From a virus (Duplodnaviria > Caudoviricetes), in the IMG/VR virus record IMGVR_UViG_3300037784_000034, positions 181 to 64,180 of that record: a stretch of DNA of 64,000 nucleotides; one strand, 5' to 3'. The position numbers were made by a program, and so were the translations under genes. The notes under the pieces were generated by a model. It saw only the letters and a program-made list of their open reading frames with translations, was not told where the DNA came from and did no database searches. Within the stretch, counting starts at the first letter, position 1, and each line of letters starts with the position of its first letter. Positions 1 to 64,000 of the stretch are shown here, piece by piece.

Positions 1-1
1 G

Positions 2-49
2 GATGGCACGAACTGGCGTCGGGCCTCCGACCGGGCAATCATCAGCTAA
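2..49 (+). CDS. C-terminal fragment of tail fibre protein (truncated by window start)
   Basis: Reads DGTNWRRASDRAIIS*, resembling C-termini of alphaproteobacterial phage tail fibres. Confidence 0.55.
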   Translation, partial: DGTNWRRASDRAIIS

Positions 50-60
50 GGACATCTCCC

Positions 61-588
61 ATGACCATCACGAAAGACGACCACCTTTATGAGATCATGC
101 TCCGGCTGAACCCGGACGGCAGCGTGCGCGGCGCCCACCAGGTAAGCCTCGAGCGGCTGATGGACGGTGAAACCGTCATCAGCGAACGGGAAATGCCGGC
201 CATTGCCATCGACCCTGACGACATCGCGGGGCTGATCGGTGCGAACTCGGCAGAGATGATTGCCCAGATCACGCGGTTGCAGACGGAGCGCGACGATGCG
301 GTCAGCGCGCTTGAAGCCGCCGAGTCCCGGATCGCGGAACTGACAGCTTCGGTCGATGGCGGTTCTCGCCGCATCGCTGGCGCTTACTTCAGGTCCGCCC
401 TGATAGAAATGGAACTGATCGACACTGTGAGAGCCGCAATCACCGATCCGGTGAAGCTCGAGCTATTCAACACCGCGACTGAGTTCAACGACCAGGACGC
501 GGACGTCAAAGCGATTGCGACCGCGCTCGATATCGATCTCTCTGCCGTGTTCGACGCCGCCGAGGCGATCCGCGCCGGCCGGGGTTGA
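61..588 (+). CDS. tail-fibre-associated hypothetical protein with coiled coil
   Basis: 175-aa ORF with RBS, between tail fibre end and endolysin. Confidence 0.65.
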   Translation: MTITKDDHLYEIMLRLNPDGSVRGAHQVSLERLMDGETVISEREMPAIAIDPDDIAGLIGANSAEMIAQITRLQTERDDAVSALEAAESRIAELTASVDGGSRRIAGAYFRSALIEMELIDTVRAAITDPVKLELFNTATEFNDQDADVKAIATALDIDLSAVFDAAEAIRAGRG

Positions 589-630
589 TCGCCCGCAGGG
601 TTTATCAGCACCAACCATAAGGAAATTGTT

Positions 631-1335
631 ATGGACTTCGAACACTGGCTTCAAAGCCGGCTGACGGCGCACGGCTATCCAGTCGGGCCTATCGGCGGCG
701 CATTCGGAACGAAGAGCAGGGCGGCGCTTGTATCGTTTCAGCGCGCCGCAGGGCTCAAACCAAGCGGCATGGGCGATGCGGCAACCGTTGCAGCACTAAG
801 GGCAAACCCGGCCGGAGAAACCCGCCCGGTGGCACCCGCGCCCGCCGAACGCATGCCGCCATGGATGGCAGAGATGTACCGCCGAAAGGGGCTCCACGAA
901 GGGCGAAACAACTCCACGCTCTCGAAGTGGCTTCGGATCGGAAAGTATCTCGGCAATCCGGCGAAGCTGCCATGGTGCGGTGACGCTGTCGAGACCGCGA
1001 TCGTGAAGACACTTCCAGATGAGCCTGTGCCGGATAACCCCTTCTGGGCTCAGGCATGGGCAAGGTTTGGTGTCGCGGCAAGTGCCAGCGACGTCGGGGC
1101 TATCGGTGTGATCAGGTGGTCTGCCCGGGCCGGTCATGTCGGCATTGTTGCTGCTTATGACGCGAACCGTCGGCGTGTCCTGTTGCTGGGCGGCAACCAG
1201 TCCGACGCTATCACATTGTCGTGGTTCCCACTGAGCAAGTTCATCGCGTTCCGGTGGCCGTCGACATTCCCAAAGAAAAGCTATCCGTCCCTCGACGAGA
1301 GGGGCAACAGTGGCAGCCTCGCGGGGACGCGCTGA
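631..1335 (+). CDS. endolysin: peptidoglycan-binding domain plus TIGR02594/NlpC-P60-like amidase domain
   Basis: N-terminal FGTKSRAALVSFQRAAGL PG-binding motif; PWCG, HVGIV, LLGGNQSD motifs. Confidence 0.85.
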   Translation: MDFEHWLQSRLTAHGYPVGPIGGAFGTKSRAALVSFQRAAGLKPSGMGDAATVAALRANPAGETRPVAPAPAERMPPWMAEMYRRKGLHEGRNNSTLSKWLRIGKYLGNPAKLPWCGDAVETAIVKTLPDEPVPDNPFWAQAWARFGVAASASDVGAIGVIRWSARAGHVGIVAAYDANRRRVLLLGGNQSDAITLSWFPLSKFIAFRWPSTFPKKSYPSLDERGNSGSLAGTR

Positions 1336-1688
1336 TGCTCGTTCATATTCTCAGGTTCCTCGGGGTTGCCCCCCGTATCGCCGGCAAGAGTGGGAAGCGC
1401 GAGGCGGCGTGGTTGGCGTTTGCATCCGCCGTGCTGATGACCTTCGCCGCCATGTGGCTGGGCGTGGAGATGGTGAGCGCCATGACGGCGGTGCTGGTGG
1501 TCATCTGGCCCACGGTACTCGGATTGCTTGGCGCGGCCTACAAGCTCGAGTTCGACAAGGTGAAAGCCGATCGCGTTGAAGCCGTGCCGCCGGGGTGGCC
1601 GGAAGGCATCGTTCCACCGGAGCAGGATTCGGCCTACCCATCGACCGGGTCCAACGATGACCTCAAGCCGACGGCCCCCGGCCGATGA
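1335..1688 (+). CDS. putative holin
   Basis: TGATG overlap with endolysin; two hydrophobic helices. Confidence 0.6.
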   Translation: MLVHILRFLGVAPRIAGKSGKREAAWLAFASAVLMTFAAMWLGVEMVSAMTAVLVVIWPTVLGLLGAAYKLEFDKVKADRVEAVPPGWPEGIVPPEQDSAYPSTGSNDDLKPTAPGR

Positions 1689-2101
1689 CGGGGGCCGCGA
1701 TCGTGAAGGTCATTTGGCGGACCCTTGGCTTCACCATTCCGTTGCCGCTGGGTGTGATCCTTGCCGCACTTGCCTGGCTGCATTTCGACAAGGAATCGGC
1801 CATCCGCCAAGCCGTCAACGAGCGCGTCACCGAGATGGTGGCCGGCGGCAAGATCGCAGAACTCGAGGCGAAGCTCGAGGCCGAAGAGAAGATTGCTGCT
1901 GCCCGTGGGCAGGCGGCCGCTGAGGCGAACCGACGCCTGATGGCAGAGATCGACGCCCGGGTGAACCTTTCACGGCGGATGGCCGCCATCCAGACAGAAA
2001 ACGAGATCCTAAATGACGACCTGGCAGATCTGCTTTCGCGCCCTGTTGACGGTGATTGCGCTGTTGATCCTGACATCCTTAATCGGCTGCGCGGACGGTA
2101 G
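1685..2101 (+). CDS. i-spanin (Rz-like)
   Basis: N-terminal TM helix then coiled coil; overlaps a lipoprotein gene. Confidence 0.7.
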   Translation: MTGAAIVKVIWRTLGFTIPLPLGVILAALAWLHFDKESAIRQAVNERVTEMVAGGKIAELEAKLEAEEKIAAARGQAAAEANRRLMAEIDARVNLSRRMAAIQTENEILNDDLADLLSRPVDGDCAVDPDILNRLRGR

Positions 2102-2369
2102 GTTCATCGAATCCGAGCGGGAGAGGGCGAGTGCCGAGCAGGTTGAAAACGCGCTATCTGTCGCGGAAGAGGCCCAGCGGATCGGGCGGTCCCTCCCGGA
2201 GTACCCCGAAGACTGCCGACGCACCTACCGATCCGGTGTCAACGAGGGTGACCGGCTCGACGCCGCACTCGTCAAGACGGACCGCGCACTCTCGCGGGCA
2301 AACTCACAGATCCGGGTGTGCGCCGGATGGTACGATGAAGTGAAGACAAACATCGGAGTTCCGAAATGA
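2013..2369 (+). CDS. o-spanin (Rz1-like lipoprotein)
   Basis: Signal peptide ending in LIGC lipobox; overlaps i-spanin 3' end. Confidence 0.75.
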   Translation: MTTWQICFRALLTVIALLILTSLIGCADGRFIESERERASAEQVENALSVAEEAQRIGRSLPEYPEDCRRTYRSGVNEGDRLDAALVKTDRALSRANSQIRVCAGWYDEVKTNIGVPK

Positions 2370-2824
2370 TTTTCCACCACGCTACCCAATCCCTCAGGGA
2401 GACCTTCCCTGTCCGGGCGTCGGAGTGGGCTCTCTCGTGGATGCTATTCAATTGGGGAATAATCCTGACCCTCAACCCGAACCTGTTCGACATTAGTCCG
2501 AGCTACAACACGTTTGCATCGATGATGTCGGAAACCGCCTGGGGCTTGGTTTGCCTGGCGATAGGCGGGATGCGAATCGCCTTCCTGTTCATCAATGGTC
2601 TGTGGCGTCGATCCCCGCACCTCCGGATGGCTGGCGCCTTCATATCTTGCTTCTTCTGGTTTCAAATCTCAGCGGGATTCATCTATGCCGGCACATGGTC
2701 GACCGGTTTGGCGATCTATCCGGTGCTCCTGATGCTCGACATCCACAACCTTCTTCGCGCTGCCACCGACGCCGCCATCGTTGACAAAAAATACTCGGAG
2801 CGGCGCAATGGAACTGACACCTGA
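2366..2824 (+). CDS. multi-pass membrane protein (second holin-like)
   Basis: 152 aa, about four hydrophobic helices, ATGA overlap. Confidence 0.6.
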   Translation: MIFHHATQSLRETFPVRASEWALSWMLFNWGIILTLNPNLFDISPSYNTFASMMSETAWGLVCLAIGGMRIAFLFINGLWRRSPHLRMAGAFISCFFWFQISAGFIYAGTWSTGLAIYPVLLMLDIHNLLRAATDAAIVDKKYSERRNGTDT

Positions 2825-3074
2825 AATCCTCACCGCAGCAGTCGCCGGCATTGGAATACTGTTCACCGCCTGGCTGAAGTACATGAACACGAAGTCGGCG
2901 CCGTCCTCTGATGTTGCGCCGGTATCGGTTGTCGACAAGGAGCACGCCGAGCGCACAGTGCGCGCTCTCGAGCGCATCGCCGAGGCTGTAGAGCGGGCGA
3001 CCGACAAGCGACAATCTGACATGCAGGAAACGCTCGAAGAAATCGCCAAGACCATGAAGTCTGGCATGAAATAG
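2808..3074 (+). CDS. single-TM membrane protein (antiholin-like)
   Basis: MELTPEILTAAVAGIGILFTAWL TM then charged domain; GGAG RBS. Confidence 0.55.
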   Translation: MELTPEILTAAVAGIGILFTAWLKYMNTKSAPSSDVAPVSVVDKEHAERTVRALERIAEAVERATDKRQSDMQETLEEIAKTMKSGMK

Positions 3075-3171
3075 GGGTTTAGCCCCAATCCAGATCCCGC
3101 ATCCCCGCGGGGTACGCGGCCGTTGATCGAAACGAATTTGCCGATCAGCGGTTTCTCCACTCGGTCAAACT

Positions 3172-3208
3172 GCCCCGTGGTCTTCGGACTGCTGGGCTTT
3201 TCGCTTTT
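3172..3208 (+). terminator. intrinsic terminator of late/lysis transcript
   Basis: GCCC..GTC-TTCG-GAC..GGGC hairpin followed by T-rich tract. Confidence 0.6.
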
Positions 3209-3217
3209 GTGGGGTTG

Positions 3218-3466
3218 CTATTCAGGTCCGCGGAGAAACGCCAAGCGCGCTTCCCCCTCTTTCGTCAGCCAGCCACCACGCAGGTTCACCCCGTAGTCGA
3301 GATGGCCACGATCGTCCTCGCGCATCATCGCCGCCCAAACGACCTTCTCGGGCGCTCCCGTTTCACGCATCAGCATCTCGTCGGCCGGGAAACGCTCTTC
3401 GAAGGGACGCGAGTAGACCTCAAGCACCAGGCGCTCCGATATGTCCGATCGCTTCCAGCGGCGCAT
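3218..3466 (-). CDS. hypothetical protein (winged-helix-like)
   Basis: MRRWKRSD start with TAAGGAG RBS; 82 aa. Confidence 0.6.
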   Translation of the reverse strand: MRRWKRSDISERLVLEVYSRPFEERFPADEMLMRETGAPEKVVWAAMMREDDRGHLDYGVNLRGGWLTKEGEARLAFLRGPE

Positions 3467-3477
3467 GGCCTCGCTCC

Positions 3478-3663
3478 TTAGTTGGATGTGCCGAAGAACA
3501 TTATGATTGCACCCGTGAAGAAAATTGACATCACGACCCGCTGCCCATCTGTTGAAAGTTCTGCGGCTTCCGCGAACATGCCGTTCCATCCCGGAAAAAA
3601 TTGCTCAGCTATTCCGAGTGCGAGCAATAGGGCGGCTCCGGTGTAACGTCTGGACATTGCCAC
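3478..3663 (-). CDS. small two-TM membrane protein
   Basis: 61 aa, AAGGAG RBS, two hydrophobic stretches. Confidence 0.55.
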   Translation of the reverse strand: MAMSRRYTGAALLLALGIAEQFFPGWNGMFAEAAELSTDGQRVVMSIFFTGAIIMFFGTSN

Positions 3664-3670
3664 TCTCCTT

Positions 3671-3760
3671 TCAGGACTTGCGTCCGTTGATCTGTCGCGA
3701 CCGGGCAGTGTTCGCCCTGGTCTGCGCTTTGCCGACTTCCTCGATCAGCGCCGTGATCAT
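3671..3760 (-). CDS. 29-aa peptide
   Basis: MITALIEEVGKAQ..., ATGA overlap with upstream stop; below ORF-track cutoff. Confidence 0.35.
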   Translation of the reverse strand: MITALIEEVGKAQTRANTARSRQINGRKS

Positions 3761-4326
3761 GCTGCCACCTGCAAGATGACTTCGCGCTCGGCAAGTTCTT
3801 GCCGGCAATCTTCGGGCATAATGAACGGGACTGCGACGTAGAACAGCGTCCCTTCATGCTGAGCATATTTCATCGCCCGCACGAAGTTGGGCTTGGCATC
3901 GCAGGCGAAGTCGAACACGTCCGAAAACAGCAGCGGCTCCGTCACGCCATTTGCCCGGAGCGCTGCCTTTCGCGCCTCAAGAGCGTGGGGGAAGTCACAA
4001 GCGTATCCGATGCGGCGGGGCCGTTCTTGCTGGACAGGATCCCGGAAGGGCACGACAACGCGCGGCGCTGGCTTGGCATCAGGATCGCGGGGGATCGGTA
4101 TCATCGTGTTGTGCAATGGCTTCTCATCGCGGATCGCAATGGCTTCCGCATACAGCGCCCGCTCACGGGTTTCAAAGTGCTGCACATCCACCCACGCGAT
4201 ATCCCAGTACCAACCCGACTTGCTACGGTGCTGCCCGAGCCGAGCGACGTGACTGAGAGATACCCCGACATAGAGCAGTTGCCCCTTGGCGTCGAAGTGG
4301 CGGTACAGGCTCGTTCTGTCACCCAT
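3757..4326 (-). CDS. GIY-YIG nuclease fused to degenerate resolvase-like domain
   Basis: SLYRHFD..LLYVGVS..RLGQH..AEAIAIRDEKPLHN; C-terminal RRIGYACD..ALRANGV..LFSDV. Confidence 0.7.
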   Translation of the reverse strand: MGDRTSLYRHFDAKGQLLYVGVSLSHVARLGQHRSKSGWYWDIAWVDVQHFETRERALYAEAIAIRDEKPLHNTMIPIPRDPDAKPAPRVVVPFRDPVQQERPRRIGYACDFPHALEARKAALRANGVTEPLLFSDVFDFACDAKPNFVRAMKYAQHEGTLFYVAVPFIMPEDCRQELAEREVILQVAA

Positions 4327-4456
4327 CGCGCTTTACCTTTTCCAGTGCGGCGACCCGCATATAAGCTGAGATGGTCAGGCCAAGCTCGTCTGCCGCCTTC
4401 TTGATGATTTCATGCTGGTCCGGTGTGAGCGGTACAGGAACCCTTGTCTGCTTCAT
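4319..4456 (-). CDS. ribbon-helix-helix DNA-binding protein (antitoxin-like), 45 aa
   Basis: Manually translated: MKQTRVPVPLTPDQHEIIKKAADELGLTISAYMRVAALEKVKRDG; GAGG RBS; overlaps GIY-YIG start. Confidence 0.7.
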   Translation of the reverse strand: MKQTRVPVPLTPDQHEIIKKAADELGLTISAYMRVAALEKVKRDG

Positions 4457-4636
4457 TTGGCTATGCCTCTCTGTGTCGAGGCAATGATACTTGGTGCTTT
4501 TCTGGAAATCAATATGGTGAAAAATTGAAACGTTTATGTTGTCAATCGTGCACTTACAGAGTAACCTTAATCAAGGTGAAGCGCATAGCGCCACCCGGTC
4601 CAACAAATACCTGTAAGCTGCAGGTTGAACGTGGCG

Positions 4637-4713
4637 GGTGAAGTAGGGCTCCCGCAGGTAAAGGCGTTCGGCGGCTGGCGGGTCTATCTCTTCCCGGTGG
4701 AAACCCGGGCACC
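4637..4713 (+). ncRNA. candidate tRNA-like structured RNA
   Basis: GGTG/CACC closing stem, internal CCCGC/GCGGG arm, CCCGG-TGGAAAC-CCGGG arm with T-arm geometry. Confidence 0.3.
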
Positions 4714-4749
4714 TTTATACAGATCCAGAAAAGGCCGCCGGAGTGTCCC

Positions 4750-5028
4750 GTGCCAGATCGATGCTATTGGGTGAAAGACGAGCAGGGCGACGAGATCCTG
4801 ATCCCGATGTGTCACGGCAGTGCTGTCCATGGGTCGTTTGCCTGCACCTGCACGGTGCCTGATAGCCGGATCGAAGCTGCAGAGCGCGGGCGCCGTGAGG
4901 CAGAATTGTATGTCGAGAAACTGCTCGACCGAGCGCATGAGCGGGCGGAGAGATTGAACCAGATGTTCCGCCTCAACACAAAGCTTCAGGCCGAGATCAT
5001 TCGGCTTGAAAAACTGCAATCCAACTAA
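4750..5028 (+). CDS. hypothetical cassette gene 1 (Cys-rich N-terminus, coiled coil)
   Basis: 92 aa, GTG start after GGAG, ends QSN* in repeat. Confidence 0.65.
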   Translation: MPDRCYWVKDEQGDEILIPMCHGSAVHGSFACTCTVPDSRIEAAERGRREAELYVEKLLDRAHERAERLNQMFRLNTKLQAEIIRLEKLQSN

Positions 5029-5042
5029 GGCCGGAGGCTGAA

Positions 5043-5300
5043 ATGCGCTTCAACATCAACAACTATATTCGGGTTCAGCTTACCGATCGCGGTCGTGAAA
5101 TCCACCACGAAAGATGGCTGCGCACACTCGGCACCGAAGAACTTCGGGAGAGATACCCGTACCGCGCACCGGACGAAGACAGCGACGGTTGGTCCCGCTG
5201 GCAGGCGTGGGACTTCATGGCGACTTTCGGGCCTCATCTTGGCGTTGGCATGAACAACCCGGCCAGCCCCGAAATCATCATCGAAACAGAGTCTAACTGA
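5043..5300 (+). CDS. hypothetical cassette gene 2
   Basis: 85 aa, GGAGG RBS in repeat, ends ESN*. Confidence 0.75.
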   Translation: MRFNINNYIRVQLTDRGREIHHERWLRTLGTEELRERYPYRAPDEDSDGWSRWQAWDFMATFGPHLGVGMNNPASPEIIIETESN

Positions 5301-5314
5301 GGCCGGAGGCTTAA

Positions 5315-5515
5315 ATGATCAGAGTTTGCCCCAAGCGCGATGCGGTGTGCCCTCACGGCATGGACTGCCCTTTCGTGATCGACAAGTACAATTGCAAGCC
5401 AGAGCCGCCTATCGCCGCGATCGCTATTTCGGAGATTTACCTGGGGGTATCCATGGCGCGAGCGCGCGGCGTTGATTGCGGATCTCCGACGAACATCGAA
5501 ATCAAGTCCAACTAA
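5315..5515 (+). CDS. hypothetical cassette gene 3 (Cys-rich)
   Basis: 66 aa, RBS in repeat, ends KSN*. Confidence 0.65.
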   Translation: MIRVCPKRDAVCPHGMDCPFVIDKYNCKPEPPIAAIAISEIYLGVSMARARGVDCGSPTNIEIKSN

Positions 5516-5530
5516 GCCCCGGAGGCCATC

Positions 5531-5872
5531 ATGCACATTGAATTGACGGTTGCTGATCACGACAAGAACGGCTTCGTTTCGTTGGCCCGCTGGCCTGCGA
5601 TGTCGGAAGCCGAAGCGCTGGCGGTGCTTGCCGGGATCGATGCTGAGATCAGCGACGAGATCGAACCGGACATCAAGACCGCCAATTTCACTTTTATCCT
5701 TGACCTGCGCCATGGCTCTGAACTGGTCGACACCGGCAAGCGCCTTCTGCCTACGCAGGTAGCGATGCGCTTGGCGCCAGATCATGTTCGCCGTTGGCTG
5801 GATGAACGCCCGGAACCCGACGAGGTGATCAACCGCCGCATCCCGATGATCAACACGGCAATTGCCGCATAG
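5531..5872 (+). CDS. hypothetical cassette gene 4
   Basis: 113 aa, RBS in repeat; stop abuts next repeat. Confidence 0.7.
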   Translation: MHIELTVADHDKNGFVSLARWPAMSEAEALAVLAGIDAEISDEIEPDIKTANFTFILDLRHGSELVDTGKRLLPTQVAMRLAPDHVRRWLDERPEPDEVINRRIPMINTAIAA

Positions 5873-5894
5873 TCCAAACAGGCCGGAGGCTGAA

Positions 5895-6080
5895 ATGCCC
5901 GATGATCTGACCAGCTTTGATGCCTGCGAATGCCCCCGGTGCGGCATCGCGACCAAGCCGCGCAAAACAAACAAGGATGGTTCGGTGCGATATCGCCACA
6001 GTTGCGGGGATGGTGTCCGATACTCCTGGTCAATCGACCGCGACGGCGACATCTGCCGCGAAATTCAAACGTCCAACTAG
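5895..6080 (+). CDS. hypothetical cassette gene 5 (zinc-ribbon-like)
   Basis: 61 aa, CxCPRC..HSC, ends TSN*. Confidence 0.65.
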   Translation: MPDDLTSFDACECPRCGIATKPRKTNKDGSVRYRHSCGDGVRYSWSIDRDGDICREIQTSN

Positions 6081-6149
6081 CCCGCAATCATTTTGGTGAA
6101 GCCAACAAATTGATCCAAACAGGCCAATCCTCAGACCTGGCACACCAGC

Positions 6150-6180
6150 GGCGGCGTGGTTATCCACTGCCGCCATTTTC
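6150..6180. terminator. probable terminator between convergent genes
   Basis: GGCGGCGTGG-TTAT-CCACTGCCGCC hairpin then ATTTTC. Confidence 0.5.
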
Positions 6181-6206
6181 TGTGGATCTTAGACCTGTGG
6201 AATTTT

Positions 6207-6455
6207 TCAACTTCCGCCGTCGGTTTCCTCAAATACCCGAACTAATTCCTCAGGATGCATCAATCCCTTTTCAGCGTCCCACGGGTAACCGGTTTCATGG
6301 ACGAATTTTGCCTTCTTCATCGGCTCCCCGTCTAGGGTTGCATAATAGAACAGGGGATCCTGGGTTGGCATGCGCTTCAACGGCCCGGTGACCCTGCCGT
6401 CTCGTCGGATGTAGCGGCGTCCTGCTATGACTTGGGACGGTTTCATTGGTCGCAT
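6207..6455 (-). CDS. hypothetical protein
   Basis: MRPMKPSQ start with AAAGG RBS; 82 aa. Confidence 0.5.
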   Translation of the reverse strand: MRPMKPSQVIAGRRYIRRDGRVTGPLKRMPTQDPLFYYATLDGEPMKKAKFVHETGYPWDAEKGLMHPEELVRVFEETDGGS

Positions 6456-6555
6456 CCTTTTGGTGTAGGGCCACGTTTCACTGAAACGCATCTCAAGCCC
6501 CGTACAATTGGTCCAAAAGTGTAACGACCCCATTGAAATCATTGAGTGTTCTCAG

Positions 6556-6602
6556 AGCCTTCCAAGCTGAATACGCGGGTTCGATTCCCGCTACCCGCTC
6601 CA
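6556..6602 (+). mobile_element. attP core identical to 3' half of tRNA-Gly(TCC)
   Basis: AGCCTTCCAAGCTGAATACGCGGGTTCGATTCCCGCTACCCGCTCCA: anticodon loop, T arm, CCA; 5' half absent; adjacent to integrase. Confidence 0.9.
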
Positions 6603-6660
6603 ATATTTCAATGACTTACAAGGGGCGCGTTACACTCGTTTCACTGAGGCTGTGTAACGA

Positions 6661-7806
6661 CTATTTCTCCCTCTTCTTTGTTCGGGCATCGGCTACGCGC
6701 CGGGCTTGCTCCAGACCGCTGCCGCGAGCGTAGCGTCTGGTCATTTTCTCGCTGCTGTGGGTGGCGAGTTGCTGGGCGTCGGCAAGGGATCCGGTCGCTT
6801 CGTGCGTTTCCGTAACAGCGCCAGCGCGGCTGTCCATTGACCAGATCGTGTCTGACACGCCTGCAGCATCCCTGACCTCCCTCCACAGCTCTGTGTATCG
6901 GTTCTCCCAATAGGGCTTTCCGTAGCGCTCATCGATCACCACCGGCCCGATTTCGGGAAGAGGATAGGACTCGAGTGCGAGCATGACCAGCGGTAGCACT
7001 GTGAGATCACGCTCGACCTGGGCGCCTGTCTTGCTGGTCTCGAGCCTGAGAATCATATCCTTCCCGATCTGGCCGACCGTGAGCCCGCGCCAACGGAACG
7101 GGCCGTCTTCGGCAGGAAGCCACTCACCGATGATGTCGATGCGCCGGAGTCCTGTTTCAAACTGCATTGCCTGAACGAAGCCAAGCGAGGGGCAGCCCAT
7201 CTCGGCCGATTTCTCAACAATCGCGCGGCACTGTTCATATGTCATCATTGCGCGGCGCTGCGCCGGCTGCTCAAACCGCATAGACGACAGGATGGCCCGG
7301 GCGTCGGCACAGCCTGGCAAGCGTTCGCCGGCGCCATAGGTGAGAACCGCGCGCAGCATCTTCACCGCACCTGAAGCCCGGCGGTGTCCACTCTCCCGCC
7401 ACTTCTCAAACCACCGGCGAAAATCGGATGCACGAAGCTTGCTGATCTGACGATTGCCGACATTCTTTACGAGCACTCTCAGCGACGGCTCATAGTCCCG
7501 AATCCTTGTCGAGTGTTTGACGCGATGCAATGAAGAGGTCTGATCCCACATGAACCGATCGACGAGCGCTTTGATCGAGCCGTCGAACGCGGGCATGATT
7601 TCCTTGCCTATTAAGGTCTTGCGCAGATCCTCGGTCCACTCCTGACAGGCCGCGGCAACTTCTTCGTCGCTCAATCCGTCGGGAAGCCTGACCATCTTCA
7701 GTGTTTTCGGGGCGCCGGTAACGGCTCTTTGTGGGTTCCAGTAGTGCGCGGTCGTGCCGTCGCGGTTCTTCCTCGGCTGATAGCCGGGTCTGTCTCGTCT
7801 CATCAC
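6661..7806 (-). CDS. int: tyrosine integrase
   Basis: GLRRIDI (R), TSKTG (K), MDSRAG (R), ATHSS (H), TRRYAR (Y). Confidence 0.9.
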   Translation of the reverse strand: MMRRDRPGYQPRKNRDGTTAHYWNPQRAVTGAPKTLKMVRLPDGLSDEEVAAACQEWTEDLRKTLIGKEIMPAFDGSIKALVDRFMWDQTSSLHRVKHSTRIRDYEPSLRVLVKNVGNRQISKLRASDFRRWFEKWRESGHRRASGAVKMLRAVLTYGAGERLPGCADARAILSSMRFEQPAQRRAMMTYEQCRAIVEKSAEMGCPSLGFVQAMQFETGLRRIDIIGEWLPAEDGPFRWRGLTVGQIGKDMILRLETSKTGAQVERDLTVLPLVMLALESYPLPEIGPVVIDERYGKPYWENRYTELWREVRDAAGVSDTIWSMDSRAGAVTETHEATGSLADAQQLATHSSEKMTRRYARGSGLEQARRVADARTKKREK

Positions 7807-8009
7807 CAGTTTTCCTCTCCATCTTGGGCGTCGTTGCCCTTCGGAGATTGGCGACGAGGGCTCCTCTGGCCGTCAACCCGCTCCGGCCTGTGGATATCGG
7901 GGATTATGGTAGCAAGTCCGCTCGCAAGGTCGATTTCTATCCGAGCGCCCTCTTTCCGGGCCGCGCGGATCAATCTTTCGACACTCGATTGAACGAACGG
8001 GGCCGACAT
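7803..8009 (-). CDS. putative excisionase / small DNA-binding protein
   Basis: 68 aa, overlaps integrase start; positional inference. Confidence 0.45.
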   Translation of the reverse strand: MSAPFVQSSVERLIRAARKEGARIEIDLASGLATIIPDIHRPERVDGQRSPRRQSPKGNDAQDGEENW

Positions 8010-8010
8010 C

Positions 8011-8811
8011 TCAGTCTTTCTCCACGGACCAAAGTCCCGGCTCGATGCGTTCGAAGCCGCCGACTTGCAATTGCTGCCGGATCTTGGCTTGCCAGTGCTG
8101 GTTCCGAGCCGCCTTGGCGCTGCCGGCAAGGGCGCGATAGAGGTCTGAGAGCTTGGCCCGGCCGCCGAGCGCGCGCATGGCGTCCTCGACCAGGTCTCGC
8201 CATGTCCCGACGTTGTCGATCGGGCCGACGGCGAAGGCGCGGATGCGCAGCGGCACGAACTGCCCCTCGAGTCCGCATCCGGCCAGGCAGTCAGCATTGT
8301 CGGCGCCATAGGCGCACAGCACCGACGGAGCGCCCGCGTTCTTTGCCGCGCGCCGGCCGTCCGGGAGGTGGAAGTTCAATCGCCCCTCCAGGAAGAGAAC
8401 CGCGTCGGCCGCGTTCCATACGTGGCGGGCGAAAGCGCTGGTCTCTGTGCGTGCGAAGATCAGGGCGATGCCGCAGCCGTGTCCGGCCATTCGAGCGAGC
8501 CAGCGACCAATCTCGTGGGCAGAGTAGGGCGGGTTGAGCCAGACGCGGCCGAACCATGGGATCAGCAGCCCGTTATCTTGTAGGCTATCTTGTAGGCTAT
8601 CTTGGAAGCTCGGCGTGGGAGGTTCCAAGGTAACGTGATTGCGAGCGGTCGGCCAAGGCCGCGGAGAAGGCGCCGCGCATGGGTCCAGATCAAACGACAT
8701 TGCACCGCCCAGCGACTCGAGCAGCGACGGCGGGGTGAGCCAGACCTCAGTCCGGGCCCGGGTTCCATGGTGGCCGCCTATGCCGAGATGTGCACCGAAA
8801 TCGCGGGTCAC
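8011..8811 (-). CDS. phage Dam-like N6-adenine DNA methyltransferase with C-terminal winged helix
   Basis: FDLDPCA, WLNPPYS, IFARTET, FLEGRLNF motifs. Confidence 0.85.
   Translation of the reverse strand: MTRDFGAHLGIGGHHGTRARTEVWLTPPSLLESLGGAMSFDLDPCAAPSPRPWPTARNHVTLEPPTPSFQDSLQDSLQDNGLLIPWFGRVWLNPPYSAHEIGRWLARMAGHGCGIALIFARTETSAFARHVWNAADAVLFLEGRLNFHLPDGRRAAKNAGAPSVLCAYGADNADCLAGCGLEGQFVPLRIRAFAVGPIDNVGTWRDLVEDAMRALGGRAKLSDLYRALAGSAKAARNQHWQAKIRQQLQVGGFERIEPGLWSVEKD
8573..8608. repeat. in-frame 12-bp tandem repeat (3 copies) in MTase
   Basis: ttatcttgtagg ctatcttgtagg ctatcttggaag; encodes (S)FQD-SLQD-SLQD. Confidence 0.9.
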
Positions 8812-9059
8812 GTCTCGCGCCCTCCACCTGTATCTGCAATAACCCGGGTCGCCACAGCCTCGATGGTTTCGCCAAGCGTTTCAGGCTTGACTGCGCGGAA
8901 GCCCGCGTACTCTTCAATGCCCAAGGCCCAAAGACAGTTTCCGGCGCGCTCCGTGGCGACTTCCTTCTGCGTAGGGCCTGGCGCGTATTTTGCCAGTGAA
9001 GTGAAGCTGGCAAAAGCGAGGGCCAGCACTTCCGTCATTTCATGTTTGGTCCTGGTCAT
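8808..9059 (-). CDS. hypothetical protein
   Basis: MTRTKHE start; overlaps both neighbours. Confidence 0.65.
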   Translation of the reverse strand: MTRTKHEMTEVLALAFASFTSLAKYAPGPTQKEVATERAGNCLWALGIEEYAGFRAVKPETLGETIEAVATRVIADTGGGRET

Positions 9060-9316
9060 AGGTTCTTCCCGAGTCCAATCACCGTGTGGACGACAGCCTT
9101 GGCATCGCCGAAGTGCATCGAAAAGCCGTGCTCTCTGATCGCTCGGCTCAGCACCATGTAGCAGCCTGGAGGGCCGCCCCTGGTTGGGCGTTCCCATGCG
9201 CGGGGATACTGGTCTGTCGGAAACACCGCGTCAGCAAGCTTCCAATAAGGCATACGCCCACCGTTCTCCTTCAGTGCGGCGGTGATCCGGTCTTTGATCT
9301 TGGTTTTCGAGGCCAT
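9056..9316 (-). CDS. hypothetical protein (HTH-like)
   Basis: MASKTKI start; coupled overlaps. Confidence 0.65.
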   Translation of the reverse strand: MASKTKIKDRITAALKENGGRMPYWKLADAVFPTDQYPRAWERPTRGGPPGCYMVLSRAIREHGFSMHFGDAKAVVHTVIGLGKNL

Positions 9317-9660
9317 CAGTCTTTCAATCCCATCTCGCTCAGGAAGTTCTCGATCCCTGCCGGCCGCTCCGGCTCGATGATGTGGTCTCGGATCTTCCGC
9401 CAGTTGAAATCCGCCTTGAGCACCCACTTGTCGACAATGTCGTGCATGCGCTTGATCTTGGTTTCGTCGCTGGTCCTGGTGATGCGGCGCTCCCACTTGC
9501 CGATCTCATCCCGACAGCGGCGGTGCTCATCCCGGAGTTCTGCCGGCAGCGCCTTGAAGCATTTCCCGCAGATGATCTCCGTGCCCGGCTCGTACTTCTC
9601 AGCCGGAGCCGTGCGCTTGCAGCGCGGGTTGATGCAGGGGATGCGGCCGGGTTTGGTCAT
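9316..9660 (-). CDS. hypothetical zinc-binding protein
   Basis: CINPRC..ICGKC; coupled overlaps. Confidence 0.7.
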   Translation of the reverse strand: MTKPGRIPCINPRCKRTAPAEKYEPGTEIICGKCFKALPAELRDEHRRCRDEIGKWERRITRTSDETKIKRMHDIVDKWVLKADFNWRKIRDHIIEPERPAGIENFLSEMGLKD

Positions 9661-10223
9661 CGCCAGATCCTCGCCGGCTCATCAGCCGCCATGCGGTGCT
9701 TGCCGCGCGCCAGCGGGTGCTTCGGTGCGCCGCTCTTGGTCGTGCCCCAGCACATCAGGTATGGCCATGGCTCTTCACCTGACTGGATCTCTTCGACGAC
9801 GTGCTCGATCCAAGCCTGATCCCAAGCAATATTCCCCCAACAGACGAACACCTTAAACGCGGCTTTTGCCTTGGCGACGACATGCGGCAGATTGACGAAA
9901 TGGAGTTGGTCACGGACATCCCACGCGCCATGGTCGATGCTGTCGACGATGCGCTTGCACTCAGCCGGACTGGAAGTGCAGAACGGATAGAGGTTGACCG
10001 CGTCATACCCTCCGAACCCGGCCTGATAGAACCAGTTGTTCCACCATCGCGACGTTGGATCTTCCTTCATTGCATCTGCCGTCGAAGGATTGCACCCAAT
10101 GACCACGGCGCGGGGTTCGTCGCTCCAAGCCCTGTATAGGGTGAGGCGGTTATCCCCGGAGAACTCGGCCCCTCGTCGGATTGATTGGCTAAAGAGGTCG
10201 GATGGCGGGGCGGACTTGGTCAT
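9657..10223 (-). CDS. DUF1643-family protein
   Basis: IGCNPSTAD..DPT, VNLYPF, KHPL motifs. Confidence 0.8.
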   Translation of the reverse strand: MTKSAPPSDLFSQSIRRGAEFSGDNRLTLYRAWSDEPRAVVIGCNPSTADAMKEDPTSRWWNNWFYQAGFGGYDAVNLYPFCTSSPAECKRIVDSIDHGAWDVRDQLHFVNLPHVVAKAKAAFKVFVCWGNIAWDQAWIEHVVEEIQSGEEPWPYLMCWGTTKSGAPKHPLARGKHRMAADEPARIWR

Positions 10224-10879
10224 GACTTCACCTCGTCGATGTTGCCCTTGACCACCTCAAACGATGTTGCGCTCACCCATGGATTGGTGTCCCAGCCGAA
10301 GCCGCGGGCAGCATTGAGGCTATCCCATAAGTGAGCGAACCAGCCGATGGGGTAGGCGTCACGGATCTCGGCAATCCCTTCTTTGGCCCGGTCTGCCGGC
10401 GCCGGCCAACCTTCTGCGGCGGCGTCATCTTCGGAGATGTCTTGGATCTGCTGGACGCGCACCTCGGTCACCTTGAGCGTGAGGCGGGATGCCCACCGGG
10501 GCATGTGCATGGATGCGCGGTTGCGACCTGGGTCGAAGTCAGCCGTCGGCCATCCCCGTGTGTGCAATGCCCCGTCGGCGGAATACTGGACGGCTTCCTC
10601 TCCACCCATCTCCGATGGTGAAAGATCGTCGTATGCGGTGTGGGTGCACCACGCTTCGCGCACCCAAAGCCTACCGCCGACTTGAGCGCGCGGCGGCTTG
10701 ACGGACCCGTATCCGCCTGTAGGCCGGCTATCGAACACGAACTGCCATCCGCCTTGCTCTGTTCGTCGAACCTCGCTCACAGTTTCAGCGTTTGGGAAGA
10801 TCCTGCGGGTCTGCGTCTTCCGACCTTCAAGCAGCGCGAGGACCATGGGCGCGGAGAAGAGGATGGGGAGGTCTGTCAT
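10220..10879 (-). CDS. ASCH/PUA-like phage protein
   Basis: PILFSAPMVLALLEGRKTQTRR, RLWVRE, SMHMPRWASRLTL, NPWV. Confidence 0.75.
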   Translation of the reverse strand: MTDLPILFSAPMVLALLEGRKTQTRRIFPNAETVSEVRRTEQGGWQFVFDSRPTGGYGSVKPPRAQVGGRLWVREAWCTHTAYDDLSPSEMGGEEAVQYSADGALHTRGWPTADFDPGRNRASMHMPRWASRLTLKVTEVRVQQIQDISEDDAAAEGWPAPADRAKEGIAEIRDAYPIGWFAHLWDSLNAARGFGWDTNPWVSATSFEVVKGNIDEVKS

Positions 10880-10880
10880 G

Positions 10881-11225
10881 TCAGTTGTCCTTGCTGCGAT
10901 CAGGGCCGATGCCCATGGCGTTCATCAGCCCGACAATTTCGGGGTCTGTCTGTGATCGCGCCCATGCTTCGCTTTCTTCCTGGGTGGCGTCGAACTCACC
11001 TGCAGCGACCCGGCTGGCGAACTTCGTAAGCCCGGCCTTGGTGAGTTCTTGATAGAGCGCCGTAGGGCCGCAGACGTGGACGTCGGCGTAGTCATCGAAC
11101 TCGCCTGTCTCAGCGCGTGCGGCCAGGGCCTCATAGACTGCCGCGTTGGCGGGGGAAGCGATCGCGGCAACCTTGCGAAGCTCGGCGGCCAGCTTGTCTT
11201 TGGTGGCGATAGGTTGGTCAGGCAT
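10881..11225 (-). CDS. hypothetical protein
   Basis: 114-aa ORF in operon. Confidence 0.7.
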   Translation of the reverse strand: MPDQPIATKDKLAAELRKVAAIASPANAAVYEALAARAETGEFDDYADVHVCGPTALYQELTKAGLTKFASRVAAGEFDATQEESEAWARSQTDPEIVGLMNAMGIGPDRSKDN

Positions 11226-11400
11226 CGGTCTTTCTCTTCATCTCGTCGGCTTTTGCTTTGAGCATCGCATTGAGCGCGTCCTCGAGCGCAGCAATCCGAA
11301 CAGCGCAGAAAGCGGCTTCGATCTGCCTGCCTGCCGCCTTGTGTTGCGCGCGCCAGTGCTTGGCCTGCTCGACGAGAATGAGAATCGGTCGAAGGTTCAC
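11218..11400 (-). CDS. hypothetical protein
   Basis: GTG start overlapping upstream stop; 60 aa. Confidence 0.55.
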   Translation of the reverse strand: MNLRPILILVEQAKHWRAQHKAAGRQIEAAFCAVRIAALEDALNAMLKAKADEMKRKTDA

Positions 11401-11762
11401 GACGCCACCCACACGAGGCCAACAATGGACAGAACCGCTATGACAGCGCAGACCGCCGCCAACGCGCCCCATGCTCGAGCCTTTTGCCGCTTGAGCAATC
11501 GCTTCCGGTATCCGTCTCGATCGCTCGACGGCTCCGGCGTATCACCTTCAGCCCATATCTCCCGCATGCGTTCGATCTTCCGGCGCTCCGCATCGGTCAT
11601 CGGCCGGAACTGGTCAGGCCGGTAGATGTGCTGAAGCCCTTCAACGCCGGGCATGATGCACTCCGCGACAATCCGGGGCTTCCCGGAAACGGTCCGGTAT
11701 TCAACAAGTTTGCAGCCGGGGAACCGGACGTCGCCGTCGGTTTTCATGACAAGTTCTTTCAA
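11397..11762 (-). CDS. hypothetical protein with C-terminal TM helix
   Basis: Coupled ORF; hydrophobic C-terminus. Confidence 0.65.
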   Translation of the reverse strand: MKELVMKTDGDVRFPGCKLVEYRTVSGKPRIVAECIMPGVEGLQHIYRPDQFRPMTDAERRKIERMREIWAEGDTPEPSSDRDGYRKRLLKRQKARAWGALAAVCAVIAVLSIVGLVWVAS

Positions 11763-13396
11763 TGCAGATCCTCCTTGAGAAAATCACTGGAAATCGCGTA
11801 GCCACCGTCCCTCTGCTCGATCAGGTCGAGCGCCAAGAGTTCCCGGAGCCCGGACCCGAGCCCCGACGATGTCGAACTCACCCCGGCGCCGTCCGCGACC
11901 TCTTCTCGGCTCAGCGGACGTCCGTTCGCCGCCTCGATGGTGCTCAGCATGTTGGCGTAGCTGGGCGGGAGCTTTGCCTTGAAGGCCTCCAGCCCAACGA
12001 CATGGATCGGTCCATCGGGCATGTGTTCCTGCAAAGCCACAAAGCGCCCATCGCCTCGGTCGGTGATGAGGGGCGAGGATCCAGCATCCGCTATGTGCTT
12101 CCGATAAGCGCTTGAGCGGGACGAAAGGCCGGCTCGCTTCGCCGCCACCTTGAGGGTGATGCCCATGGGGTAGACAGCCTGGACGGCATTAATGATCTTC
12201 CGCGCGCTTGGGGAGAGATCTGAAGCAGTGGTTGCCGGGGCAGGATTCGAACCTACGATCGCGGAATCAAAGTCCGCTGCCTTACCGCTTGGCGACCCGG
12301 CATCTCTTCGGCGAGCGACCTCTTGGCCAAGCTCGCCGAGGGACATTTCTTCAAACTTCGCCTCTATCGATGCCTTGAAGGATCCGATCTCTTCGATGGT
12401 CCACCCCATGAGTTCGATGAGAGCGGAAGTCCCGCGCCTGTAACCCTCCTCAAGGCCTTTCTCATACCCGCGCTGCTCGGCCACCTTCAGGTCGCCACCG
12501 GACGGTCCGGCTTGTGTGGCCTCATCTTCCGAGTCCTTGCGCAACGCATCCCGGAGCGCGGCGACATCAACGGCAGCCAACGCTGGCGCCGTAACCACTT
12601 CTCCGATCTCTGGTGTCCTGCTCGAGTCAAATGTGGTGATCTCAGGGAACGTGATGCGCTCAAGAACATCGTCAGCCGGCGACCAGATCCACCCCTCTCC
12701 CCGGGAGAGACGGGGAAGGGAGGTCATCACCTCCTTGGCCTGGTCGGCATCGGCATTGCCCTTTACCCAATCCTCAACAGCCTTGCGATCCTGCGGGCTG
12801 GTGAGTTTGAGCGCGATCAGCGTTCCGATCTGCGACAGGACGTTCTTGTGGATGACCGCCGGCCGCTGGGTGATCATGAGTGGTCGGAAGCCCTTGATCC
12901 GGCCGCGGCGAACGATCTTATCGAAAATCCCGAACAGACGTTGCTCGCCATCGGCCAGCCGCTGGGCGGCGATCTCGTCGGCTTCATCCACGATCAGGTG
13001 CAGTGCTGCCTTGTTGTTGGCATACAGATGCTCAAGGAACGGGGTCAGGAACCGGTTCTTCTCGCCACCGGTCATCGCCGAGATGTCAATGATTGCCTGG
13101 ACGTCCCGAGTGGCCAGTTCCAAGGCCAGCGCCTTACCGGTTTCACTGTCCGGGGTGATGTCGACATCAGCATGATCGCCGCCGAAGATCATGACCGGAA
13201 AGCCGTCGCCGTCGCCGTCGCGGCTGGATCTGAGCCCGAACCACGCTCCTGTCGGGTCGATGATGATGACACGGCGCCCTTCGCCGAGAAGTTTCTCGAC
13301 AGCGCCTTTGGCCGCATAGGTCTTGCCGGAGCCGGTGGTACCGACGATCGCAGTCGGGTGATCGAAAAGCTGGAGCGGGTAGGGCGGTATCGTCAT
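11759..13396 (-). CDS. HerA/FtsK-superfamily (DUF87-like) ATPase with C-terminal winged helices
   Basis: GTTGSGKT Walker A, LIVDEAD Walker B, RRGR, ITQRP. Confidence 0.85.
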   Translation of the reverse strand: MTIPPYPLQLFDHPTAIVGTTGSGKTYAAKGAVEKLLGEGRRVIIIDPTGAWFGLRSSRDGDGDGFPVMIFGGDHADVDITPDSETGKALALELATRDVQAIIDISAMTGGEKNRFLTPFLEHLYANNKAALHLIVDEADEIAAQRLADGEQRLFGIFDKIVRRGRIKGFRPLMITQRPAVIHKNVLSQIGTLIALKLTSPQDRKAVEDWVKGNADADQAKEVMTSLPRLSRGEGWIWSPADDVLERITFPEITTFDSSRTPEIGEVVTAPALAAVDVAALRDALRKDSEDEATQAGPSGGDLKVAEQRGYEKGLEEGYRRGTSALIELMGWTIEEIGSFKASIEAKFEEMSLGELGQEVARRRDAGSPSGKAADFDSAIVGSNPAPATTASDLSPSARKIINAVQAVYPMGITLKVAAKRAGLSSRSSAYRKHIADAGSSPLITDRGDGRFVALQEHMPDGPIHVVGLEAFKAKLPPSYANMLSTIEAANGRPLSREEVADGAGVSSTSSGLGSGLRELLALDLIEQRDGGYAISSDFLKEDLH

Positions 13397-13452
13397 GCGT
13401 CGCCACCTTTCTGAAAAGTATTCCAGTGGAGAATTGTTTTTGTGGCGGCCAT
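13393..13452 (-). CDS. possible 19-aa coupling peptide
   Basis: MAATKTILHWNTFQKGGDA*, start and stop overlap flanking genes. Confidence 0.25.
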   Translation of the reverse strand: MAATKTILHWNTFQKGGDA

Positions 13453-13850
13453 CAGATCCGCCCCAAGCCAAGCTTCATCAGTGAAATCGCCGCGTCGGTA
13501 GCGTCATCGCCGCGCTCGTTCCAAAGTCCCCAGAGAACAAGGGCGGAGAGATGTGGATCGATACCCTGGGTCTCCCACCAATCCCGTTCGTCACCATGTC
13601 GGTGTTGCGCGTCATGGGCGCTCTTGTGGACGGGCAACACCCATCGATCAGATGCCTTCTGGGCCATGCCTCGCCCAAAAGCCCCGTAGAGCGGGGCTGC
13701 GTAATTCACATGGGCGGCTTCGACCGGAGATCTCCCGGTAACGATGCAAGGCAGATTATGGACCCACGCCATATAGGACCCAGATCTGACCGGCCTTGTT
13801 GATCTGGTCGCGATGGGTTGCGGCTGGGGCGCGATCCGAAACCCGCTCAT
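13452..13850 (-). CDS. DUF968-like putative HNH-type recombination nuclease
   Basis: YMAWVHNLPCIVTG, EAAHV, KASDRWVLP, HDAQH. Confidence 0.75.
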   Translation of the reverse strand: MSGFRIAPQPQPIATRSTRPVRSGSYMAWVHNLPCIVTGRSPVEAAHVNYAAPLYGAFGRGMAQKASDRWVLPVHKSAHDAQHRHGDERDWWETQGIDPHLSALVLWGLWNERGDDATDAAISLMKLGLGRI

Positions 13851-14659
13851 CGGGCCAAGCCCTCAAGATAGGTTTTTGCATCATCGAACGGCTTCCTGCC
13901 GCGGATGACGTCGTCTACAGTCTTGACTGTCGTGACCAAGAGCTTGAGCAATTCGGACTCAGCGGCACCATAGTCGCCGGATGTGATTTCTTGCTTCCAC
14001 ATATCTTTTGCCATCTCGAGGGATTCCCGCGAATGGACGACTGTGGTGCCCTCCTTCGGAACGGCGAGGGCCAAGAACTTGGCGACGATCTCCGCCTTGG
14101 TTTCAAGATGACGCGAAGAGAGAGTTGGGGCGGCGTCCGTGGGGGTATCATCGAGCACGCCCCCTTCATCTGGAGCCAAGACCGCGGATGGCTCCGATGA
14201 TTGCTGTGTGTTGTCCCGCGGCTCGTCATCTCCTACGTCCGGGGCTTCGCGGGACCAATCCAGCGGATCGACGCCGGTCATTCTATGAATGATGACACCC
14301 ATATCGCGAACGGCCTGTGCGAGTTCTTCATCGTCAAGTTCCTTGAGCGATTTCGGCCATTGCATGTAGTTGTTATGGATGGTTTTCCCGTACTCCACGA
14401 TGCCCAGAGCCAGCTTGATTGCCTCGCTAGCCTGCGCCGCGGTGCGCCATGGAGTGTTGGCGTCCTTCACCACTCTATTCAGAATAGCCCACCAGCGCCT
14501 GATATCCTTGCGGTCCGACTCTTCGACAGGCGTGAACCTGAGAACGCGGCCGACCTTGAACGTATCCAAGCGCTCGGCGTCATAGGCGGATGCCGGAACC
14601 AGTTTTGGACCAGGTTCAACGATGAAGCGAAATGCCGGGGCGTCTGATTTCGTTTTCAC
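13847..14659 (-). CDS. NinB/DUF1367-like recombination-associated protein
   Basis: Position next to Bet; RRWWAIL, EAIKLALG, PKSL motifs. Confidence 0.55.
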   Translation of the reverse strand: MKTKSDAPAFRFIVEPGPKLVPASAYDAERLDTFKVGRVLRFTPVEESDRKDIRRWWAILNRVVKDANTPWRTAAQASEAIKLALGIVEYGKTIHNNYMQWPKSLKELDDEELAQAVRDMGVIIHRMTGVDPLDWSREAPDVGDDEPRDNTQQSSEPSAVLAPDEGGVLDDTPTDAAPTLSSRHLETKAEIVAKFLALAVPKEGTTVVHSRESLEMAKDMWKQEITSGDYGAAESELLKLLVTTVKTVDDVIRGRKPFDDAKTYLEGLAR

Positions 14660-15534
14660 TTCTTGCCACCAACGCGCTTCAGCGCCCTGCTCTTGATGGC
14701 CAAAGCGATCGACTGATTGGTTTCATCAGACTCAAAGCGAGCCATCGGGTCCGCTTCAGTCCAGATCTCTTCGATTGAGGCCTCGTCATCAGCTTCATCC
14801 ATGTCAGCCTCAAGTCTTTCGAAGAACGCGGTATCGCCGTTCTCTTCGTCGCTCACTTCACCCGTGTCGGGGTCAATGATGTCGCCATCGATCGGCGCAT
14901 TGCGGCTGTCTTCACCCTCCGTTGGAGCAGGCCCACCCTCTTGAGGTGCCGGAGGCTTCGGTGGCGTTGGTGGCGTCGGCGGCGTAGGTGTGACGTCCCG
15001 CATATCGGCAAACCTTGCGCCTTCATCTTCATCGTAGATTCCGGAGAAGCCGAAAGCGTAGCGCGCGGCCTGGATCATCGCTTTGTGGCGAAGCATTCGA
15101 TGCTTCATTTTCCACGGGTCGGTTGGGCGTTTGCACTCTTCGTAGTATTCGGTGACGACCACCGGGCGCGATCGGTCATTCCGGTACATTTTGCAGGTGA
15201 TTGCGACTAGTTCTCCTTCGCTGTCGTGTTCGACATCGAATTCGAAGCCGTCACATGCCGGGTGGGAATTGACGAGATTCACCCATCCGTCGATCGACAC
15301 GATTGGGACAATGCCGCCACCCTTCGCCGGGAAAGCATAGATCTCCTTCGTAAGGGGGTTCAGGTTGTATTCCCGCGCGACCAAAAGGAATGCGGCGAAT
15401 TCCTCTGCTGTGGCTTTCACCATGCCGCATGTGGCGCGGACGGTGTTCGCAAACTCCTGGGGTTGAAGCCCGGCTTTTTCAGCCATGCTGGCCAACAGCA
15501 TCGGCCTTTGTTCTCGGGTGGCGATCTGATTCAT
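14656..15534 (-). CDS. bet: Red-beta/RecT single-strand annealing protein
   Basis: LNPLTKEIYAFP, IVSIDGW, RMLRHKAMIQAARYAFGFSGIYDEDE. Confidence 0.9.
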   Translation of the reverse strand: MNQIATREQRPMLLASMAEKAGLQPQEFANTVRATCGMVKATAEEFAAFLLVAREYNLNPLTKEIYAFPAKGGGIVPIVSIDGWVNLVNSHPACDGFEFDVEHDSEGELVAITCKMYRNDRSRPVVVTEYYEECKRPTDPWKMKHRMLRHKAMIQAARYAFGFSGIYDEDEGARFADMRDVTPTPPTPPTPPKPPAPQEGGPAPTEGEDSRNAPIDGDIIDPDTGEVSDEENGDTAFFERLEADMDEADDEASIEEIWTEADPMARFESDETNQSIALAIKSRALKRVGGKK

Positions 15535-15562
15535 TGTATCCTCGGAATGAATTGGGGTGGGT

Positions 15563-15778
15563 TCAGAACGGGTTGGTTCGCTCACCATCCTTCGGAGTGC
15601 CGGCACCAAGAAGCCACGCCGTCGCGCGATCGGAACTGTCGATGATATCGACAACCTCGACCTCGGCCTTCCCGCGTCTGGTTTCGACATAAGCCTTGGC
15701 GCCAGCCTTTACGGTGGCATCGCAGAAATAGTGGTATTCCCTCGTGGACCCGGGGAAACGGCAGACGGCGACAGTCAT
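15563..15778 (-). CDS. hypothetical protein (SH3-like)
   Basis: 71-aa coupled ORF. Confidence 0.65.
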   Translation of the reverse strand: MTVAVCRFPGSTREYHYFCDATVKAGAKAYVETRRGKAEVEVVDIIDSSDRATAWLLGAGTPKDGERTNPF

Positions 15779-16824
15779 CGGATGACCTCCTCTTCGCGGA
15801 TCTCCATTCCGTCGAGTTTCATGCCGGCCTTCGCCGCTCGATTGGCGAGGGTGTCGGCAAACTCCATGAAGTCCTTGTGTTCGATGTCGACCAACGCGGC
15901 GGTGAACGCCTTGTAGTCGGTGATCTTGCCAACGGTCTGCTTGCGGTAGCCCATGCGGGCTCCGGTGCGGCCGACAGTGACCTTGCGGGCCGCGGCATCC
16001 TTTTCGGCCTGGCGCGCTTGTGCTGCAGCCTCTTCAGCGGCCTGCTTTGCTGCCTCGCGCTGCACGGCGTCTTGATTGTCGTCGGTTTGATTGGCTTTGG
16101 CCGCGGCCTCATCAGCTCTCCGCTGCGCCTCGGCTGCTGCTTCACGCGCCTTGCGCTGGCGCTCCTCTTCGGCTCGCCTCAGCTCTTCGAAAAATGGCTT
16201 CACATGAAGGCGCACCTTTTCGATGTAGGTGTCCGGCTCCTCCTTGAGTTCCCGCCATTTATTGTCGACCTGCCGGCCGGCTTCCAGGTGCGGCGCCTTC
16301 TCGACCTTGTGAAGGGCAACGGCACGGGACTTGATCCTGCTCAGCCGATCCTTCCAAACCGCGAGCTTGTCGGCTTCAGCTTGGGTTTTTACCGGCTTCT
16401 TCATGAACTCGGCGATCTGTTCGACCTCTCCGAGGTATTCGATTCTCAAGGCGTCGAATGGGTCGACTTCACCGGAATTATCGCCGACGCCGCGGACCGG
16501 GGCCGGCTCATCGTCGAAGCCGCCGCCGGCCATTGCTTTTTCGTAGGCCTCAAAAGTAATCGGGTTACGGCAGCACCACGTCCAGATATCGTCTGCAGCA
16601 ATTTCCCTGCCATTCCGATAGGCAACGATCTGATCGGAATCGTCGGGATAGTAAATCGCGACAGGCTCCCACTGCCCGCCCTTGGGCCGAACCCGATAAT
16701 ATCCCTGCTGCGGATCACCATCATGGATGGAGCCGAACTCACCTTTCAACGCGTTTTGCCACCACGTCCAGCGATCGACGAGAGGTATAGCCAACTGGCC
16801 AATGGATTGTTCCGTCATTGTCAT
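15775..16824 (-). CDS. coiled-coil phage protein
   Basis: GGAG RBS; long Ala/Glu/Lys-rich coiled coil. Confidence 0.75.
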   Translation of the reverse strand: MTMTEQSIGQLAIPLVDRWTWWQNALKGEFGSIHDGDPQQGYYRVRPKGGQWEPVAIYYPDDSDQIVAYRNGREIAADDIWTWCCRNPITFEAYEKAMAGGGFDDEPAPVRGVGDNSGEVDPFDALRIEYLGEVEQIAEFMKKPVKTQAEADKLAVWKDRLSRIKSRAVALHKVEKAPHLEAGRQVDNKWRELKEEPDTYIEKVRLHVKPFFEELRRAEEERQRKAREAAAEAQRRADEAAAKANQTDDNQDAVQREAAKQAAEEAAAQARQAEKDAAARKVTVGRTGARMGYRKQTVGKITDYKAFTAALVDIEHKDFMEFADTLANRAAKAGMKLDGMEIREEEVIR

Positions 16825-16851
16825 TCTCCAGGGGGTTCGGTTCAATCAGTG

Positions 16852-17373
16852 CTATGCAGCGGCAACTTGTTCAGCCTCACGCCTGCCATTCTTCGCGAGC
16901 CTGTCGCACAAGCGGTTCACCCAACTTCTCCCGGCACCTTCCTTATGCCCGCGAACATGGCGAACGCTGATCTCCAAATTGTGTGAATCAGCAATAGTCA
17001 GGATGTGGTCGACCGCGGCCTCCTGCGGCTCAGACATTCTGCGGCGTCGCCTCGGAACCGGCGCTCCATCACTGTGTCTACGCTCGGTGATTGATGGGCG
17101 CGCTTTCATCAAACAGCCCAGCGCCTCAGAGTTGTCGCACTGGATCATTATCGACACGTCGGACGAGCAGATGTAATGGGCCGCGGACGCACACGAGAGA
17201 CCGTTTGCGATTGCCTGAAGCTCAGCTACTGACGTGTTGCGGTCATATCCACGCAAAGGACCGCCTGCGTGCATGCTGTTTCGCCCGTCGCCTTTGATCC
17301 AAAAACCCCAACCAGATTTTTCGGTCTTCGGGTTTACCGACGCATCGGCGAATAGCGTGAGGTCCGGCTTCAT
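16852..17373 (-). CDS. RNase HI-like nuclease
   Basis: FADAS, AELQAI, QCDN, HVRGH, NRLCDRLA catalytic pattern. Confidence 0.85.
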   Translation of the reverse strand: MKPDLTLFADASVNPKTEKSGWGFWIKGDGRNSMHAGGPLRGYDRNTSVAELQAIANGLSCASAAHYICSSDVSIMIQCDNSEALGCLMKARPSITERRHSDGAPVPRRRRRMSEPQEAAVDHILTIADSHNLEISVRHVRGHKEGAGRSWVNRLCDRLAKNGRREAEQVAAA

Positions 17374-17633
17374 GCCCCTCTCCGCATTTTATTCCGGTGA
17401 TTAACGCGAGACAGGGATGCGTCGAGATCGCCGTCGTCCATCGCCTTTTTCACTATGCCAAGAACATCATCGCGCGTCTGTTCTGACCGGTAAATTTTGA
17501 CTGGAATACCCCGGGCAAGGCTCACGACGCCAAGTATCAATATGACCGCAGACTTCACGATAACGCTTGTGAGAATCAGGACACCCAAGAAGGTCCAAAA
17601 ACCGGAGAGCGCGAACTGAAAAAAGCCAATCAT
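17370..17633 (-). CDS. membrane protein
   Basis: Hydrophobic N-terminal half; coupled overlaps. Confidence 0.65.
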   Translation of the reverse strand: MIGFFQFALSGFWTFLGVLILTSVIVKSAVILILGVVSLARGIPVKIYRSEQTRDDVLGIVKKAMDDGDLDASLSRVNHRNKMRRGA

Positions 17634-17947
17634 GCCGCCCCCCGCAATTCTCCGCGCCGGATGTCGGCTGCGGCCAGAATCGCATTCGGGACGGCTTCGC
17701 CGGGCTTCAGGCCGTCACGCGCGATCCTGTCGATCAGCGCGGAGATCCGCCTCTGGCAAGCTTCCTCGGTGAGGTAATAGGTTGGTTGGTGTCGGATCGG
17801 GATGCCCGAGACAACCTTGTGAGGAGAAAAGGTCATCTCGGGCTGCGCGTCTGCCGGGAGGGGGTGAGCAGAACGCGGGAGAGTGTTTGGTTTGGCGCGC
17901 TCCGCGCTGCGGTTCACATAACGCCCTCCATTGATCGTAAAACGCAT
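17630..17947 (-). CDS. hypothetical first gene of PL operon
   Basis: AGGAA RBS downstream of PL. Confidence 0.6.
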   Translation of the reverse strand: MRFTINGGRYVNRSAERAKPNTLPRSAHPLPADAQPEMTFSPHKVVSGIPIRHQPTYYLTEEACQRRISALIDRIARDGLKPGEAVPNAILAAADIRRGELRGAA

Positions 17948-18018
17948 CTGATTTCCTTTTCCCTCGAGTCCGACCAGATCGGGCGGACGCCGTCGTTACT
18001 GGTCTGTCGATATGGAAA

Positions 18019-18061
18019 ACGGTAATTCGTTTGCGAATAAACGTCAATACGTATGCGGATA
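18019..18061 (-). promoter_or_regulatory. PL promoter with two operators
   Basis: TTGACG-17nt-TACCGT; palindromes at 18024-18039 and 18046-18061. Confidence 0.7.
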
Positions 18062-18102
18062 TATTTTTTTCCGTATTGACGATATGGCTGGGTGTGGCGC
18101 AC

Positions 18103-18141
18103 AAAAGAAAACCCCCGCACCGTTTCGCGACGGCCGGGGGC
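18103..18141 (-). terminator. intrinsic terminator of cI operon
   Basis: Minus strand CCCCCG..CGGGGG followed by TTTTCTTTT. Confidence 0.75.
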
Positions 18142-18235
18142 GTGACTGGATGAACTGGGTTTGGCGACCTTTTCCAGTGGGCGAACAATACCAGAACCCG
18201 CCCCTAGTGCAAGCCAAACCATCATTCAGGATCAA

Positions 18236-18400
18236 GCGGCGACCCGGTGCAACTCCGGTGCAGGTGCAGCCGCAGGCGTGGGGAGCGAAAGTCCTACCGC
18301 GCTGCCTGAAAGTGAGGACGGATTGCCGAGAGGCGTCCTGCCAAAGCGACCGACCGACCGACGGTTCAAGTCGTGGCAACGCTTCCCCGCCTTGCAGGGC
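18236..18400 (+). ncRNA. candidate multi-hairpin structured RNA
   Basis: T-loop-like arm, C-GAAA-G and GCC-GAGA-GGC tetraloop hairpins. Confidence 0.35.
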
Positions 18401-18529
18401 TCGTCCTGTGGGGTAGGGGGAGCTTTGCCTCCGCTCCCTCCCTCACTCCGGTTCAAGGATTGAAAAAGAAGGTAGAAATCAGAGATAACAGGATTGAGAT
18501 TTCAGATGGAATGATTCACTCAAATCTGA

Positions 18530-18838
18530 TCATTTGTCTCGAGACTTGATGCGTTTCTCAGCATCCGCGAGCAATTTTTCGTAATCCGATCGGGCCTGTT
18601 TCCCGCCCAATGTTGCCGTGTATCGGCTATCGGCCAGTTTTCCTGCAACCATGAGTGCAGCGAGTATGCCGGCCGCCCACAAAACCACTGTGACCGGCTC
18701 AAGCGAGAAGACGATCGCCGCGCCAGCGAGCGCCGCGACCGCAACGACAAATCCGAGAACAGCTCCGAGAAAACCGATGACTGCAGATGAGCCGAACAGC
18801 AAGACAGCCAGAATTGCGAGCAGAATTGTAGCTATCAT
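18530..18838 (-). CDS. membrane protein co-transcribed with cI (possible superinfection exclusion)
   Basis: Two to three TM helices; directly downstream of cI. Confidence 0.65.
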   Translation of the reverse strand: MIATILLAILAVLLFGSSAVIGFLGAVLGFVVAVAALAGAAIVFSLEPVTVVLWAAGILAALMVAGKLADSRYTATLGGKQARSDYEKLLADAEKRIKSRDK

Positions 18839-18849
18839 TTCAGTTCTCC

Positions 18850-19539
18850 TCAGGTTGTGAACCGGCCGACATATCTTCCGATGATATGGATTTCTGTCAG
18901 GGACATTTCACGATCGCGATGATTGGGATTGTCGCTTGAGATCCGGACTGTGACGATTTCATCGCTCGGCCTTGAGATAACCTCGACGCGCTTGATGACA
19001 ACGCCTCCGAATTCGTCAGCCATAACATACACGCCAGGCGGAGATGGGACTTGATGCCGGGTGTCGGCGAAAACGACATCGCCATCCATGATAGTCGGCG
19101 CCATCGAGTCGCCTTGGCATGGGAAAGCTTTGATGTGGGATGCGCGCGCATTGAGCCGGTTCAGCATGTACCCGGGCAAACGCCAGTGGTCGCGGACAGA
19201 TTCGGATGAGATCTGAATACCGTTGACGGTTTCATTCTCTATGATGGATATGCCGCCACCCCCCATTCCGGCCCGGACATCGATCTCATCGATAAAATCG
19301 ACATAAGGCGCTGCAGCCCGCGGCCCTTGATCAGGCAATACACCCTGTTCAACTGCCAGGTCACGAAGTGCATTGGAGAGATCTGAATTCGTTTTAGCGC
19401 CCTTCTTGATACGCGATATCGTCGCCTGTGTGGTGTTCTGACCTCTGTCGACAATAGCAGTCGCAATCTGGCTTTGGGTCCAGCCAGACTCTTCGAGAGC
19501 CTTGATTATCTCAGCGTTTGTCGGGGCGGTACTCTTCAT
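18850..19539 (-). CDS. cI: CI-like repressor (HTH plus S24 peptidase)
   Basis: N-terminal HTH (TQSQIA..TQATISRI), GDSMAPT, VIKR. Confidence 0.92.
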   Translation of the reverse strand: MKSTAPTNAEIIKALEESGWTQSQIATAIVDRGQNTTQATISRIKKGAKTNSDLSNALRDLAVEQGVLPDQGPRAAAPYVDFIDEIDVRAGMGGGGISIIENETVNGIQISSESVRDHWRLPGYMLNRLNARASHIKAFPCQGDSMAPTIMDGDVVFADTRHQVPSPPGVYVMADEFGGVVIKRVEVISRPSDEIVTVRISSDNPNHRDREMSLTEIHIIGRYVGRFTT

Positions 19540-19578
19540 GATTTCGAGCTTGTAAGTGGAGGTTTTGCGTCATAGTCA

Positions 19579-19640
19579 AACACGCAGACGCATAACTCGC
19601 TTGACAGGATAATACGTATGCGGTTATTCGTTTACGCATG
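19579..19640 (+). promoter_or_regulatory. PR region with three operators
   Basis: TTGACA at 19601; palindromes at 19579, 19611, 19625. Confidence 0.65.
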
Positions 19641-19886
19641 AACATCATCAAGCACATCCGGACCCAACTTTTTCAGATTGCCACGCAGGGCGAATTCGCG
19701 ACTGCTATAGGCACTACCCAAGCAACGGTATCCCGGTTGGAATCGGGGTCCGAGATCACGCTCACTGTCCAGAAGGCAATCAGGGCCGCTGCAAAAGCGC
19801 GTGGCATCGATTGGGATGACTCGCTGTTCTACGATTTCAGCAATACCGGCGAGCAAGAGCAAGTCTCCGAGGAGATGCCGGCGTGA
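19638..19886 (+). CDS. cro: Cro-like repressor
   Basis: TQGEFATAIGTTQATVSRLESG HTH, divergent from cI. Confidence 0.85.
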   Translation: MNIIKHIRTQLFQIATQGEFATAIGTTQATVSRLESGSEITLTVQKAIRAAAKARGIDWDDSLFYDFSNTGEQEQVSEEMPA

Positions 19887-20181
19887 CCGATGCTCTCCCC
19901 CATATTTCAGCGGCGGCAGTAGGCGCGGGGCTGGCGTGGGCGAGATTTCGTACTGATCTCAGCCAAAGGACACCGTTGGCGCGGCAGTCCGGAAGCTCCA
20001 CCAGGTCTGATTTCAATCAGGTTGGCGCCTGATGAGTTCGCACCTTGGATCATATCCTGCAGCGTCGCCTGTCGATCTTGGCCGGTCTGCTCGCGATACT
20101 GCTTCAACTTTCATTCCTTTCCGTGGTCGCCGGGCCGATGTCGCCCCTTCGATGCTTCAACAGTATCGAGGAGTGACCAGC

Positions 20182-20616
20182 ATGTACGGCAGGAAGAATG
20201 TCGAAAGCGACAAAAGGAATGCCCTCCGCGCCTTTCGGGACACCCAGGGCTTAAGCGATCCCGAGCGCACAGTTCGCTGGCTTGAAAAGCTCGCCAAGGC
20301 CGAGTTCCGTGGCCGTGGCGACACAATGAGCGCAGCTCGCGACCGGGCCGCGGAAAAGTACGGCGCCCCGATTTCGAAGACCAAACGGCTTTGGGATCGG
20401 TGGCAGACAATGAAATCGGTCGCGGGAGACGTCATGATCCCGCTCATGCTGGCCTACGAGGAAATGGTCCAGCGAAACGAGGCCGCAGCCCAGGAGTATC
20501 GGGCCGAGCGCCATCAACTCAGAGAAGAACGTCATGCGACTGATTTGGAGCGCGCTCGTCAGGGCGTGGGAGAGGGCGGCTCTTGCCTTGGAACGATGGC
20601 GCAAGAGGAGGCGTAA
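20182..20616 (+). CDS. CII-position HTH protein
   Basis: GAGGAG RBS before ATG 20182; helical HTH-like segment; start uncertain. Confidence 0.55.
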   Translation: MYGRKNVESDKRNALRAFRDTQGLSDPERTVRWLEKLAKAEFRGRGDTMSAARDRAAEKYGAPISKTKRLWDRWQTMKSVAGDVMIPLMLAYEEMVQRNEAAAQEYRAERHQLREERHATDLERARQGVGEGGSCLGTMAQEEA

Positions 20617-20820
20617 ATGTGGCCGATAAGAGGGGTTGGCGCATTTGCTGCCGTGATGCTCGCAAGCATGGTGAACCCGGCGCCCGATCGCCAGCCAACA
20701 CCGAAGACCGACCGCAGAAGGCAGCCGTCGCCAAATGATGTTGGCCCTGTCGTCGACACCACACCGGAAAGCAAGCGGGCCCGCCGGCGCCGGGTCGCGA
20801 GGGAGCAAAATGGCAGTTGA
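20617..20820 (+). CDS. hypothetical protein
   Basis: GAGG RBS; 67 aa. Confidence 0.45.
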   Translation: MWPIRGVGAFAAVMLASMVNPAPDRQPTPKTDRRRQPSPNDVGPVVDTTPESKRARRRRVAREQNGS

Positions 20821-21052
20821 ACCCCAAGATTATTTCTTGACCACGGAGCATGAGAACCGGGTCAAGCTTGCGATCGAGCGAGAGCAGGCGCGGCTTCAGT
20901 CCGTCGCGAACCTTCAAGGCCCGCTGCCCGCGATTTCAGACGCCTTGGGCGCGCTCACCACCTACACCTCATGGTTTTCTCAGATCGGACTCAAAGATAT
21001 CGCGATCCAGATTCTCGAAGATGAAGCCAAGAGGCTGAAAAAGAAATCGTAA
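20810..21052 (+). CDS. hypothetical protein
   Basis: GGAG RBS; 80 aa. Confidence 0.65.
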   Translation: MAVEPQDYFLTTEHENRVKLAIEREQARLQSVANLQGPLPAISDALGALTTYTSWFSQIGLKDIAIQILEDEAKRLKKKS

Positions 21053-21070
21053 CCGCCACAGGAGGCCATC

Positions 21071-21682
21071 ATGGCTAAGGCAGCGCAGAAGAAGAAGACC
21101 GATGAAACCAACGTCGTTTCATTGCCCGGGCTTGACGCCCAAGACGAGCGGACACAGTGGGAAAACCAGCAGTTTCTCAAGGGGCTCCGGGAAATCAGCA
21201 ACCTTGAATCCGATATGGCCGGAAAGAAAAGCGACATCGGAGCGGTCTACAGGCGCGGCGAACAGTGCGGCGGCTGGACGAAGGCCGATTTCAAGTGGGC
21301 CCAGGAACTCGAGAAGAAAGATGCCCCGAAGGTCATCGCGACGATGGAGCGGCGTATCAGGATCGCGAGACTTCTGGGGCATGGTGTCGCCCGTCAGTTC
21401 TCCATGTTCGATGAGGATCGCACTCCTCTCGATGAGCGCGCCTACGAGGAAGGTTACGCAGCCGGCGCGTTACGTAAGCCCATGGCCAACCCTTACGGGC
21501 TCGAGAGTCCTGCCGGTCAGGCCTATCAGCGTGGTTTCAATGATGGCAACGCCTTCATCAACAAGGATCTCGCCAGCAAGTTCGGTGACGGCGACGGCGA
21601 ACTCATAAAGGGTGACGACGATTCCGGGGATGCATCCGAAGACGAACCAAACCACGACGCTTTCGAGCAGGAAGACGCCTGA
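21071..21682 (+). CDS. GapR/UPF0335-like domain fused to Rmf-like motif
   Basis: N-terminal helical segment resembling GapR; AYEEGYAAG..NPY..AYQRGFNDG. Confidence 0.45.
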   Translation: MAKAAQKKKTDETNVVSLPGLDAQDERTQWENQQFLKGLREISNLESDMAGKKSDIGAVYRRGEQCGGWTKADFKWAQELEKKDAPKVIATMERRIRIARLLGHGVARQFSMFDEDRTPLDERAYEEGYAAGALRKPMANPYGLESPAGQAYQRGFNDGNAFINKDLASKFGDGDGELIKGDDDSGDASEDEPNHDAFEQEDA

Positions 21683-21806
21683 TGCCGGAGGCCATCATGC
21701 GCCGCCAGGTGAAGGGCCAGGTCTGGCGCTGAGAGGAAGCCACCTCAGTACAGCCGGGGCTTGGTAGGCCCCGGCACCCCACCGAACAAACTGAGAAAGT
21801 TCCAAG

Positions 21807-21935
21807 ATGAGTGCGGAAAAGAAAAGGGCCATGGCTGTTTGTTGGGTGCTGGCGATTATTGGGTTTTACGGGATGTTCGTGGCCGTCACAGCGGAAGGCA
21901 CCAGCGGCACCGTGATCCTCGTCGGGTCGAAGTGA
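21807..21935 (+). CDS. 42-aa membrane peptide
   Basis: MSAEKKRAMAVCWVLAIIGFYGMFVAV..; TGATG overlap with sigma gene. Confidence 0.45.
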   Translation: MSAEKKRAMAVCWVLAIIGFYGMFVAVTAEGTSGTVILVGSK

Positions 21936-22588
21936 TGGGGTACATCCAAATGCTGACCGCTGAAGAAGAGCGTGATCTGGCAACAAGATGGAGGCGCGAC
22001 GGCGATGAGCGCGCAATGCACCGAATTATCGAGGCGCATCTCCCGTTGGCGCGAAAAATCGCAGCCCGCTACCGCTGGACGAGGATAGATTTCGAGGATC
22101 TGTGCGCCGAGGCAAATATCGGGCTTCTCCTTGCGGTAAAGCGTTTTGACCCCGAAAAGGGGTTCCGGTTCTCAACATACAGCGTGTTCTGGCTCAAGGC
22201 TCAGATGACTGAATTCGCGCTGAAGATGTCACTTCCTGTTCGGATGCCGACATCCCCGAAATTCAAAAAATCCATGGCCGGGAATCCGTTCCCGTCGACA
22301 GTCTCTCTGGATGAAGAGGTGGACGGCCGAAGCGGATATGATTTCCTTGTTGATCCATCACCACTTCAGGATGAGGTCGTCGATCACTCTTTCGTCTCGC
22401 TCCGGGTCGATGCCGCGCTTGGCGTTTTGAACCAACGGGAAGCGGAGATTATCCGGGACCGCTTTCTTGCGGATGAAACAGCGTCACTGACCGATCTGGG
22501 GATTACTCACGGCATCTCGAAAGAGCGTGTCCGACAGGTCCAGAACAAAGCGCTGGCACGTCTCAGTGCAGAATTGGGGAATATGTAA
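21935..22588 (+). CDS. sigma-70-family (RpoH-like) RNA polymerase sigma factor
   Basis: LTAEEERDLA, EDLCAEANIGLLLAVKRFDPEKGFRFSTY, ISKERVRQVQNKAL. Confidence 0.9.
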   Translation: MGYIQMLTAEEERDLATRWRRDGDERAMHRIIEAHLPLARKIAARYRWTRIDFEDLCAEANIGLLLAVKRFDPEKGFRFSTYSVFWLKAQMTEFALKMSLPVRMPTSPKFKKSMAGNPFPSTVSLDEEVDGRSGYDFLVDPSPLQDEVVDHSFVSLRVDAALGVLNQREAEIIRDRFLADETASLTDLGITHGISKERVRQVQNKALARLSAELGNM

Positions 22589-23889
22589 TGGCGATCAAGT
22601 ATGCCGGGAACACCAAAAAGCGCGGCAAAGATGGGCTCACCAAACTTGAGCGCCAGAGGAAACTCCTGACCGGAGAGATCCCGATCTCTGGCACTGCAAA
22701 TGCAGCACTTGTTGCAGATACCCCGCATTCCATATCCGGCATGATCTCTGACGCTGCCCGCAAGCTGGCGACAGCCAAGACGGCGGCCGATGTTCTGGAC
22801 GCAAAGGGTATGGCCGGGGTCGCTTATGATGCCGCGAAGTTGGCTGCCCGATTTGCGAAAGCGAAGGGCGCTGCGGACAAGGTTGTTGCTGCTGCCCATC
22901 GCGCTCAAGCCGACGCGCTCGAAATTGAGGCCAGCGCGAAACGCAGACTTGCCGATGAATATGATGGCGCCCAAGACCGTGGAGAGATCGCCAAAGGGCG
23001 TCCGAAAACTATTCCGGACGGGAATACTTTGCCGACGGCTGCTGAGATCGGGGTCTCCGGTAAGGAGATCATGGATGCCCGTCAAATCAGGGACGCGATT
23101 GCAGCAAACCCGGATGCGGTCAAGGACGCTCTGGCCGAGATTCTTGATCGCGGCGACGAGCCCACACGTGCTGCGCTGAAGCGCGTCATAAGCCCGGCTG
23201 TAAAGGTGATCAGGTCGGAAAGACAGGCAGAAAAGAAAGTGAGGCGCGGAGAGCGGGAAACGATCCTTGCCGAGAAGATCCGTGCGCTGCCGGATGGCAA
23301 GTTTGGCGTGATCGTTGCCGACCCGGAATGGAAATTTGACGTCTATTCCGAAGAGACCGGGATGGATCGAGCGGCCGCCAACCATTACCCGACCAGCGAC
23401 CTTCTCACGATCATGCAGCGCGATATCGGGTCCATCGCCGCCAAGGACGCGATCTGTTTTCTCTGGATTCCGGTTTCGATGCTGGTCGAAGGAATTTGTG
23501 TCCTTGATGCATGGGGGTTCGCGCTCATCAACCGCAATGTTGAAACCGGGTTTCTCGAACCCGACAAGTCGCGGGCCAGATATGTCTCATCCTTCGCCTG
23601 GCTGAAAGAGAAGATCATCACCGGCTATTGGACCCGTGGGAAACATGAGGTCTTGCTGATTGCGACCCGCGGGAATCCGGTCGCTCCCGCGATGGGGGAC
23701 CAGTTGCCATCGTGGCTCGAGGGCGAAGCCGTGGTTGCAGCATCCGGCGAACACTCGGCCAAGCCTGAGATCTTTTTGGAATGGATCGAAAAGATGTGGC
23801 CGAACGTGCCGAAGATCGAACTCAATCGGCGCGGCCCCGCACGAGAAGGCTGGGCGGTGTGGGGCAACGAAGCGGAGGAGGCGGCATGA
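22588..23889 (+). CDS. MT-A70-family adenine methyltransferase with N-terminal phage domain
   Basis: IVADPEW, HYPT, CFLW, HEVLLIATRG, HSAKP, IEL..R, WGNE. Confidence 0.8.
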   Translation: MAIKYAGNTKKRGKDGLTKLERQRKLLTGEIPISGTANAALVADTPHSISGMISDAARKLATAKTAADVLDAKGMAGVAYDAAKLAARFAKAKGAADKVVAAAHRAQADALEIEASAKRRLADEYDGAQDRGEIAKGRPKTIPDGNTLPTAAEIGVSGKEIMDARQIRDAIAANPDAVKDALAEILDRGDEPTRAALKRVISPAVKVIRSERQAEKKVRRGERETILAEKIRALPDGKFGVIVADPEWKFDVYSEETGMDRAAANHYPTSDLLTIMQRDIGSIAAKDAICFLWIPVSMLVEGICVLDAWGFALINRNVETGFLEPDKSRARYVSSFAWLKEKIITGYWTRGKHEVLLIATRGNPVAPAMGDQLPSWLEGEAVVAASGEHSAKPEIFLEWIEKMWPNVPKIELNRRGPAREGWAVWGNEAEEAA

Positions 23890-24446
23890 TCATCTTGGCC
23901 TTTGACCAAAGTATCTCCCGTACCGGATGGTGCTTGTATGAGCCGCCATCCCATCGTTCGATGATGATCGGCTCCTTTACATCTCGGCCTCACAAAAAGA
24001 TGTCGACTGAAGAGAAGACGGCGATTTTCTGCGATGAAATCGAAAAACTCTTCAAGGAGCATAAGCCACGGTTCGTGGTCTGGGAGGCGGCGACGGAGAT
24101 CATCCGAGCTTACCCGCGTGAGCAAAAAATGGACCTTGCAGGCCAGAAGCCGCCGCAACTTACGGTGAACGCGGACCAGCTCATCCTTCGCGACATTCAG
24201 GGGCATATCCGACACGCGGCGAGAGCCCGCAAGATCCCATATTTCGCGGTCAACCCAAAGACGTGGCATGCGGCCATGCTGAAGAATGGGAACATCAGCA
24301 GAGTAGATGCCAAGGCCAAGGCGCGGGCGATGTGTGCTCAACTCCGGATCCCGGTGAAGAATGAAGACCAAGCCGAGGCGGTTATGATCGCGCTATGGGC
24401 TGAAACATCGCAGAACTATAAGATGCTGAAGGCGAAGGCGGCATGA
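23886..24446 (+). CDS. RuvC-like Holliday junction resolvase
   Basis: ILAFDQS, VVWE, NEDQAEA acidic RNase H-fold pattern. Confidence 0.75.
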   Translation: MIILAFDQSISRTGWCLYEPPSHRSMMIGSFTSRPHKKMSTEEKTAIFCDEIEKLFKEHKPRFVVWEAATEIIRAYPREQKMDLAGQKPPQLTVNADQLILRDIQGHIRHAARARKIPYFAVNPKTWHAAMLKNGNISRVDAKAKARAMCAQLRIPVKNEDQAEAVMIALWAETSQNYKMLKAKAA

Positions 24447-25918
24447 ACGCTCCACCTCGCGAGATCAAGCCGGCATTGCCGGATGCGATGGAAGCAGAGC
24501 AGGCGTTGCTTGGCGCTATCTTCATAAACAATTCGGCCTATTGGACGGTGGCCGGCTTCCTGAAGCCACTGCATTTCGGCGAGCCTATCCACCGGGAAAT
24601 CTTCGATATCGCGGCGACCATGATTTCTGAGGGAAGAGCGGTAAACCCGGTCACGGTCAAGCCGTATTTGAACATTGATCAGAAGATTGGCGAATACCCT
24701 GTATCGTACTATCTGGCGCGGCTTGCGGCTGAAGCCGTCACCGTGATCAATGCCTACGACTACGGCCGGGCCATCATGGAATCTTGGGCCCGGCGCCAAC
24801 TCATCGCCACGGCTGAAGATCTCGGGAACCTTGCTCGAAATATGCCGGTCGACATGAACCCCGAAAAGATTATCGGGGCGATATCAAATGACCTGACCCG
24901 GATTGCCCAGGAAGGCAACGAGAGACTCGGCTCGATCAAGTATGGTGTGATCCTTCCAAGGGCAGTGAACAAGGCTGCGAGTTCGAGCAGTGACCAAGCC
25001 TACCGTATTCCGTGGTTCCTGCCGGAAATCAATGATGCGCTTGGCGCGATACGTCGAGGGAACCTGATTGGGTTGATGAGCGACAGTGGCGGCGGGAAAA
25101 CCTCATTCAGTCTGACACAGTGCAGATACGCGGCATCACTTAACTTCAAGAGCGCGTTCTTCTCGATCGAAATCACAGAAGAGGAAGCCGCTCTACAGGC
25201 CGCGGCCCAGCAATCCAAAGTCAATATGGCCCGGATCGACGACTACACACTGAACACCAAGGAACAGGATGATCTTGAGCGTGAAATGGTGACGTCCACC
25301 GGGCTTCCCTTTTTCATCGTCGGGTTCGGTGAATGTACGTTGTCCGATATCCGGATCAAGGCTGAGACCATGGTGAAATCCCAAGGGTTGGACCTCATCG
25401 TCATCGACCACGCCAAGATGATAACGCTTCCGAATCCGAAGGATATGTTCGCGGAGCGCGTCAACGCTCTTTACCGTGGCCTGAAGGCGCTGGCCAAATC
25501 TCTGAACGTCGCCATTGTCATCCTGATCCAGAGAAACGACGACTGGAAACGGCGCTGGCAATCAAGCGGAGCTTACACCGCATTTCGCCCGGTGATGGGG
25601 GATGCGTATGGCGGCGGCAGCATCAAGCAATCCCTGGATGTTTGGTTCAGTCTCTACCGGCCGGAACCCTTGTTCAGGGAAATGCTGCCGACCATGCCAC
25701 CAGAGCGCGTCAAAGAAGGTGAACTCACCAAGAAGCAAGTCATGCTTCAGAAGCTGGAGGAATCCTTGGGGAAGGCCATCATCATTAACCACAAGCGCCG
25801 TCGGGGGGAGCCTGGCAAGTCCCCCACCATCGGTTTCGATGCGGAGTTCACCCGCTTCAAATCCCTGACGGAAGACGCGGCGCCCACATTTGAAGGATTC
25901 GATGGTTTCGATGGCTGA
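24443..25918 (+). CDS. dnaB: replicative DNA helicase
   Basis: EAEQALLGAIF, SGGGKT, FSIE, IVIDH, LKALAKSLNVAIVILIQ. Confidence 0.88.
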   Translation: MNAPPREIKPALPDAMEAEQALLGAIFINNSAYWTVAGFLKPLHFGEPIHREIFDIAATMISEGRAVNPVTVKPYLNIDQKIGEYPVSYYLARLAAEAVTVINAYDYGRAIMESWARRQLIATAEDLGNLARNMPVDMNPEKIIGAISNDLTRIAQEGNERLGSIKYGVILPRAVNKAASSSSDQAYRIPWFLPEINDALGAIRRGNLIGLMSDSGGGKTSFSLTQCRYAASLNFKSAFFSIEITEEEAALQAAAQQSKVNMARIDDYTLNTKEQDDLEREMVTSTGLPFFIVGFGECTLSDIRIKAETMVKSQGLDLIVIDHAKMITLPNPKDMFAERVNALYRGLKALAKSLNVAIVILIQRNDDWKRRWQSSGAYTAFRPVMGDAYGGGSIKQSLDVWFSLYRPEPLFREMLPTMPPERVKEGELTKKQVMLQKLEESLGKAIIINHKRRRGEPGKSPTIGFDAEFTRFKSLTEDAAPTFEGFDGFDG

Positions 25919-26246
25919 TCCATGGCGAGCCCGGCACTTCAAGGGCGGATATTCATCCGAATGGCTGCCCGTTGGCCAGCATTCATGGCGCATCATCCGA
26001 GAGAATGGGGAGGTGAAGATCTTCCCGAACTCCCGCGAGGCGATGAAGGCAGGGAAGGACAGGTTCCTTCGTTCTCTGGAGCCCGAAATCCGCGCCACGC
26101 TACCAGTTGACCCGGAAAAGGTGGCTGACAAGCTCAGGAGTGAAGCCGAGGCATGGCTGAAATCCAATCGAGCAGATGTCCAAGCCAAGACGTCGATTTA
26201 TCGGCCTGGGAAAAAACAGGTTACAGTCATCAGGGGACGCTCATGA
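25911..26246 (+). CDS. hypothetical protein
   Basis: 111 aa, overlaps dnaB end. Confidence 0.65.
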   Translation: MADPWRARHFKGGYSSEWLPVGQHSWRIIRENGEVKIFPNSREAMKAGKDRFLRSLEPEIRATLPVDPEKVADKLRSEAEAWLKSNRADVQAKTSIYRPGKKQVTVIRGRS

Positions 26247-26548
26247 GCCGGGATCAACTCACAAACAGACGCGCCAGCGAGACCTTCGACATCACGTTCT
26301 CAGGGGTCAGAATGTCGGTTTCTCTTGGCTACTATGATGATGGCCGGGTTGGTGAGGTCTTTCTATCGACCCAGAAAGAGGGGACGCCCATTGATGTCGC
26401 GGCCAGGGATACGGCGGTCCTGATTTCCCTGTTGCTTCAATACGGGTGTTCGGCAGACATAATCCTGAAATCGCTAATGACGGATCATGCTGGAAAGCCG
26501 GAGGGGATCGCCGGCATGGTGGCCTCTATCATCAAAGAGGAATCCTGA
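26243..26548 (+). CDS. stand-alone TSCPD-like domain (class II RNR C-terminal region)
   Basis: RRASETFD, GYYDDGRVGEVF, ISLLLQYG. Confidence 0.7.
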   Translation: MSRDQLTNRRASETFDITFSGVRMSVSLGYYDDGRVGEVFLSTQKEGTPIDVAARDTAVLISLLLQYGCSADIILKSLMTDHAGKPEGIAGMVASIIKEES

Positions 26549-26829
26549 TGCGCGGTCGACCCAAAAAATACAGCGAGCGGCAGCGGTTTATGATCTCTGT
26601 GCTTATTCTTCACGGCCTGACCCATTCCGAGGTCGCAACTGTCATGGCGCACTATGGCGTCCCGATGTCGAGGAAAGCAGTGTGGGCGCAGATTGCCCAG
26701 ACAGGGTTCAGTAAGGATAAACCCGCGCAGGTCCGGCAGCGGCTCCTTGATCGCCTCAAAGCCAATCGCCTCGATTACAGCCATGGCCAGAAGGGCCTGC
26801 CTGACCAGTTCTTCACGGTGAAATCCTGA
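26548..26829 (+). CDS. HTH DNA-binding protein
   Basis: RGRPKKYS..HGLTHSEVA..SRKAV. Confidence 0.65.
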   Translation: MRGRPKKYSERQRFMISVLILHGLTHSEVATVMAHYGVPMSRKAVWAQIAQTGFSKDKPAQVRQRLLDRLKANRLDYSHGQKGLPDQFFTVKS

Positions 26830-27602
26830 TGACATACCGTGCCGGAGATCCTGACTTTGAGCAGGTCAGGGAGCGATTTTATGCGATGGTGAGGCGGCAT
26901 TTTTCTGATCCGATCGACACTGCACGCACGAAGAAGGTGGCCAAGAAAAAAACAGGAAAGAAGCAGAAGTCCACAAAATTGGTCATGGAGATAGATGGGC
27001 GGCCGGTCGAGATCGAGAAGTACGGAAACGCTGGGATAGCAAGTTACAGAAACAACGCGGCCGATGCCATGCAGTGGTTCATCAACGGGAGCCACCATAA
27101 TTCACGCATTGAAGGCCCTCGCACCGACAAGGCAATCGAAATCGCATGGGCGGAAGGCCGGACCAGAGCCAACACTGCAGCCAGGTTGGCGGATCTGTTT
27201 GAAAAGGCGGAACTGACGCCACTGAGGAGCCCCGATTACGAATCCGTCCCCGGCGGGTCATCCGGTCCGCGCTTTGTCGGCAACAGCAAACTGACCTGCA
27301 TGATGGTGATCCAGGATTTGCGGCGGGAAATCCCCCCGACATGCACGCAACTCCTTGAGGCAGTGATTTGCCGGAATGAGGCGCCATGGCATGGCCTCGG
27401 CAAGACGGCGGCCCAGCGTGTCTATCAGGATCTGCGCATGGCCCTCGACTTTGCGGCGTGGGCGTTGGACAGGCGGCATACGAAGGCGGAGGTGTCAGAG
27501 GTGGAGCTGGTGCAGCGTTGGCCGCAGGCCGCGGAATGGTTTACTGCAGCCCGCCTGGCCGGTAAGACGCAGCGGTTCCGTATGGACAGGCCGCCCTCAT
27601 AG
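26829..27602 (+). CDS. putative late-transcription regulator (Q-like position)
   Basis: Last gene of rightward operon; LLEAVIC..DLRMALD pattern; function inferred. Confidence 0.45.
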   Translation: MTYRAGDPDFEQVRERFYAMVRRHFSDPIDTARTKKVAKKKTGKKQKSTKLVMEIDGRPVEIEKYGNAGIASYRNNAADAMQWFINGSHHNSRIEGPRTDKAIEIAWAEGRTRANTAARLADLFEKAELTPLRSPDYESVPGGSSGPRFVGNSKLTCMMVIQDLRREIPPTCTQLLEAVICRNEAPWHGLGKTAAQRVYQDLRMALDFAAWALDRRHTKAEVSEVELVQRWPQAAEWFTAARLAGKTQRFRMDRPPS

Positions 27603-27950
27603 AAAAACGCCAAACCAGCGCCAGAGCAGCCTGTTAATCCGGCCCAATGGCTTGCCTTGCTGGCGCTCGACCTGGTCGAGGAATTCCGCATCGACACCGC
27701 GCCCAATATCTTTCGGCATGTCGGAGAACTTTACCTCCTCCACCATCCGCATGTATCCCTCGAAAAGCTCCGGCCGGCTGAATCTGTAGACCAACCGCGC
27801 CCGTTTTCCGATCTCTGCCTTGGCGTCGGTGAACGTCCGGCCGTGCCGCATCAGATCGGCGATGGCCTCGGTGGCGTGAAGCCTGACTTCATGGGCGGAC
27901 ATCACCTCCCAGCGCTGAAGTCCGAGCGCGTTGTTGCGCCAGCCGGTCAT
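27597..27950 (-). CDS. hypothetical protein
   Basis: Terminal ORF of leftward operon; coupled. Confidence 0.55.
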   Translation of the reverse strand: MTGWRNNALGLQRWEVMSAHEVRLHATEAIADLMRHGRTFTDAKAEIGKRARLVYRFSRPELFEGYMRMVEEVKFSDMPKDIGRGVDAEFLDQVERQQGKPLGRINRLLWRWFGVFL

Positions 27951-28231
27951 GCCATCACCATGTTGTGCTTAGCGGCGAACGCGGCGGATTTCTCCAAGAT
28001 CACCTGGTTCATTCCCTTGACGAAAGCGATGGCGGCCTTCTGGCGCCTGAACCCCTTCTGCGTCCAGCCGGATCGCGCAGGCCCACCAGTTGATGGACTC
28101 CAATAGACCCCTGGCAGGCGCAGAGCATAGCCCCATTTACATGTCGCGATTTCCCCGGCGAACCTACCATCGATCTCGATAAGAACGATCCCGCCCCGAA
28201 CGCGCTTCCGTTGAAAGGTGAGGGCGCTCAT
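27947..28231 (-). CDS. hypothetical protein
   Basis: MSALTFQ start, GGAG RBS, ATGA overlap. Confidence 0.6.
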   Translation of the reverse strand: MSALTFQRKRVRGGIVLIEIDGRFAGEIATCKWGYALRLPGVYWSPSTGGPARSGWTQKGFRRQKAAIAFVKGMNQVILEKSAAFAAKHNMVMA

Positions 28232-28479
28232 GCCGAATTCTCCTCGATATAGAAATTGACGACATCGAAGGCTGTTTCGAGCCCGCCAGGAAGCTTCAGA
28301 AGTGCCAACAGAACCGGAATGTGCGGCGGGATGTCCTTTACATCTTCCAGCCATAACAGAACGTTCTCATAGCGCGCCCCGGAGATCCTGGAGAGTTGCC
28401 CGGCTGTGATCCCAAGGGCGCTCAAGTCTTCCGACATGTCCTTGCCCGTCATCCGGGCGTATTTGTAGCGGGTGACCAT
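28228..28479 (-). CDS. XRE-like HTH protein
   Basis: LSALGITAGQLSRISGARYENVLLW; preceded by hairpin element. Confidence 0.65.
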   Translation of the reverse strand: MVTRYKYARMTGKDMSEDLSALGITAGQLSRISGARYENVLLWLEDVKDIPPHIPVLLALLKLPGGLETAFDVVNFYIEENSA

Positions 28480-28568
28480 AGTGGTTCCTTTCATGGTTTG
28501 CACGATTGCGGTGGTTCTGATCATTGATTCCGGGCGACGGCTCACCGGTCAATGGTGGGTTGTGGAGT

Positions 28569-28787
28569 TCAGCCAAAGCCGTTGATGAAATGCTTCATCG
28601 CTTCTGGTGTGCTCAATTGCCCGCTCATCATCAAGCCCATGCCAAGCATGATAGCGGGATGGGCTTCGGTCTCCGGGTGCTTGCCGAGGTCGCTTACCAT
28701 CGATGTATAGGCACTCTGCAGGTCGCCGATGTTGATGTATTCGAGGGCGCGCGCCTTGCACCACTCAATATGTTCAGATCGCGTCAA
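28569..28787 (-). CDS. hypothetical protein
   Basis: TTG start after GGAGG; 72 aa. Confidence 0.7.
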   Translation of the reverse strand: MTRSEHIEWCKARALEYINIGDLQSAYTSMVSDLGKHPETEAHPAIMLGMGLMMSGQLSTPEAMKHFINGFG

Positions 28788-28820
28788 GTTCTACCTCCTT
28801 TTCATGGTGGCAGGCTGCAC

Positions 28821-28967
28821 TCAGATCCCGTGAAGGATCGAATAGGCGGCGTCGTAACCGTCCATCCGGCGGCCGATATTCGGGGCGAATTTGTAGAGCG
28901 TGCGGGACAGCTTGAGCGATCCGCGCATTTCCAAAATCGCGGTGATAACGCCGATTGCGTAATTCAT
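28821..28967 (-). CDS. 48-aa hypothetical protein
   Basis: MNYAIGVITAILE.., AGGAG RBS; below track cutoff. Confidence 0.5.
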   Translation of the reverse strand: MNYAIGVITAILEMRGSLKLSRTLYKFAPNIGRRMDGYDAAYSILHGI

Positions 28968-29044
28968 GGCTGTGTTCTCCTGTTCTGGTTGATCGGGTGG
29001 CGGCTATCGACCTGGTGGGTCGCGGGCGGATGGTGTGGGGGTCA

Positions 29045-29254
29045 TTACTGGCCCTTCCATTCTGCGACGAACGCCTCGGCCTTCTCCCGGCTGTCGAAAG
29101 ACCCAACCAACTCGCCGAACGGGCCTTCGGTGAACACCTGCCATTGTGTGGCTTCATGCTCAGCGCAATCGTCCCATCCATTGCCTTCGCCGTAAGGTTC
29201 GTTCGACGGGAAAATACCGACTGGAAGGTTCCTGTCTGCTTTCATGGTGTTCAT
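29045..29254 (-). CDS. hypothetical protein
   Basis: MNTMKAD start with GGAG RBS; in frame with upstream ORF. Confidence 0.6.
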   Translation of the reverse strand: MNTMKADRNLPVGIFPSNEPYGEGNGWDDCAEHEATQWQVFTEGPFGELVGSFDSREKAEAFVAEWKGQ

Positions 29255-29575
29255 ACCCGCTCTCCTTTCGCTTTCTGGATTGCATCGCGGATTACCCGCA
29301 GGATTTCGTCGGGCCGGGTCGCGCCCGGCTCGGGGCTGTCGGCCTCGGCTTGGAGCCAGTGCTCGGCCTGTTCGAGAGCCAAGCATGCCGTCCTTGCGGA
29401 TAGGCTGGACGGCCCGCGCCTTGATGGCCGGGTCTGCAAAATCCGGCCCGTGGCTCATGTAGCCAGACTGGTCATTGATCAGGGTCCGGACCTCACGGCG
29501 GGCCTGGGCGGCTGTCATCCAGGCCGGAGCGGAAATCGTGACAGACATGGTGATCTGCTTGCGCTTGGCTCTCAT
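29045..29575 (-). CDS. hypothetical ORF lacking own stop (reads through into 29045-29254)
   Basis: MRAKRKQ start at ATGA overlap; no stop before 29045. Confidence 0.4.
   Translation of the reverse strand: MRAKRKQITMSVTISAPAWMTAAQARREVRTLINDQSGYMSHGPDFADPAIKARAVQPIRKDGMLGSRTGRALAPSRGRQPRAGRDPARRNPAGNPRCNPESERRAGMNTMKADRNLPVGIFPSNEPYGEGNGWDDCAEHEATQWQVFTEGPFGELVGSFDSREKAEAFVAEWKGQ
29251..29382 (-). CDS. 43-aa hypothetical protein
   Basis: TTG start 8 nt after AAGGA; ALEQAEHWL..IRDAIQKAKG. Confidence 0.45.
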   Translation of the reverse strand: MALEQAEHWLQAEADSPEPGATRPDEILRVIRDAIQKAKGERV

Positions 29576-30618
29576 GCTGCACCGCCTTCCGCGCCGTTGA
29601 CCTTTGACGCGACCCATTCCTGGTAGCTCTGGCGGGTGTCGCCGTTGGCAACCTCGGTCTGCCAGTCTTCGACCGGCAATTCGGTGTGACTGTCCCAATG
29701 GTGTGAAACAATCACCCCGTTTTTCATCAGGGCAACGCCAGGACTCTTGGCGGGATCAATTGCGAGGACAACGGTATCGGCGGGTGTCGGTGCTGCACCG
29801 CCTTCCGCCTTGGCAATTGCCGCCCGTACCTGTTCGAGCGCTGTCTCGAACATCGAGGCTTCGGGATCATCCCCCAGCACCTCGGCGAGACGGTCCTCTG
29901 CTTCCTTCAGGGCGTCGAGCATGGCTTGGGCCGCATCTTCAATTCGGGCAATCCGCTCTGCCTCGTCGTACGAGAAGTCTGCCCGTACCAGCCGAGCGCA
30001 ATCACGCACGACGACAGCGTCTTCATCGCAGCCTGTGCAATCAGCTTCATCATCAAGCGCCTTGGCAATTCGCTCACGTTCCTTGAGGATATCGTCCGCT
30101 GCATCGCGCACCGGGTCGGGTGTGCCTCCTTCGATCAGCCGCTCGCTGATCTCGACGTAGCAGTGGGCCGCGCCGTGGTATTCCTGGAGATGTTCGATCT
30201 CGGCGCTCCATGAGTTCGGCTTCGCGGTCTGATCCCATCCCTGATCGCCCAGCATGATGTTGACCATGGAGGCGGCCTCGATGTCTGCGTCCCGACGACT
30301 GGTGAACAGTTTCAGAGCGCGGCCCGGGACGCTGAAATGCTCGGCCTCGACCACATAGACCTTGCCGGTCGCGTCGGTGGGCACAAGCTTGCTCTCGCTG
30401 GCAAGGCCGTAGAGCGACACCGGAGGCGACATGACCGCGCCATCGGCAAAATCGTAGAGCTTGATGTCACGAGCGGCGAGTTCAAGGCCCTCGGAACTTT
30501 CGCGGCTTCCGGCCTGTTCTGCGACAATTGCCTCGGCGGCTTCCTCGCTCTCGGCATCCACATAGATTGTGGCGCACAGCCACACTTCGACGCCGTGGGA
30601 TTCGGTTTCATTGGTCAT
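29572..30618 (-). CDS. mosaic multi-domain hypothetical protein
   Basis: 348 aa, acidic; preceded by hairpin element. Confidence 0.75.
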   Translation of the reverse strand: MTNETESHGVEVWLCATIYVDAESEEAAEAIVAEQAGSRESSEGLELAARDIKLYDFADGAVMSPPVSLYGLASESKLVPTDATGKVYVVEAEHFSVPGRALKLFTSRRDADIEAASMVNIMLGDQGWDQTAKPNSWSAEIEHLQEYHGAAHCYVEISERLIEGGTPDPVRDAADDILKERERIAKALDDEADCTGCDEDAVVVRDCARLVRADFSYDEAERIARIEDAAQAMLDALKEAEDRLAEVLGDDPEASMFETALEQVRAAIAKAEGGAAPTPADTVVLAIDPAKSPGVALMKNGVIVSHHWDSHTELPVEDWQTEVANGDTRQSYQEWVASKVNGAEGGAA

Positions 30619-30653
30619 CGTGTTTTCCTTTCTCGGTTGCCACAATTGGCGGG

Positions 30654-30995
30654 TTATTCGTCGTCGTTGTCCCATTCGTAGACGGGCAAGCCGTCGATCT
30701 CTGGCCCGTCGCTGTCGAACAGGATGTAGTGACAGTCGTGAGCGTGGGCATGGCGGATAACCGGGTGCAAATCCTCCGGGATCCCGTTGTCGATACCGCC
30801 GTCTTCCTGGAGTGCGGGGGCGTGCATGAACCAGCCGTTGAGCGTTGCGCCCAAGGTGCTGATTGCCGCACCATTGCCGAAACCGTGGTAGCTGACTGCA
30901 TGGTTCAGCGTGGCGCTTTCCGAGACCCAGAGCCGGGCAGCCGGTGACAGATGCGCCGTTGAGGCGTCGAGGAACTTGCGGACGTGATCAGCCAT
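30654..30995 (-). CDS. DUF5983-like protein
   Basis: LDASTAHL, GWFMH, IPEDL, YILFDSDG..LPVYEW. Confidence 0.7.
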   Translation of the reverse strand: MADHVRKFLDASTAHLSPAARLWVSESATLNHAVSYHGFGNGAAISTLGATLNGWFMHAPALQEDGGIDNGIPEDLHPVIRHAHAHDCHYILFDSDGPEIDGLPVYEWDNDDE

Positions 30996-31219
30996 CAGAC
31001 TGCCTCCCCATCGACTTCAATGAGTTCGTCGTTCTCCGGGTCATCAAGCGAAACCTCGCAAGTGATCGGATCGCCATTCGGCCATGCGCCCAGGTTGGCG
31101 TCCGCCGCGTCAATGTGATCTTTCAGCATCTGCCGGGCTTCGGCCTCGCTGGTGGCCTTGACGCGGATCGCCGCAAAGAGTTTCACGTCAAAGGCGTATT
31201 CGTGGGTTTCGGGTGGCAT
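30995..31219 (-). CDS. hypothetical protein
   Basis: 74 aa; preceded by hairpin element. Confidence 0.7.
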   Translation of the reverse strand: MPPETHEYAFDVKLFAAIRVKATSEAEARQMLKDHIDAADANLGAWPNGDPITCEVSLDDPENDELIEVDGEAV

Positions 31220-31342
31220 TGTCGGTTTCCTTTTCGGTTCTCACAGTTGAGGGGATAGGGCCGGACCGCCCGCCGTTGCCGACGCATTGTCCGGTTTTGC
31301 AGCGCCCGGGACTTCCCGGGCCGTGGCGGTTTGAGGTGCCGA

Positions 31343-32548
31343 CTAGACCCGCATCGGCATAAGAACGCCGGTCCAGCCTTCAATCGAGCCGGTGAAAAGC
31401 GTGGGGCTTCCGCTGTCGCTGAATTTGGCCGTGATCGGCTCGCCCTTGCCAGCGCCAACCGCGATCATGTCCGCGAAGTATGAGCCATTGAAACCGATTT
31501 CGAGCGGGTCGCTTTCATAGGAGCATGCAACATCGGCATGGGCGGTCCCGGCGTCCGGATTGTTGACGGTCAACGCCGCGCTTCCTTCCGACAACTGGAA
31601 CTTGACAGCCCGGCCACGCTCAGAAGAAACCAGCGACACGGCGCGCACGGCTTCGGCCAGCGTGTCGGCATCGAACACCGCGACCTTGTCATTGCCGGTC
31701 GGAATAACCCGGTTGTAATCCGGGAAGGTGCCGTCAACCAGCTTCGTGGTCATGGTGACGTGAAAGCCGGAATGCTGCCAGGTGAACCGGGCCTTGGCTT
31801 CGGTGACCTCGATGCTGATCTGATCGGGGCACGCCTTGCCCCTCAGGAGCTTGTGCAAGAGCGTGATGGCCTTCCGGGGTATGATCACTCCGGGCATTGC
31901 TTCCGCGCCCTCAGGCAGCGCCATGACGCGACGGTAAAGCCGGTGCCCATCGGTCGCCACCATGATGAAATCGCCCTGGTACTCGTGAAAGAACATGCCA
32001 TTCAGATAATACCGGTCTTTCTCAGTCGATATCGCACCCATGACGGAATTGATCCCGTCCAGAATCGCCGGGCCGGTCATGGTGAAAGAGCGATAGGTCG
32101 AATCCGTTTCGCCGTCACGATCAAGCGGCGACGGGCCGCGAAGCGTCGGGAAGTCCGAACCGGGCAGGGCCTGCATGGTGTAGTTGACCCGCTCGAAATC
32201 GAGATTGACCGAATCCTGGTCATCATCGCGGTTGTGGGTGATCGAGACGTAATCGCTTGCCGTGGCCTTTTTCAGGAAATCGCGGAAATCGACCGCCGGA
32301 ATGGTGGTGTCAAGCCGGGAATCGGCGGCGGCGGGGATGGCGGCGACGAGTTCGAGATCTTCATCTGTACCGGTCACGAAAAGCGTTTGTCCGTCACCCT
32401 GCAGACGGCAATTGGCAAGAACGGGGATTGTGTTCCGGCGCTGGATGGCATTGGCGACGATATCGAGCGCCTGGGTAAGGCTGGCACGTTCTGCAATGGC
32501 GCTCGGAGCGGTGGCGGCGATGATTGCGGCGTTGTTCTGCATGGTCAT
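31343..32548 (-). CDS. dnaN: DNA polymerase III beta sliding clamp
   Basis: RNTIPVLAN, GTD, RYYLNG, VATDGHRL, LVDGTFPDYNRVIP, IGFN, LMPMRV. Confidence 0.93.
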   Translation of the reverse strand: MTMQNNAAIIAATAPSAIAERASLTQALDIVANAIQRRNTIPVLANCRLQGDGQTLFVTGTDEDLELVAAIPAAADSRLDTTIPAVDFRDFLKKATASDYVSITHNRDDDQDSVNLDFERVNYTMQALPGSDFPTLRGPSPLDRDGETDSTYRSFTMTGPAILDGINSVMGAISTEKDRYYLNGMFFHEYQGDFIMVATDGHRLYRRVMALPEGAEAMPGVIIPRKAITLLHKLLRGKACPDQISIEVTEAKARFTWQHSGFHVTMTTKLVDGTFPDYNRVIPTGNDKVAVFDADTLAEAVRAVSLVSSERGRAVKFQLSEGSAALTVNNPDAGTAHADVACSYESDPLEIGFNGSYFADMIAVGAGKGEPITAKFSDSGSPTLFTGSIEGWTGVLMPMRV

Positions 32549-32636
32549 TCTGAATTCCTTTTCTGGTTGTCACAATTGACGGTGGCGCGATTGCACCGGA
32601 ATCCGGCCCGAAGGCCGGTAACCGCTGAAATCCGGC

Positions 32637-33188
32637 CTATGCGGCCCGGCGCTTGGCTTCGGCCTTCATGTCGACTTCCCATTGCTGGACAATCTCGACA
32701 TATCGCCGACCGTTACGGCGCTTCGTCTTGATCCGCTTTTCGGTGTGAGCTGTCGCCCATTCCCGGCGCGTTTCGGTTTGAGCTTGGACCCTGGATTCGC
32801 GCGCCATCTTGTAGAGCGTGTAAAGCAAGGCATATTGCAGCCGCTCCGGAAGCGCGGTTATGTGGTCGGCCAGGTCGCCGCCGTCATAGAAGGACGGCAC
32901 GCGCCACACTTCCCGCCCGCCGCCGTGGTGAACCAGCAAATAAAAATCCCGGTCATTCGCCTGTTTTGCGAGCTTGATTGCGTGGCTGTCATAGGTCACG
33001 CCGGGGCTGCCATCCTTGCGCGGAAAATGGCGGGATTCGCGAGCTTTCTTGCCAAATGCGGATTCCCATTCGTCGCCGTTCTGGTGCAACGGCGCGGCGA
33101 TGATTTCGAAGCCGTCGAATGCTTCGCAGCGGCCTTTTTCGCTATGGTTTTCGTAGCCGTGGCCGGTCCTGATAAGCACATCTTGCAT
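32637..33188 (-). CDS. hypothetical protein
   Basis: MQDVLIR start; preceded by hairpin element. Confidence 0.7.
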   Translation of the reverse strand: MQDVLIRTGHGYENHSEKGRCEAFDGFEIIAAPLHQNGDEWESAFGKKARESRHFPRKDGSPGVTYDSHAIKLAKQANDRDFYLLVHHGGGREVWRVPSFYDGGDLADHITALPERLQYALLYTLYKMARESRVQAQTETRREWATAHTEKRIKTKRRNGRRYVEIVQQWEVDMKAEAKRRAA

Positions 33189-33228
33189 GGTCTGAATTCC
33201 TTTCCTTGATGGTCGCCACGATTGGCGG

Positions 33229-33330
33229 TTAAGAGATCCCCGCCGCGACCAGCACACAGGCCGCGACAAAGAGAGAGATTGAGACAAGAGCGGCGATGTC
33301 CTGAGCAAAGGCCTTGATGCGGGCGATCAT
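33229..33330 (-). CDS. 33-aa membrane peptide
   Basis: MIARIKAFAQDIAALVSISLFVAACVLVAAGIS; ATGA overlap. Confidence 0.5.
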   Translation of the reverse strand: MIARIKAFAQDIAALVSISLFVAACVLVAAGIS

Positions 33331-33599
33331 TCGATCACCTCGACAGCATCGACCGGCGCCCACACATAGTAGTGTTTCGAATCGTGCCCGAATATCGACC
33401 ATGTCCCGGCCTTGCCAGCGCTGCCAGCATCGCAAGAGGCGGGCGGAATGGCCCATTTATCGCCCTCGGTTCCGCTGGCATTCTCGATCAACTCAAGCCG
33501 GGTTCCGGCCTTGGCTTTGACTTCGTACCCGCGGCGGGGATCGCCGCCGCCGTTGAACATCACGGACACATCACGGGATAGGATGGCGCGCGGGCTCAT
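33327..33599 (-). CDS. hypothetical protein
   Basis: 90-aa coupled ORF. Confidence 0.65.
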   Translation of the reverse strand: MSPRAILSRDVSVMFNGGGDPRRGYEVKAKAGTRLELIENASGTEGDKWAIPPASCDAGSAGKAGTWSIFGHDSKHYYVWAPVDAVEVIE

Positions 33600-35614
33600 G
33601 CTTCACCCCTTTCCAGAACAACCAGAATAGAGGCGGTGCCGGTGCCGGATTCCTTGAACGATCCGGCGGGCAGGTCGATGCGTTCGCCGCCGTGATCGTC
33701 AAACCAGTCGCGGAATTCCTGCGATTTGCGATCCGACCGGAAAAACGGTCCCGGCGACATGACGGAAACCAGCCGACCGCCCGGCTTAAGCATGTCGAAT
33801 GCCCGCATGATGTGTTCCGCGTCCTGCCCCTTCTCAAAGGGCGGGTTCATCAACACGAAATCAAACGCGGTTCCCGGTTCAAATTCGGTGAAATCGGACC
33901 CGGCCAGGTTCGCGCCCTTGGCTCCCAGAATGTCCCGGAGCGTCCCCCACTTCTCGCATGCGGTTACGGTCGCCATCGGCCGGACTTCGGCCAAAGCGTC
34001 AATGATCGCACCATGTCCGGCGCTTGGCTCGAGCACGTCGCAAGCCGAATGGCTCGGGATGTCGGCAAGGTCAATCATTCGGTCGATGACCGCGCGCGGC
34101 GTCGGGAAATACCCGGGGATATTGGCGAACTTCAAGCCGTCGACCTTGCGGCGCAAGGCTTCCGCCTTTTCCTGTTCCGGATCATTGCCGCCGATCAGCG
34201 CCCAGATTGCGAGCGCTTCCGGCGTATCATGGCGCGGCTTGCCGGTGTCGAATCCGGCATCATAGTAACCGCCGGTGTGTTCGATCTTGGAGCGGGCAAG
34301 GTCGAGAATTGCCGCCTTAGTCCGGACGCTGGCCAGCGCTTCGGGCACGGTTCCGGCGTCGTGGTGATCTGCAAGCGCCCGCATTGCCTTTTGTGCCCGT
34401 TCAAGGTGCACGCCATCCATGCGCGCGCTTGCGGCTTCCCGTTGCTGTTTCGGCGTATTGGTTCGCCGGTCCGCGAATTTGTGGTCAATGTCCTTTTGCA
34501 GCCGGTCGGCCATTTCCCGGAGCTTGTCCGCAATCGGCGGCGCGGCCTTGGCAGGGGAAGCCGGCGCATTGTCCGGCGTTGCCTGGGTATCGCTTCCGCC
34601 CGCGAATGCTTCCGCATTGTCGCGGCTCTTGAAGGCAAAGCCGCCCGGTGTCTTTCCCCATGGCTTCGAATACCAGCCGCCAAGGCTCTTTGCATGGTCC
34701 AGCAAGCGCATGTATTCGGCGCGGTCGACACGCTCAGGCAAGATGCAAATGAACATCTGAAAGCCCTTTTTCGTGTGCGTGTGTTCTTCGATCCGGACGC
34801 CATCGAGCGCCGGGCCGCGATTGTGCCCGATCATGCCGGACTGTTGCGGCGTGGGCTCCGGCTTCGCTTCCGGCTCCGGGATTGACCATTCAGCCGGGAA
34901 GGGCAGGGATTTGACCGGATCAGCATCATAAAAGCGCTGTTTGGAAACCTGCCAGCCGGAGCGGTGCCGCCATTCCTTTTTGAGGTAATAGCCGCCGCCC
35001 ATTGAGTATTTTTCGCGGTGTTCGGCGGTGTCGGGCGCGTCGGCAAGATCGGCGGTTTCCGGGTGATGGCGTGCCGCTTGGCGCATTTCCGGGAAAAGGT
35101 CGCGGGTATGCTTGGAGAAAGCAAGAATGATCCGGCGCTTGACGGTCGATCCGAAGTAGTCGGATTGAGAATCGCAATCATCTTGCTTCAATTCAGCAAT
35201 GATGACGGCTTTTGCCCATGTCGGGATTTTGGCGCGATATTCATCCTGAAAGGCTTTCAGGTTTTCATTGTGCGCGATCCGGTCCCGCTCAAGTTTCGCG
35301 TGAAAATCGGCGCGTTTCTGCATGGCCTTTGCCAGCATTTCAGCCGCCATATTGTCGCCGATCGGCTCAAGCCGGTATTGCGCCGCGTCCCGGATCCAAT
35401 CAGCCGCGATACTGTCCGGAACTTCGGAGATTGTGAGATCTTCCCAAACGATTGTCAGCCTGGACCGGGTCGGAGTCATACCGCCGCCGCCGATCACGTA
35501 TGAGGGCACGTCCGGCGCTTCGACCTTCACAATATGGCCGCTCTGGCCTTGCGGTGACCAGTAAACGGCGGTTCCGACTGTCGCGGCGGTGGTGTTTTCG
35601 AGCGTGTTTTGCAT
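33596..35614 (-). CDS. multidomain N6-adenine DNA methyltransferase
   Basis: C-terminal YFPTP, VLEPSAGHG, VLMNPPF; about 490 aa of N-terminal domains. Confidence 0.85.
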   Translation of the reverse strand: MQNTLENTTAATVGTAVYWSPQGQSGHIVKVEAPDVPSYVIGGGGMTPTRSRLTIVWEDLTISEVPDSIAADWIRDAAQYRLEPIGDNMAAEMLAKAMQKRADFHAKLERDRIAHNENLKAFQDEYRAKIPTWAKAVIIAELKQDDCDSQSDYFGSTVKRRIILAFSKHTRDLFPEMRQAARHHPETADLADAPDTAEHREKYSMGGGYYLKKEWRHRSGWQVSKQRFYDADPVKSLPFPAEWSIPEPEAKPEPTPQQSGMIGHNRGPALDGVRIEEHTHTKKGFQMFICILPERVDRAEYMRLLDHAKSLGGWYSKPWGKTPGGFAFKSRDNAEAFAGGSDTQATPDNAPASPAKAAPPIADKLREMADRLQKDIDHKFADRRTNTPKQQREAASARMDGVHLERAQKAMRALADHHDAGTVPEALASVRTKAAILDLARSKIEHTGGYYDAGFDTGKPRHDTPEALAIWALIGGNDPEQEKAEALRRKVDGLKFANIPGYFPTPRAVIDRMIDLADIPSHSACDVLEPSAGHGAIIDALAEVRPMATVTACEKWGTLRDILGAKGANLAGSDFTEFEPGTAFDFVLMNPPFEKGQDAEHIMRAFDMLKPGGRLVSVMSPGPFFRSDRKSQEFRDWFDDHGGERIDLPAGSFKESGTGTASILVVLERGEA

Positions 35615-35675
35615 GTTCTCAGGTTCCTTTATTGGCGCTCACAATTGAGCTGGATTCTTCGGGGTGTGGTCTGGT

Positions 35676-35861
35676 TCAGGCGTTCTGAAAAGCTTCCATG
35701 CAAACGCGGTTGAATTCGCGTTCATGCATAGTCGCAAGCTGGTTATGGCTTGGCAGGGTATCCGCCCGGACTGTCCGGACAGTCATCGCCGCCTTGCACT
35801 CGATTTGAATGCCGCCGAATCCATCACTCCGGAGTCGCCATTTTTTGCTGTCGATGTCCAT
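35676..35861 (-). CDS. hypothetical protein
   Basis: 61 aa; GAGGAA RBS and hairpin element. Confidence 0.6.
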   Translation of the reverse strand: MDIDSKKWRLRSDGFGGIQIECKAAMTVRTVRADTLPSHNQLATMHEREFNRVCMEAFQNA

Positions 35862-35982
35862 TTTCAGTTCCTCAATTGGTGGCCACAATTGGCCTGTTAT
35901 CGGCTCTATCAGCCGGGAAACATCACCACGCGGTGAGGTCGCCGGGATGATAGGAGCGCGGCCCGGAAGCCGCGCGCCGGTG

Positions 35983-36246
35983 TCATGCGCGCCGGTTGCG
36001 CCGTTCGGCTCTAATTTCCTTGCGGAATTGCCGGACAAAGGACTCATTCGCGCCGCGCAACTGGTCGGCGGCGACTTCATAGGCATGACGCGCCGCCTTG
36101 AATTCAGGGGAGAACTTGACCGCGTCGGGTGTCAATCCATTCGGGCCGCGCGGGAATGATTGCAAGGCGGCGCTTGCGGCTTTCACGTCTGCCTCAATTT
36201 CGGCAATCCGGGCTTTTGCGGCTTCATAGGTCCAAGGGGCTGGCAT
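35983..36246 (-). CDS. hypothetical helical protein
   Basis: 87-aa ORF. Confidence 0.65.
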   Translation of the reverse strand: MPAPWTYEAAKARIAEIEADVKAASAALQSFPRGPNGLTPDAVKFSPEFKAARHAYEVAADQLRGANESFVRQFRKEIRAERRNRRA

Positions 36247-36249
36247 GGT

Positions 36250-36588
36250 TCAAGCCCCTTCCGTCTGGAGTGTCACCACGTCGAAAACGATTTTCGGAAT
36301 CTGGTATCCGTTGCCGTCCGGATCATAGGCCCAATAGTACCGCTTAGCCTTGAGCTTCGCCATGTATTCGGATTGTTGGCGTTGATCCATCCGGTTGAAT
36401 TTCACGCGGTTGTAATCAATCATTCCGTCGGATTCTTCAAAGGTCAGGCCGCGCGCGGCATGTTCCTTTTCAAGTTTGGCGCGCAATGTGGCCACGCCAT
36501 CCGAAAAACGGAATTGCTTGTCCAAGGCCTTTTCGACGCGTCCGCGCGCCATTGGCGAAAGGCTGTCGAGATTGAAAAGCGTTGCCAT
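36250..36588 (-). CDS. hypothetical protein
   Basis: 112-aa ORF. Confidence 0.7.
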   Translation of the reverse strand: MATLFNLDSLSPMARGRVEKALDKQFRFSDGVATLRAKLEKEHAARGLTFEESDGMIDYNRVKFNRMDQRQQSEYMAKLKAKRYYWAYDPDGNGYQIPKIVFDVVTLQTEGA

Positions 36589-36591
36589 GGC

Positions 36592-36735
36592 TCATTCCCC
36601 CGCGCGGATTGTCAGCCCATCGACCAGAAAAGCCGACTTTTGAGCGATGCGCGCGCGCCGGTCATTGCGGCGGATCTTGCCGGGGTTGGAATTGGCGAAC
36701 GTGTCGCGGTTGCGTTTTTCGGAGTGTGTGAACAT
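36592..36735 (-). CDS. 47-aa basic peptide
   Basis: MFTHSEKRNRD..; AGGAA RBS and hairpin element; below track cutoff. Confidence 0.55.
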   Translation of the reverse strand: MFTHSEKRNRDTFANSNPGKIRRNDRRARIAQKSAFLVDGLTIRAGE

Positions 36736-36786
36736 GGTTTTTCCTTTCATGGTGGCCACGATTGGCCGTTTCAGTCGGTCGGGGTT

Positions 36787-37452
36787 TCAGGCCGCGCGGG
36801 CGTCTTCAAGGGCATATCCGCCCCATTGTTCCGCCATGGCGCGCGCGATACCGGGGAAAAAGCGGCTGCGTTCGGTTGCCCGATCCGGTCCCGGTGATGC
36901 GAAGTGAACGCTATTCCGCGCGTTCGAGCCGTCCAGCGTGCCTGTAGGGACAAGCGGCGGAAGGCCGCGAAGCCAAAGACAGGTGCGTTTCTTCTCATTG
37001 TCCGGGCCTTCCGGATCGGTCGCGAACTGCCAAGGCTGGACCGATTGCGCTTGAGGCTGGAAATTCACGATCCGGCTTTTCGCATGCTTGTGCATGACCG
37101 GGTTTTCAATCGCCACACGGTCAATCGGCGCATTCCAGAGATCCGAAAAGAGCGCCGCGCCTTCGTCAAGCTCTTTCCACATTTCCTCAATGGTCCGGCC
37201 GGGTGGCGGTACGGAAAGCCAACGGACACCGGAGTTGCAAAGCCGCGTGCAAGGCGGATGCGCGACCATGAGCAAATCCCAGCCCCAATCAAGCACATCA
37301 CGGACATCGCCGCGCAAGTGCCGATTTGATCCGCGTTCATCCGGCTTGATGTCGCAGGACCACGCATCATGACCAAGGTCTAGGAATGCATCGCGGACAG
37401 TGCCGGAGCACTCGCACGCGATCAGGACTTTAAGAGCGGGTGAAATGTTCAT
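36787..37452 (-). CDS. C5-cytosine methyltransferase-like protein
   Basis: VLIACECSG, WSCDI, HPPCT, IENP. Confidence 0.7.
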   Translation of the reverse strand: MNISPALKVLIACECSGTVRDAFLDLGHDAWSCDIKPDERGSNRHLRGDVRDVLDWGWDLLMVAHPPCTRLCNSGVRWLSVPPPGRTIEEMWKELDEGAALFSDLWNAPIDRVAIENPVMHKHAKSRIVNFQPQAQSVQPWQFATDPEGPDNEKKRTCLWLRGLPPLVPTGTLDGSNARNSVHFASPGPDRATERSRFFPGIARAMAEQWGGYALEDARAA

Positions 37453-37541
37453 TGTTCTGTTTTCCTCTGTTGGCGGTCACGATTGACCATTGTTGGCTAG
37501 TCGCCACTGGATAGGCGCGCGCGGCGCCTATCGGGCAGGGA

Positions 37542-37877
37542 CTAGGATTCGTCCAGCCAAAAACCGGCATTGCGCGCCATGTTCCAAGCCGCATTCCATA
37601 GGGCTTGATCCGCTTCCCGTTGCACGTCCGTTGCGCCTTCCGTGATGGTGTAGGGCTCCCTTTTCAAGACGTTCTCGAACGCGGCCAACATGGCCATATT
37701 CGCGTCGAAAAAATCATGGGTGGCGCATGCTCCGGCATAGTCCGGACTTGCGTTCAAGGTGTTGATGTCAAGGACAAGCGATCCGATGGTTTGCCCGTTC
37801 TCGACGTCCAGAGCGCTTGCAGCTTCTCGCAAGGTCGCGGCAAAGGCGCGCGCGAGGGGTTCGGTTTGGTCTGTCAT
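37542..37877 (-). CDS. hypothetical protein
   Basis: MTDQTEP start with GAGGG RBS. Confidence 0.65.
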   Translation of the reverse strand: MTDQTEPLARAFAATLREAASALDVENGQTIGSLVLDINTLNASPDYAGACATHDFFDANMAMLAAFENVLKREPYTITEGATDVQREADQALWNAAWNMARNAGFWLDES

Positions 37878-37887
37878 GGCCACGCCC

Positions 37888-38373
37888 TCAAACAACTGAC
37901 AGCAATTCCCGGCACATACGACCGCGCGAAAAGGTCTGGACGGTCACGTTTCCATGATCAGTGACAAAGCAAGCCATACCGGAAAAGCCGCGCGGGACAC
38001 CGTCACCAGCATCGAGCCGAATATCGCAATCCTCAATCGCGGACTCGACGGAGTACCAGAAGCCGACAGAGCCTTGACCGTCGGCTTTGCCAAAATGGAT
38101 GTATTCATTGCGGGTTTTGCGTTGTGCCCATGCGGTCAACATCTCGTCGACCTCGTCGAACCATTCATGCATGCGCTCACAGTCGAAGCCGTTGCACTCG
38201 TCGGCGTCGACCACGCTGGCCAGATTGTCGCCTTCATTGGCTAGAGCCGCAAAGCCGCGCGGCCTGTAATAGCGAAGCTCCCGCGCATAGGACGCGACAC
38301 GGTCGGAGTCATTCATCTGGTCTGTGTCGAAGGCTTCGCCCATGATGGGGTTGTGGGTTTTGCGGTTTGCCAT
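37888..38373 (-). CDS. acidic hypothetical protein
   Basis: 161 aa; preceded by hairpin element. Confidence 0.7.
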   Translation of the reverse strand: MANRKTHNPIMGEAFDTDQMNDSDRVASYARELRYYRPRGFAALANEGDNLASVVDADECNGFDCERMHEWFDEVDEMLTAWAQRKTRNEYIHFGKADGQGSVGFWYSVESAIEDCDIRLDAGDGVPRGFSGMACFVTDHGNVTVQTFSRGRMCRELLSVV

Positions 38374-38424
38374 GGTTCATGTTCCTTGATGGTTGCCACG
38401 ATTGGCAGATTGAAAGAGCGGGGT

Positions 38425-38580
38425 TTAGCTGGCCATAAAGTCCAGCCATGCACCGCGCGGGCAGGCGTCCGGATGGTTTGCCAGCAACCAGACCCGCGCA
38501 TCGGTCCGGAGTTCTGAAAAGCGAATAAGACCGTTGAGGTAAGCCCGGGCTTGTTCGTTCTTGACTGTGGTGGTGTTCAT
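38425..38580 (-). CDS. 51-aa first gene of leftward operon
   Basis: AAGGAA RBS and hairpin element. Confidence 0.6.
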   Translation of the reverse strand: MNTTTVKNEQARAYLNGLIRFSELRTDARVWLLANHPDACPRGAWLDFMAS

Positions 38581-38620
38581 GGGTTCGTTTCCTTGCTGGT
38601 AAGCACGATTGCTTAAGCAC

Positions 38621-38671
38621 ACAGTCTCATACGTTGACGGATAGGTCAATAAAAAAATACGCAAACGCATA
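38621..38671 (-). promoter_or_regulatory. leftward promoter with two operators
   Basis: TTGACC-17nt-GACTGT; palindromes at 38628 and 38656. Confidence 0.55.
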
Positions 38672-38870
38672 AAAAGAAACGTGCCCCGGTCATAGACAGC
38701 ACGGGCACGCGCGATAGCAAGAGCGATGCCAGGTAGAGCGCGCGACCGCGCCGACCGGCGCTGCAGGATCATAACCCAAACCCCCAACCTCTTTAGCCGT
38801 TAAAGATCCGCCGGCAGGCACAAGACCGGCGTGCGACCAGTAAAAATCTCCGGGTCGAAAAACACCATTT

Positions 38871-38913
38871 TATACGGATAAGGATTGACACAATGCGTAT
38901 GCGTATGACATGA
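38871..38913 (+). promoter_or_regulatory. rightward promoter with two operators
   Basis: TTGACA at 38885; palindromes at 38871 and 38892; -10 box unclear. Confidence 0.55.
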
Positions 38914-38955
38914 CTTTGGAACCCTGCTGAGAGCGGCGGTGCGACACGGAGAGTA

Positions 38956-39234
38956 ATGATGGTCAGAGAAGCGATATCGATGAACGCGCCAGGCGAGGGA
39001 GGCGAGCACTACGCCGTCGGGCACGGATACCGCCGGCTGGTCGACGGTCGCTACGACATCGTCGGCAACGTGACCCGGATCACGGTTACCGAAGACCTGC
39101 CCGGGCTCCACTGCAATATGGAGCGGGTCCGCGTCTACGATGGCGACACCATGATTTTCGAAGCGCCGCTCCACATGCTGGAGGGAGTCCGCTACGCGCA
39201 TCCGGCCGATCCAGCCCAAGACGCAGCCGAATGA
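38956..39234 (+). CDS. hypothetical protein
   Basis: GGAG RBS; 92 aa. Confidence 0.65.
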   Translation: MMVREAISMNAPGEGGEHYAVGHGYRRLVDGRYDIVGNVTRITVTEDLPGLHCNMERVRVYDGDTMIFEAPLHMLEGVRYAHPADPAQDAAE

Positions 39235-39689
39235 CGCCGGTTCTCGACACCATTCGCGCGCTTCTGAAGTTCAAGAACTTCACGACCATCTCTGAGATCG
39301 CGTCGATGGCCGGCATTCCGCGGAAGAAGGTGCTTGAGGTCATCAATCAGAATGATGAGTTCGTCTGGCGCAACCGGAAGAACGGTCGCATCACGCGGGT
39401 CGACCCGAGGACAACGCTGAGCGAGCAGTTATGGAAGTCCGGCGGATTCTATCGCGAGGGAACGTTCGGGGCGTGGTCGGTAGAGGGGCGTTGCCTCAAT
39501 TTCGAAGGCAACGCGGATTTGCGTGCCCACCTGAAGGAGAGGCGTACCGTCGGCGCACTTGGCGACAACTGGCCTGTGGAGGTGGTGCTCGACACCGTTG
39601 AGAACCGCGCAGTGATCGAAGGTGCGGGCCTGCGCCCTTGGTCTGAAGCCGTGATTGACGATCGGCTGTGGGTGGAGGATGCGTCGTGA
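39231..39689 (+). CDS. N-terminal HTH hypothetical protein
   Basis: TTISEIASMAGIPRKKVLEVI. Confidence 0.65.
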   Translation: MTPVLDTIRALLKFKNFTTISEIASMAGIPRKKVLEVINQNDEFVWRNRKNGRITRVDPRTTLSEQLWKSGGFYREGTFGAWSVEGRCLNFEGNADLRAHLKERRTVGALGDNWPVEVVLDTVENRAVIEGAGLRPWSEAVIDDRLWVEDAS

Positions 39690-40468
39690 CAGTTCGTCCC
39701 CGATACACCTTCGCCAAAGAGAGGGATCTCTGCTCGGTCTTTATTTCGCTGCTACCAGTCGAATGGACAGCCTACCCGGAAACTGGTGGGTTCGACATCC
39801 TTCTCGTTCGCGCGGCCGACGGGTTTCAGATCGGTATCGAGGCAAAACTCAAGCTCAATGCCAAGGTGATTTGCCAAGCAGCGGAATCGCTGTCGACCTA
39901 TCAGATCACAGCGCCGGGCCCGGACTGTCGCGCAGTTCTGATCCCCGAAGGTGTTGGCATGGATCTCGCGGCGCTTTGCCCGCGTCTGGGGCTCACCGTC
40001 ATCAGGGTCAGGTACGACACCTTCGCGGCCGAATGCCTTAAACAAAACCCGTTTGAATTCTTCCCGCGTCTTCCGGGGATCGAGAACGAATGGATGGCGC
40101 GCGATTGGTATGAGCTTTGCCCGGCCAGCCGCGTCGCACTTCCAGATTGGGTGCCGGATGTCACGGCCGGGGATAGCGCGCCGGTGACACTCACGGACTG
40201 GAAGATCCGGGCGATCAAGATCGCGATCACACTGGAGAAGCAGGGCTACATCACCCGACAGAACTTCGCGTTTTTCAAGATCAGCATGTCGCGGTGGACG
40301 CAGATGCGCTGGATCATTCCAGGGGAAAATAGAGGGCAGTGGGTCGCCGGCAGGATGCCGGATTTCCGTGCCCAGCACCCCGTGAATTACGCGCAGATCG
40401 AAGCCGACCACGAGGCATGGCGTCAAGAAGCCATGCCAATCGAAACCAAGACCGGAGACCTGATATGA
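39686..40468 (+). CDS. PD-(D/E)XK-like hypothetical protein
   Basis: FDILLV..IGIEAKL pattern; GTG start. Confidence 0.55.
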   Translation: MTVRPRYTFAKERDLCSVFISLLPVEWTAYPETGGFDILLVRAADGFQIGIEAKLKLNAKVICQAAESLSTYQITAPGPDCRAVLIPEGVGMDLAALCPRLGLTVIRVRYDTFAAECLKQNPFEFFPRLPGIENEWMARDWYELCPASRVALPDWVPDVTAGDSAPVTLTDWKIRAIKIAITLEKQGYITRQNFAFFKISMSRWTQMRWIIPGENRGQWVAGRMPDFRAQHPVNYAQIEADHEAWRQEAMPIETKTGDLI

Positions 40469-40710
40469 CGAAAGACGACATCGCGGACCGGGTCCGCAAA
40501 ATCATCGCAGAGACATTGAGCGTCGATTTCGAGAAGGCGATTGATGACGCCAGCCTCGTCGACAATCTGGACGCCGATAGTCTCGAGGCTGTTGAGGTCA
40601 CTATGGCGCTCGAGGAGGAATTCAACATCGAGATTTCCGATGATGAAGCTGAGATCGCCCTGACCGTCGGGCAGATCATCGAACTCGTGCGCGGGAAGGT
40701 GGCGCCATGA
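40465..40710 (+). CDS. acpP: acyl carrier protein
   Basis: LDADSLEAVEVTMALEEEFNIEISDDEAE..TVG; phosphopantetheine-site DSL intact. Confidence 0.9.
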   Translation: MTKDDIADRVRKIIAETLSVDFEKAIDDASLVDNLDADSLEAVEVTMALEEEFNIEISDDEAEIALTVGQIIELVRGKVAP

Positions 40711-41240
40711 CCCAGACCTACAGAAAGGGTGACGAAGTCCACGTCAAGGGTGTTGTCAAAGTGGAGCCATTCCTCTCTCAAGACAAAATGATGGCTGTCG
40801 TGAGGATTGAGCCCTTCAACGACATCTACGTATTGGTCGACCATGTCGATATGGTTCGTCCGGATTTCCAAGTCGGCGATACGGTTAAATGGCCGGTGAA
40901 GACAGTCGATGGCAGCGTAGAGTACACCGGCGGAGTCCTGGCGATTGCCAGTGAACACCTCTGGGTGGCCTTAGGTGACGGAAACTTCGCGACGGTCTGG
41001 GTCGAGAACGCATCTCGCGTCGACGTTTCTGTGTCGCCAGAGGATGGCGTTGAAGCGGAGCCAGGATCTCCAGAATTGATCGGGGAGATCGACGAGAAGA
41101 CCGCCGAGACGCTGGAGGCGATGAAACCGGGTCAGAAGGTGATCCGGCATGTCCATACAAACATCAACGCGGGCAGTTCGGACCCGGTCGATGAAGTTCG
41201 TCGTGCGATCGCCGGAGAAAGCCCAAAGGGTGGCGCGTAA
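40707..41240 (+). CDS. hypothetical protein with tandem SH3-like domains
   Basis: YRKGDEV and FQVGDTV repeats. Confidence 0.6.
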   Translation: MTQTYRKGDEVHVKGVVKVEPFLSQDKMMAVVRIEPFNDIYVLVDHVDMVRPDFQVGDTVKWPVKTVDGSVEYTGGVLAIASEHLWVALGDGNFATVWVENASRVDVSVSPEDGVEAEPGSPELIGEIDEKTAETLEAMKPGQKVIRHVHTNINAGSSDPVDEVRRAIAGESPKGGA

Positions 41241-41467
41241 TGGCTCCGACCCGACGCCTCAAACCCCTCTATACCGCTGCCAATGGTTGCTATGTCGTGA
41301 GATCCATCTCGGTTGGGGAGTTTGATCTCCGTGGCCCCAAGCACGAGCATATCGGCGACCATGTTTATTGGGATCTGGAGCGTGCAAAAGCCGCAGCGGA
41401 CATCGGGGGCGAGTACCTGTACGGCGGGAAAGGTCCGTACAATCCGGAAGGCAAGAGGCTTCCCTGA
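41240..41467 (+). CDS. hypothetical protein
   Basis: 75-aa coupled ORF. Confidence 0.6.
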   Translation: MAPTRRLKPLYTAANGCYVVRSISVGEFDLRGPKHEHIGDHVYWDLERAKAAADIGGEYLYGGKGPYNPEGKRLP

Positions 41468-41922
41468 TGCCGATCAAGCCAGAAAATATGGCAAAGTACC
41501 CTGGCGGGTCGATCAGATCGCCAGAGTGGCGCGCGATCCGGGAGAAAGTCGGCAAAAGGTCCGGCCTGCGATGCGAGGCTTGCCGCGCCCCCCACATGAA
41601 GATGATTGCCCGCGGCTCCTACGGTGGCCGGGATGCTTACATGGTGCTGGAAACCCGAGAGGTGTTCTGCGCCGAAACCGGCCTCAAGATGGCGACAATG
41701 CGCTGCACCTCGGATTTCAACGCCCACAAGGTGCTGAAGATCGTTCTGACGGTGGCGCGCCTCAATCACGATGAAAGCTGCGATGATATCGAGCAGATGA
41801 AACACCTCTGCCAACGCCATCATCTCCGTCTGGACGCCAAACATCATTCCAGAAATGCGGCCCGAACCCGCCGGGCAAAAGGTGGGCAACTCGACATGGA
41901 GGATTTCCTTTGCGAGAACTGA
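41467..41922 (+). CDS. HNH-like protein (degenerate)
   Basis: RCEAC, IVLTVARLNH, LCQRHHLRLD. Confidence 0.6.
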   Translation: MPIKPENMAKYPGGSIRSPEWRAIREKVGKRSGLRCEACRAPHMKMIARGSYGGRDAYMVLETREVFCAETGLKMATMRCTSDFNAHKVLKIVLTVARLNHDESCDDIEQMKHLCQRHHLRLDAKHHSRNAARTRRAKGGQLDMEDFLCEN

Positions 41923-42098
41923 CCCCCGAAGAGCATGAAGTGATGGTGCATCTTGTCGAGGCATGGAACGCCTTCCTCAATCTGCCCATTCAACACGGCG
42001 ACGATATCACCGAGTTCAGGCACGGGGTCCATCGCCTTCAGGAGAAAGTCTTGTCCAGACCATCGAGACGCATGGACGGGCAGGGGAGGTTCGCATGA
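41910..42098 (+). CDS. hypothetical protein
   Basis: 62-aa coupled ORF. Confidence 0.6.
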   Translation: MRELTPEEHEVMVHLVEAWNAFLNLPIQHGDDITEFRHGVHRLQEKVLSRPSRRMDGQGRFA

Positions 42099-42241
42099 CG
42101 ACCTTTCGTATCCATTTCAAAGATCGAACAACTATCGACGTCGATGCCGAGAACCCCGACCGGGCTTGCGATATTGCGAAGGAGCGGCGTCAGGGAATCG
42201 TGAAGAAGGTCAAGGTGCTGAAGGAAAGTGCTAATGACTGA
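42095..42241 (+). CDS. 48-aa hypothetical protein
   Basis: GGAGG RBS; ATGA overlap. Confidence 0.55.
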   Translation: MTTFRIHFKDRTTIDVDAENPDRACDIAKERRQGIVKKVKVLKESAND

Positions 42242-42520
42242 TGCAGTGCGGCTGTGCAGGTGCCGTATACGGAAAAAGTATTCCTGTGCGGAATAGTTTC
42301 TTGCGACCTGCAAAGGCGGGAGAAATTCCCAAAATAAACATATACTTTATGCGCTCGACTTAAAGTGAAAAATTAACCTGAATGTGATCTTTCGTTTACG
42401 AACTCGCGGCCCTGCTGGTTGATTTCTGCGAAATTTGAGGCATCTTGGCCTGCATGACGGCGCGATGCGTCGCAAAGCCGGCCAGCCTCAGGCGTATTTT
42501 CTTTTTCTGGGAGGCGCTTC

Positions 42521-42760
42521 ATGAAGCGCAGAGCATTTCTCGCTATGCTGGGCCTGGCTCCCGCTGTTTCGACGGCGACGGCCAAAACCGCCAAAATCCA
42601 AGTGCCTGAGATGGCTCCGGAACTCCCGCTCGATTTCGAGAATGGGGTGCTCATGATAAAGCGCGCCATGCACCACAAAATTGCCGTCGGGAAGATCTCG
42701 AACGGAGGCGGCTCTGCGGTGTTAAATCTTCAGACCGCAACTCTTGAGATTTATGACTGA
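42521..42760 (+). CDS. small protein with twin-arginine signal-like N-terminus
   Basis: MKRRAFLAMLGLAPAVSTATA; GGAGG RBS. Confidence 0.6.
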   Translation: MKRRAFLAMLGLAPAVSTATAKTAKIQVPEMAPELPLDFENGVLMIKRAMHHKIAVGKISNGGGSAVLNLQTATLEIYD

Positions 42761-42775
42761 GCGCCATTTCGTTTC

Positions 42776-42852
42776 TGCAGGGTAGAGCAGTCTGGTAGCT
42801 CGCCTAGCTCATAACCAGGAGGTCCCCGGTTCGAATCCGGGCTCTGCAACCA
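42776..42852 (+). tRNA. tRNA with CAT anticodon, initiator(fMet)-derived
   Basis: 77-nt cloverleaf, GAGC/GCTC D stem, CTCATAA loop, GGTTCGAATCC, encoded CCA. Confidence 0.92.
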
Positions 42853-42872
42853 AATTCACCCGGGAGATTGCC

Positions 42873-43160
42873 ATGCTCAAGACCATCGCGGCGCACATCT
42901 CGACCGGCCTGAGTGTCATCGCTTTCTGCGCCGGCTTCGGCTCCTGGGCATTCGACGCCTATGCGGATCAGGTGATTGACAAGGCGGTGACCGAGAAACT
43001 GGCGCCGCTGACAGAGACGATCGATCGGCAGGCTGTGCAGATCAACGGTTTCGCCACCCAACAGGCAGTTCAGGCCGAGCAACTACGGATCCTACAGTCC
43101 AGCCAGCGCGAGGCAAACCGGGACATCAAGCTCATCCTGCGGGAATTGAGGTCGAACTGA
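42873..43160 (+). CDS. membrane-anchored coiled-coil protein
   Basis: N-terminal TM then coiled coil; GGAG RBS. Confidence 0.65.
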   Translation: MLKTIAAHISTGLSVIAFCAGFGSWAFDAYADQVIDKAVTEKLAPLTETIDRQAVQINGFATQQAVQAEQLRILQSSQREANRDIKLILRELRSN

Positions 43161-43322
43161 CAGATTCACGGAATCGCCCTGCGTACCTCCCCCAGCTATA
43201 CCGGCTACCTGGGCATCAAAAGCTGTACGCTCGCATCCCAAGAAGGTTCTCCGTTGCAGGGCGGCCGTTGGCAAGCGGTTCATAGTTGACGGGGAAGCGG
43301 CAGCGCCGGGGAAATTCGACTT

Positions 43323-43721
43323 ATGGACGATGGCTTCAAGATCCTTCGCCATCGCCAGTTTCCTAAGATCGGTGGTCGTGCTGTCCGGGAAGGCGTGAAA
43401 CGTGAAGCGCCAGCCAAGCGCGGGTACGACTATATCTGGTCCAAGGTATCGACGAGGTTCCGGCGAGGTCATCCGTTTTGCCGGTTCTGCGAGCAAAAGG
43501 GCTTCGAAGCAACACCGGCAGATGTTGTCGACCACATTATCCCTGTCGAAGATGGTCCAGACCTCAGGTTGACTTGGTCCAATTTCCAGTCGCTTTGCAA
43601 CTCCTGCCACAACGGGCTGAAGAGGCGTCTCGAGGCCTATGCCAGAGAGCACGAAATGATCGACAAGCTCCCAGAGTGGTGCGCCAACCCGGAGAGCCGA
43701 CCCCGTAAACTGCGCCGGTGA
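43323..43721 (+). CDS. packaging-associated HNH endonuclease
   Basis: CRFC, VDHIIP, NFQSLCNSCHN; upstream of terS. Confidence 0.88.
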   Translation: MDDGFKILRHRQFPKIGGRAVREGVKREAPAKRGYDYIWSKVSTRFRRGHPFCRFCEQKGFEATPADVVDHIIPVEDGPDLRLTWSNFQSLCNSCHNGLKRRLEAYAREHEMIDKLPEWCANPESRPRKLRR

Positions 43722-43726
43722 CTACA

Positions 43727-44197
43727 ATGGGTCGAAACCCAAAGACTGACGCACAGAAAATTGCCGAAGGCACCTACAAGGACTCCAGATCGGAGCAGGC
43801 ACGGAAGACCGCCGCGGTCTCCAACGTTCTGGCGTTTCCGGTCGAGACCTCGATACCGAAGTGTAAATTCCCGCTGCCTGAGAACGGCGCAGGAATGCAA
43901 ACCTACAACGATTATTGCCAGCGCCTTCTTAAGGCTGGGCTGCTTACCAAGGTCTCCTTGGAGTTCGTCACGACGCTGGCGATCACTGACCACAAGATCG
44001 AAGCCGCATTCAAGGCCGGCAAGGCGCCAGCGAGCCGGGATCTGATCGTCAAAAACTCGATCGCCTCCAAGCTGGATATGCTGAATGTCGACCAAGACGT
44101 TGTCACGGGGCAGACGAAAAAAGGCGTCTTTGGGAAAAACGGTTTCCCGGCGCGACTTCGATTATCTGCCGCGCATCACGCTCGCCGTCCCAAGTGA
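43727..44197 (+). CDS. terS: terminase small subunit
   Basis: MGRNPKT..KIAEGT start; position between HNH and terL. Confidence 0.75.
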   Translation: MGRNPKTDAQKIAEGTYKDSRSEQARKTAAVSNVLAFPVETSIPKCKFPLPENGAGMQTYNDYCQRLLKAGLLTKVSLEFVTTLAITDHKIEAAFKAGKAPASRDLIVKNSIASKLDMLNVDQDVVTGQTKKGVFGKNGFPARLRLSAAHHARRPK

Positions 44198-45974
44198 GGA
44201 CGGGACAGCCGAGGAAGAGGTTGAATACCCGGATTATCCGACGATCGCCAAGCTCTATGCCGAGATGGTGGTTTCTGATGATATCCCCGCTTGCCGGTAT
44301 GTGAAACAGGCCTGCAAACGATATCTCGACATGCTTAAGGTAGCGGCCAAGCCGCGATCCGGGTTCTACTTCTCGGACGCCTGGTCCGTCGATGTCTGCG
44401 ACTTCTTCGACAAAATGGCGGTGCCGACTGGCGGACGGAAGGGCGACAAGCTGGTTGCCCAACCATGGCAGATCATGGGCTTCTGCCATATCTTTGGCTT
44501 TCGGAGGAATAACCCCGATTATCCCAACGAGATCGGCGCCCGCCTGGTGCGTGAGGTCTATTGGGAAGTCCCCCGCGGTTCCGGCAAATCTCCGACCGCT
44601 GCGGTGCTCGGTCTTTATTGCTGGCTGAATGAGGACGAGGTCGGTTCCCAGATATTTATTGGTGCCCCGAAGGAGGAACAGGCCAGATACGTCTTCGACC
44701 CGATGTCGGTGATGGTAAAAAACACACCGGAGCTGCAAGAGCACTACGGGATCGACGTCACCAAGAAACTGATGACCCGGCACAATGATGCTGCTGCCAA
44801 GGTTCGCATGATCTCCTCGATCGCTGATCGTGAGGATGGCGCCAACCCGCATGTCGTCATCATGGAAGAGCTTCACGCCCAGGACGAGGGCCTGTTCAAC
44901 GTAATGGACTCCTCGCTCGGAAAGCGGATCAACAACCTGTTCATCTCGATCACGACGGCCGGAAACAGGGCCCAAGGGGTCTGCTGGAATACGCGGAAGC
45001 GCCTGATCAACGTCCTCGCCGGCATCGCTGATGAACCATCATTCTTCGGTGTGATCTACACGCTGGATGACAACGAGATCAAAGACAAGCGCATCGCCCA
45101 CGATCCGAAGCGGTGGATCAAATGCAACCCGATGTGGGGTATCACGCTTTCGCCATCATCGCTGATGGAGCGTTTGGCAAAAGCGAAAACGCAGAGCGAG
45201 GCCGCAGTGCTCGAGTTCGAGCGCACCCGCCTCAATATCTGGTCCAACGGTGCCGGCGGGCTGATTTCCGACGAGAATTGGGCGGCATGCGAAGTCAAAG
45301 GGCTCGACATTCTCGACTTCCGCGGCGAAACGGCATTCATCGGCGCCGATCTGGGGTCCAAGAACGACCTGTCATCGATCGGCATTATCTTCGAACGCGA
45401 CGGCAAGCTCGCAATCTTCAATGAGCACTTCGTTCCATCGAAGTCGAAGTCATTCTTGCATGAGGAAATGGGGCCGCTTTACACCGGCTGGGTGAAGACC
45501 GGGCACCTCACGATGACCAACGGCCCGATCACCGATTACAACGTGATCGAAGACCGGATCCGGCTGTGGTGCTCACTTTTTGATGTCCGTTATATCGGCT
45601 TCGACAGTTACCAGTCCAACCAGATCCTTTCCAGTCTCTACAATGACGGCATTCCATGCGGTCAGGTGGCCGCGGGAGTGAAAACGGTATCCGATCCCAC
45701 AAAGGATCTCCTGGCTCGCATTGAGGGGGCACTCCTCGAGCACGATGGCAACCCGGTCACGCGCTGGATGGCGATGAACGTGTGCGGGTACTTCGACAAG
45801 CGCGGCAATGTCCTTGCCCAGAAGGATGACCAGCATTCGATCTACAAGATCGATGGCTTCGCAGCGCTGATCAACGCCAATGTCGCGCGCATGGACGCCA
45901 TGCTTGACGCACCGAAAAAATGGAAGTCGGTCTACGAAATTCGTGGCGGGCTAGCGGGTGAAGAGAATGAGTGA
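44085..45974 (+). CDS. terL: terminase large subunit
   Basis: PWQ, VPRGSGKS, EELH, ITTAG, GADLGSKNDL, KIDGFAALINA. Confidence 0.93.
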   Translation: MSTKTLSRGRRKKASLGKTVSRRDFDYLPRITLAVPSEDGTAEEEVEYPDYPTIAKLYAEMVVSDDIPACRYVKQACKRYLDMLKVAAKPRSGFYFSDAWSVDVCDFFDKMAVPTGGRKGDKLVAQPWQIMGFCHIFGFRRNNPDYPNEIGARLVREVYWEVPRGSGKSPTAAVLGLYCWLNEDEVGSQIFIGAPKEEQARYVFDPMSVMVKNTPELQEHYGIDVTKKLMTRHNDAAAKVRMISSIADREDGANPHVVIMEELHAQDEGLFNVMDSSLGKRINNLFISITTAGNRAQGVCWNTRKRLINVLAGIADEPSFFGVIYTLDDNEIKDKRIAHDPKRWIKCNPMWGITLSPSSLMERLAKAKTQSEAAVLEFERTRLNIWSNGAGGLISDENWAACEVKGLDILDFRGETAFIGADLGSKNDLSSIGIIFERDGKLAIFNEHFVPSKSKSFLHEEMGPLYTGWVKTGHLTMTNGPITDYNVIEDRIRLWCSLFDVRYIGFDSYQSNQILSSLYNDGIPCGQVAAGVKTVSDPTKDLLARIEGALLEHDGNPVTRWMAMNVCGYFDKRGNVLAQKDDQHSIYKIDGFAALINANVARMDAMLDAPKKWKSVYEIRGGLAGEENE

Positions 45975-47373
45975 GACCGCTAAAGCTCTGGAAGTTCTGC
46001 ACCAGACCATTCCCATGATGGCCAAGGCGACGACTGGCGTTGATCAGGTTTCGCCGATTGATGGATGGCTTGCTGATCTCTACGGCTACTACCCCTTTGG
46101 AGAAAACCGTCCGCTCCCTTTGGATGAAGCGGTCCAAATCTCGGGCGTTTTGATCTGCCTCGATGTACCGGCTCAGGACATCTCAAAAACGCCTCGGTAT
46201 CTGCGGAGAAAGCTGAAAGGCGGCGGCTCTGAGATCGTCGAACCTAGCGAGCACTGGCTCGCCAAGATGCTCGCGCTGGAGCCCAATCCTTGGCACACCT
46301 GGTCCGAATTCATCGAAATGATGGTGCTCCATCTCGGGGCGGTTCGGAACGCATTCGTAGCCAAGAAGATTTCCCGTGGCGGCAAGGTTGAGCAACTGAT
46401 CCCGGTACTCCCCGGACGGGTCCGCATCTTTGTCGATGAGGCTCAGCAGCAATACAGTTACGAAGTTGAGAGGCTGACACCCAACGAGCGGATGATGCTC
46501 GCGAAGTTTCAGGACACTTTGCTCCAAGACGAGCTGATCCATTTCCGCGGGCGTATGTTTGACGGGCTGTTCGGGTTCTCGAATCTGGATGCAGGATCCA
46601 AGGTCATGGGCTTCTCGAAAGCCCTGATGGATTATCAGACCCGGCTGTACAAGAACGATGGATCGGTCCGCGGTGTTTTCCAGATGCCAAAGGAGCAGAC
46701 CGAGCCTTTGCCGGAGCCGGTGTTTAAGCGCTTGAAAGAGCAGCTTGCAAACCGTTGGCAGGCATCACGCGAAGCCGGCGTTCCGATCGTTCTCGAGCAA
46801 GGCATGCAGTTCGCTTCGGTCGCCATGAATGCTGATCAGGCTGAAGTCGCGAAAAACAGGGACAAGGCCGTCGAGGATATCGCCCGCATCTTCCGGATCC
46901 CGCCGCACAAGATGATGCACATCGTCAACGTGAAGTACGAGAACATGGAGACGCTGGAGAAATCCTACGTCCAGGACACGCTGATTCCGATCTGCAAGAT
47001 CATTGAAGAGCGCCTGACACGGTCTCTCCTGAACCCCGATGAGCGGCTGGAATATTTTGTCGAGTTCGATCGCGACGCGATGCAGCTTACCGACGTCGAG
47101 AAGCAGGCGAAGATGATCGAAACCATGATGGATCGCGGCGCGATGACGATCGATCAGGCGATGATGCGCCGCGGCATGAACCCTCTCCCGAATGGCGCCG
47201 GCAACGTCCGGCTGATCCCGCAGGGTTACCACCTCGTCGACGCCAACAACAACATCATCATCCAAGCCGGCCAACCCACCAAGGAAGAGCCGGCCGACGA
47301 AAACCCGGAAGAACCGACCGAAGATGAAGACAAATCCATCGGGCCGTTCCCAGAATTGAGGGCAGTGAAATGA
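45967..47373 (+). CDS. HK97-family portal protein
   Basis: LEPNPW, IHFRG, VLEQGM, IARIFRIPP. Confidence 0.92.
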   Translation: MSETAKALEVLHQTIPMMAKATTGVDQVSPIDGWLADLYGYYPFGENRPLPLDEAVQISGVLICLDVPAQDISKTPRYLRRKLKGGGSEIVEPSEHWLAKMLALEPNPWHTWSEFIEMMVLHLGAVRNAFVAKKISRGGKVEQLIPVLPGRVRIFVDEAQQQYSYEVERLTPNERMMLAKFQDTLLQDELIHFRGRMFDGLFGFSNLDAGSKVMGFSKALMDYQTRLYKNDGSVRGVFQMPKEQTEPLPEPVFKRLKEQLANRWQASREAGVPIVLEQGMQFASVAMNADQAEVAKNRDKAVEDIARIFRIPPHKMMHIVNVKYENMETLEKSYVQDTLIPICKIIEERLTRSLLNPDERLEYFVEFDRDAMQLTDVEKQAKMIETMMDRGAMTIDQAMMRRGMNPLPNGAGNVRLIPQGYHLVDANNNIIIQAGQPTKEEPADENPEEPTEDEDKSIGPFPELRAVK

Positions 47374-48347
47374 CCAAGCGCGTTTCCATTGACGAGATCG
47401 TCGCAAAGCGCCGTGCCTCTGCGGATGACACCGGCAAACTTTTCAAGGCGGTCATTCTCGACGAGGCCGAGGAGAAAGCGGGGTATGACCCTGACAAGCG
47501 CGCCCAGCGGTTCATCATGTCGAGCGAGCGCGTGGACCTGTATGGCGACGTTGTTCGGCAGGAAGGCATCAAGCTTGACGACTTTCTGAAGAATCCTGTG
47601 GCGCTGGCATACCATAAACATTCGGCGCCGATCGGCTGGTGGAAGGACGTCACCAAGATCAACGGGCGCCCCAAGCGCACAGAAGGAGTTCTCACCCTTC
47701 ACGCGGCAGGCACCACGGAAAGTGTCGACGAGATCGACCGTCTTCTGACGGCATCGGCCATCAAGGCGTGTTCGATTGGGTTCATGCCGATCGATGCAGA
47801 ATGGATCGTTGATGATGAAGGCCGCAACACCTGGGGCCTCGACTTCATCGAATCCTCTATGTTGGAATGCTCGGTTTGCTCGGTTCCGGCGAACCCGGAC
47901 GCGCTGGCCAAGGCAGCCGGCGGCGATATGCGATTGGCAGCCGAGATGTTCGAGCGCTTCCTCGATACCTACTGCGAGAAAACCGCCGGCGGGATCGTAG
48001 TGCGTAAGGATTTCGAGGACGCATACCTCAGGATGAAGGAACCGAAGACGATCGTGGAAACCTCGACGCCGGAAGACACCGCACGCACAGTTATCACGCT
48101 CGAACTCGACACCACCGAAGCGGAGCGCCAGGCAGAGACGTTCCTGGCCAAATGGTCGAAGAAGTTCGGCGAGATTTTCAAGGCCCCGATCGAGGAAGAC
48201 CCCGTCATCGAGCCAAAGGCTGAGCCGGTTCTCGAGATCGAGCCTGAGCCGCAAGCACCGGCACTGATCGCCGGCTCCCGCCAGAAGGCGCTTCTTGCCT
48301 CAACCCGTATCAAGCAGTCGCTGCGAGAGCGCGGCATGCTGGACTGA
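47370..48347 (+). CDS. HK97-family prohead protease
   Basis: VDLYGD, LAYHKH, CSIGF, LECSVCSVPANPDA. Confidence 0.88.
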   Translation: MTKRVSIDEIVAKRRASADDTGKLFKAVILDEAEEKAGYDPDKRAQRFIMSSERVDLYGDVVRQEGIKLDDFLKNPVALAYHKHSAPIGWWKDVTKINGRPKRTEGVLTLHAAGTTESVDEIDRLLTASAIKACSIGFMPIDAEWIVDDEGRNTWGLDFIESSMLECSVCSVPANPDALAKAAGGDMRLAAEMFERFLDTYCEKTAGGIVVRKDFEDAYLRMKEPKTIVETSTPEDTARTVITLELDTTEAERQAETFLAKWSKKFGEIFKAPIEEDPVIEPKAEPVLEIEPEPQAPALIAGSRQKALLASTRIKQSLRERGMLD

Positions 48348-48433
48348 TCCCAGCACGGGATGCCCTCCGGGGCGAAGTTGCGGGCGCCATGTGGCGCCTT
48401 TTCTTTTTCCACCAGTCTTCGAAAGGAAACACC

Positions 48434-49771
48434 ATGAAGACGCTTGAACAGCTTCGCGCCGAGCTGACCAAAGCCCTCGGCGCGCTTGACACCTTCGAAA
48501 AGGGAATCAAGGGCGATGACGGCAACCCGCGCGACATGACGGAAGCCGAGTTTGATGAGCACGCAAAGCTCATTGATGTCGTTGAGGCGGCGGTCAAGGC
48601 CGTTGATGCCCGTGAAAAGTCGGATCGTATCCGCGCCACGTTTGGTGCCCCCGCGGACGGCGAGCAGGGCCGCGTCCCGGCATCCCCGAAGGCTGACCCG
48701 GAGCAGTTCCGCTCCTTCGGTGAGTTCCTGACCGCCGTTGCTCAGGACGGAATGAACAAGGGCGACATCAGTTCCCGCGACAAGCGCCTGAAGTGGGAAA
48801 TGATCAAGGCGGCCGGCGCCAACGAAGCAGTGCCTTCTGAAGGTGGCTTCCTGGTGCAGACCGACCACTCGACCGAACTTCTCGGCATGATGCACGAGAT
48901 GGGCGATATCATGAGCCGTGTCCGCGACATCCCGATTTCGAGCAATTCGAACGGGATCTCCCTCCCGGCGATCGACCAGACCTCGCGCGCAACCGGCTCC
49001 CGCTTTGGCGGCGTTCGCACCTATTGGGCGAATGAAGGCGACACGGTGAACGCTTCGAAGCCGAAGCTCCGCTCGATCGAACTCAAGCTGAACAAGCTGA
49101 TGGGCATCGGTTACATGACCGAGGAACTTCTCGCCGACGCCGGCGCGATGGAAGCGATCATGAAGACCGCGTTCGCTGAGGAATTGACGTTCACCACGGA
49201 AGACGCCTTCGTCAATGGGGACGGCTCCGGCAAGCCGCTGGGTTTCCTGAACTCCGGCGCTCTGGTGACTGTGCCTGCTGTGTCGGGACAGGCCTCCGGG
49301 TCAATCGTGACAGCCAACGTGCTGAATATGTGGGACCGGATCCCGACGCGTTCGCGCCGCAACGCGGTGTGGCTTGTCGCCGACAGCCAGGTCGAAACGC
49401 AGCTTCAGTCGCTGGTTCTGGGCTCCGGAACTGCGGTGACCCAACTCTACAAGGTGCCGGGGACGAACCCTGCCACGCCGGCGAACGCTGTGTTTGGCAC
49501 CTTGCTTGGTCGCCCGGTTATCCCGGTCGAGTACATGGCTCAGCTCGGCACGCCCGGCGACATCGCGCTTGTCGATCTCAGCCAGTACCTGAAAGCCGAC
49601 AAGGGTGGCATGAAGCAGTCGCAGTCGATCCACGTCCGCTTCCTGCAGGACGAGATGACCTTCAAGGTCACCTACCGCGTCGACGGCCAGCCCGCTTGGC
49701 ACTCCCCGCTCACCCCTGCCAATGGTTCGCTGGCGACCAAGTCGCCCTTCGTCGCCCTGGCAGCGCGCTAA
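48434..49771 (+). CDS. major capsid protein (HK97 fold)
   Basis: Coiled-coil delta domain, EGGFLV, FVNGDGSGKPLG, LLGRPV, RVDG. Confidence 0.93.
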   Translation: MKTLEQLRAELTKALGALDTFEKGIKGDDGNPRDMTEAEFDEHAKLIDVVEAAVKAVDAREKSDRIRATFGAPADGEQGRVPASPKADPEQFRSFGEFLTAVAQDGMNKGDISSRDKRLKWEMIKAAGANEAVPSEGGFLVQTDHSTELLGMMHEMGDIMSRVRDIPISSNSNGISLPAIDQTSRATGSRFGGVRTYWANEGDTVNASKPKLRSIELKLNKLMGIGYMTEELLADAGAMEAIMKTAFAEELTFTTEDAFVNGDGSGKPLGFLNSGALVTVPAVSGQASGSIVTANVLNMWDRIPTRSRRNAVWLVADSQVETQLQSLVLGSGTAVTQLYKVPGTNPATPANAVFGTLLGRPVIPVEYMAQLGTPGDIALVDLSQYLKADKGGMKQSQSIHVRFLQDEMTFKVTYRVDGQPAWHSPLTPANGSLATKSPFVALAAR

Positions 49772-49840
49772 CCGGCGCAAGTCGAGGCAGGACACGCTGC
49801 CTCGACATCTCCATTTTCACACCATGAAAGGATACGAGCC

Positions 49841-50311
49841 ATGAAAGGCATCGTTCTTGCGGAGCAGGGCCACATCGTGAACGCCCTTGCCCCCGTTGAC
49901 ATCACTGGAGGCGCGCAGACCGATCGCGTCAAGATGAGCAACGCTGGCCATCTGACGGCCATCGTGAAGATTGGCGTTTCGGCTGCGGCCTTCACCAAGA
50001 TCCTGGTGAACGCATCGGAAGATGCGGCCGGAAGTAACTCGGAAGCGATTCCGTTTCGCATGGCGAAGGAAGAGACCGCTGGCGGCGACACTCTTTCGGG
50101 CTTCGAAGATGTGCTGGCGGCCGGTTACAGCCCGTCGGCGAACGACGGCATCTTCTACGTCATCGAACTCGACGCCTCCGAACTGCCCGACGGCAAGCCC
50201 TGGGTTGATGTCCAACTCACCAACGGCACCAACTCGGTGCTTGCGGATGTGACATTCATCCTCACCGGCTACCGCTATCAGGGTTCCCAGAACCAGACCG
50301 CGATCGCCTGA
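49841..50311 (+). CDS. putative head decoration/structural protein
   Basis: Directly after capsid with strong RBS. Confidence 0.55.
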   Translation: MKGIVLAEQGHIVNALAPVDITGGAQTDRVKMSNAGHLTAIVKIGVSAAAFTKILVNASEDAAGSNSEAIPFRMAKEETAGGDTLSGFEDVLAAGYSPSANDGIFYVIELDASELPDGKPWVDVQLTNGTNSVLADVTFILTGYRYQGSQNQTAIA

Positions 50312-50327
50312 TCTCTGGTTACCATTC

Positions 50328-50352
50328 GAGGCCGGTCACGCCGGCCGGCCTC
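50328..50352 (+). terminator. hairpin/terminator after head genes
   Basis: GAGGCCGG..CCGGCCTC inverted repeat. Confidence 0.45.
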
Positions 50353-50375
50353 TCAACAACCTTGCGGAGATTGCC

Positions 50376-50774
50376 ATGTTGGTTCGTCAGTTGGTCGGCC
50401 GTTTTGCCGGACAAATCGTCGATATGCCGTTTCACGTCGCCACGGCGTGCCTTGCAAACGGAACCGCCGAACATCCGGATGCACCTGTTCGTGTTCGTGG
50501 TCTGAACGCTGAAGGTGCTCCGTCCACGGAGGGTCGCGCCGCTGCGAACATCGGTGCAAACCGTATGATGGAGGGGTATCCCACGAGGAGCGGTTCACTT
50601 CAGCTTCGCCCGGGCGATGACACTCCGGAGGCGGCCAATGAAGGCGCCACAGCAGATGCAGAAGACCCGCTTCAAGCTCTGCGTGCCGAGTATCAGGAAT
50701 TGAGCGGCGAGGCGGCCGATGGTCGCTGGGGCGAGCCTCGACTGCGCGCAGAGATCAACAAGATCCGCGGCTGA
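50376..50774 (+). CDS. hypothetical protein with C-terminal HeH-like motif
   Basis: LRAEYQELSG..DGRWG..RLRAEI. Confidence 0.6.
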   Translation: MLVRQLVGRFAGQIVDMPFHVATACLANGTAEHPDAPVRVRGLNAEGAPSTEGRAAANIGANRMMEGYPTRSGSLQLRPGDDTPEAANEGATADAEDPLQALRAEYQELSGEAADGRWGEPRLRAEINKIRG

Positions 50775-50776
50775 CG

Positions 50777-51394
50777 ATGTCGCGGTTTCGCGCCGATCGT
50801 CTATGGACCGGCATGACCGGTATCGTCATCGGGGGCGGCCCCTCACTTACACTGCAGCAGATCCAGACGATCGCGAAAGCGAAACTGTCGGGGAGCGCCA
50901 AGGTTGTCGCGGTCAATAATGCGGTTTTCGTCGCCTGGTGGGCTGACTGGTTGCATGGCTGCGACTTCACATGGTGGCGCGAGCACATCCAAGATGCACA
51001 GCATTTCCCGGGCATTAAAACGACGCTCGATCCGATGGTTCCAGACGTCTGGCGAGTTGGGTTCCTGAACAATACCGGGAAGAACGGGTTCGATCCCGAC
51101 CCCGGCAACTGCAGGACCGGTGGAAACGGCGTTTATCAGGCCATGCACTGCCTTATTCACTGCGACATCAGCCGAATTATTCTGGTCGGGGTCGATATGA
51201 AACGGGACGGTGCCAGAACACATTGGCATGGCGGCCATGGCAGCGCCGATGTTGATTATGCAAACGTCATGGCGCCTTGTTTCGAAACGTTGAAGCCTGC
51301 GCTTGTTGAACGCGGAATTGATGTCTTCAATGCCTCGCCCAACTCGGCGCTGGAGGCATTCCCAAAAGTCTCTCTTGAGAAGGCGCTGTCATGA
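50777..51394 (+). CDS. glycosyltransferase-like protein (Maf/MptE/GT42-like fold)
   Basis: IVIGGGPSL, VVAVNN, GGNGVYQA, RIILVGVDM. Confidence 0.65.
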   Translation: MSRFRADRLWTGMTGIVIGGGPSLTLQQIQTIAKAKLSGSAKVVAVNNAVFVAWWADWLHGCDFTWWREHIQDAQHFPGIKTTLDPMVPDVWRVGFLNNTGKNGFDPDPGNCRTGGNGVYQAMHCLIHCDISRIILVGVDMKRDGARTHWHGGHGSADVDYANVMAPCFETLKPALVERGIDVFNASPNSALEAFPKVSLEKALS

Positions 51395-52032
51395 TCCGTG
51401 CAAGCGAAATGAGACTGGCGCAAACTGCGGCGACGCCGGCAGACAAGGCCGAGATCCTGAATATTCTCAGCGTTGCGGAACTGAAGCGCGAGGTACGACG
51501 TACTGACGCTTCCGAGGATGATAAATTCGAGGATGCTATTTACGACGCCTACTACCGGCTTGATGGCCCGTTGGGCTGGTTGAATCGGGCTATCCTCGAG
51601 CAGCAATGGGTTGGCGTCATCGACGGGTTCGATGATGTGATCGAGATCCCGTTGCCGCCACTGGTTACGGTGGATCAGATCAGATACCGGGACACCTCCG
51701 GTGCTTGGCAGGTTCTGTCGACAGACACCTACACCGTCTCGACTTACGGGCTGGTTGGGTCTGTGCAGAAAGTCGACCGCAATGGTTGGCCGGAGGTCGA
51801 CAAGAACGCTGATCCCGTAGAGATCACCTTCACATGCGGTTTCGGCAGCGGCGCGGACGTCGTGGCCAATTTCCAGGGCTTCAGGCGGGCGCTCAAGCTT
51901 TTGGCCGGCCACTATTTCCATACCCCGCTTCCGACATTCTCAGAGCCGCGTGTTCTCGAGGTTCCCCGCAAAGTTCAATACGCCTTGGATTTTGCCATCC
52001 GGCAACTTGGCATCGTGAATGACCACTCATGA
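51391..52032 (+). CDS. head-tail connector (gp6-like)
   Basis: LSVAELKREVR, IPLPP, ALKLLAGHYF. Confidence 0.85.
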   Translation: MIRASEMRLAQTAATPADKAEILNILSVAELKREVRRTDASEDDKFEDAIYDAYYRLDGPLGWLNRAILEQQWVGVIDGFDDVIEIPLPPLVTVDQIRYRDTSGAWQVLSTDTYTVSTYGLVGSVQKVDRNGWPEVDKNADPVEITFTCGFGSGADVVANFQGFRRALKLLAGHYFHTPLPTFSEPRVLEVPRKVQYALDFAIRQLGIVNDHS

Positions 52033-52445
52033 TCACTGCACGGCTGCGAAACAACCTGGTTCTCATCCAGAAGAAGGCTGAGGTGTCCGGGGCATGGAAC
52101 CCGGTCGTTTCATGGATTGAACACGCCAAGGTTTGGGTGTCGATCGACCCTCAGCGCGGCAGGGAGGTTTTCGCCTCCAACGAGACCGAAAGCGTTGTCA
52201 GCCATGCGATCCGTGGAGACTTCATGGAACTCTCCGGCGTCGATGAAACGATGCGGATCATCCACGCGTCGGACATGAGTTATGTCTACGCGGGATCCCC
52301 GCCGGAATGGACGATCAGAAGCGATGCCAGGGTGTTCAACATCCTCGCGGTGATGCCCGATTTTGAGCGCCGCGGCGACATCATGATTTCGGCGGCCGAG
52401 GACTCTCGGCGGTACGGAAATATCGGAGAGAATGTTCCCCAATGA
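52029..52445 (+). CDS. head closure protein (SPP1 gp16-like)
   Basis: RLR..VLIQ, VWVSI..RGRE, FNILAV. Confidence 0.8.
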   Translation: MITARLRNNLVLIQKKAEVSGAWNPVVSWIEHAKVWVSIDPQRGREVFASNETESVVSHAIRGDFMELSGVDETMRIIHASDMSYVYAGSPPEWTIRSDARVFNILAVMPDFERRGDIMISAAEDSRRYGNIGENVPQ

Positions 52446-52975
52446 ACGGATTTATCCATCATCTCGCTCATGTCGATCCTTGGGCGCGTGTCGACGATAC
52501 TGTCGTCATTGGCGCCGGATGCAAGGTCTGGCAATTTGCTTCAGTGATCCGCGGCACAGTTCTGGGTATCGACTGCACCGTAGCTGCGACGGCAGTGCTT
52601 GACGGTCCTGCACTTGGCGATCGCTGCATCGTCTCTCCCGGGGTCGACATTGGCCCGGGGTTTGAGATTGGGGACGACGTCTTCCTTGGGCCCCATGTCG
52701 TTCTCTGCAACGACTACTGGCCGCGCACACACAAGCGCGGCTTCGACTATGAGGCGCTGCGCAGCGGTAAGGTGGTCTCAGTCCGAGTTCACAGTGGCGC
52801 ATCCATCGGGGCCGGCGCCAAGATCATGCCTGGCGTGACGATCGGCATGGGCGCCATGATCGCTTCCAATGCCGTGGTCAAGGAAAATGTGCCGGCAAAA
52901 TGCCTATGGACCCGGGATGGCGACGTCCGCGCGATCCGGGACGAAGACATGATCCAGAGGGTGCGCGCATGCTGA
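52442..52975 (+). CDS. hexapeptide-repeat (LbetaH) sugar N-acetyltransferase
   Basis: VVIGAGCKVWQFA, IGDDVFLGP..LCND..PR, ASIGAGAKIMPGVTIG. Confidence 0.88.
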   Translation: MNGFIHHLAHVDPWARVDDTVVIGAGCKVWQFASVIRGTVLGIDCTVAATAVLDGPALGDRCIVSPGVDIGPGFEIGDDVFLGPHVVLCNDYWPRTHKRGFDYEALRSGKVVSVRVHSGASIGAGAKIMPGVTIGMGAMIASNAVVKENVPAKCLWTRDGDVRAIRDEDMIQRVRAC

Positions 52976-53205
52976 AGAAATACTCGATCGACGAAATCGA
53001 ACAGATGCGCGATGCGATCCTCTCGATTGAATCCATCAAACAGGCGAGAGACGGCTGGATTACTGGCTGCACGCCCGCGGCGATAGAGGAAAAAGTCAGA
53101 ACCCACATGATGAATGGGACAGATGTTTCCGATTTGAAGAAATACGCTGATGAACTCGGCAAGAAGTTCGATCAAGAGCGGCTGAAGGCAGCTCGGGGAT
53201 GCTGA
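52969..53205 (+). CDS. hypothetical protein
   Basis: 78-aa coupled ORF. Confidence 0.6.
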   Translation: MLKKYSIDEIEQMRDAILSIESIKQARDGWITGCTPAAIEEKVRTHMMNGTDVSDLKKYADELGKKFDQERLKAARGC

Positions 53206-53816
53206 CTGTCGCATCTCTTTTCTGGACCGCCAACAGGCACTCCCAAGCGTTTTCGACGATGTATGACGAAACCTGGGTGGAAAAGCTCTATCGTGGTTTT
53301 TTCCGCAATCTGACTGAGCCCTTCCGGTTTGTCCTCTACACCGATCGAGAGCGGGTCTATTCGGAGCCTGTGGAGCAGGTTGTTCAACCCGATCTTGGGC
53401 AGGGCGGTTACGGAGATTGCATCCGGCCTTATGCGCTTGGTGAACCCATGATTCTGGTTGGGCTGGATACGGTGGTGACAGGGAACTGTGATCATCTCGC
53501 CAAGTATTGCCTTGAGCAAGAGGTTTTGGCGCTGCCTCGCGACCCGTACCGCCCACAGATCGCATGCAACGGAGTCGCGTTGGTGCCGCGTGATCACGAG
53601 GAAATCGGAATAACGCATCGGGGTGAGAACGATATGGAATGGTGCCGTTCTTTCCATCACACCTTTATCGACGACCTCTGGCCCGGGCATGTGGTTTCGT
53701 TCAAGGGGCATGTGAAAAAGCACGGCCTCGGCGATGCCCGGATTGTCTACATGCATGGGCAGGAGAAAGCGCACCAGTTGCAGGGGGCCGATTGGGTTGC
53801 TGAGCACTGGCGGTAG
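53199..53816 (+). CDS. GT-A fold (GT8-like) glycosyltransferase
   Basis: YDETWVEKL..RNL..FVLYTD, GLDTVVTGNCD, VYMHGQEKAH. Confidence 0.7.
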   Translation: MLTVASLFWTANRHSQAFSTMYDETWVEKLYRGFFRNLTEPFRFVLYTDRERVYSEPVEQVVQPDLGQGGYGDCIRPYALGEPMILVGLDTVVTGNCDHLAKYCLEQEVLALPRDPYRPQIACNGVALVPRDHEEIGITHRGENDMEWCRSFHHTFIDDLWPGHVVSFKGHVKKHGLGDARIVYMHGQEKAHQLQGADWVAEHWR

Positions 53817-54390
53817 GCTGGCGCTGGCGCTGGGGAGCGCGAAGTGCGTCCTGGATGATGTTGCAAGGTTCGCTGAGATCGCCAACGCCGACGGAGCGGT
53901 TGCCTGCAACGAAATGATCGCGCGATGGCCGGGGAGGCTGGACGCCGCGGTAACGCTGCATCCGGAAAAAATGTCGAACTGGCTGGCCACTCGGCAATGT
54001 GCCGGTTTCCCGGCCCCTGACCGCATCGTGATCAGTGACCGATACAAGGATTGGTTCCGCCATGCTGGGATCGGTAGTGGTCTCGGGTTTGCCCCAGACA
54101 TCGTGACTGAAGCAAAAGTGCCCGGACAACGGAATGCAGGCTCCTCCGGCCTTTTCGTGGTGAAGGTGGCATTGATTGACCTCGGCTTTGATCGCGTTGT
54201 CTGCTGCGGAATACCGATGACGCTGATGGGTCATGTCGATGATCCTTTGACACCCTGGAATGGTGCGCCACGGCATCAAGGTGGGTGGTTTGAGGCTCGT
54301 TCGTTCCTGAAGGGGAAGGCGCGCTCGATGAGTGGATGGACGGGCGAACTCCTTGGGGCCCCGGACCGGAAGTGGGTCAGTGGGCAATGA
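53797..54390 (+). CDS. second Maf/GT42-like glycosyltransferase-like protein
   Basis: TTG start; LALGSA, VACNE, GSSGLF, GFDRVVCCGIPM. Confidence 0.55.
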   Translation: MLSTGGRLALALGSAKCVLDDVARFAEIANADGAVACNEMIARWPGRLDAAVTLHPEKMSNWLATRQCAGFPAPDRIVISDRYKDWFRHAGIGSGLGFAPDIVTEAKVPGQRNAGSSGLFVVKVALIDLGFDRVVCCGIPMTLMGHVDDPLTPWNGAPRHQGGWFEARSFLKGKARSMSGWTGELLGAPDRKWVSGQ

Positions 54391-54833
54391 GCAAAGTCAG
54401 CGGCCACAGACAGACAGCAGCGGCTATCCGTCGGCTGGCCAAGTTCCCGCGAACAAAGGTTGGGCAGGCCTCTCGTAAGGCCTTGTACCCGATGCTCGCG
54501 AAGTCAAAGGCGAACCTGAAAAAGAACAACTCGTACACGCGTGGTGTCCTTTTCCGGTCGATGAGGATCCGGGCCCTCAAATCAACCACATCGATGTCGC
54601 AGTGGGTCATCGCGCCAACCGGGCGTGGGGTTGGGATCGCGCATCTTGTCGAAGGTGGGACCAGGCCGCACTGGCAGCCTAAGCGCGGGTTTATGCATCC
54701 CGGAGCAAAGGCAAAGCCTTTTCTGGAGCCTGCATATTTTGATCATGATGCCCAAGTCGTTCAGATCATGACGCGGGAGCTTGGGATGAACATGATCGCG
54801 TATGCCAACCAGATCGCGTATCGGGGTCGCTGA
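54387..54833 (+). CDS. HK97 gp10-like tail completion protein
   Basis: HLVEGGT..HPGAKAKPFLEPAY. Confidence 0.8.
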   Translation: MSKVSGHRQTAAAIRRLAKFPRTKVGQASRKALYPMLAKSKANLKKNNSYTRGVLFRSMRIRALKSTTSMSQWVIAPTGRGVGIAHLVEGGTRPHWQPKRGFMHPGAKAKPFLEPAYFDHDAQVVQIMTRELGMNMIAYANQIAYRGR

Positions 54834-55228
54834 TGATCATTCTCGCCGCCTACAAGGCTGTGCTGTTGGCGACTCCTATGGTCACCAACATTGCAGAAGA
54901 CAGATTCTATATTGGCCGCGTCGGCCAAGACGTGAAACGGCCGAATGTTCTGCTGAAATCGGATGAGCAAGGTCAGGATTACACGCACAGCGGCCCCGTT
55001 GGTGTCTTCGACGCACACGTTCGCATCATCGCAAGGGCCGATACTGATCAAGGCGCCTTCCTTCTGGGGGATGCTATCGCCCGGGCTCTGCAGGATTACA
55101 CCGGCACCAGTCAGGGTTGCCGGATCCAGATGACCGAGCACTTCAATTCGGCGTCCGGATATGACGACGCTGGCGAGGTGTTCACCCAAACCGAAGAGTT
55201 CACATCTTTCTTCACGAGGACATCATGA
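54833..55228 (+). CDS. tail terminator (DUF3168-like)
   Basis: Position and sequence pattern. Confidence 0.7.
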   Translation: MIILAAYKAVLLATPMVTNIAEDRFYIGRVGQDVKRPNVLLKSDEQGQDYTHSGPVGVFDAHVRIIARADTDQGAFLLGDAIARALQDYTGTSQGCRIQMTEHFNSASGYDDAGEVFTQTEEFTSFFTRTS

Positions 55229-55512
55229 CCAAAGAACCGACATCAGCTCTGCCGGAGAAGTTTGAGGACTTCGAAAAACAGATGGAAAAAGAGGCGCAGC
55301 CGGCCGCGCAGAGCCCGAAGCCGTCCAAGAAGCTCCAGCGCCCCAAACTTGAAGACGTCAAAGGCGTCGGCGGAATGGAGAAGACGAAGTGGTCGGGCAA
55401 GGATATGTGGCGATGCCCGAAATGCCACGCAACAACGTTCGATGAAACCGAGAGCGTTGTCCACAAATGCAAGAAGATCAAATCCGCGGGCGAAGAAGGT
55501 CTCTCGGACTGA
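55225..55512 (+). CDS. hypothetical protein with zinc ribbon
   Basis: WRCPKC..HKC. Confidence 0.6.
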   Translation: MTKEPTSALPEKFEDFEKQMEKEAQPAAQSPKPSKKLQRPKLEDVKGVGGMEKTKWSGKDMWRCPKCHATTFDETESVVHKCKKIKSAGEEGLSD

Positions 55513-55538
55513 TGCCAATCCCAACAAACTGAAACCAT

Positions 55539-55565
55539 CGCCCGGCCGTTGAGCCGGGTTTTTTG
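55539..55565 (+). terminator. intrinsic terminator
   Basis: CCCGGC-cgttga-GCCGGG followed by TTTTTT. Confidence 0.65.
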
Positions 55566-55580
55566 TGAAAGGACGCAGAA

Positions 55581-56021
55581 ATGGCCAATCCCAATTCGGA
55601 GGCAAGCCTCGGCTATGGCACCAAACTCTTGATGGGCGATGGCGCCAGCCCGGAGGTGTTCGCGGAAGTTGGTGAAGTCGGGGATTTCGAGGACAGCGAC
55701 AGCATCGAACTCCAGGAGGTGACCAACCACCAGTCACCCAACCGGAAGCGCGAATACATCGCCGGCTTGGAAGATGGTGCCGAGATCAGCTTCCCCTGCA
55801 ACTACATCCCGAGCCATGCCACCCATGACCGGGCCACCGGTTTGCGCGGCAAGAAGGGCCAGATCGTTTCCTTCCGCATCGAGGCTCCGGGCGAAACCGA
55901 GGGCTACCAGTTCTTCGGTCTGGTCATGAGTGTTGGTCGTTCGTTTCCGGTGCAGGGCGTCATGCAGATGAATGTCACCCTGAAAAAGACCGGCGCCGAA
56001 AGCTTCTACACGATCAGCTAA
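55581..56021 (+). CDS. major tail (tube) protein
   Basis: GYGTKL, EVTNHQSP..REYIAGLEDG. Confidence 0.88.
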   Translation: MANPNSEASLGYGTKLLMGDGASPEVFAEVGEVGDFEDSDSIELQEVTNHQSPNRKREYIAGLEDGAEISFPCNYIPSHATHDRATGLRGKKGQIVSFRIEAPGETEGYQFFGLVMSVGRSFPVQGVMQMNVTLKKTGAESFYTIS

Positions 56022-56044
56022 CCCGAACCCTGCACAGGTGAACC

Positions 56045-56524
56045 ATGGCAAACAAATGGCGCGGGGAAGTCCCGTTCCCCGCCCTCGGTGAGGGCGTCTA
56101 TATTTCGTTCCCACTTGAAGATCTCGCCGAACTCGAAGACCGGTTCGGCGAGAAATTCTTCGAAGAGATCGAGCGTCTGGGCCTGAATGCGAGCCCGAAA
56201 GCGATACCGGCGGTACTCACCATTGGCGTCAAGCAGCGCCTGCCCGATGGGGCCGAGCGCAAGGTATGGCAAGACATCGGCCCCCACGCGCTTCGTGAGG
56301 AAAAGTTCAAACTGTCTGACGCGTTCAGGCCGATCATGGATGCGATCGCGATTTCATGGCTTCAGAAGACCTATGACGAATTGGTCGCTGAGGCGGTCGA
56401 GGCCAGGAAGAAGGCCGACGCTGACAAAATGAAGCGCGCCAAGGAGGCGGCCGAGGAGGCAGGTCTCCCTTTCGACGAAGCATTGTTGGAAGGTCTCTCG
56501 AGGCTGCTGATCAATGCGGAATAG
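56045..56524 (+). CDS. tail assembly chaperone (G)
   Basis: Between tube and tape measure genes. Confidence 0.8.
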   Translation: MANKWRGEVPFPALGEGVYISFPLEDLAELEDRFGEKFFEEIERLGLNASPKAIPAVLTIGVKQRLPDGAERKVWQDIGPHALREEKFKLSDAFRPIMDAIAISWLQKTYDELVAEAVEARKKADADKMKRAKEAAEEAGLPFDEALLEGLSRLLINAE

Positions 56525-56760
56525 ATCCGGTATCGGTCTGGAAGCTGACCCCAGGTGAGATTTTTCGTGTCGCCAACACCCGGTCCGAAAAAGAGGCCGA
56601 ACGCTTCAAGCAAGACCTCACTCTGCACTGGCTTAACGCCAGACTTCAGCGCGCGAAAACGATCCCAAAACTCGAAAAACTGACGAAGGGCCAGCGCGGT
56701 CCGTCATTCCGCGATGTCGTCGAGAAAATTCGTTCGTCCGGAGTGACGGAAGGCAAATAG
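56467..56760 (+). CDS. tail assembly chaperone GT extension via -1 frameshift at CCCTTTC
   Basis: In-frame C CCT TTC heptamer at 56467-56473; -1 frame open (GIDPVSVWKLTPGE) to TAG 56760. Confidence 0.8.
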   Translation, partial: PFRRSIVGRSLEAADQCGIDPVSVWKLTPGEIFRVANTRSEKEAERFKQDLTLHWLNARLQRAKTIPKLEKLTKGQRGPSFRDVVEKIRSSGVTEGK

Positions 56761-56761
56761 C

Positions 56762-59700
56762 ATGGTTTCAACAGCCGCACGAGTTGGCTCGATCAACGTT
56801 CTGCTTTCGACACAGTTGGGGCCCGGCGTCGCGGGTCTCAACAAGTTCGCGAGCGCTGTTGATCGTACAGGTACCACGGTCAGCCAACGTGTTGCCAGCA
56901 TGGACCGGTCGGTTCATGGGCTCAACCGTACCATGGCGGGCCTGAATGCCCGCGGCTTGACGAGCATTACTGTTGGCGCCCTGCGCGCCAGCACCGCGTT
57001 GGATCAAATGCGCGGGCTAGCTCTCGCCACGGGCGTCGCGATGGGTGGCCTTGTGCCCGCGGCTATCGGCGCGAGCATGATTAGCGTGGTCGACGGCGCC
57101 CACCGTATGAGCAATCAGCTCAGGACCGTGACGTCCGATTCCAAAGACCTCAAGAACACACAGGATGCTCTCTACGCCGTAGCGCAGAGAACCCGATCTG
57201 CCTTTGATGGGACGGTAACGATTTATGCTCGTACAGCTCGGGCAACTGAACATCTCGGGCTCTCTCAGCAAAAGTTGTTGCGGATCACAGAAACCGTTCA
57301 GAAGTCGTTCGCTATCGGTGGCGCCTCCGCTGCTGAAGCCCAGGGCGCCGCGATCCAGCTTTCTCAGGGTATCGCCTCGAACCGGTTCTCCGGTGAAGAA
57401 TTTCGATCGGTTGCTGAAAACGCACCTGTGCTTTTGCGCGGTATGGCGGAAAGCATCGGGGTGACGATCGGGAGGCTGCGCGAGATGGCGCATGCCGGTG
57501 TCCTCACTGCGGATGTTGTCACCAAAGCGATCTTGGATGCATCGAAGACGATCGATGCTGATTTCGCCAAGACGACTTCCACAATCGAACAGGGTTGGGT
57601 CCGTCTAGGAAACGCCGTCACAAAGTACGCGATGGATTCAAAGAACGCGTCGGCCGCATCTCGGGCGATCGTCGATGGGCTGGATCTTGTAACGGATAAT
57701 GTCGCCGGCTTGGTGGAGATTATGGTCGCACTAGGCGCCGTCATGGCGGCGACATTCGCGGCACGTAGAATGCAAGGCCTTGCGGGGATGGCCTCGAATA
57801 TGAAGGCTGCGCGCATCGAAGCGCTGGCAATGGCGCAAGCGAACCAAAAACTTGCGCAATCCCAGGTGTCGGCCACCCGTTCGGAATTCATTCAGAAGCG
57901 TCTAGCGTTCAATGCGGCGCTGAATCAGGGGACGTGGAGCGCCAAGCAACTTGAGCGTCAGAAGCGGTCTTTGGCTGCGGCCTCGGTGGCTTACCGTACA
58001 GCGACGCAAGCATCCACCGCGGCAACCCAGCAACTGGCCATGGCGCAAAAGGCCGCTTCAGCAAGCGGTATCGCAATGGCCGCCGCTGGGCGCGCAGCAA
58101 CCGCAGCATGGGCATTTATCGGCGGTCCGATCGGGGCCGCCATGCTGGCAGTTGGCGCCGCGATGTATATTACGGCGGCACGGGCAGCAGACGCTGAAGC
58201 TATGTCCGCCCGGTACGCGGACGCAATCAAAGTCGCCGGAGAGAATTCGGCCTATGCCGCCGGCGGGATCAGCCAGGCAGCCAAAGAGCTTGCTGAGGTC
58301 GCCAAATTCGCGACGGAGGCGCAACTGATTGTTGCCGCAAGGACCGCGGCGGATGACGTCTCCCGCGCCTTTTCAAGAATGGACTCCACGCTCAACGCCG
58401 TTGCCCTCGGCGGGATGCGGGAACTCTACGACCGTATGAAGGCGGTTCGTGATGGTTTGCGGGATGGCACGGTATCTGCTGAGCAAGCGCGGGCCGAATT
58501 GGACCGGCTTGCTGTTGCCAACCCTCGCTTTGCGGGGATGATTTCCGATTTCCAGGACATGGCCAATCAGGCGGACGCGGCCAAAGCGACAGCGGCCGAG
58601 CTGGGTCGCCAAGTCGATGAACTTGACGGGAAGAGGGCTTCCGTCACGATTACTATCGGCACCAGAGAAGTCGTACTCGATGATGTCGGCGCCATCGGCA
58701 AGAGCGCACGTCCGGGCTCGCTTGACGCGAAGAAAGTAGAGATGTCGGACGCCACCCGGGCGGAACTCAAGAAGGACATGGAGAAGCAGCGAGATGATGA
58801 ACTCGACCGCTTGAACCGCTCTGGTGAAGCAAGCCTTATGACGAGGCGCCTCTTCGGGCTCGATCCGACTGAATTTGGCAAAGACATCAAGAAGAGTAAG
58901 GCCCCGAAGAAAACGGCTGACGATAGCTTCGATACTTCAGTCCAATCTGTCTTGGATAGAGTGGCCGCGCTACGTCTGGAACGTGAATTGCTGGGCGCGT
59001 CTTTCTATGAGCAGACCCGCCGGACCGAGGCGATCAAACTTGAACAGGATGCGCTGAAGAAGGCCAGGGAAGAGGCGCGCCGGAAAAATGATACGGATTG
59101 GCAGAGCGCAACCATATCCGCAGCGAAGCGGGAAGAAATCGACAGGGTCAGCGCGGCCCTTGCCGCTGAGGCTGATGCCACGCGTCGCGCGACCGAGGCC
59201 ATGGAGTTCAATAAGGATATCCTGAAGGACGTCCTTTCCGGGATGCGATCTGCGCTTAGCGACGGAAAACTCGAATGGGAAGAGCTTGGCCAAATTGCCC
59301 TGAACGTGATCGACAAGATCGCGACGAAGCTTGAAGACGATCTTGCTGGCGCCATCGCCCAATCCTTGTCTGGGGGAGGTGGCGGATCGGGTGGGTTTGG
59401 GTTCGGGCTGGGTGGCTTTCTGTCATCGATCTTTGGTGGACCTTCGCAAACCAGTCTCGCGCTCACCAGTGTTGGTCTTTTTCATGAAGGCGGGTTCGCC
59501 GGAGGGAAGCCTGCATCTACCAGGCTCGTCCCGATGCCGTCAGTTCTGCCGCAGAAAATGCACAGCGGCGACGGTATGAAGCACAACGAGCTTATGGTGC
59601 TGCTTGAGGACACAGAGAACGTCATCACCGCCAAGCAGACCGGGCGGATTGGCGCTGCGCTTGGATCCATCCAAGACGCTGGCCCTTCGGGAGGCGTGAC

Positions 59701-59842
59701 CTATGCGCCGATCAACAATTTCACAGGCACAGCCGCGGAGCTTGAAGAGTTCCGGAGACAGGCAGAATTGGACCGCAAGACGTTCGCGTCCAGGGTGATC
59801 GGGGCTGTGCGGGATGGAACCAAGCGGAGGGTGCTCAAATGA
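56762..59842 (+). CDS. tape measure protein
   Basis: 1026 aa, Ala-rich, QLSQGIASNRFSGEEFRSVAEN motif. Confidence 0.93.
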   Translation: MVSTAARVGSINVLLSTQLGPGVAGLNKFASAVDRTGTTVSQRVASMDRSVHGLNRTMAGLNARGLTSITVGALRASTALDQMRGLALATGVAMGGLVPAAIGASMISVVDGAHRMSNQLRTVTSDSKDLKNTQDALYAVAQRTRSAFDGTVTIYARTARATEHLGLSQQKLLRITETVQKSFAIGGASAAEAQGAAIQLSQGIASNRFSGEEFRSVAENAPVLLRGMAESIGVTIGRLREMAHAGVLTADVVTKAILDASKTIDADFAKTTSTIEQGWVRLGNAVTKYAMDSKNASAASRAIVDGLDLVTDNVAGLVEIMVALGAVMAATFAARRMQGLAGMASNMKAARIEALAMAQANQKLAQSQVSATRSEFIQKRLAFNAALNQGTWSAKQLERQKRSLAAASVAYRTATQASTAATQQLAMAQKAASASGIAMAAAGRAATAAWAFIGGPIGAAMLAVGAAMYITAARAADAEAMSARYADAIKVAGENSAYAAGGISQAAKELAEVAKFATEAQLIVAARTAADDVSRAFSRMDSTLNAVALGGMRELYDRMKAVRDGLRDGTVSAEQARAELDRLAVANPRFAGMISDFQDMANQADAAKATAAELGRQVDELDGKRASVTITIGTREVVLDDVGAIGKSARPGSLDAKKVEMSDATRAELKKDMEKQRDDELDRLNRSGEASLMTRRLFGLDPTEFGKDIKKSKAPKKTADDSFDTSVQSVLDRVAALRLERELLGASFYEQTRRTEAIKLEQDALKKAREEARRKNDTDWQSATISAAKREEIDRVSAALAAEADATRRATEAMEFNKDILKDVLSGMRSALSDGKLEWEELGQIALNVIDKIATKLEDDLAGAIAQSLSGGGGGSGGFGFGLGGFLSSIFGGPSQTSLALTSVGLFHEGGFAGGKPASTRLVPMPSVLPQKMHSGDGMKHNELMVLLEDTENVITAKQTGRIGAALGSIQDAGPSGGVTYAPINNFTGTAAELEEFRRQAELDRKTFASRVIGAVRDGTKRRVLK

Positions 59843-60480
59843 CCATTTCGTACCCCCGGGATCTTCTCAGCTACGAGATGGTGACGAGCAACTTCACGCT
59901 CGATCCGGGCACCGTATCATCGCGGCACGCCAAAGGCGCTGCTGGAACCGTGTCTCAGGTCCGGGAGCCGGTCTGGTTCGCGGAGTTCGAGACGGCCCCG
60001 ATGTTTCGTGAGGCGCGCGCTCGATGGGCGGCATGGCTCGAAACACTTTCCGGTGGACTGAAGCACTTCACCGCATGGGATGCCTCCCAGCCGCAGCCGC
60101 TCGCTTATCCGGATGGTGTTCCGGCGATTATCTCGGCGTCGTGGGACGGTGAAGCGACGGTGACAAGCTTGTCGACAGCCGGCGTCATTGCGGTGTCCGG
60201 TGCGGCGGCGAACTTTGAGTTGACCGACGGCGACAAGGTCGGGCTCGTGGAAGACGGTGTTTACGGACTCTACCGTGTCATTGAAAGCGTGACGGTCAAC
60301 GGGAGCGGTGTTGCGGCAATCCCCGTCACGCCTCTTGTGCAGGAGATGTTCACAACTTCGGCAACCGCTGTGCTCTATCGGCCGAAGGCGAAGTTTCAAC
60401 TCGACACATCGTCAGTCAGCATTGCGGGCGGCGTTACGGCGTCCCCCATCGCTTTCGCAGGCGCGCAGGTTCTCGTCTGA
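59839..60480 (+). CDS. distal tail protein
   Basis: Directly after TMP. Confidence 0.7.
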   Translation: MTISYPRDLLSYEMVTSNFTLDPGTVSSRHAKGAAGTVSQVREPVWFAEFETAPMFREARARWAAWLETLSGGLKHFTAWDASQPQPLAYPDGVPAIISASWDGEATVTSLSTAGVIAVSGAAANFELTDGDKVGLVEDGVYGLYRVIESVTVNGSGVAAIPVTPLVQEMFTTSATAVLYRPKAKFQLDTSSVSIAGGVTASPIAFAGAQVLV

Positions 60481-61055
60481 TGCGTACCTATGCAACTGCG
60501 CTGCTCAATCTGCTCGATGAGGGCAGGGTTCGATTTGCCGGCATGATCCGGTTCGACCTGGGTGAAGGATCCTATGGCTTTATTCGCCAGTCGTCGGATT
60601 ACGACTATGCCGGCGTCACCTACAAGGCCATGCTGAGTGGATTGATCGAGGTATCTGACCTCAGTTTCGGCACGGGCACCGCAGCGGCAGGCTTTGCCTT
60701 GCGCCTTGCGGAAAGCCCTGACAACGGCGTCACCCCGGAAGTGCTCCTCAATATCGAGAATTACGACTATCTCGATCGGCCGGTGACAATCTACGACCTG
60801 CACAGGCACCCCGACACAGGTTCGATCATCGGCGATCCTGAACCCATGATGCGCGGGTACATCAACGTGATCCGCCATGAAGAGGACGACGGTTACTTCA
60901 TGACGGTGGAGTGCGAGAGCCGGGCCCTCGACTACAGCCGCACAAACGGTCGCGTGAGAAGCAATGACGATCAGCAGCGTCGGAGCGCCGGCGACAAATT
61001 CTATGAACACGCCGCATCCGCGGGTCGGGTCAAGGTCAAGTGGGGCAAAGCATGA
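60480..61055 (+). CDS. tail hub/baseplate protein
   Basis: Position; coupled. Confidence 0.65.
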   Translation: MRTYATALLNLLDEGRVRFAGMIRFDLGEGSYGFIRQSSDYDYAGVTYKAMLSGLIEVSDLSFGTGTAAAGFALRLAESPDNGVTPEVLLNIENYDYLDRPVTIYDLHRHPDTGSIIGDPEPMMRGYINVIRHEEDDGYFMTVECESRALDYSRTNGRVRSNDDQQRRSAGDKFYEHAASAGRVKVKWGKA

Positions 61056-61483
61056 GGATCAAAGGCTGGGAAAAGCGCCTGAGGTTGGCGGTGGAGCACC
61101 ACCGCGACCTCCCCGGTGAATGGGGCGTGTCAGATTGCTGGATGTTTGCCGTGGACGCTTATGAGGCCGTGACCGGTGAGGATCTTGCCCCGCATCTTCG
61201 TGGCTACAAGACCGAGGTCGCGGGCTACAAGCTCTTCGCGAAACATGGGTTCAAGACCGTCGGCCAGGCTTTGGCCGCGCATCTTCCTGAGTGCCCGCGC
61301 CTGACAGCCGGTCGAGGCGATTTGGGAGTGATAGTGCGCCCCGGCAGCGATGGCGCGGACACAGAAAGCTGCGGCGTTGTGACGTCGATCGGTGTGGCGG
61401 TGAAAACCCTCTACGACGACGGCGGATACAGCCTCGATTATTTCCCGATCACAGCCTTAACTAGAGCCTTCAAGGTCTCCTGA
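61052..61483 (+). CDS. NlpC/P60-like tail assembly protein
   Basis: WGVSDC..FAVDAYEAVTG, GRGDLG. Confidence 0.75.
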   Translation: MRIKGWEKRLRLAVEHHRDLPGEWGVSDCWMFAVDAYEAVTGEDLAPHLRGYKTEVAGYKLFAKHGFKTVGQALAAHLPECPRLTAGRGDLGVIVRPGSDGADTESCGVVTSIGVAVKTLYDDGGYSLDYFPITALTRAFKVS

Positions 61484-61486
61484 TCC

Positions 61487-64000
61487 GTGCCATTCATTTC
61501 GTCTATCATTGCTGGCATCGGCGCAGCCGCCGCGGCTGCCGGCTCCTTTTTCAGTGGCATAGGCGCTGCTGTCGGCGGCCTGGGATTCTTCGGCAAGGCG
61601 CTGCTAACCGTCGGCCTGAACCTGGCCATGTCAGCCGTCCAGGGGGCTCTTGGCAAGAAGGACGAGCAGGCGCCTCCGTCTGGCGTAGATCTCGAATTGC
61701 AGATCGGCGAGGGTGGGTCGCGCAAGGTAATGTGCGGCTACTGTTTTGTAGCGGGTCACCTCGTTTATCCAAACGCCTACGGGCCTGCCAACCAGACCCT
61801 TCAGCAGGCCTTCCAGCTTTCGGACTTTCCGATCACGTCACTCGACGCGGTCTTTATTGATGGCGAAGAAGTCACGCTCGGCGCTGAGGACGCCACCAAG
61901 GGCTTTGTCGTCAACTCCGGCGAGTTCGCGGGCCGGATATGGTTCAAAGTCTATGACGGATGGCAGGACACCGCGGACCCAGGGCTTGAGGGCAACTCCA
62001 ACCCCGAAGGGCGGTGGACCGAAGATCATATCGGCATCGGCAATGCTTATGTCGTCGCAACGCTTCTGTATGACCGTGAGGCTCTGACGCAGCCACCGGC
62101 GTTCGTTTTCGCTTTCGAGGGTGCCCCGCTTTACGACTGGAGAAAGGACGACTCCGTTGGAGGCGATGGAGATCATCGCTGGGATGATATAACGACTTGG
62201 GAATATACCGAAAACCCGATCCTGATGGCCTACGCCTATCACCGGGGTATTGCGTTCAACGGCGACCTCTTCTGTGGGATGGAGGTTCAGGAATCTGATT
62301 TGCCGTTGGCGCGATGGACGTCGGCCGCGAATATCTGTGACGAGACTGTCGAGAGTGCGCCGCGCTACCGTTGCTCGATCGGGCTCGATTGCAATGCCGA
62401 GCATGGTGATAATGTCGAAGCGATCATGGCCTCGTGCGGTGGCATGATTGTCGACGGCGTTGGTGAGGTCTTCGTCATCGTTGGATCCGATCAGGAGACG
62501 GTTGCCACCATCACGGATTTGGACCTTGTGGCCGGCGAACCGGTATCCGTCCAGCCTCGGCGCTCTATGGGCGACCTTGTCAACTCGGTCTCCGGCACAT
62601 TCCCGAACCGGGCCAACCAAGGCAATCCTACAGGCTATCAGACGGCAAGGGACGAAACCCTGGTGACGACTGACCGCCGGTCTCGCGATGTTGCTTTGAA
62701 TTTTCCTGCTGTCGGAGATGCAAAACAAGCCGGGCGCCTAGCAGCGCTGTATCTATCGGAGAACCGCTTCGGAGCCACGGCCGAGGTCGTGGTGCGTCCG
62801 CGATGGCAGGTTCTCGAGCCCGGAGACTGGATAACGTGGAATTCGGATCGTTACGGATCACGGGTCTATATGATTGTCGACATGCAGTTGAAGGCGGATC
62901 TCAGTGATGGGCCTCGCAACGTCCAACTGTCCCTCCAGGAACGCTCCGGCGACATTTATGAGAGTGTTGGCGTTACTGTGCCCCCGACGCCGCTGGGTCC
63001 GGCAACGCCGCTCTATGCAAGCGAGTTGCAGGACTTCACTGTCACGGCAGCCATTGGCACCGGAAGCGATAGCATCGTCTATCCGATCATCCGCGTGGCC
63101 TGGTCGGCGCCCACCGATCCGACGGTTTCGGGCGTCATCCTGCAGTGGCGGCCGAAGGCGCAGCCCGACGTCATATTCGAGAAAACGGTGAGCCGTGACC
63201 GCACGGTGGCGATCCTCACCGAAGGTGTCGTTTCTGTCACCGATTACGAGGTGCGCCATATCCTGATCACCGATCCGCCGCGGCCGGTGGTGGCAACTGA
63301 TTGGGATGAAGTAACCACTCTCGATGCGCCATCGAGCGACATTGTGGTGACGCTCGGCCGTGTCAGCGAGGACGTCGCCGGCACGCTTGAGAGCTTGCGG
63401 GCCGATCACAATAGCCTGCGTGCGCTGGTGACGGATCTGGCCGATACGGTTTCGGGCGCGGGGCTATCGAACCGGTTGACGCTGGGCCGGGTGCAAACCC
63501 GCGTCGGCACGGCCGAGGCGACGGTCAAGAGCGAGATCATTACACGGGCTTCGGAGGTGGCGGCGATCGGTGGCCAGATCACGGAAATCAATGCGAGCCT
63601 GACAAGCGCCAACAGTCAGATCGAAGGCAATGCCAACGCGATCAGCGTCACCCAGGCGGAGGTGAGCGATCTCGACGGCGTCGTCACGGCGCTATCTGTG
63701 GATCTTACGGCGGTCGAGGCTGTGGCTGGTCAGGCCAGCGCGGGAGGTCTGATCAAATGGGAGGCTACAGCGGCCCCGTCGGGCGTGCTGGCCCGCTTCA
63801 GCATCTACGGCAAGGCCACATCGGGCGGCACTTATCGCGATGGTGGCGCTTCGCTCGACATCACGGCAACCGAAGCGTTCTGGAATTTCTTCTCGGATCA
63901 ATTCCGTATTCTGAAGCCTGACGGCACACCGATTGCAGTTTTTGGTTCAGATGCGGGCGATCTGGTGCTGCAGAACATTCGTGTGGGCACCGTCACATTC
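61487..64000 (+). CDS. tail tip / central fibre protein (J-like), truncated by window end
   Basis: GTG start; frame spot-checked open (GAPLYDWRKD, EYTENP) and absent from track because it runs off the end. Confidence 0.85.
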   Translation, partial: MPFISSIIAGIGAAAAAAGSFFSGIGAAVGGLGFFGKALLTVGLNLAMSAVQGALGKKDEQAPPSGVDLELQIGEGGSRKVMCGYCFVAGHLVYPNAYGPANQTLQQAFQLSDFPITSLDAVFIDGEEVTLGAEDATKGFVVNSGEFAGRIWFKVYDGWQDTADPGLEGNSNPEGRWTEDHIGIGNAYVVATLLYDREALTQPPAFVFAFEGAPLYDWRKDDSVGGDGDHRWDDITTWEYTENPILMAYAYHRGIAFNGDLFCGMEVQESDLPLARWTSAANICDETVESAPRYRCSIGLDCNAEHGDNVEAIMASCGGMIVDGVGEVFVIVGSDQETVATITDLDLVAGEPVSVQPRRSMGDLVNSVSGTFPNRANQGNPTGYQTARDETLVTTDRRSRDVALNFPAVGDAKQAGRLAALYLSENRFGATAEVVVRPRWQVLEPGDWITWNSDRYGSRVYMIVDMQLKADLSDGPRNVQLSLQERSGDIYESVGVTVPPTPLGPATPLYASELQDFTVTAAIGTGSDSIVYPIIRVAWSAPTDPTVSGVILQWRPKAQPDVIFEKTVSRDRTVAILTEGVVSVTDYEVRHILITDPPRPVVATDWDEVTTLDAPSSDIVVTLGRVSEDVAGTLESLRADHNSLRALVTDLADTVSGAGLSNRLTLGRVQTRVGTAEATVKSEIITRASEVAAIGGQITEINASLTSANSQIEGNANAISVTQAEVSDLDGVVTALSVDLTAVEAVAGQASAGGLIKWEATAAPSGVLARFSIYGKATSGGTYRDGGASLDITATEAFWNFFSDQFRILKPDGTPIAVFGSDAGDLVLQNIRVGTVTF

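Follow-up and report, generated by a model that had tools for sequence, protein, structure and literature searches.

Why should a single phage operon carry the same small hairpin over and over, each time directly before a ribosome-binding site? The question is raised by a temperate phage from Hoeflea-like bacteria, of which a stretch of 64,000 nucleotides (the window) was analysed. The window has exactly 11 copies of the hairpin element, which span 28473 to 38619 and all lie on the minus strand. On the coding strand the consensus reads AACC, a variable stem of 1-4 bp, C-A, the loop AYYG, U-G, the returning stem, R, CC and R, and it continues 3' with 2-4 nt, AAGGAA, 5-11 nt and the ATG. The element is 14-20 nt long, its stem has about 3-6 bp in total, and its single-stranded, A/C-rich flanks are AACC (5') and R-CC-R (3'). 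The Shine-Dalgarno (SD) sequence is AAGGAA throughout and stands 8-10 nt past the stem; the SDs elsewhere in the same phage are varied.

All the copies listed in an earlier sequence-only reading were recovered where it had placed them, and they serve the genes it had named, namely dnaN (copy 8), two methyltransferase genes (copies 3 and 6) and eight others coding for 47-348 aa. Copy 1 (38574..38619; ATG 38580; covariance model score 41.7 bits) leads a 51-aa gene and has the stem UAAG/CUUA, the core CAAUCGUG, A-CC-A and AAGGAA, with its 5' base at the +1 predicted by eye. It is followed by copy 2 before a 161-aa gene (38367..38412; ATG 38373; 46.9 bits), copy 3 before a 221-aa DNA methyltransferase of phrog_757 (37446..37493; ATG 37452; 42.3 bits), copy 4 before the gene of a 47-aa arginine-rich protein (36729..36772; ATG 36735; 45.8 bits), copy 5 before a 61-aa gene (35855..35899; ATG 35861; 45.2 bits) and copy 6 before a 672-aa protein with a C-terminal methyltransferase domain (35608..35655; ATG 35614; 38.9 bits). 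Further downstream, copy 7 precedes a 183-aa gene (33183..33232; ATG 33188; 36.6 bits), copy 8 dnaN (32542..32586; ATG 32548; 47.1 bits), copy 9 a 74-aa gene (31213..31257; ATG 31219; 41.3 bits) and copy 10 a 348-aa gene (30612..30656; ATG 30618; 47.7 bits). Copy 11, which has the shortest stem (28473..28516; ATG 28479; 40.4 bits), stands before the gene of an 83-aa Xre-type helix-turn-helix (HTH) protein, the last hairpin-led gene of the operon.

The core CAAYYGTG alone was found to be mildly enriched in the window, with 16 matches against 9 expected in a pattern count. The full pattern (core, 4 nt, CC, 2-5 nt, AGGAA) gave 11 matches, all linked to ribosome-binding sites and on a single strand, from 28485 to 38611; 100 shuffles gave 0. 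A covariance model, built from 33 copies of 4 phages, returned the same 11 copies only (36.6-47.7 bits), and its runner-up was a bare hairpin at 49299 with 15 bits, which bears out the claim that the other operons have no copy. GTG and CC stand 4 nt apart in 11/11 copies (the fixed spacing of GG that had been described for the plus strand), and every copy is sense-oriented. Among the operon's cistrons with a gap of at least 33 nt, 11 of 13 are preceded by the element; of about 9 translationally coupled cistrons, none is. A comparison of the window with the Rfam families gave two tRNAs and sub-threshold noise, and no match for the element.

Stem pairing was no part of the pattern used for picking the copies. 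Even so, the outer stems vary and stay complementary, as had been proposed: in the window Watson-Crick pairing holds for 11/11 copies at the first outer pair (C-G 5, U-A 4, G-C 2), for 10/11 at the second and for 7/11 at the third. Over the 33 copies, pair 8-17 is CG in 16, UA in 13, GC in 4 and unpaired in none, and pair 7-18 is GC in 21, CG in 7 and AU in 1. The covariation score of 0.389, against 0.109 in shuffles, falls to 0.12 or less when the 3' partners are slid by 1-3 columns. For 110 copies in 13 lineages the score is 0.435 against 0.123; the observed score was reached by 0 of 500 shuffles, and these two pairs show 3-5 pair types each. Across lineages the loop-side pairs are an invariant C-G and an A-U in 91/108 copies, with the loop ANNG. 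Orthologous sites before the 47-aa gene have the stems GGC/GCC, UGU/ACA and GCU/AGC in three phages.

Owing to this covariation, the strict orientation and the absence from the host chromosome, the element is regarded as phage-specific and as a folded single strand rather than a duplex protein site. The sequence-only reading is thereby upheld in its core, the phage-specific single-stranded recognition element, and in part as a whole. The wobble evidence as to which strand folds is mixed. Where the stem base is mismatched, the sense strand mostly has C facing A, equivalent to G.T on the other strand, and the second pair is A.C in the lineage G052; both would suit an element acting as DNA, be it a single-stranded hairpin promoter of the N4 or Frpo kind, a site for priming or recombination, or a stoperator-like repressor site in duplex DNA. 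Such an action is scarcely probable at all. At the second pair of the 110 copies G.U outnumbers A.C (13 against 3), and the C/A pattern fits the general flanks, C-rich 5' and A-rich 3', for which reason the T-G extensions once offered in favour of single-stranded DNA do not discriminate. At the DNA level nothing would account for the tie to SD and ATG in more than 100 copies. Frpo, at about 300 nt, is far larger than the hairpins considered here. An N4 virion-RNAP or Frpo promoter, one of the options of the sequence-only reading, is not supported, as the element has no -35/-10 in its stem and the phage encodes no RNA polymerase, its largest ORF being the tape measure gene. The stoperators of Cluster A mycobacteriophages are likewise numerous intergenic copies along one transcription direction and, like the present sites, face one way relative to transcription. 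They are, however, sites in duplex DNA with the same sequence as the promoter operator and lack base-pair covariation, whereas here the operator is a different one and the stems covary; compensatory change has no reason in a duplex site.

The element is not confined to this phage. Arrays of 3-14 copies of it or its variants are present in at least 12 further phage or prophage lineages, which share almost nothing else, and the loop is conserved between lineages whose proteins are only 30-50% identical. When the covariance model was run on a 4.3-Mb Hoeflea genome, 12 matches at E <= 1e-5 were obtained, all within one prophage, and the best match outside those 12 had E 0.08. Elsewhere in that genome the plain pattern is matched about as often as expected by chance, and these matches fall within genes; beyond the prophage the host chromosome lacks the element.

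The hairpin modules coincide with mosaic joints. Islands of 38-47 nt comprising hairpin and SD are 96-100% identical between unrelated genes, with homologous genes at about 84%; a 38-nt stretch at copy 2 is 100% identical to a copy of the Hoeflea prophage that sits between unrelated genes. The cassette of copy 7 and the 183-aa gene is present in the window and missing from the Hoeflea prophage (L130). These observations, together with the little else that module-sharing phages have in common, would suit a standard ribosome-binding part with no dedicated reader, which insulates the SD, owes its uniformity to common descent and gene conversion, and serves in evolution mainly as a homology linker for cassette shuffling. 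We consider this distinctly unlikely, as an insulator needs neither invariant C-G/A-U pairs, a conserved loop nor a fixed CC; their retention in 13 lineages, while the stems drift by compensatory change, amounts to purifying selection on specific bases. Moreover, the ends of the one resolved cassette indel are CCG microhomology outside the hairpins. For the proposed cassette recombination site the mosaic joints speak in favour; this indel, which was not produced by exchange from hairpin to hairpin, speaks against it, and no integron-type integrase is present. Integron attC sites are 57-141 bp long with R''/L''-L'/R' boxes, lie 3' of each cassette and have IntI beside the array. An attC identity is not supported, since the element is 5' of the genes and fused to the SD, the indel is CCG-ended and the phage has an ordinary integrase only, 20 kb away. 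In the promoter-early stem-loop (PeSL) cassettes of T4-type phages the stem-loop is terminator-like. These cassettes (PMC2839356) resemble the present ones as repeated stem-loop modules between small early genes at insertion, deletion and replacement joints. They differ in that the name PeSL implies an early promoter each, whereas here one promoter is present and the module carries the SD.

Taken together, the most likely role of the element is that of an address label on the mRNA, recognised by a regulator of the phage, a reading suggested by at least 12 other related or mosaic phages doing likewise. The weakness of the stems and the conservation of the loop across lineages with 30-50% protein identity argue for a reader acting in trans. 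In its specific form, which we favour tentatively and at a little under an even chance, the element would serve as an operator in the mRNA, placed 8-10 nt before the SD, to which a regulator from the same module binds in order to control translation. Hairpin and ribosome-binding site would then constitute one cis-acting mRNA unit; the regulator, a product of the same mobile early module, would bind the hairpin within the 30S footprint and set the translation of all independently initiated cistrons at once, most likely by repression, and the translationally coupled downstream genes would follow the hairpin-led ones. In this way the whole operon would become one post-transcriptional regulon, similar in construction to the hairpin operators of Aca1/Aca2, and as a side effect the module of ~40 nt may provide portable homology for cassette exchange among otherwise unrelated phages. 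We infer action as RNA, binding by a protein, the identity of that protein and the direction of the effect on translation. Among the options that had been offered for the hairpins, the translational operator is the best supported, as it fits the position, the conserved loop, the linked HTH and arginine-rich genes and the Aca1/Aca2 precedent.

mRNA hairpin labels of this kind have been described only recently, for anti-CRISPR operons. The HTH proteins Aca1 and Aca2 bind covarying hairpins located between the transcription start site (TSS) and about 20 nt before the start codon, and intergenic copies of such hairpin motifs are known from within anti-defence operons too (PMC13551039). The operators of Aca1/Aca2 (also Aca10/Aca12) share with the present element the short hairpin with a few conserved pairs alongside covarying ones, the position before the start codon and, going by the by-eye start, near the TSS, the further occurrence between genes of an operon, the presence of a small Xre-type HTH gene in that operon, and the proposed effect, blocked ribosome access. 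In the present case the hairpin has both invariant and significantly covarying pairs, a small HTH gene lies in the same operon or locus, and the core stands 22-29 nt before the ATG in 11/11 window copies, the TSS being a by-eye prediction. The differences are also considerable. An operon here has 11-14 copies rather than 1-3, and the promoter DNA operator, which consists of TGCGT repeats, is unrelated to the hairpin, whereas the DNA and RNA sites of Aca are related. Annotation of the operon genes gave no recognised Acr gene; the cargo is two orphan DNA methyltransferases, DnaN and many genes without assigned function, and the hosts are Alphaproteobacteria.

As for the reader, the 83-aa Xre-type HTH protein (28228..28479, minus strand), encoded behind the last hairpin, is favoured as the candidate. 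Its five-helix AF2 model (pLDDT 90.5) retrieved HigA2, MqsA, C-proteins, Aca2 (7vjo) and Aca10 (7xi5) with Foldseek, the likeness to Aca2 and Aca10 being at fold level only (TM about 0.6). It had no match in Pfam, and a PDB profile search gave weak matches, the sole HTH-type one being HigA-like (3cec, E 0.8). Membership of a described Aca family was rejected, as it has no sequence match to any known one. The family is present in 13/13 lineages with hairpin arrays, and its profile recognises a protein in the four genomes fetched by the hairpin pattern alone (G157 1e-13, G158 6e-8, G159 7.5e-15, G080 2.5e-11). In the reverse test on 151 genomes of the host's family, the HTH was found in 6, and 5 of these have upstream same-strand arrays of hairpin plus SD. 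The co-occurrence may only reflect one conserved module, because the 672-aa methyltransferase-domain protein and DnaN are nearly as widely shared. In six lineages the HTH gene lacks its own hairpin and may be a separate transcription unit.

The 47-aa arginine-rich protein with the core GKIRRNDRRARIAQKSAFL (36592..36735, minus strand) is the second candidate. It occurs in about half of the lineages, limited to those with a CC-bearing element, and is absent from G157, G158, G159 and the G080 prophage region. Were it to bind the hairpins as lambda N binds boxB, RNA polymerase could be made termination-resistant along the 11-kb operon. Its RRNDRRA is reminiscent of RRRERRA in lambda N, a word-seeded search of 5.8 billion proteins gave 9 homologues only, and on sufficiently long contigs (L261, L262-L264) hairpins adjoin the gene. 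Common to both systems are a small hairpin in the nascent early RNA and a small arginine-rich protein from the same operon, and one of the copies is accompanied by a suitably placed boxA-like word (CGCTCTTTCAA, 38420-38410, 6 nt 5' of copy 2, in the order of lambda nutL). Lambda-type nut sites have a boxB hairpin with a GNRA-like pentaloop and a boxA at each site. The present loop is of another type (ANNG), the boxA-like word, noticed post hoc, is found at about one copy, and BLASTP of the 47-aa protein against N gave no alignment; a lambda-type N/nut system was therefore rejected. Nut-like antitermination is very unlikely, since it leaves eleven SD-tied sites unexplained in an operon with few terminator-like sites, and the protein is missing from four array-bearing lineages.

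The position of the first copy has a bearing on a further explanation. A putative operon promoter (38621..38649, minus strand), identified by eye only, consists of TTGACC (38649-38644), a spacer of 17 nt and GACTGT (38626-38621), and it would start the RNA at the base of hairpin 1. A consensus promoter scan of the window did not call it and so did not confirm the +1 proposed near 38614. The promoter of G005 is better (CTTGAC-17-TATGGT, 7 nt before its hairpin). In the window, G005 and L130 alike, 0-15 nt separate the operon's first hairpin from the by-eye promoter start, so that a primary transcript would carry this hairpin at its 5' end from the outset. A host or phage ribonuclease might cut at or beside each hairpin and uncouple the decay of the cistrons; every unit would then acquire a like 5' hairpin, or hairpin-R-CC-R would form the end of the unit upstream. 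The R-CC-R spacing, fixed in CC-bearing lineages, is consistent with such processing, and RNase P is conceivable as the enzyme because the hairpin with R-CC-A resembles a tRNA acceptor minihelix complete with discriminator and CCA. This explanation is nevertheless unlikely. The protective hairpin of the sequence-only reading gains from the first copy and loses from the stems, whose predicted energies of -1.7 to -8.3 kcal/mol are too weak against exonucleases. The CC-R reads CCG in numerous copies and is missing altogether in the variants of G080, G152 and G159, an AU-rich RNase E-type site is not conserved, the loop is not T-loop-like and no nuclease gene was recognised in the module. T7-type RNase III sites are duplexes of about 20 bp with an internal loop between cistrons, and this identity was rejected on the short stems.

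The element may also be compared with the SAS/ESAS of Cluster K mycobacteriophages and the SAS-like and inverted motifs of Microbacterium phage clusters EF and EG (PMC3203893, PMC7302621). Both are phage-specific asymmetric motifs fused to the ribosome-binding site, with 10-19 copies in one orientation, restricted to non-structural genes with gaps and mostly ATG starts, absent from the host and conserved before unrelated genes. The sequences are unrelated, those hosts are Actinobacteria, and the authors found little support for mRNA pairing of the ESAS arms (PMC3203893, PMC7302621), whereas in the present element compensatory changes preserve the pairing. The element was rejected as a SAS/ESAS, since the 13-bp GGGATAGGAGCCC at the ribosome-binding site and the unpaired 17-bp imperfect inverted repeats were not matched.

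Two minor features of the locus may be added. A possible decayed twelfth copy, seen by eye (28794..28818, minus strand; GCA-GCC-UGC, then caCCAugaAAAGGAGG), precedes a TTG-start gene (28787) and gave no covariance model match in the window. Directly 5' of copy 8, a register-shifted variant hairpin (GGUGC-AAUC-GCGCC-ACC; 32581..32597, minus strand) is kept in four lineages and contains a U.G pair on the sense strand.

All eleven hairpin copies claimed in the sequence-only reading were found to be real on pattern and stem inspection; they are numbered here 5' to 3' on the minus strand. The 8-mer core alone (CAAYYGTG) is mildly enriched (16 occurrences against 9 expected), and the composite pattern of core, 4 nt, CC, 2-5 nt and AGGAA has 11 matches, all of them on the minus strand and within 28485-38611, with 0 in shuffled sequences. 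The covariance model of the element (R1; 46 positions, 5 pairs) finds only these 11 copies, at 36.6-47.7 bits, the next best score in the remainder of the window being 15.3 bits. A lone GUC-AAUCGU-GAC hairpin in the capsid gene region (49299-49317, plus strand; 15 bits) has no Shine-Dalgarno (SD) sequence or start codon behind it and is probably a chance occurrence. In a sequence logo of 54 copies from six lineages, the C, A and A starting the core and the U and G ending it are invariant or nearly so, the final loop base is G in 53 copies, CC is present at a fixed 4-nt distance in 52, and a weaker AACC signal lies 5' of the stem. Every window copy has an ATG 22-29 nt to its 3' side, and the SD of the hairpin-led genes is uniform, (A)AGGAA, whereas other phage genes have varied SDs. 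Rfam gave no match to the element at gathering or permissive thresholds. A role as terminators was rejected because no U tract is present 3' of the hairpins. Inspection revealed neither complementarity of the loop to the start codon or SD nor a loop-to-RCC pseudoknot; pairing of CC with the GG of the SD amounts to only 2 bp, is predicted in some copies, and is a case where covariation is uninformative since both sides are invariant. The hairpin feature is real and strongly selected.

The stem was analysed for compensatory change, the pattern that selects the copies being silent about the stem. Watson-Crick pairing is present at the three outer positions of the stem in 11/11, 10/11 and 7/11 window copies, with several pair types. 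A set of 33 copies, drawn from four phages, has CG at pair 8-17 in 16, UA in 13 and GC in 4, with no copy unpaired there, and at pair 7-18 GC in 21, CG in 7 and AU in 1. The covariation score of these copies is 0.389 against 0.109 ± 0.021 after shuffling, and a shift of the 3' partner by 1-3 columns lowers it to 0.12 or less. Extended to 13 lineages and 110 copies, the analysis gives a score of 0.435 against 0.123, although the selection of that set demanded the first outer pair, so that only the other pairs count there. Stems are fully swapped at orthologous sites, and the hairpins are weak (-1.7 to -8.3 kcal/mol). Since compensatory change has no reason in a duplex protein site, the element acts as a folded single strand. 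Wobbles of the A-U pair (G.U in 13 and A.C in 3 of the 110 copies) were considered as a test of which strand folds. G.U in G005, G157, G083 and G080 at first pointed to folding of the sense strand; the test was dropped, as the prophage G052 has A.C there. The mRNA is the economical reading, because all copies are sense-oriented and their relation to SD and ATG is fixed.

The operon extends from about 38,615 down to about 27,600, with about 23 cistrons. The element precedes 11 of the 13 cistrons with an upstream gap of at least 33 nt and none of the approximately nine that overlap or abut the previous stop; one of the two gapped cistrons lacking it, with a TTG start at 28787, looks to be preceded by a decayed copy. 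Control of translation by the hairpin as an mRNA operator, coordinating an early accessory module, is the reading that we consider most likely, with a confidence somewhat short of even. RNA processing is its main rival and is considered quite unlikely. By eye, the promoter start lies 0-15 nt from the first copy in the window, in the Hoeflea prophage L130 and in G005; the window promoter was not called by a promoter scan. Tandem TGCGT(A/T) repeats in inverted orientation, ATGCGTTTGCGTAT (38657-38670) and ATGCGTATGCGTAT (38893-38906), flank the divergent promoter region; as a possible relative of the hairpin this promoter operator was rejected, the two being unrelated. AACGCA-N5-TGCGTT is present 5' of the HTH gene in the prophage G152. 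The non-coding sequence CGCTCTTTCAA (38410-38420, minus strand), 6 nt 5' of copy 2, comes near the consensus for boxA in rrn and lambda nut sites; it was spotted post hoc, and the copies do not have it in general. Between the 183-aa gene and dnaN, a strong CCGGCC-UUCG-GGCCGG hairpin (32602-32617, minus strand) and a register-shifted variant of the element, GGUGC-AAUC-GCGCC-ACC (32581-32597, minus strand), the latter directly 5' of copy 8, are both kept in the window, L130, L212 and L261. At the operon head of L130 (4159-4240) two copies stand in tandem, 36 nt apart, and the ATG behind the first overlaps the second hairpin.

The 64,180-bp virus record lies nearly all inside the window, has a G+C content of about 59% and belongs to a temperate siphovirus-type phage with an integrase (6661-7806), RecT, an exonuclease, a DnaB-type helicase, TerL, a portal protein, an HK97-type capsid protein and a 1026-aa tape measure; no RNA polymerase gene is encoded. 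Its closest dnaN (84% identical) is in a prophage of a Hoeflea sp. chromosome, followed by host genes of Rhizobiaceae-like bacteria. A near-identity search gave no match among cultured phages, where dnaN relatives, as in phage 16-3, are distant. The sequencing runs listed for it are DNA metagenomes, from a pond and other sources, and none is of RNA. The same element, or a close variant of it, was found in arrays in the IMG/VR records G002 (9 copies), G001 (4), G005 (9), G157 (13), G158 (5) and G159 (10), the Logan contig L261 (9) and the prophages G080 (10), G152 (11), G052 (4) and G083 (3); with these, the window and the Hoeflea prophage there are more than 100 copies in 13 lineages. The final loop base is A and the CC is lacking in G080, G152 and G159, and the closing pair is altered in G052 and L262. 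For the structural genes of the window (44-61 kb), G001, G002 and the retrieved part of the Hoeflea prophage offer no counterpart, and TerL, portal and capsid of G005 match at only 23-39% identity. The phages sharing the module have hardly any other genes in common, their structural genes being unrelated; the operon with the hairpins is a mobile module. All 12 model matches at E <= 1e-5 in the 4.3-Mb Hoeflea genome lie inside the prophage, the next having an E of 0.08, and in the host's family the model matches only 2 genomes of 151. Use of the motif by the host was rejected, as plain-pattern matches in host sequence are at chance level and inside genes. The element is specific to the module, not to the host.

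Homologous genes of the window and the Hoeflea prophage are about 84% identical, and hairpin-plus-SD islands of 38-47 nt at copies 2, 9 and 10, flanked by unrelated genes, are 96-100% identical. The window has the cassette of copy 7 and the 183-aa gene, and L130 lacks it; the cassette ends have only CCG in common and are not equivalent points of two hairpins. The modules therefore lie at mosaic joints, probably serving as short homology, but there is no sign of site-specific recombination. A 'standard part' system is possible though rather unlikely: in a mobile early or anti-defence module, each cistron translated on its own would be headed by the one hairpin label joined to a uniform SD, all the mRNA labels would be read by a single small protein that the module encodes and that switches the whole gene set post-transcriptionally, and the same 40-nt label would offer homology for plugging in and swapping cassettes among unrelated alphaproteobacterial phages. 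Regulation and modular gene exchange would then rest on one element.

Mechanistically, the closest precedent is the Aca system: the HTH proteins Aca1 and Aca2 bind covarying hairpins whose 5' end is at the transcription start site and whose 3' end is about 20 nt short of the start codon, and motifs of this kind are found between genes inside anti-defence operons as well (PMC13551039). The nearest descriptive precedents are the SAS/ESAS repeats of Cluster K mycobacteriophages and similar motifs of Microbacterium phages, which were assigned no function and for which their authors found little or no support for pairing (PMC3203893, PMC7302621). The present element differs in sequence, host group, 11-14 copies per operon and clear covariation, and its hairpin has no link to the DNA operator of the promoter. 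Start-codon-tied phage repeats have been known since 2011 without a mechanism, and the RNA-binding HTH regulators of anti-defence operons were discovered only very recently; the element joins the two. The unusually clean covariation, the size of the copy set and two candidate readers make it testable by gel shift and reporters. If the operator reading is true, RNA-operator control, so far at one or two sites per operon, would reach the scale of an operon-wide regulon in Alphaproteobacteria, the immediate regulation of cassettes entering such modules would be explained, and a compact, portable translational operator would become available for engineering rhizobia and their relatives.

The first candidate reader, an 83-aa protein encoded behind copy 11 (28228-28479, minus strand), is predicted to have a five-helix Xre-type HTH fold (pLDDT 90.5), with HigA2, MqsA-C, restriction-modification controller proteins, Aca2 and Aca10 as nearest structures. 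The protein comes in two forms, a short one and a long one that has an additional N-terminal domain. The HTH profile matches all array-bearing lineages, including four fetched by hairpin pattern alone, and 6 of 151 genomes of the host's family; same-strand upstream arrays are found in five of the six, and the sixth has the weakest match and a different architecture. Linkage alone cannot single out the HTH protein, because a 672-aa methyltransferase-domain protein and DnaN are nearly as widely shared. The second candidate, a 47-aa arginine-rich protein behind copy 4 (36592-36735, minus strand), has only nine relatives in 5.8 billion proteins, and contigs fetched through it alone carry arrays; a divergent form is present in G005 and perhaps also in G001. 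It is absent from G157-G159 and the G080 prophage region, which weakens it as a universal reader, as does the hairpin variant of L262, which differs while the protein barely changes. Its RRNDRRA resembles RRRERRA of lambda N; BLASTP gave no match to support an N homologue, and the ESM Atlas gave no usable lead. Homologues of the 672-aa protein (33596-35614, minus strand), whole or about 190 aa of it, are present in every hairpin-bearing lineage, and its C-terminal methyltransferase domain matches domains of giant (1,200-3,900 aa) PHROGs phage proteins. G001, G002, the Hoeflea prophage and G083 have a HerA/FtsK-like ATPase gene (527-538 aa) behind the HTH gene, and the 135-aa frame at 27947-28354 (minus strand) is the remnant of that gene, truncated in this phage.
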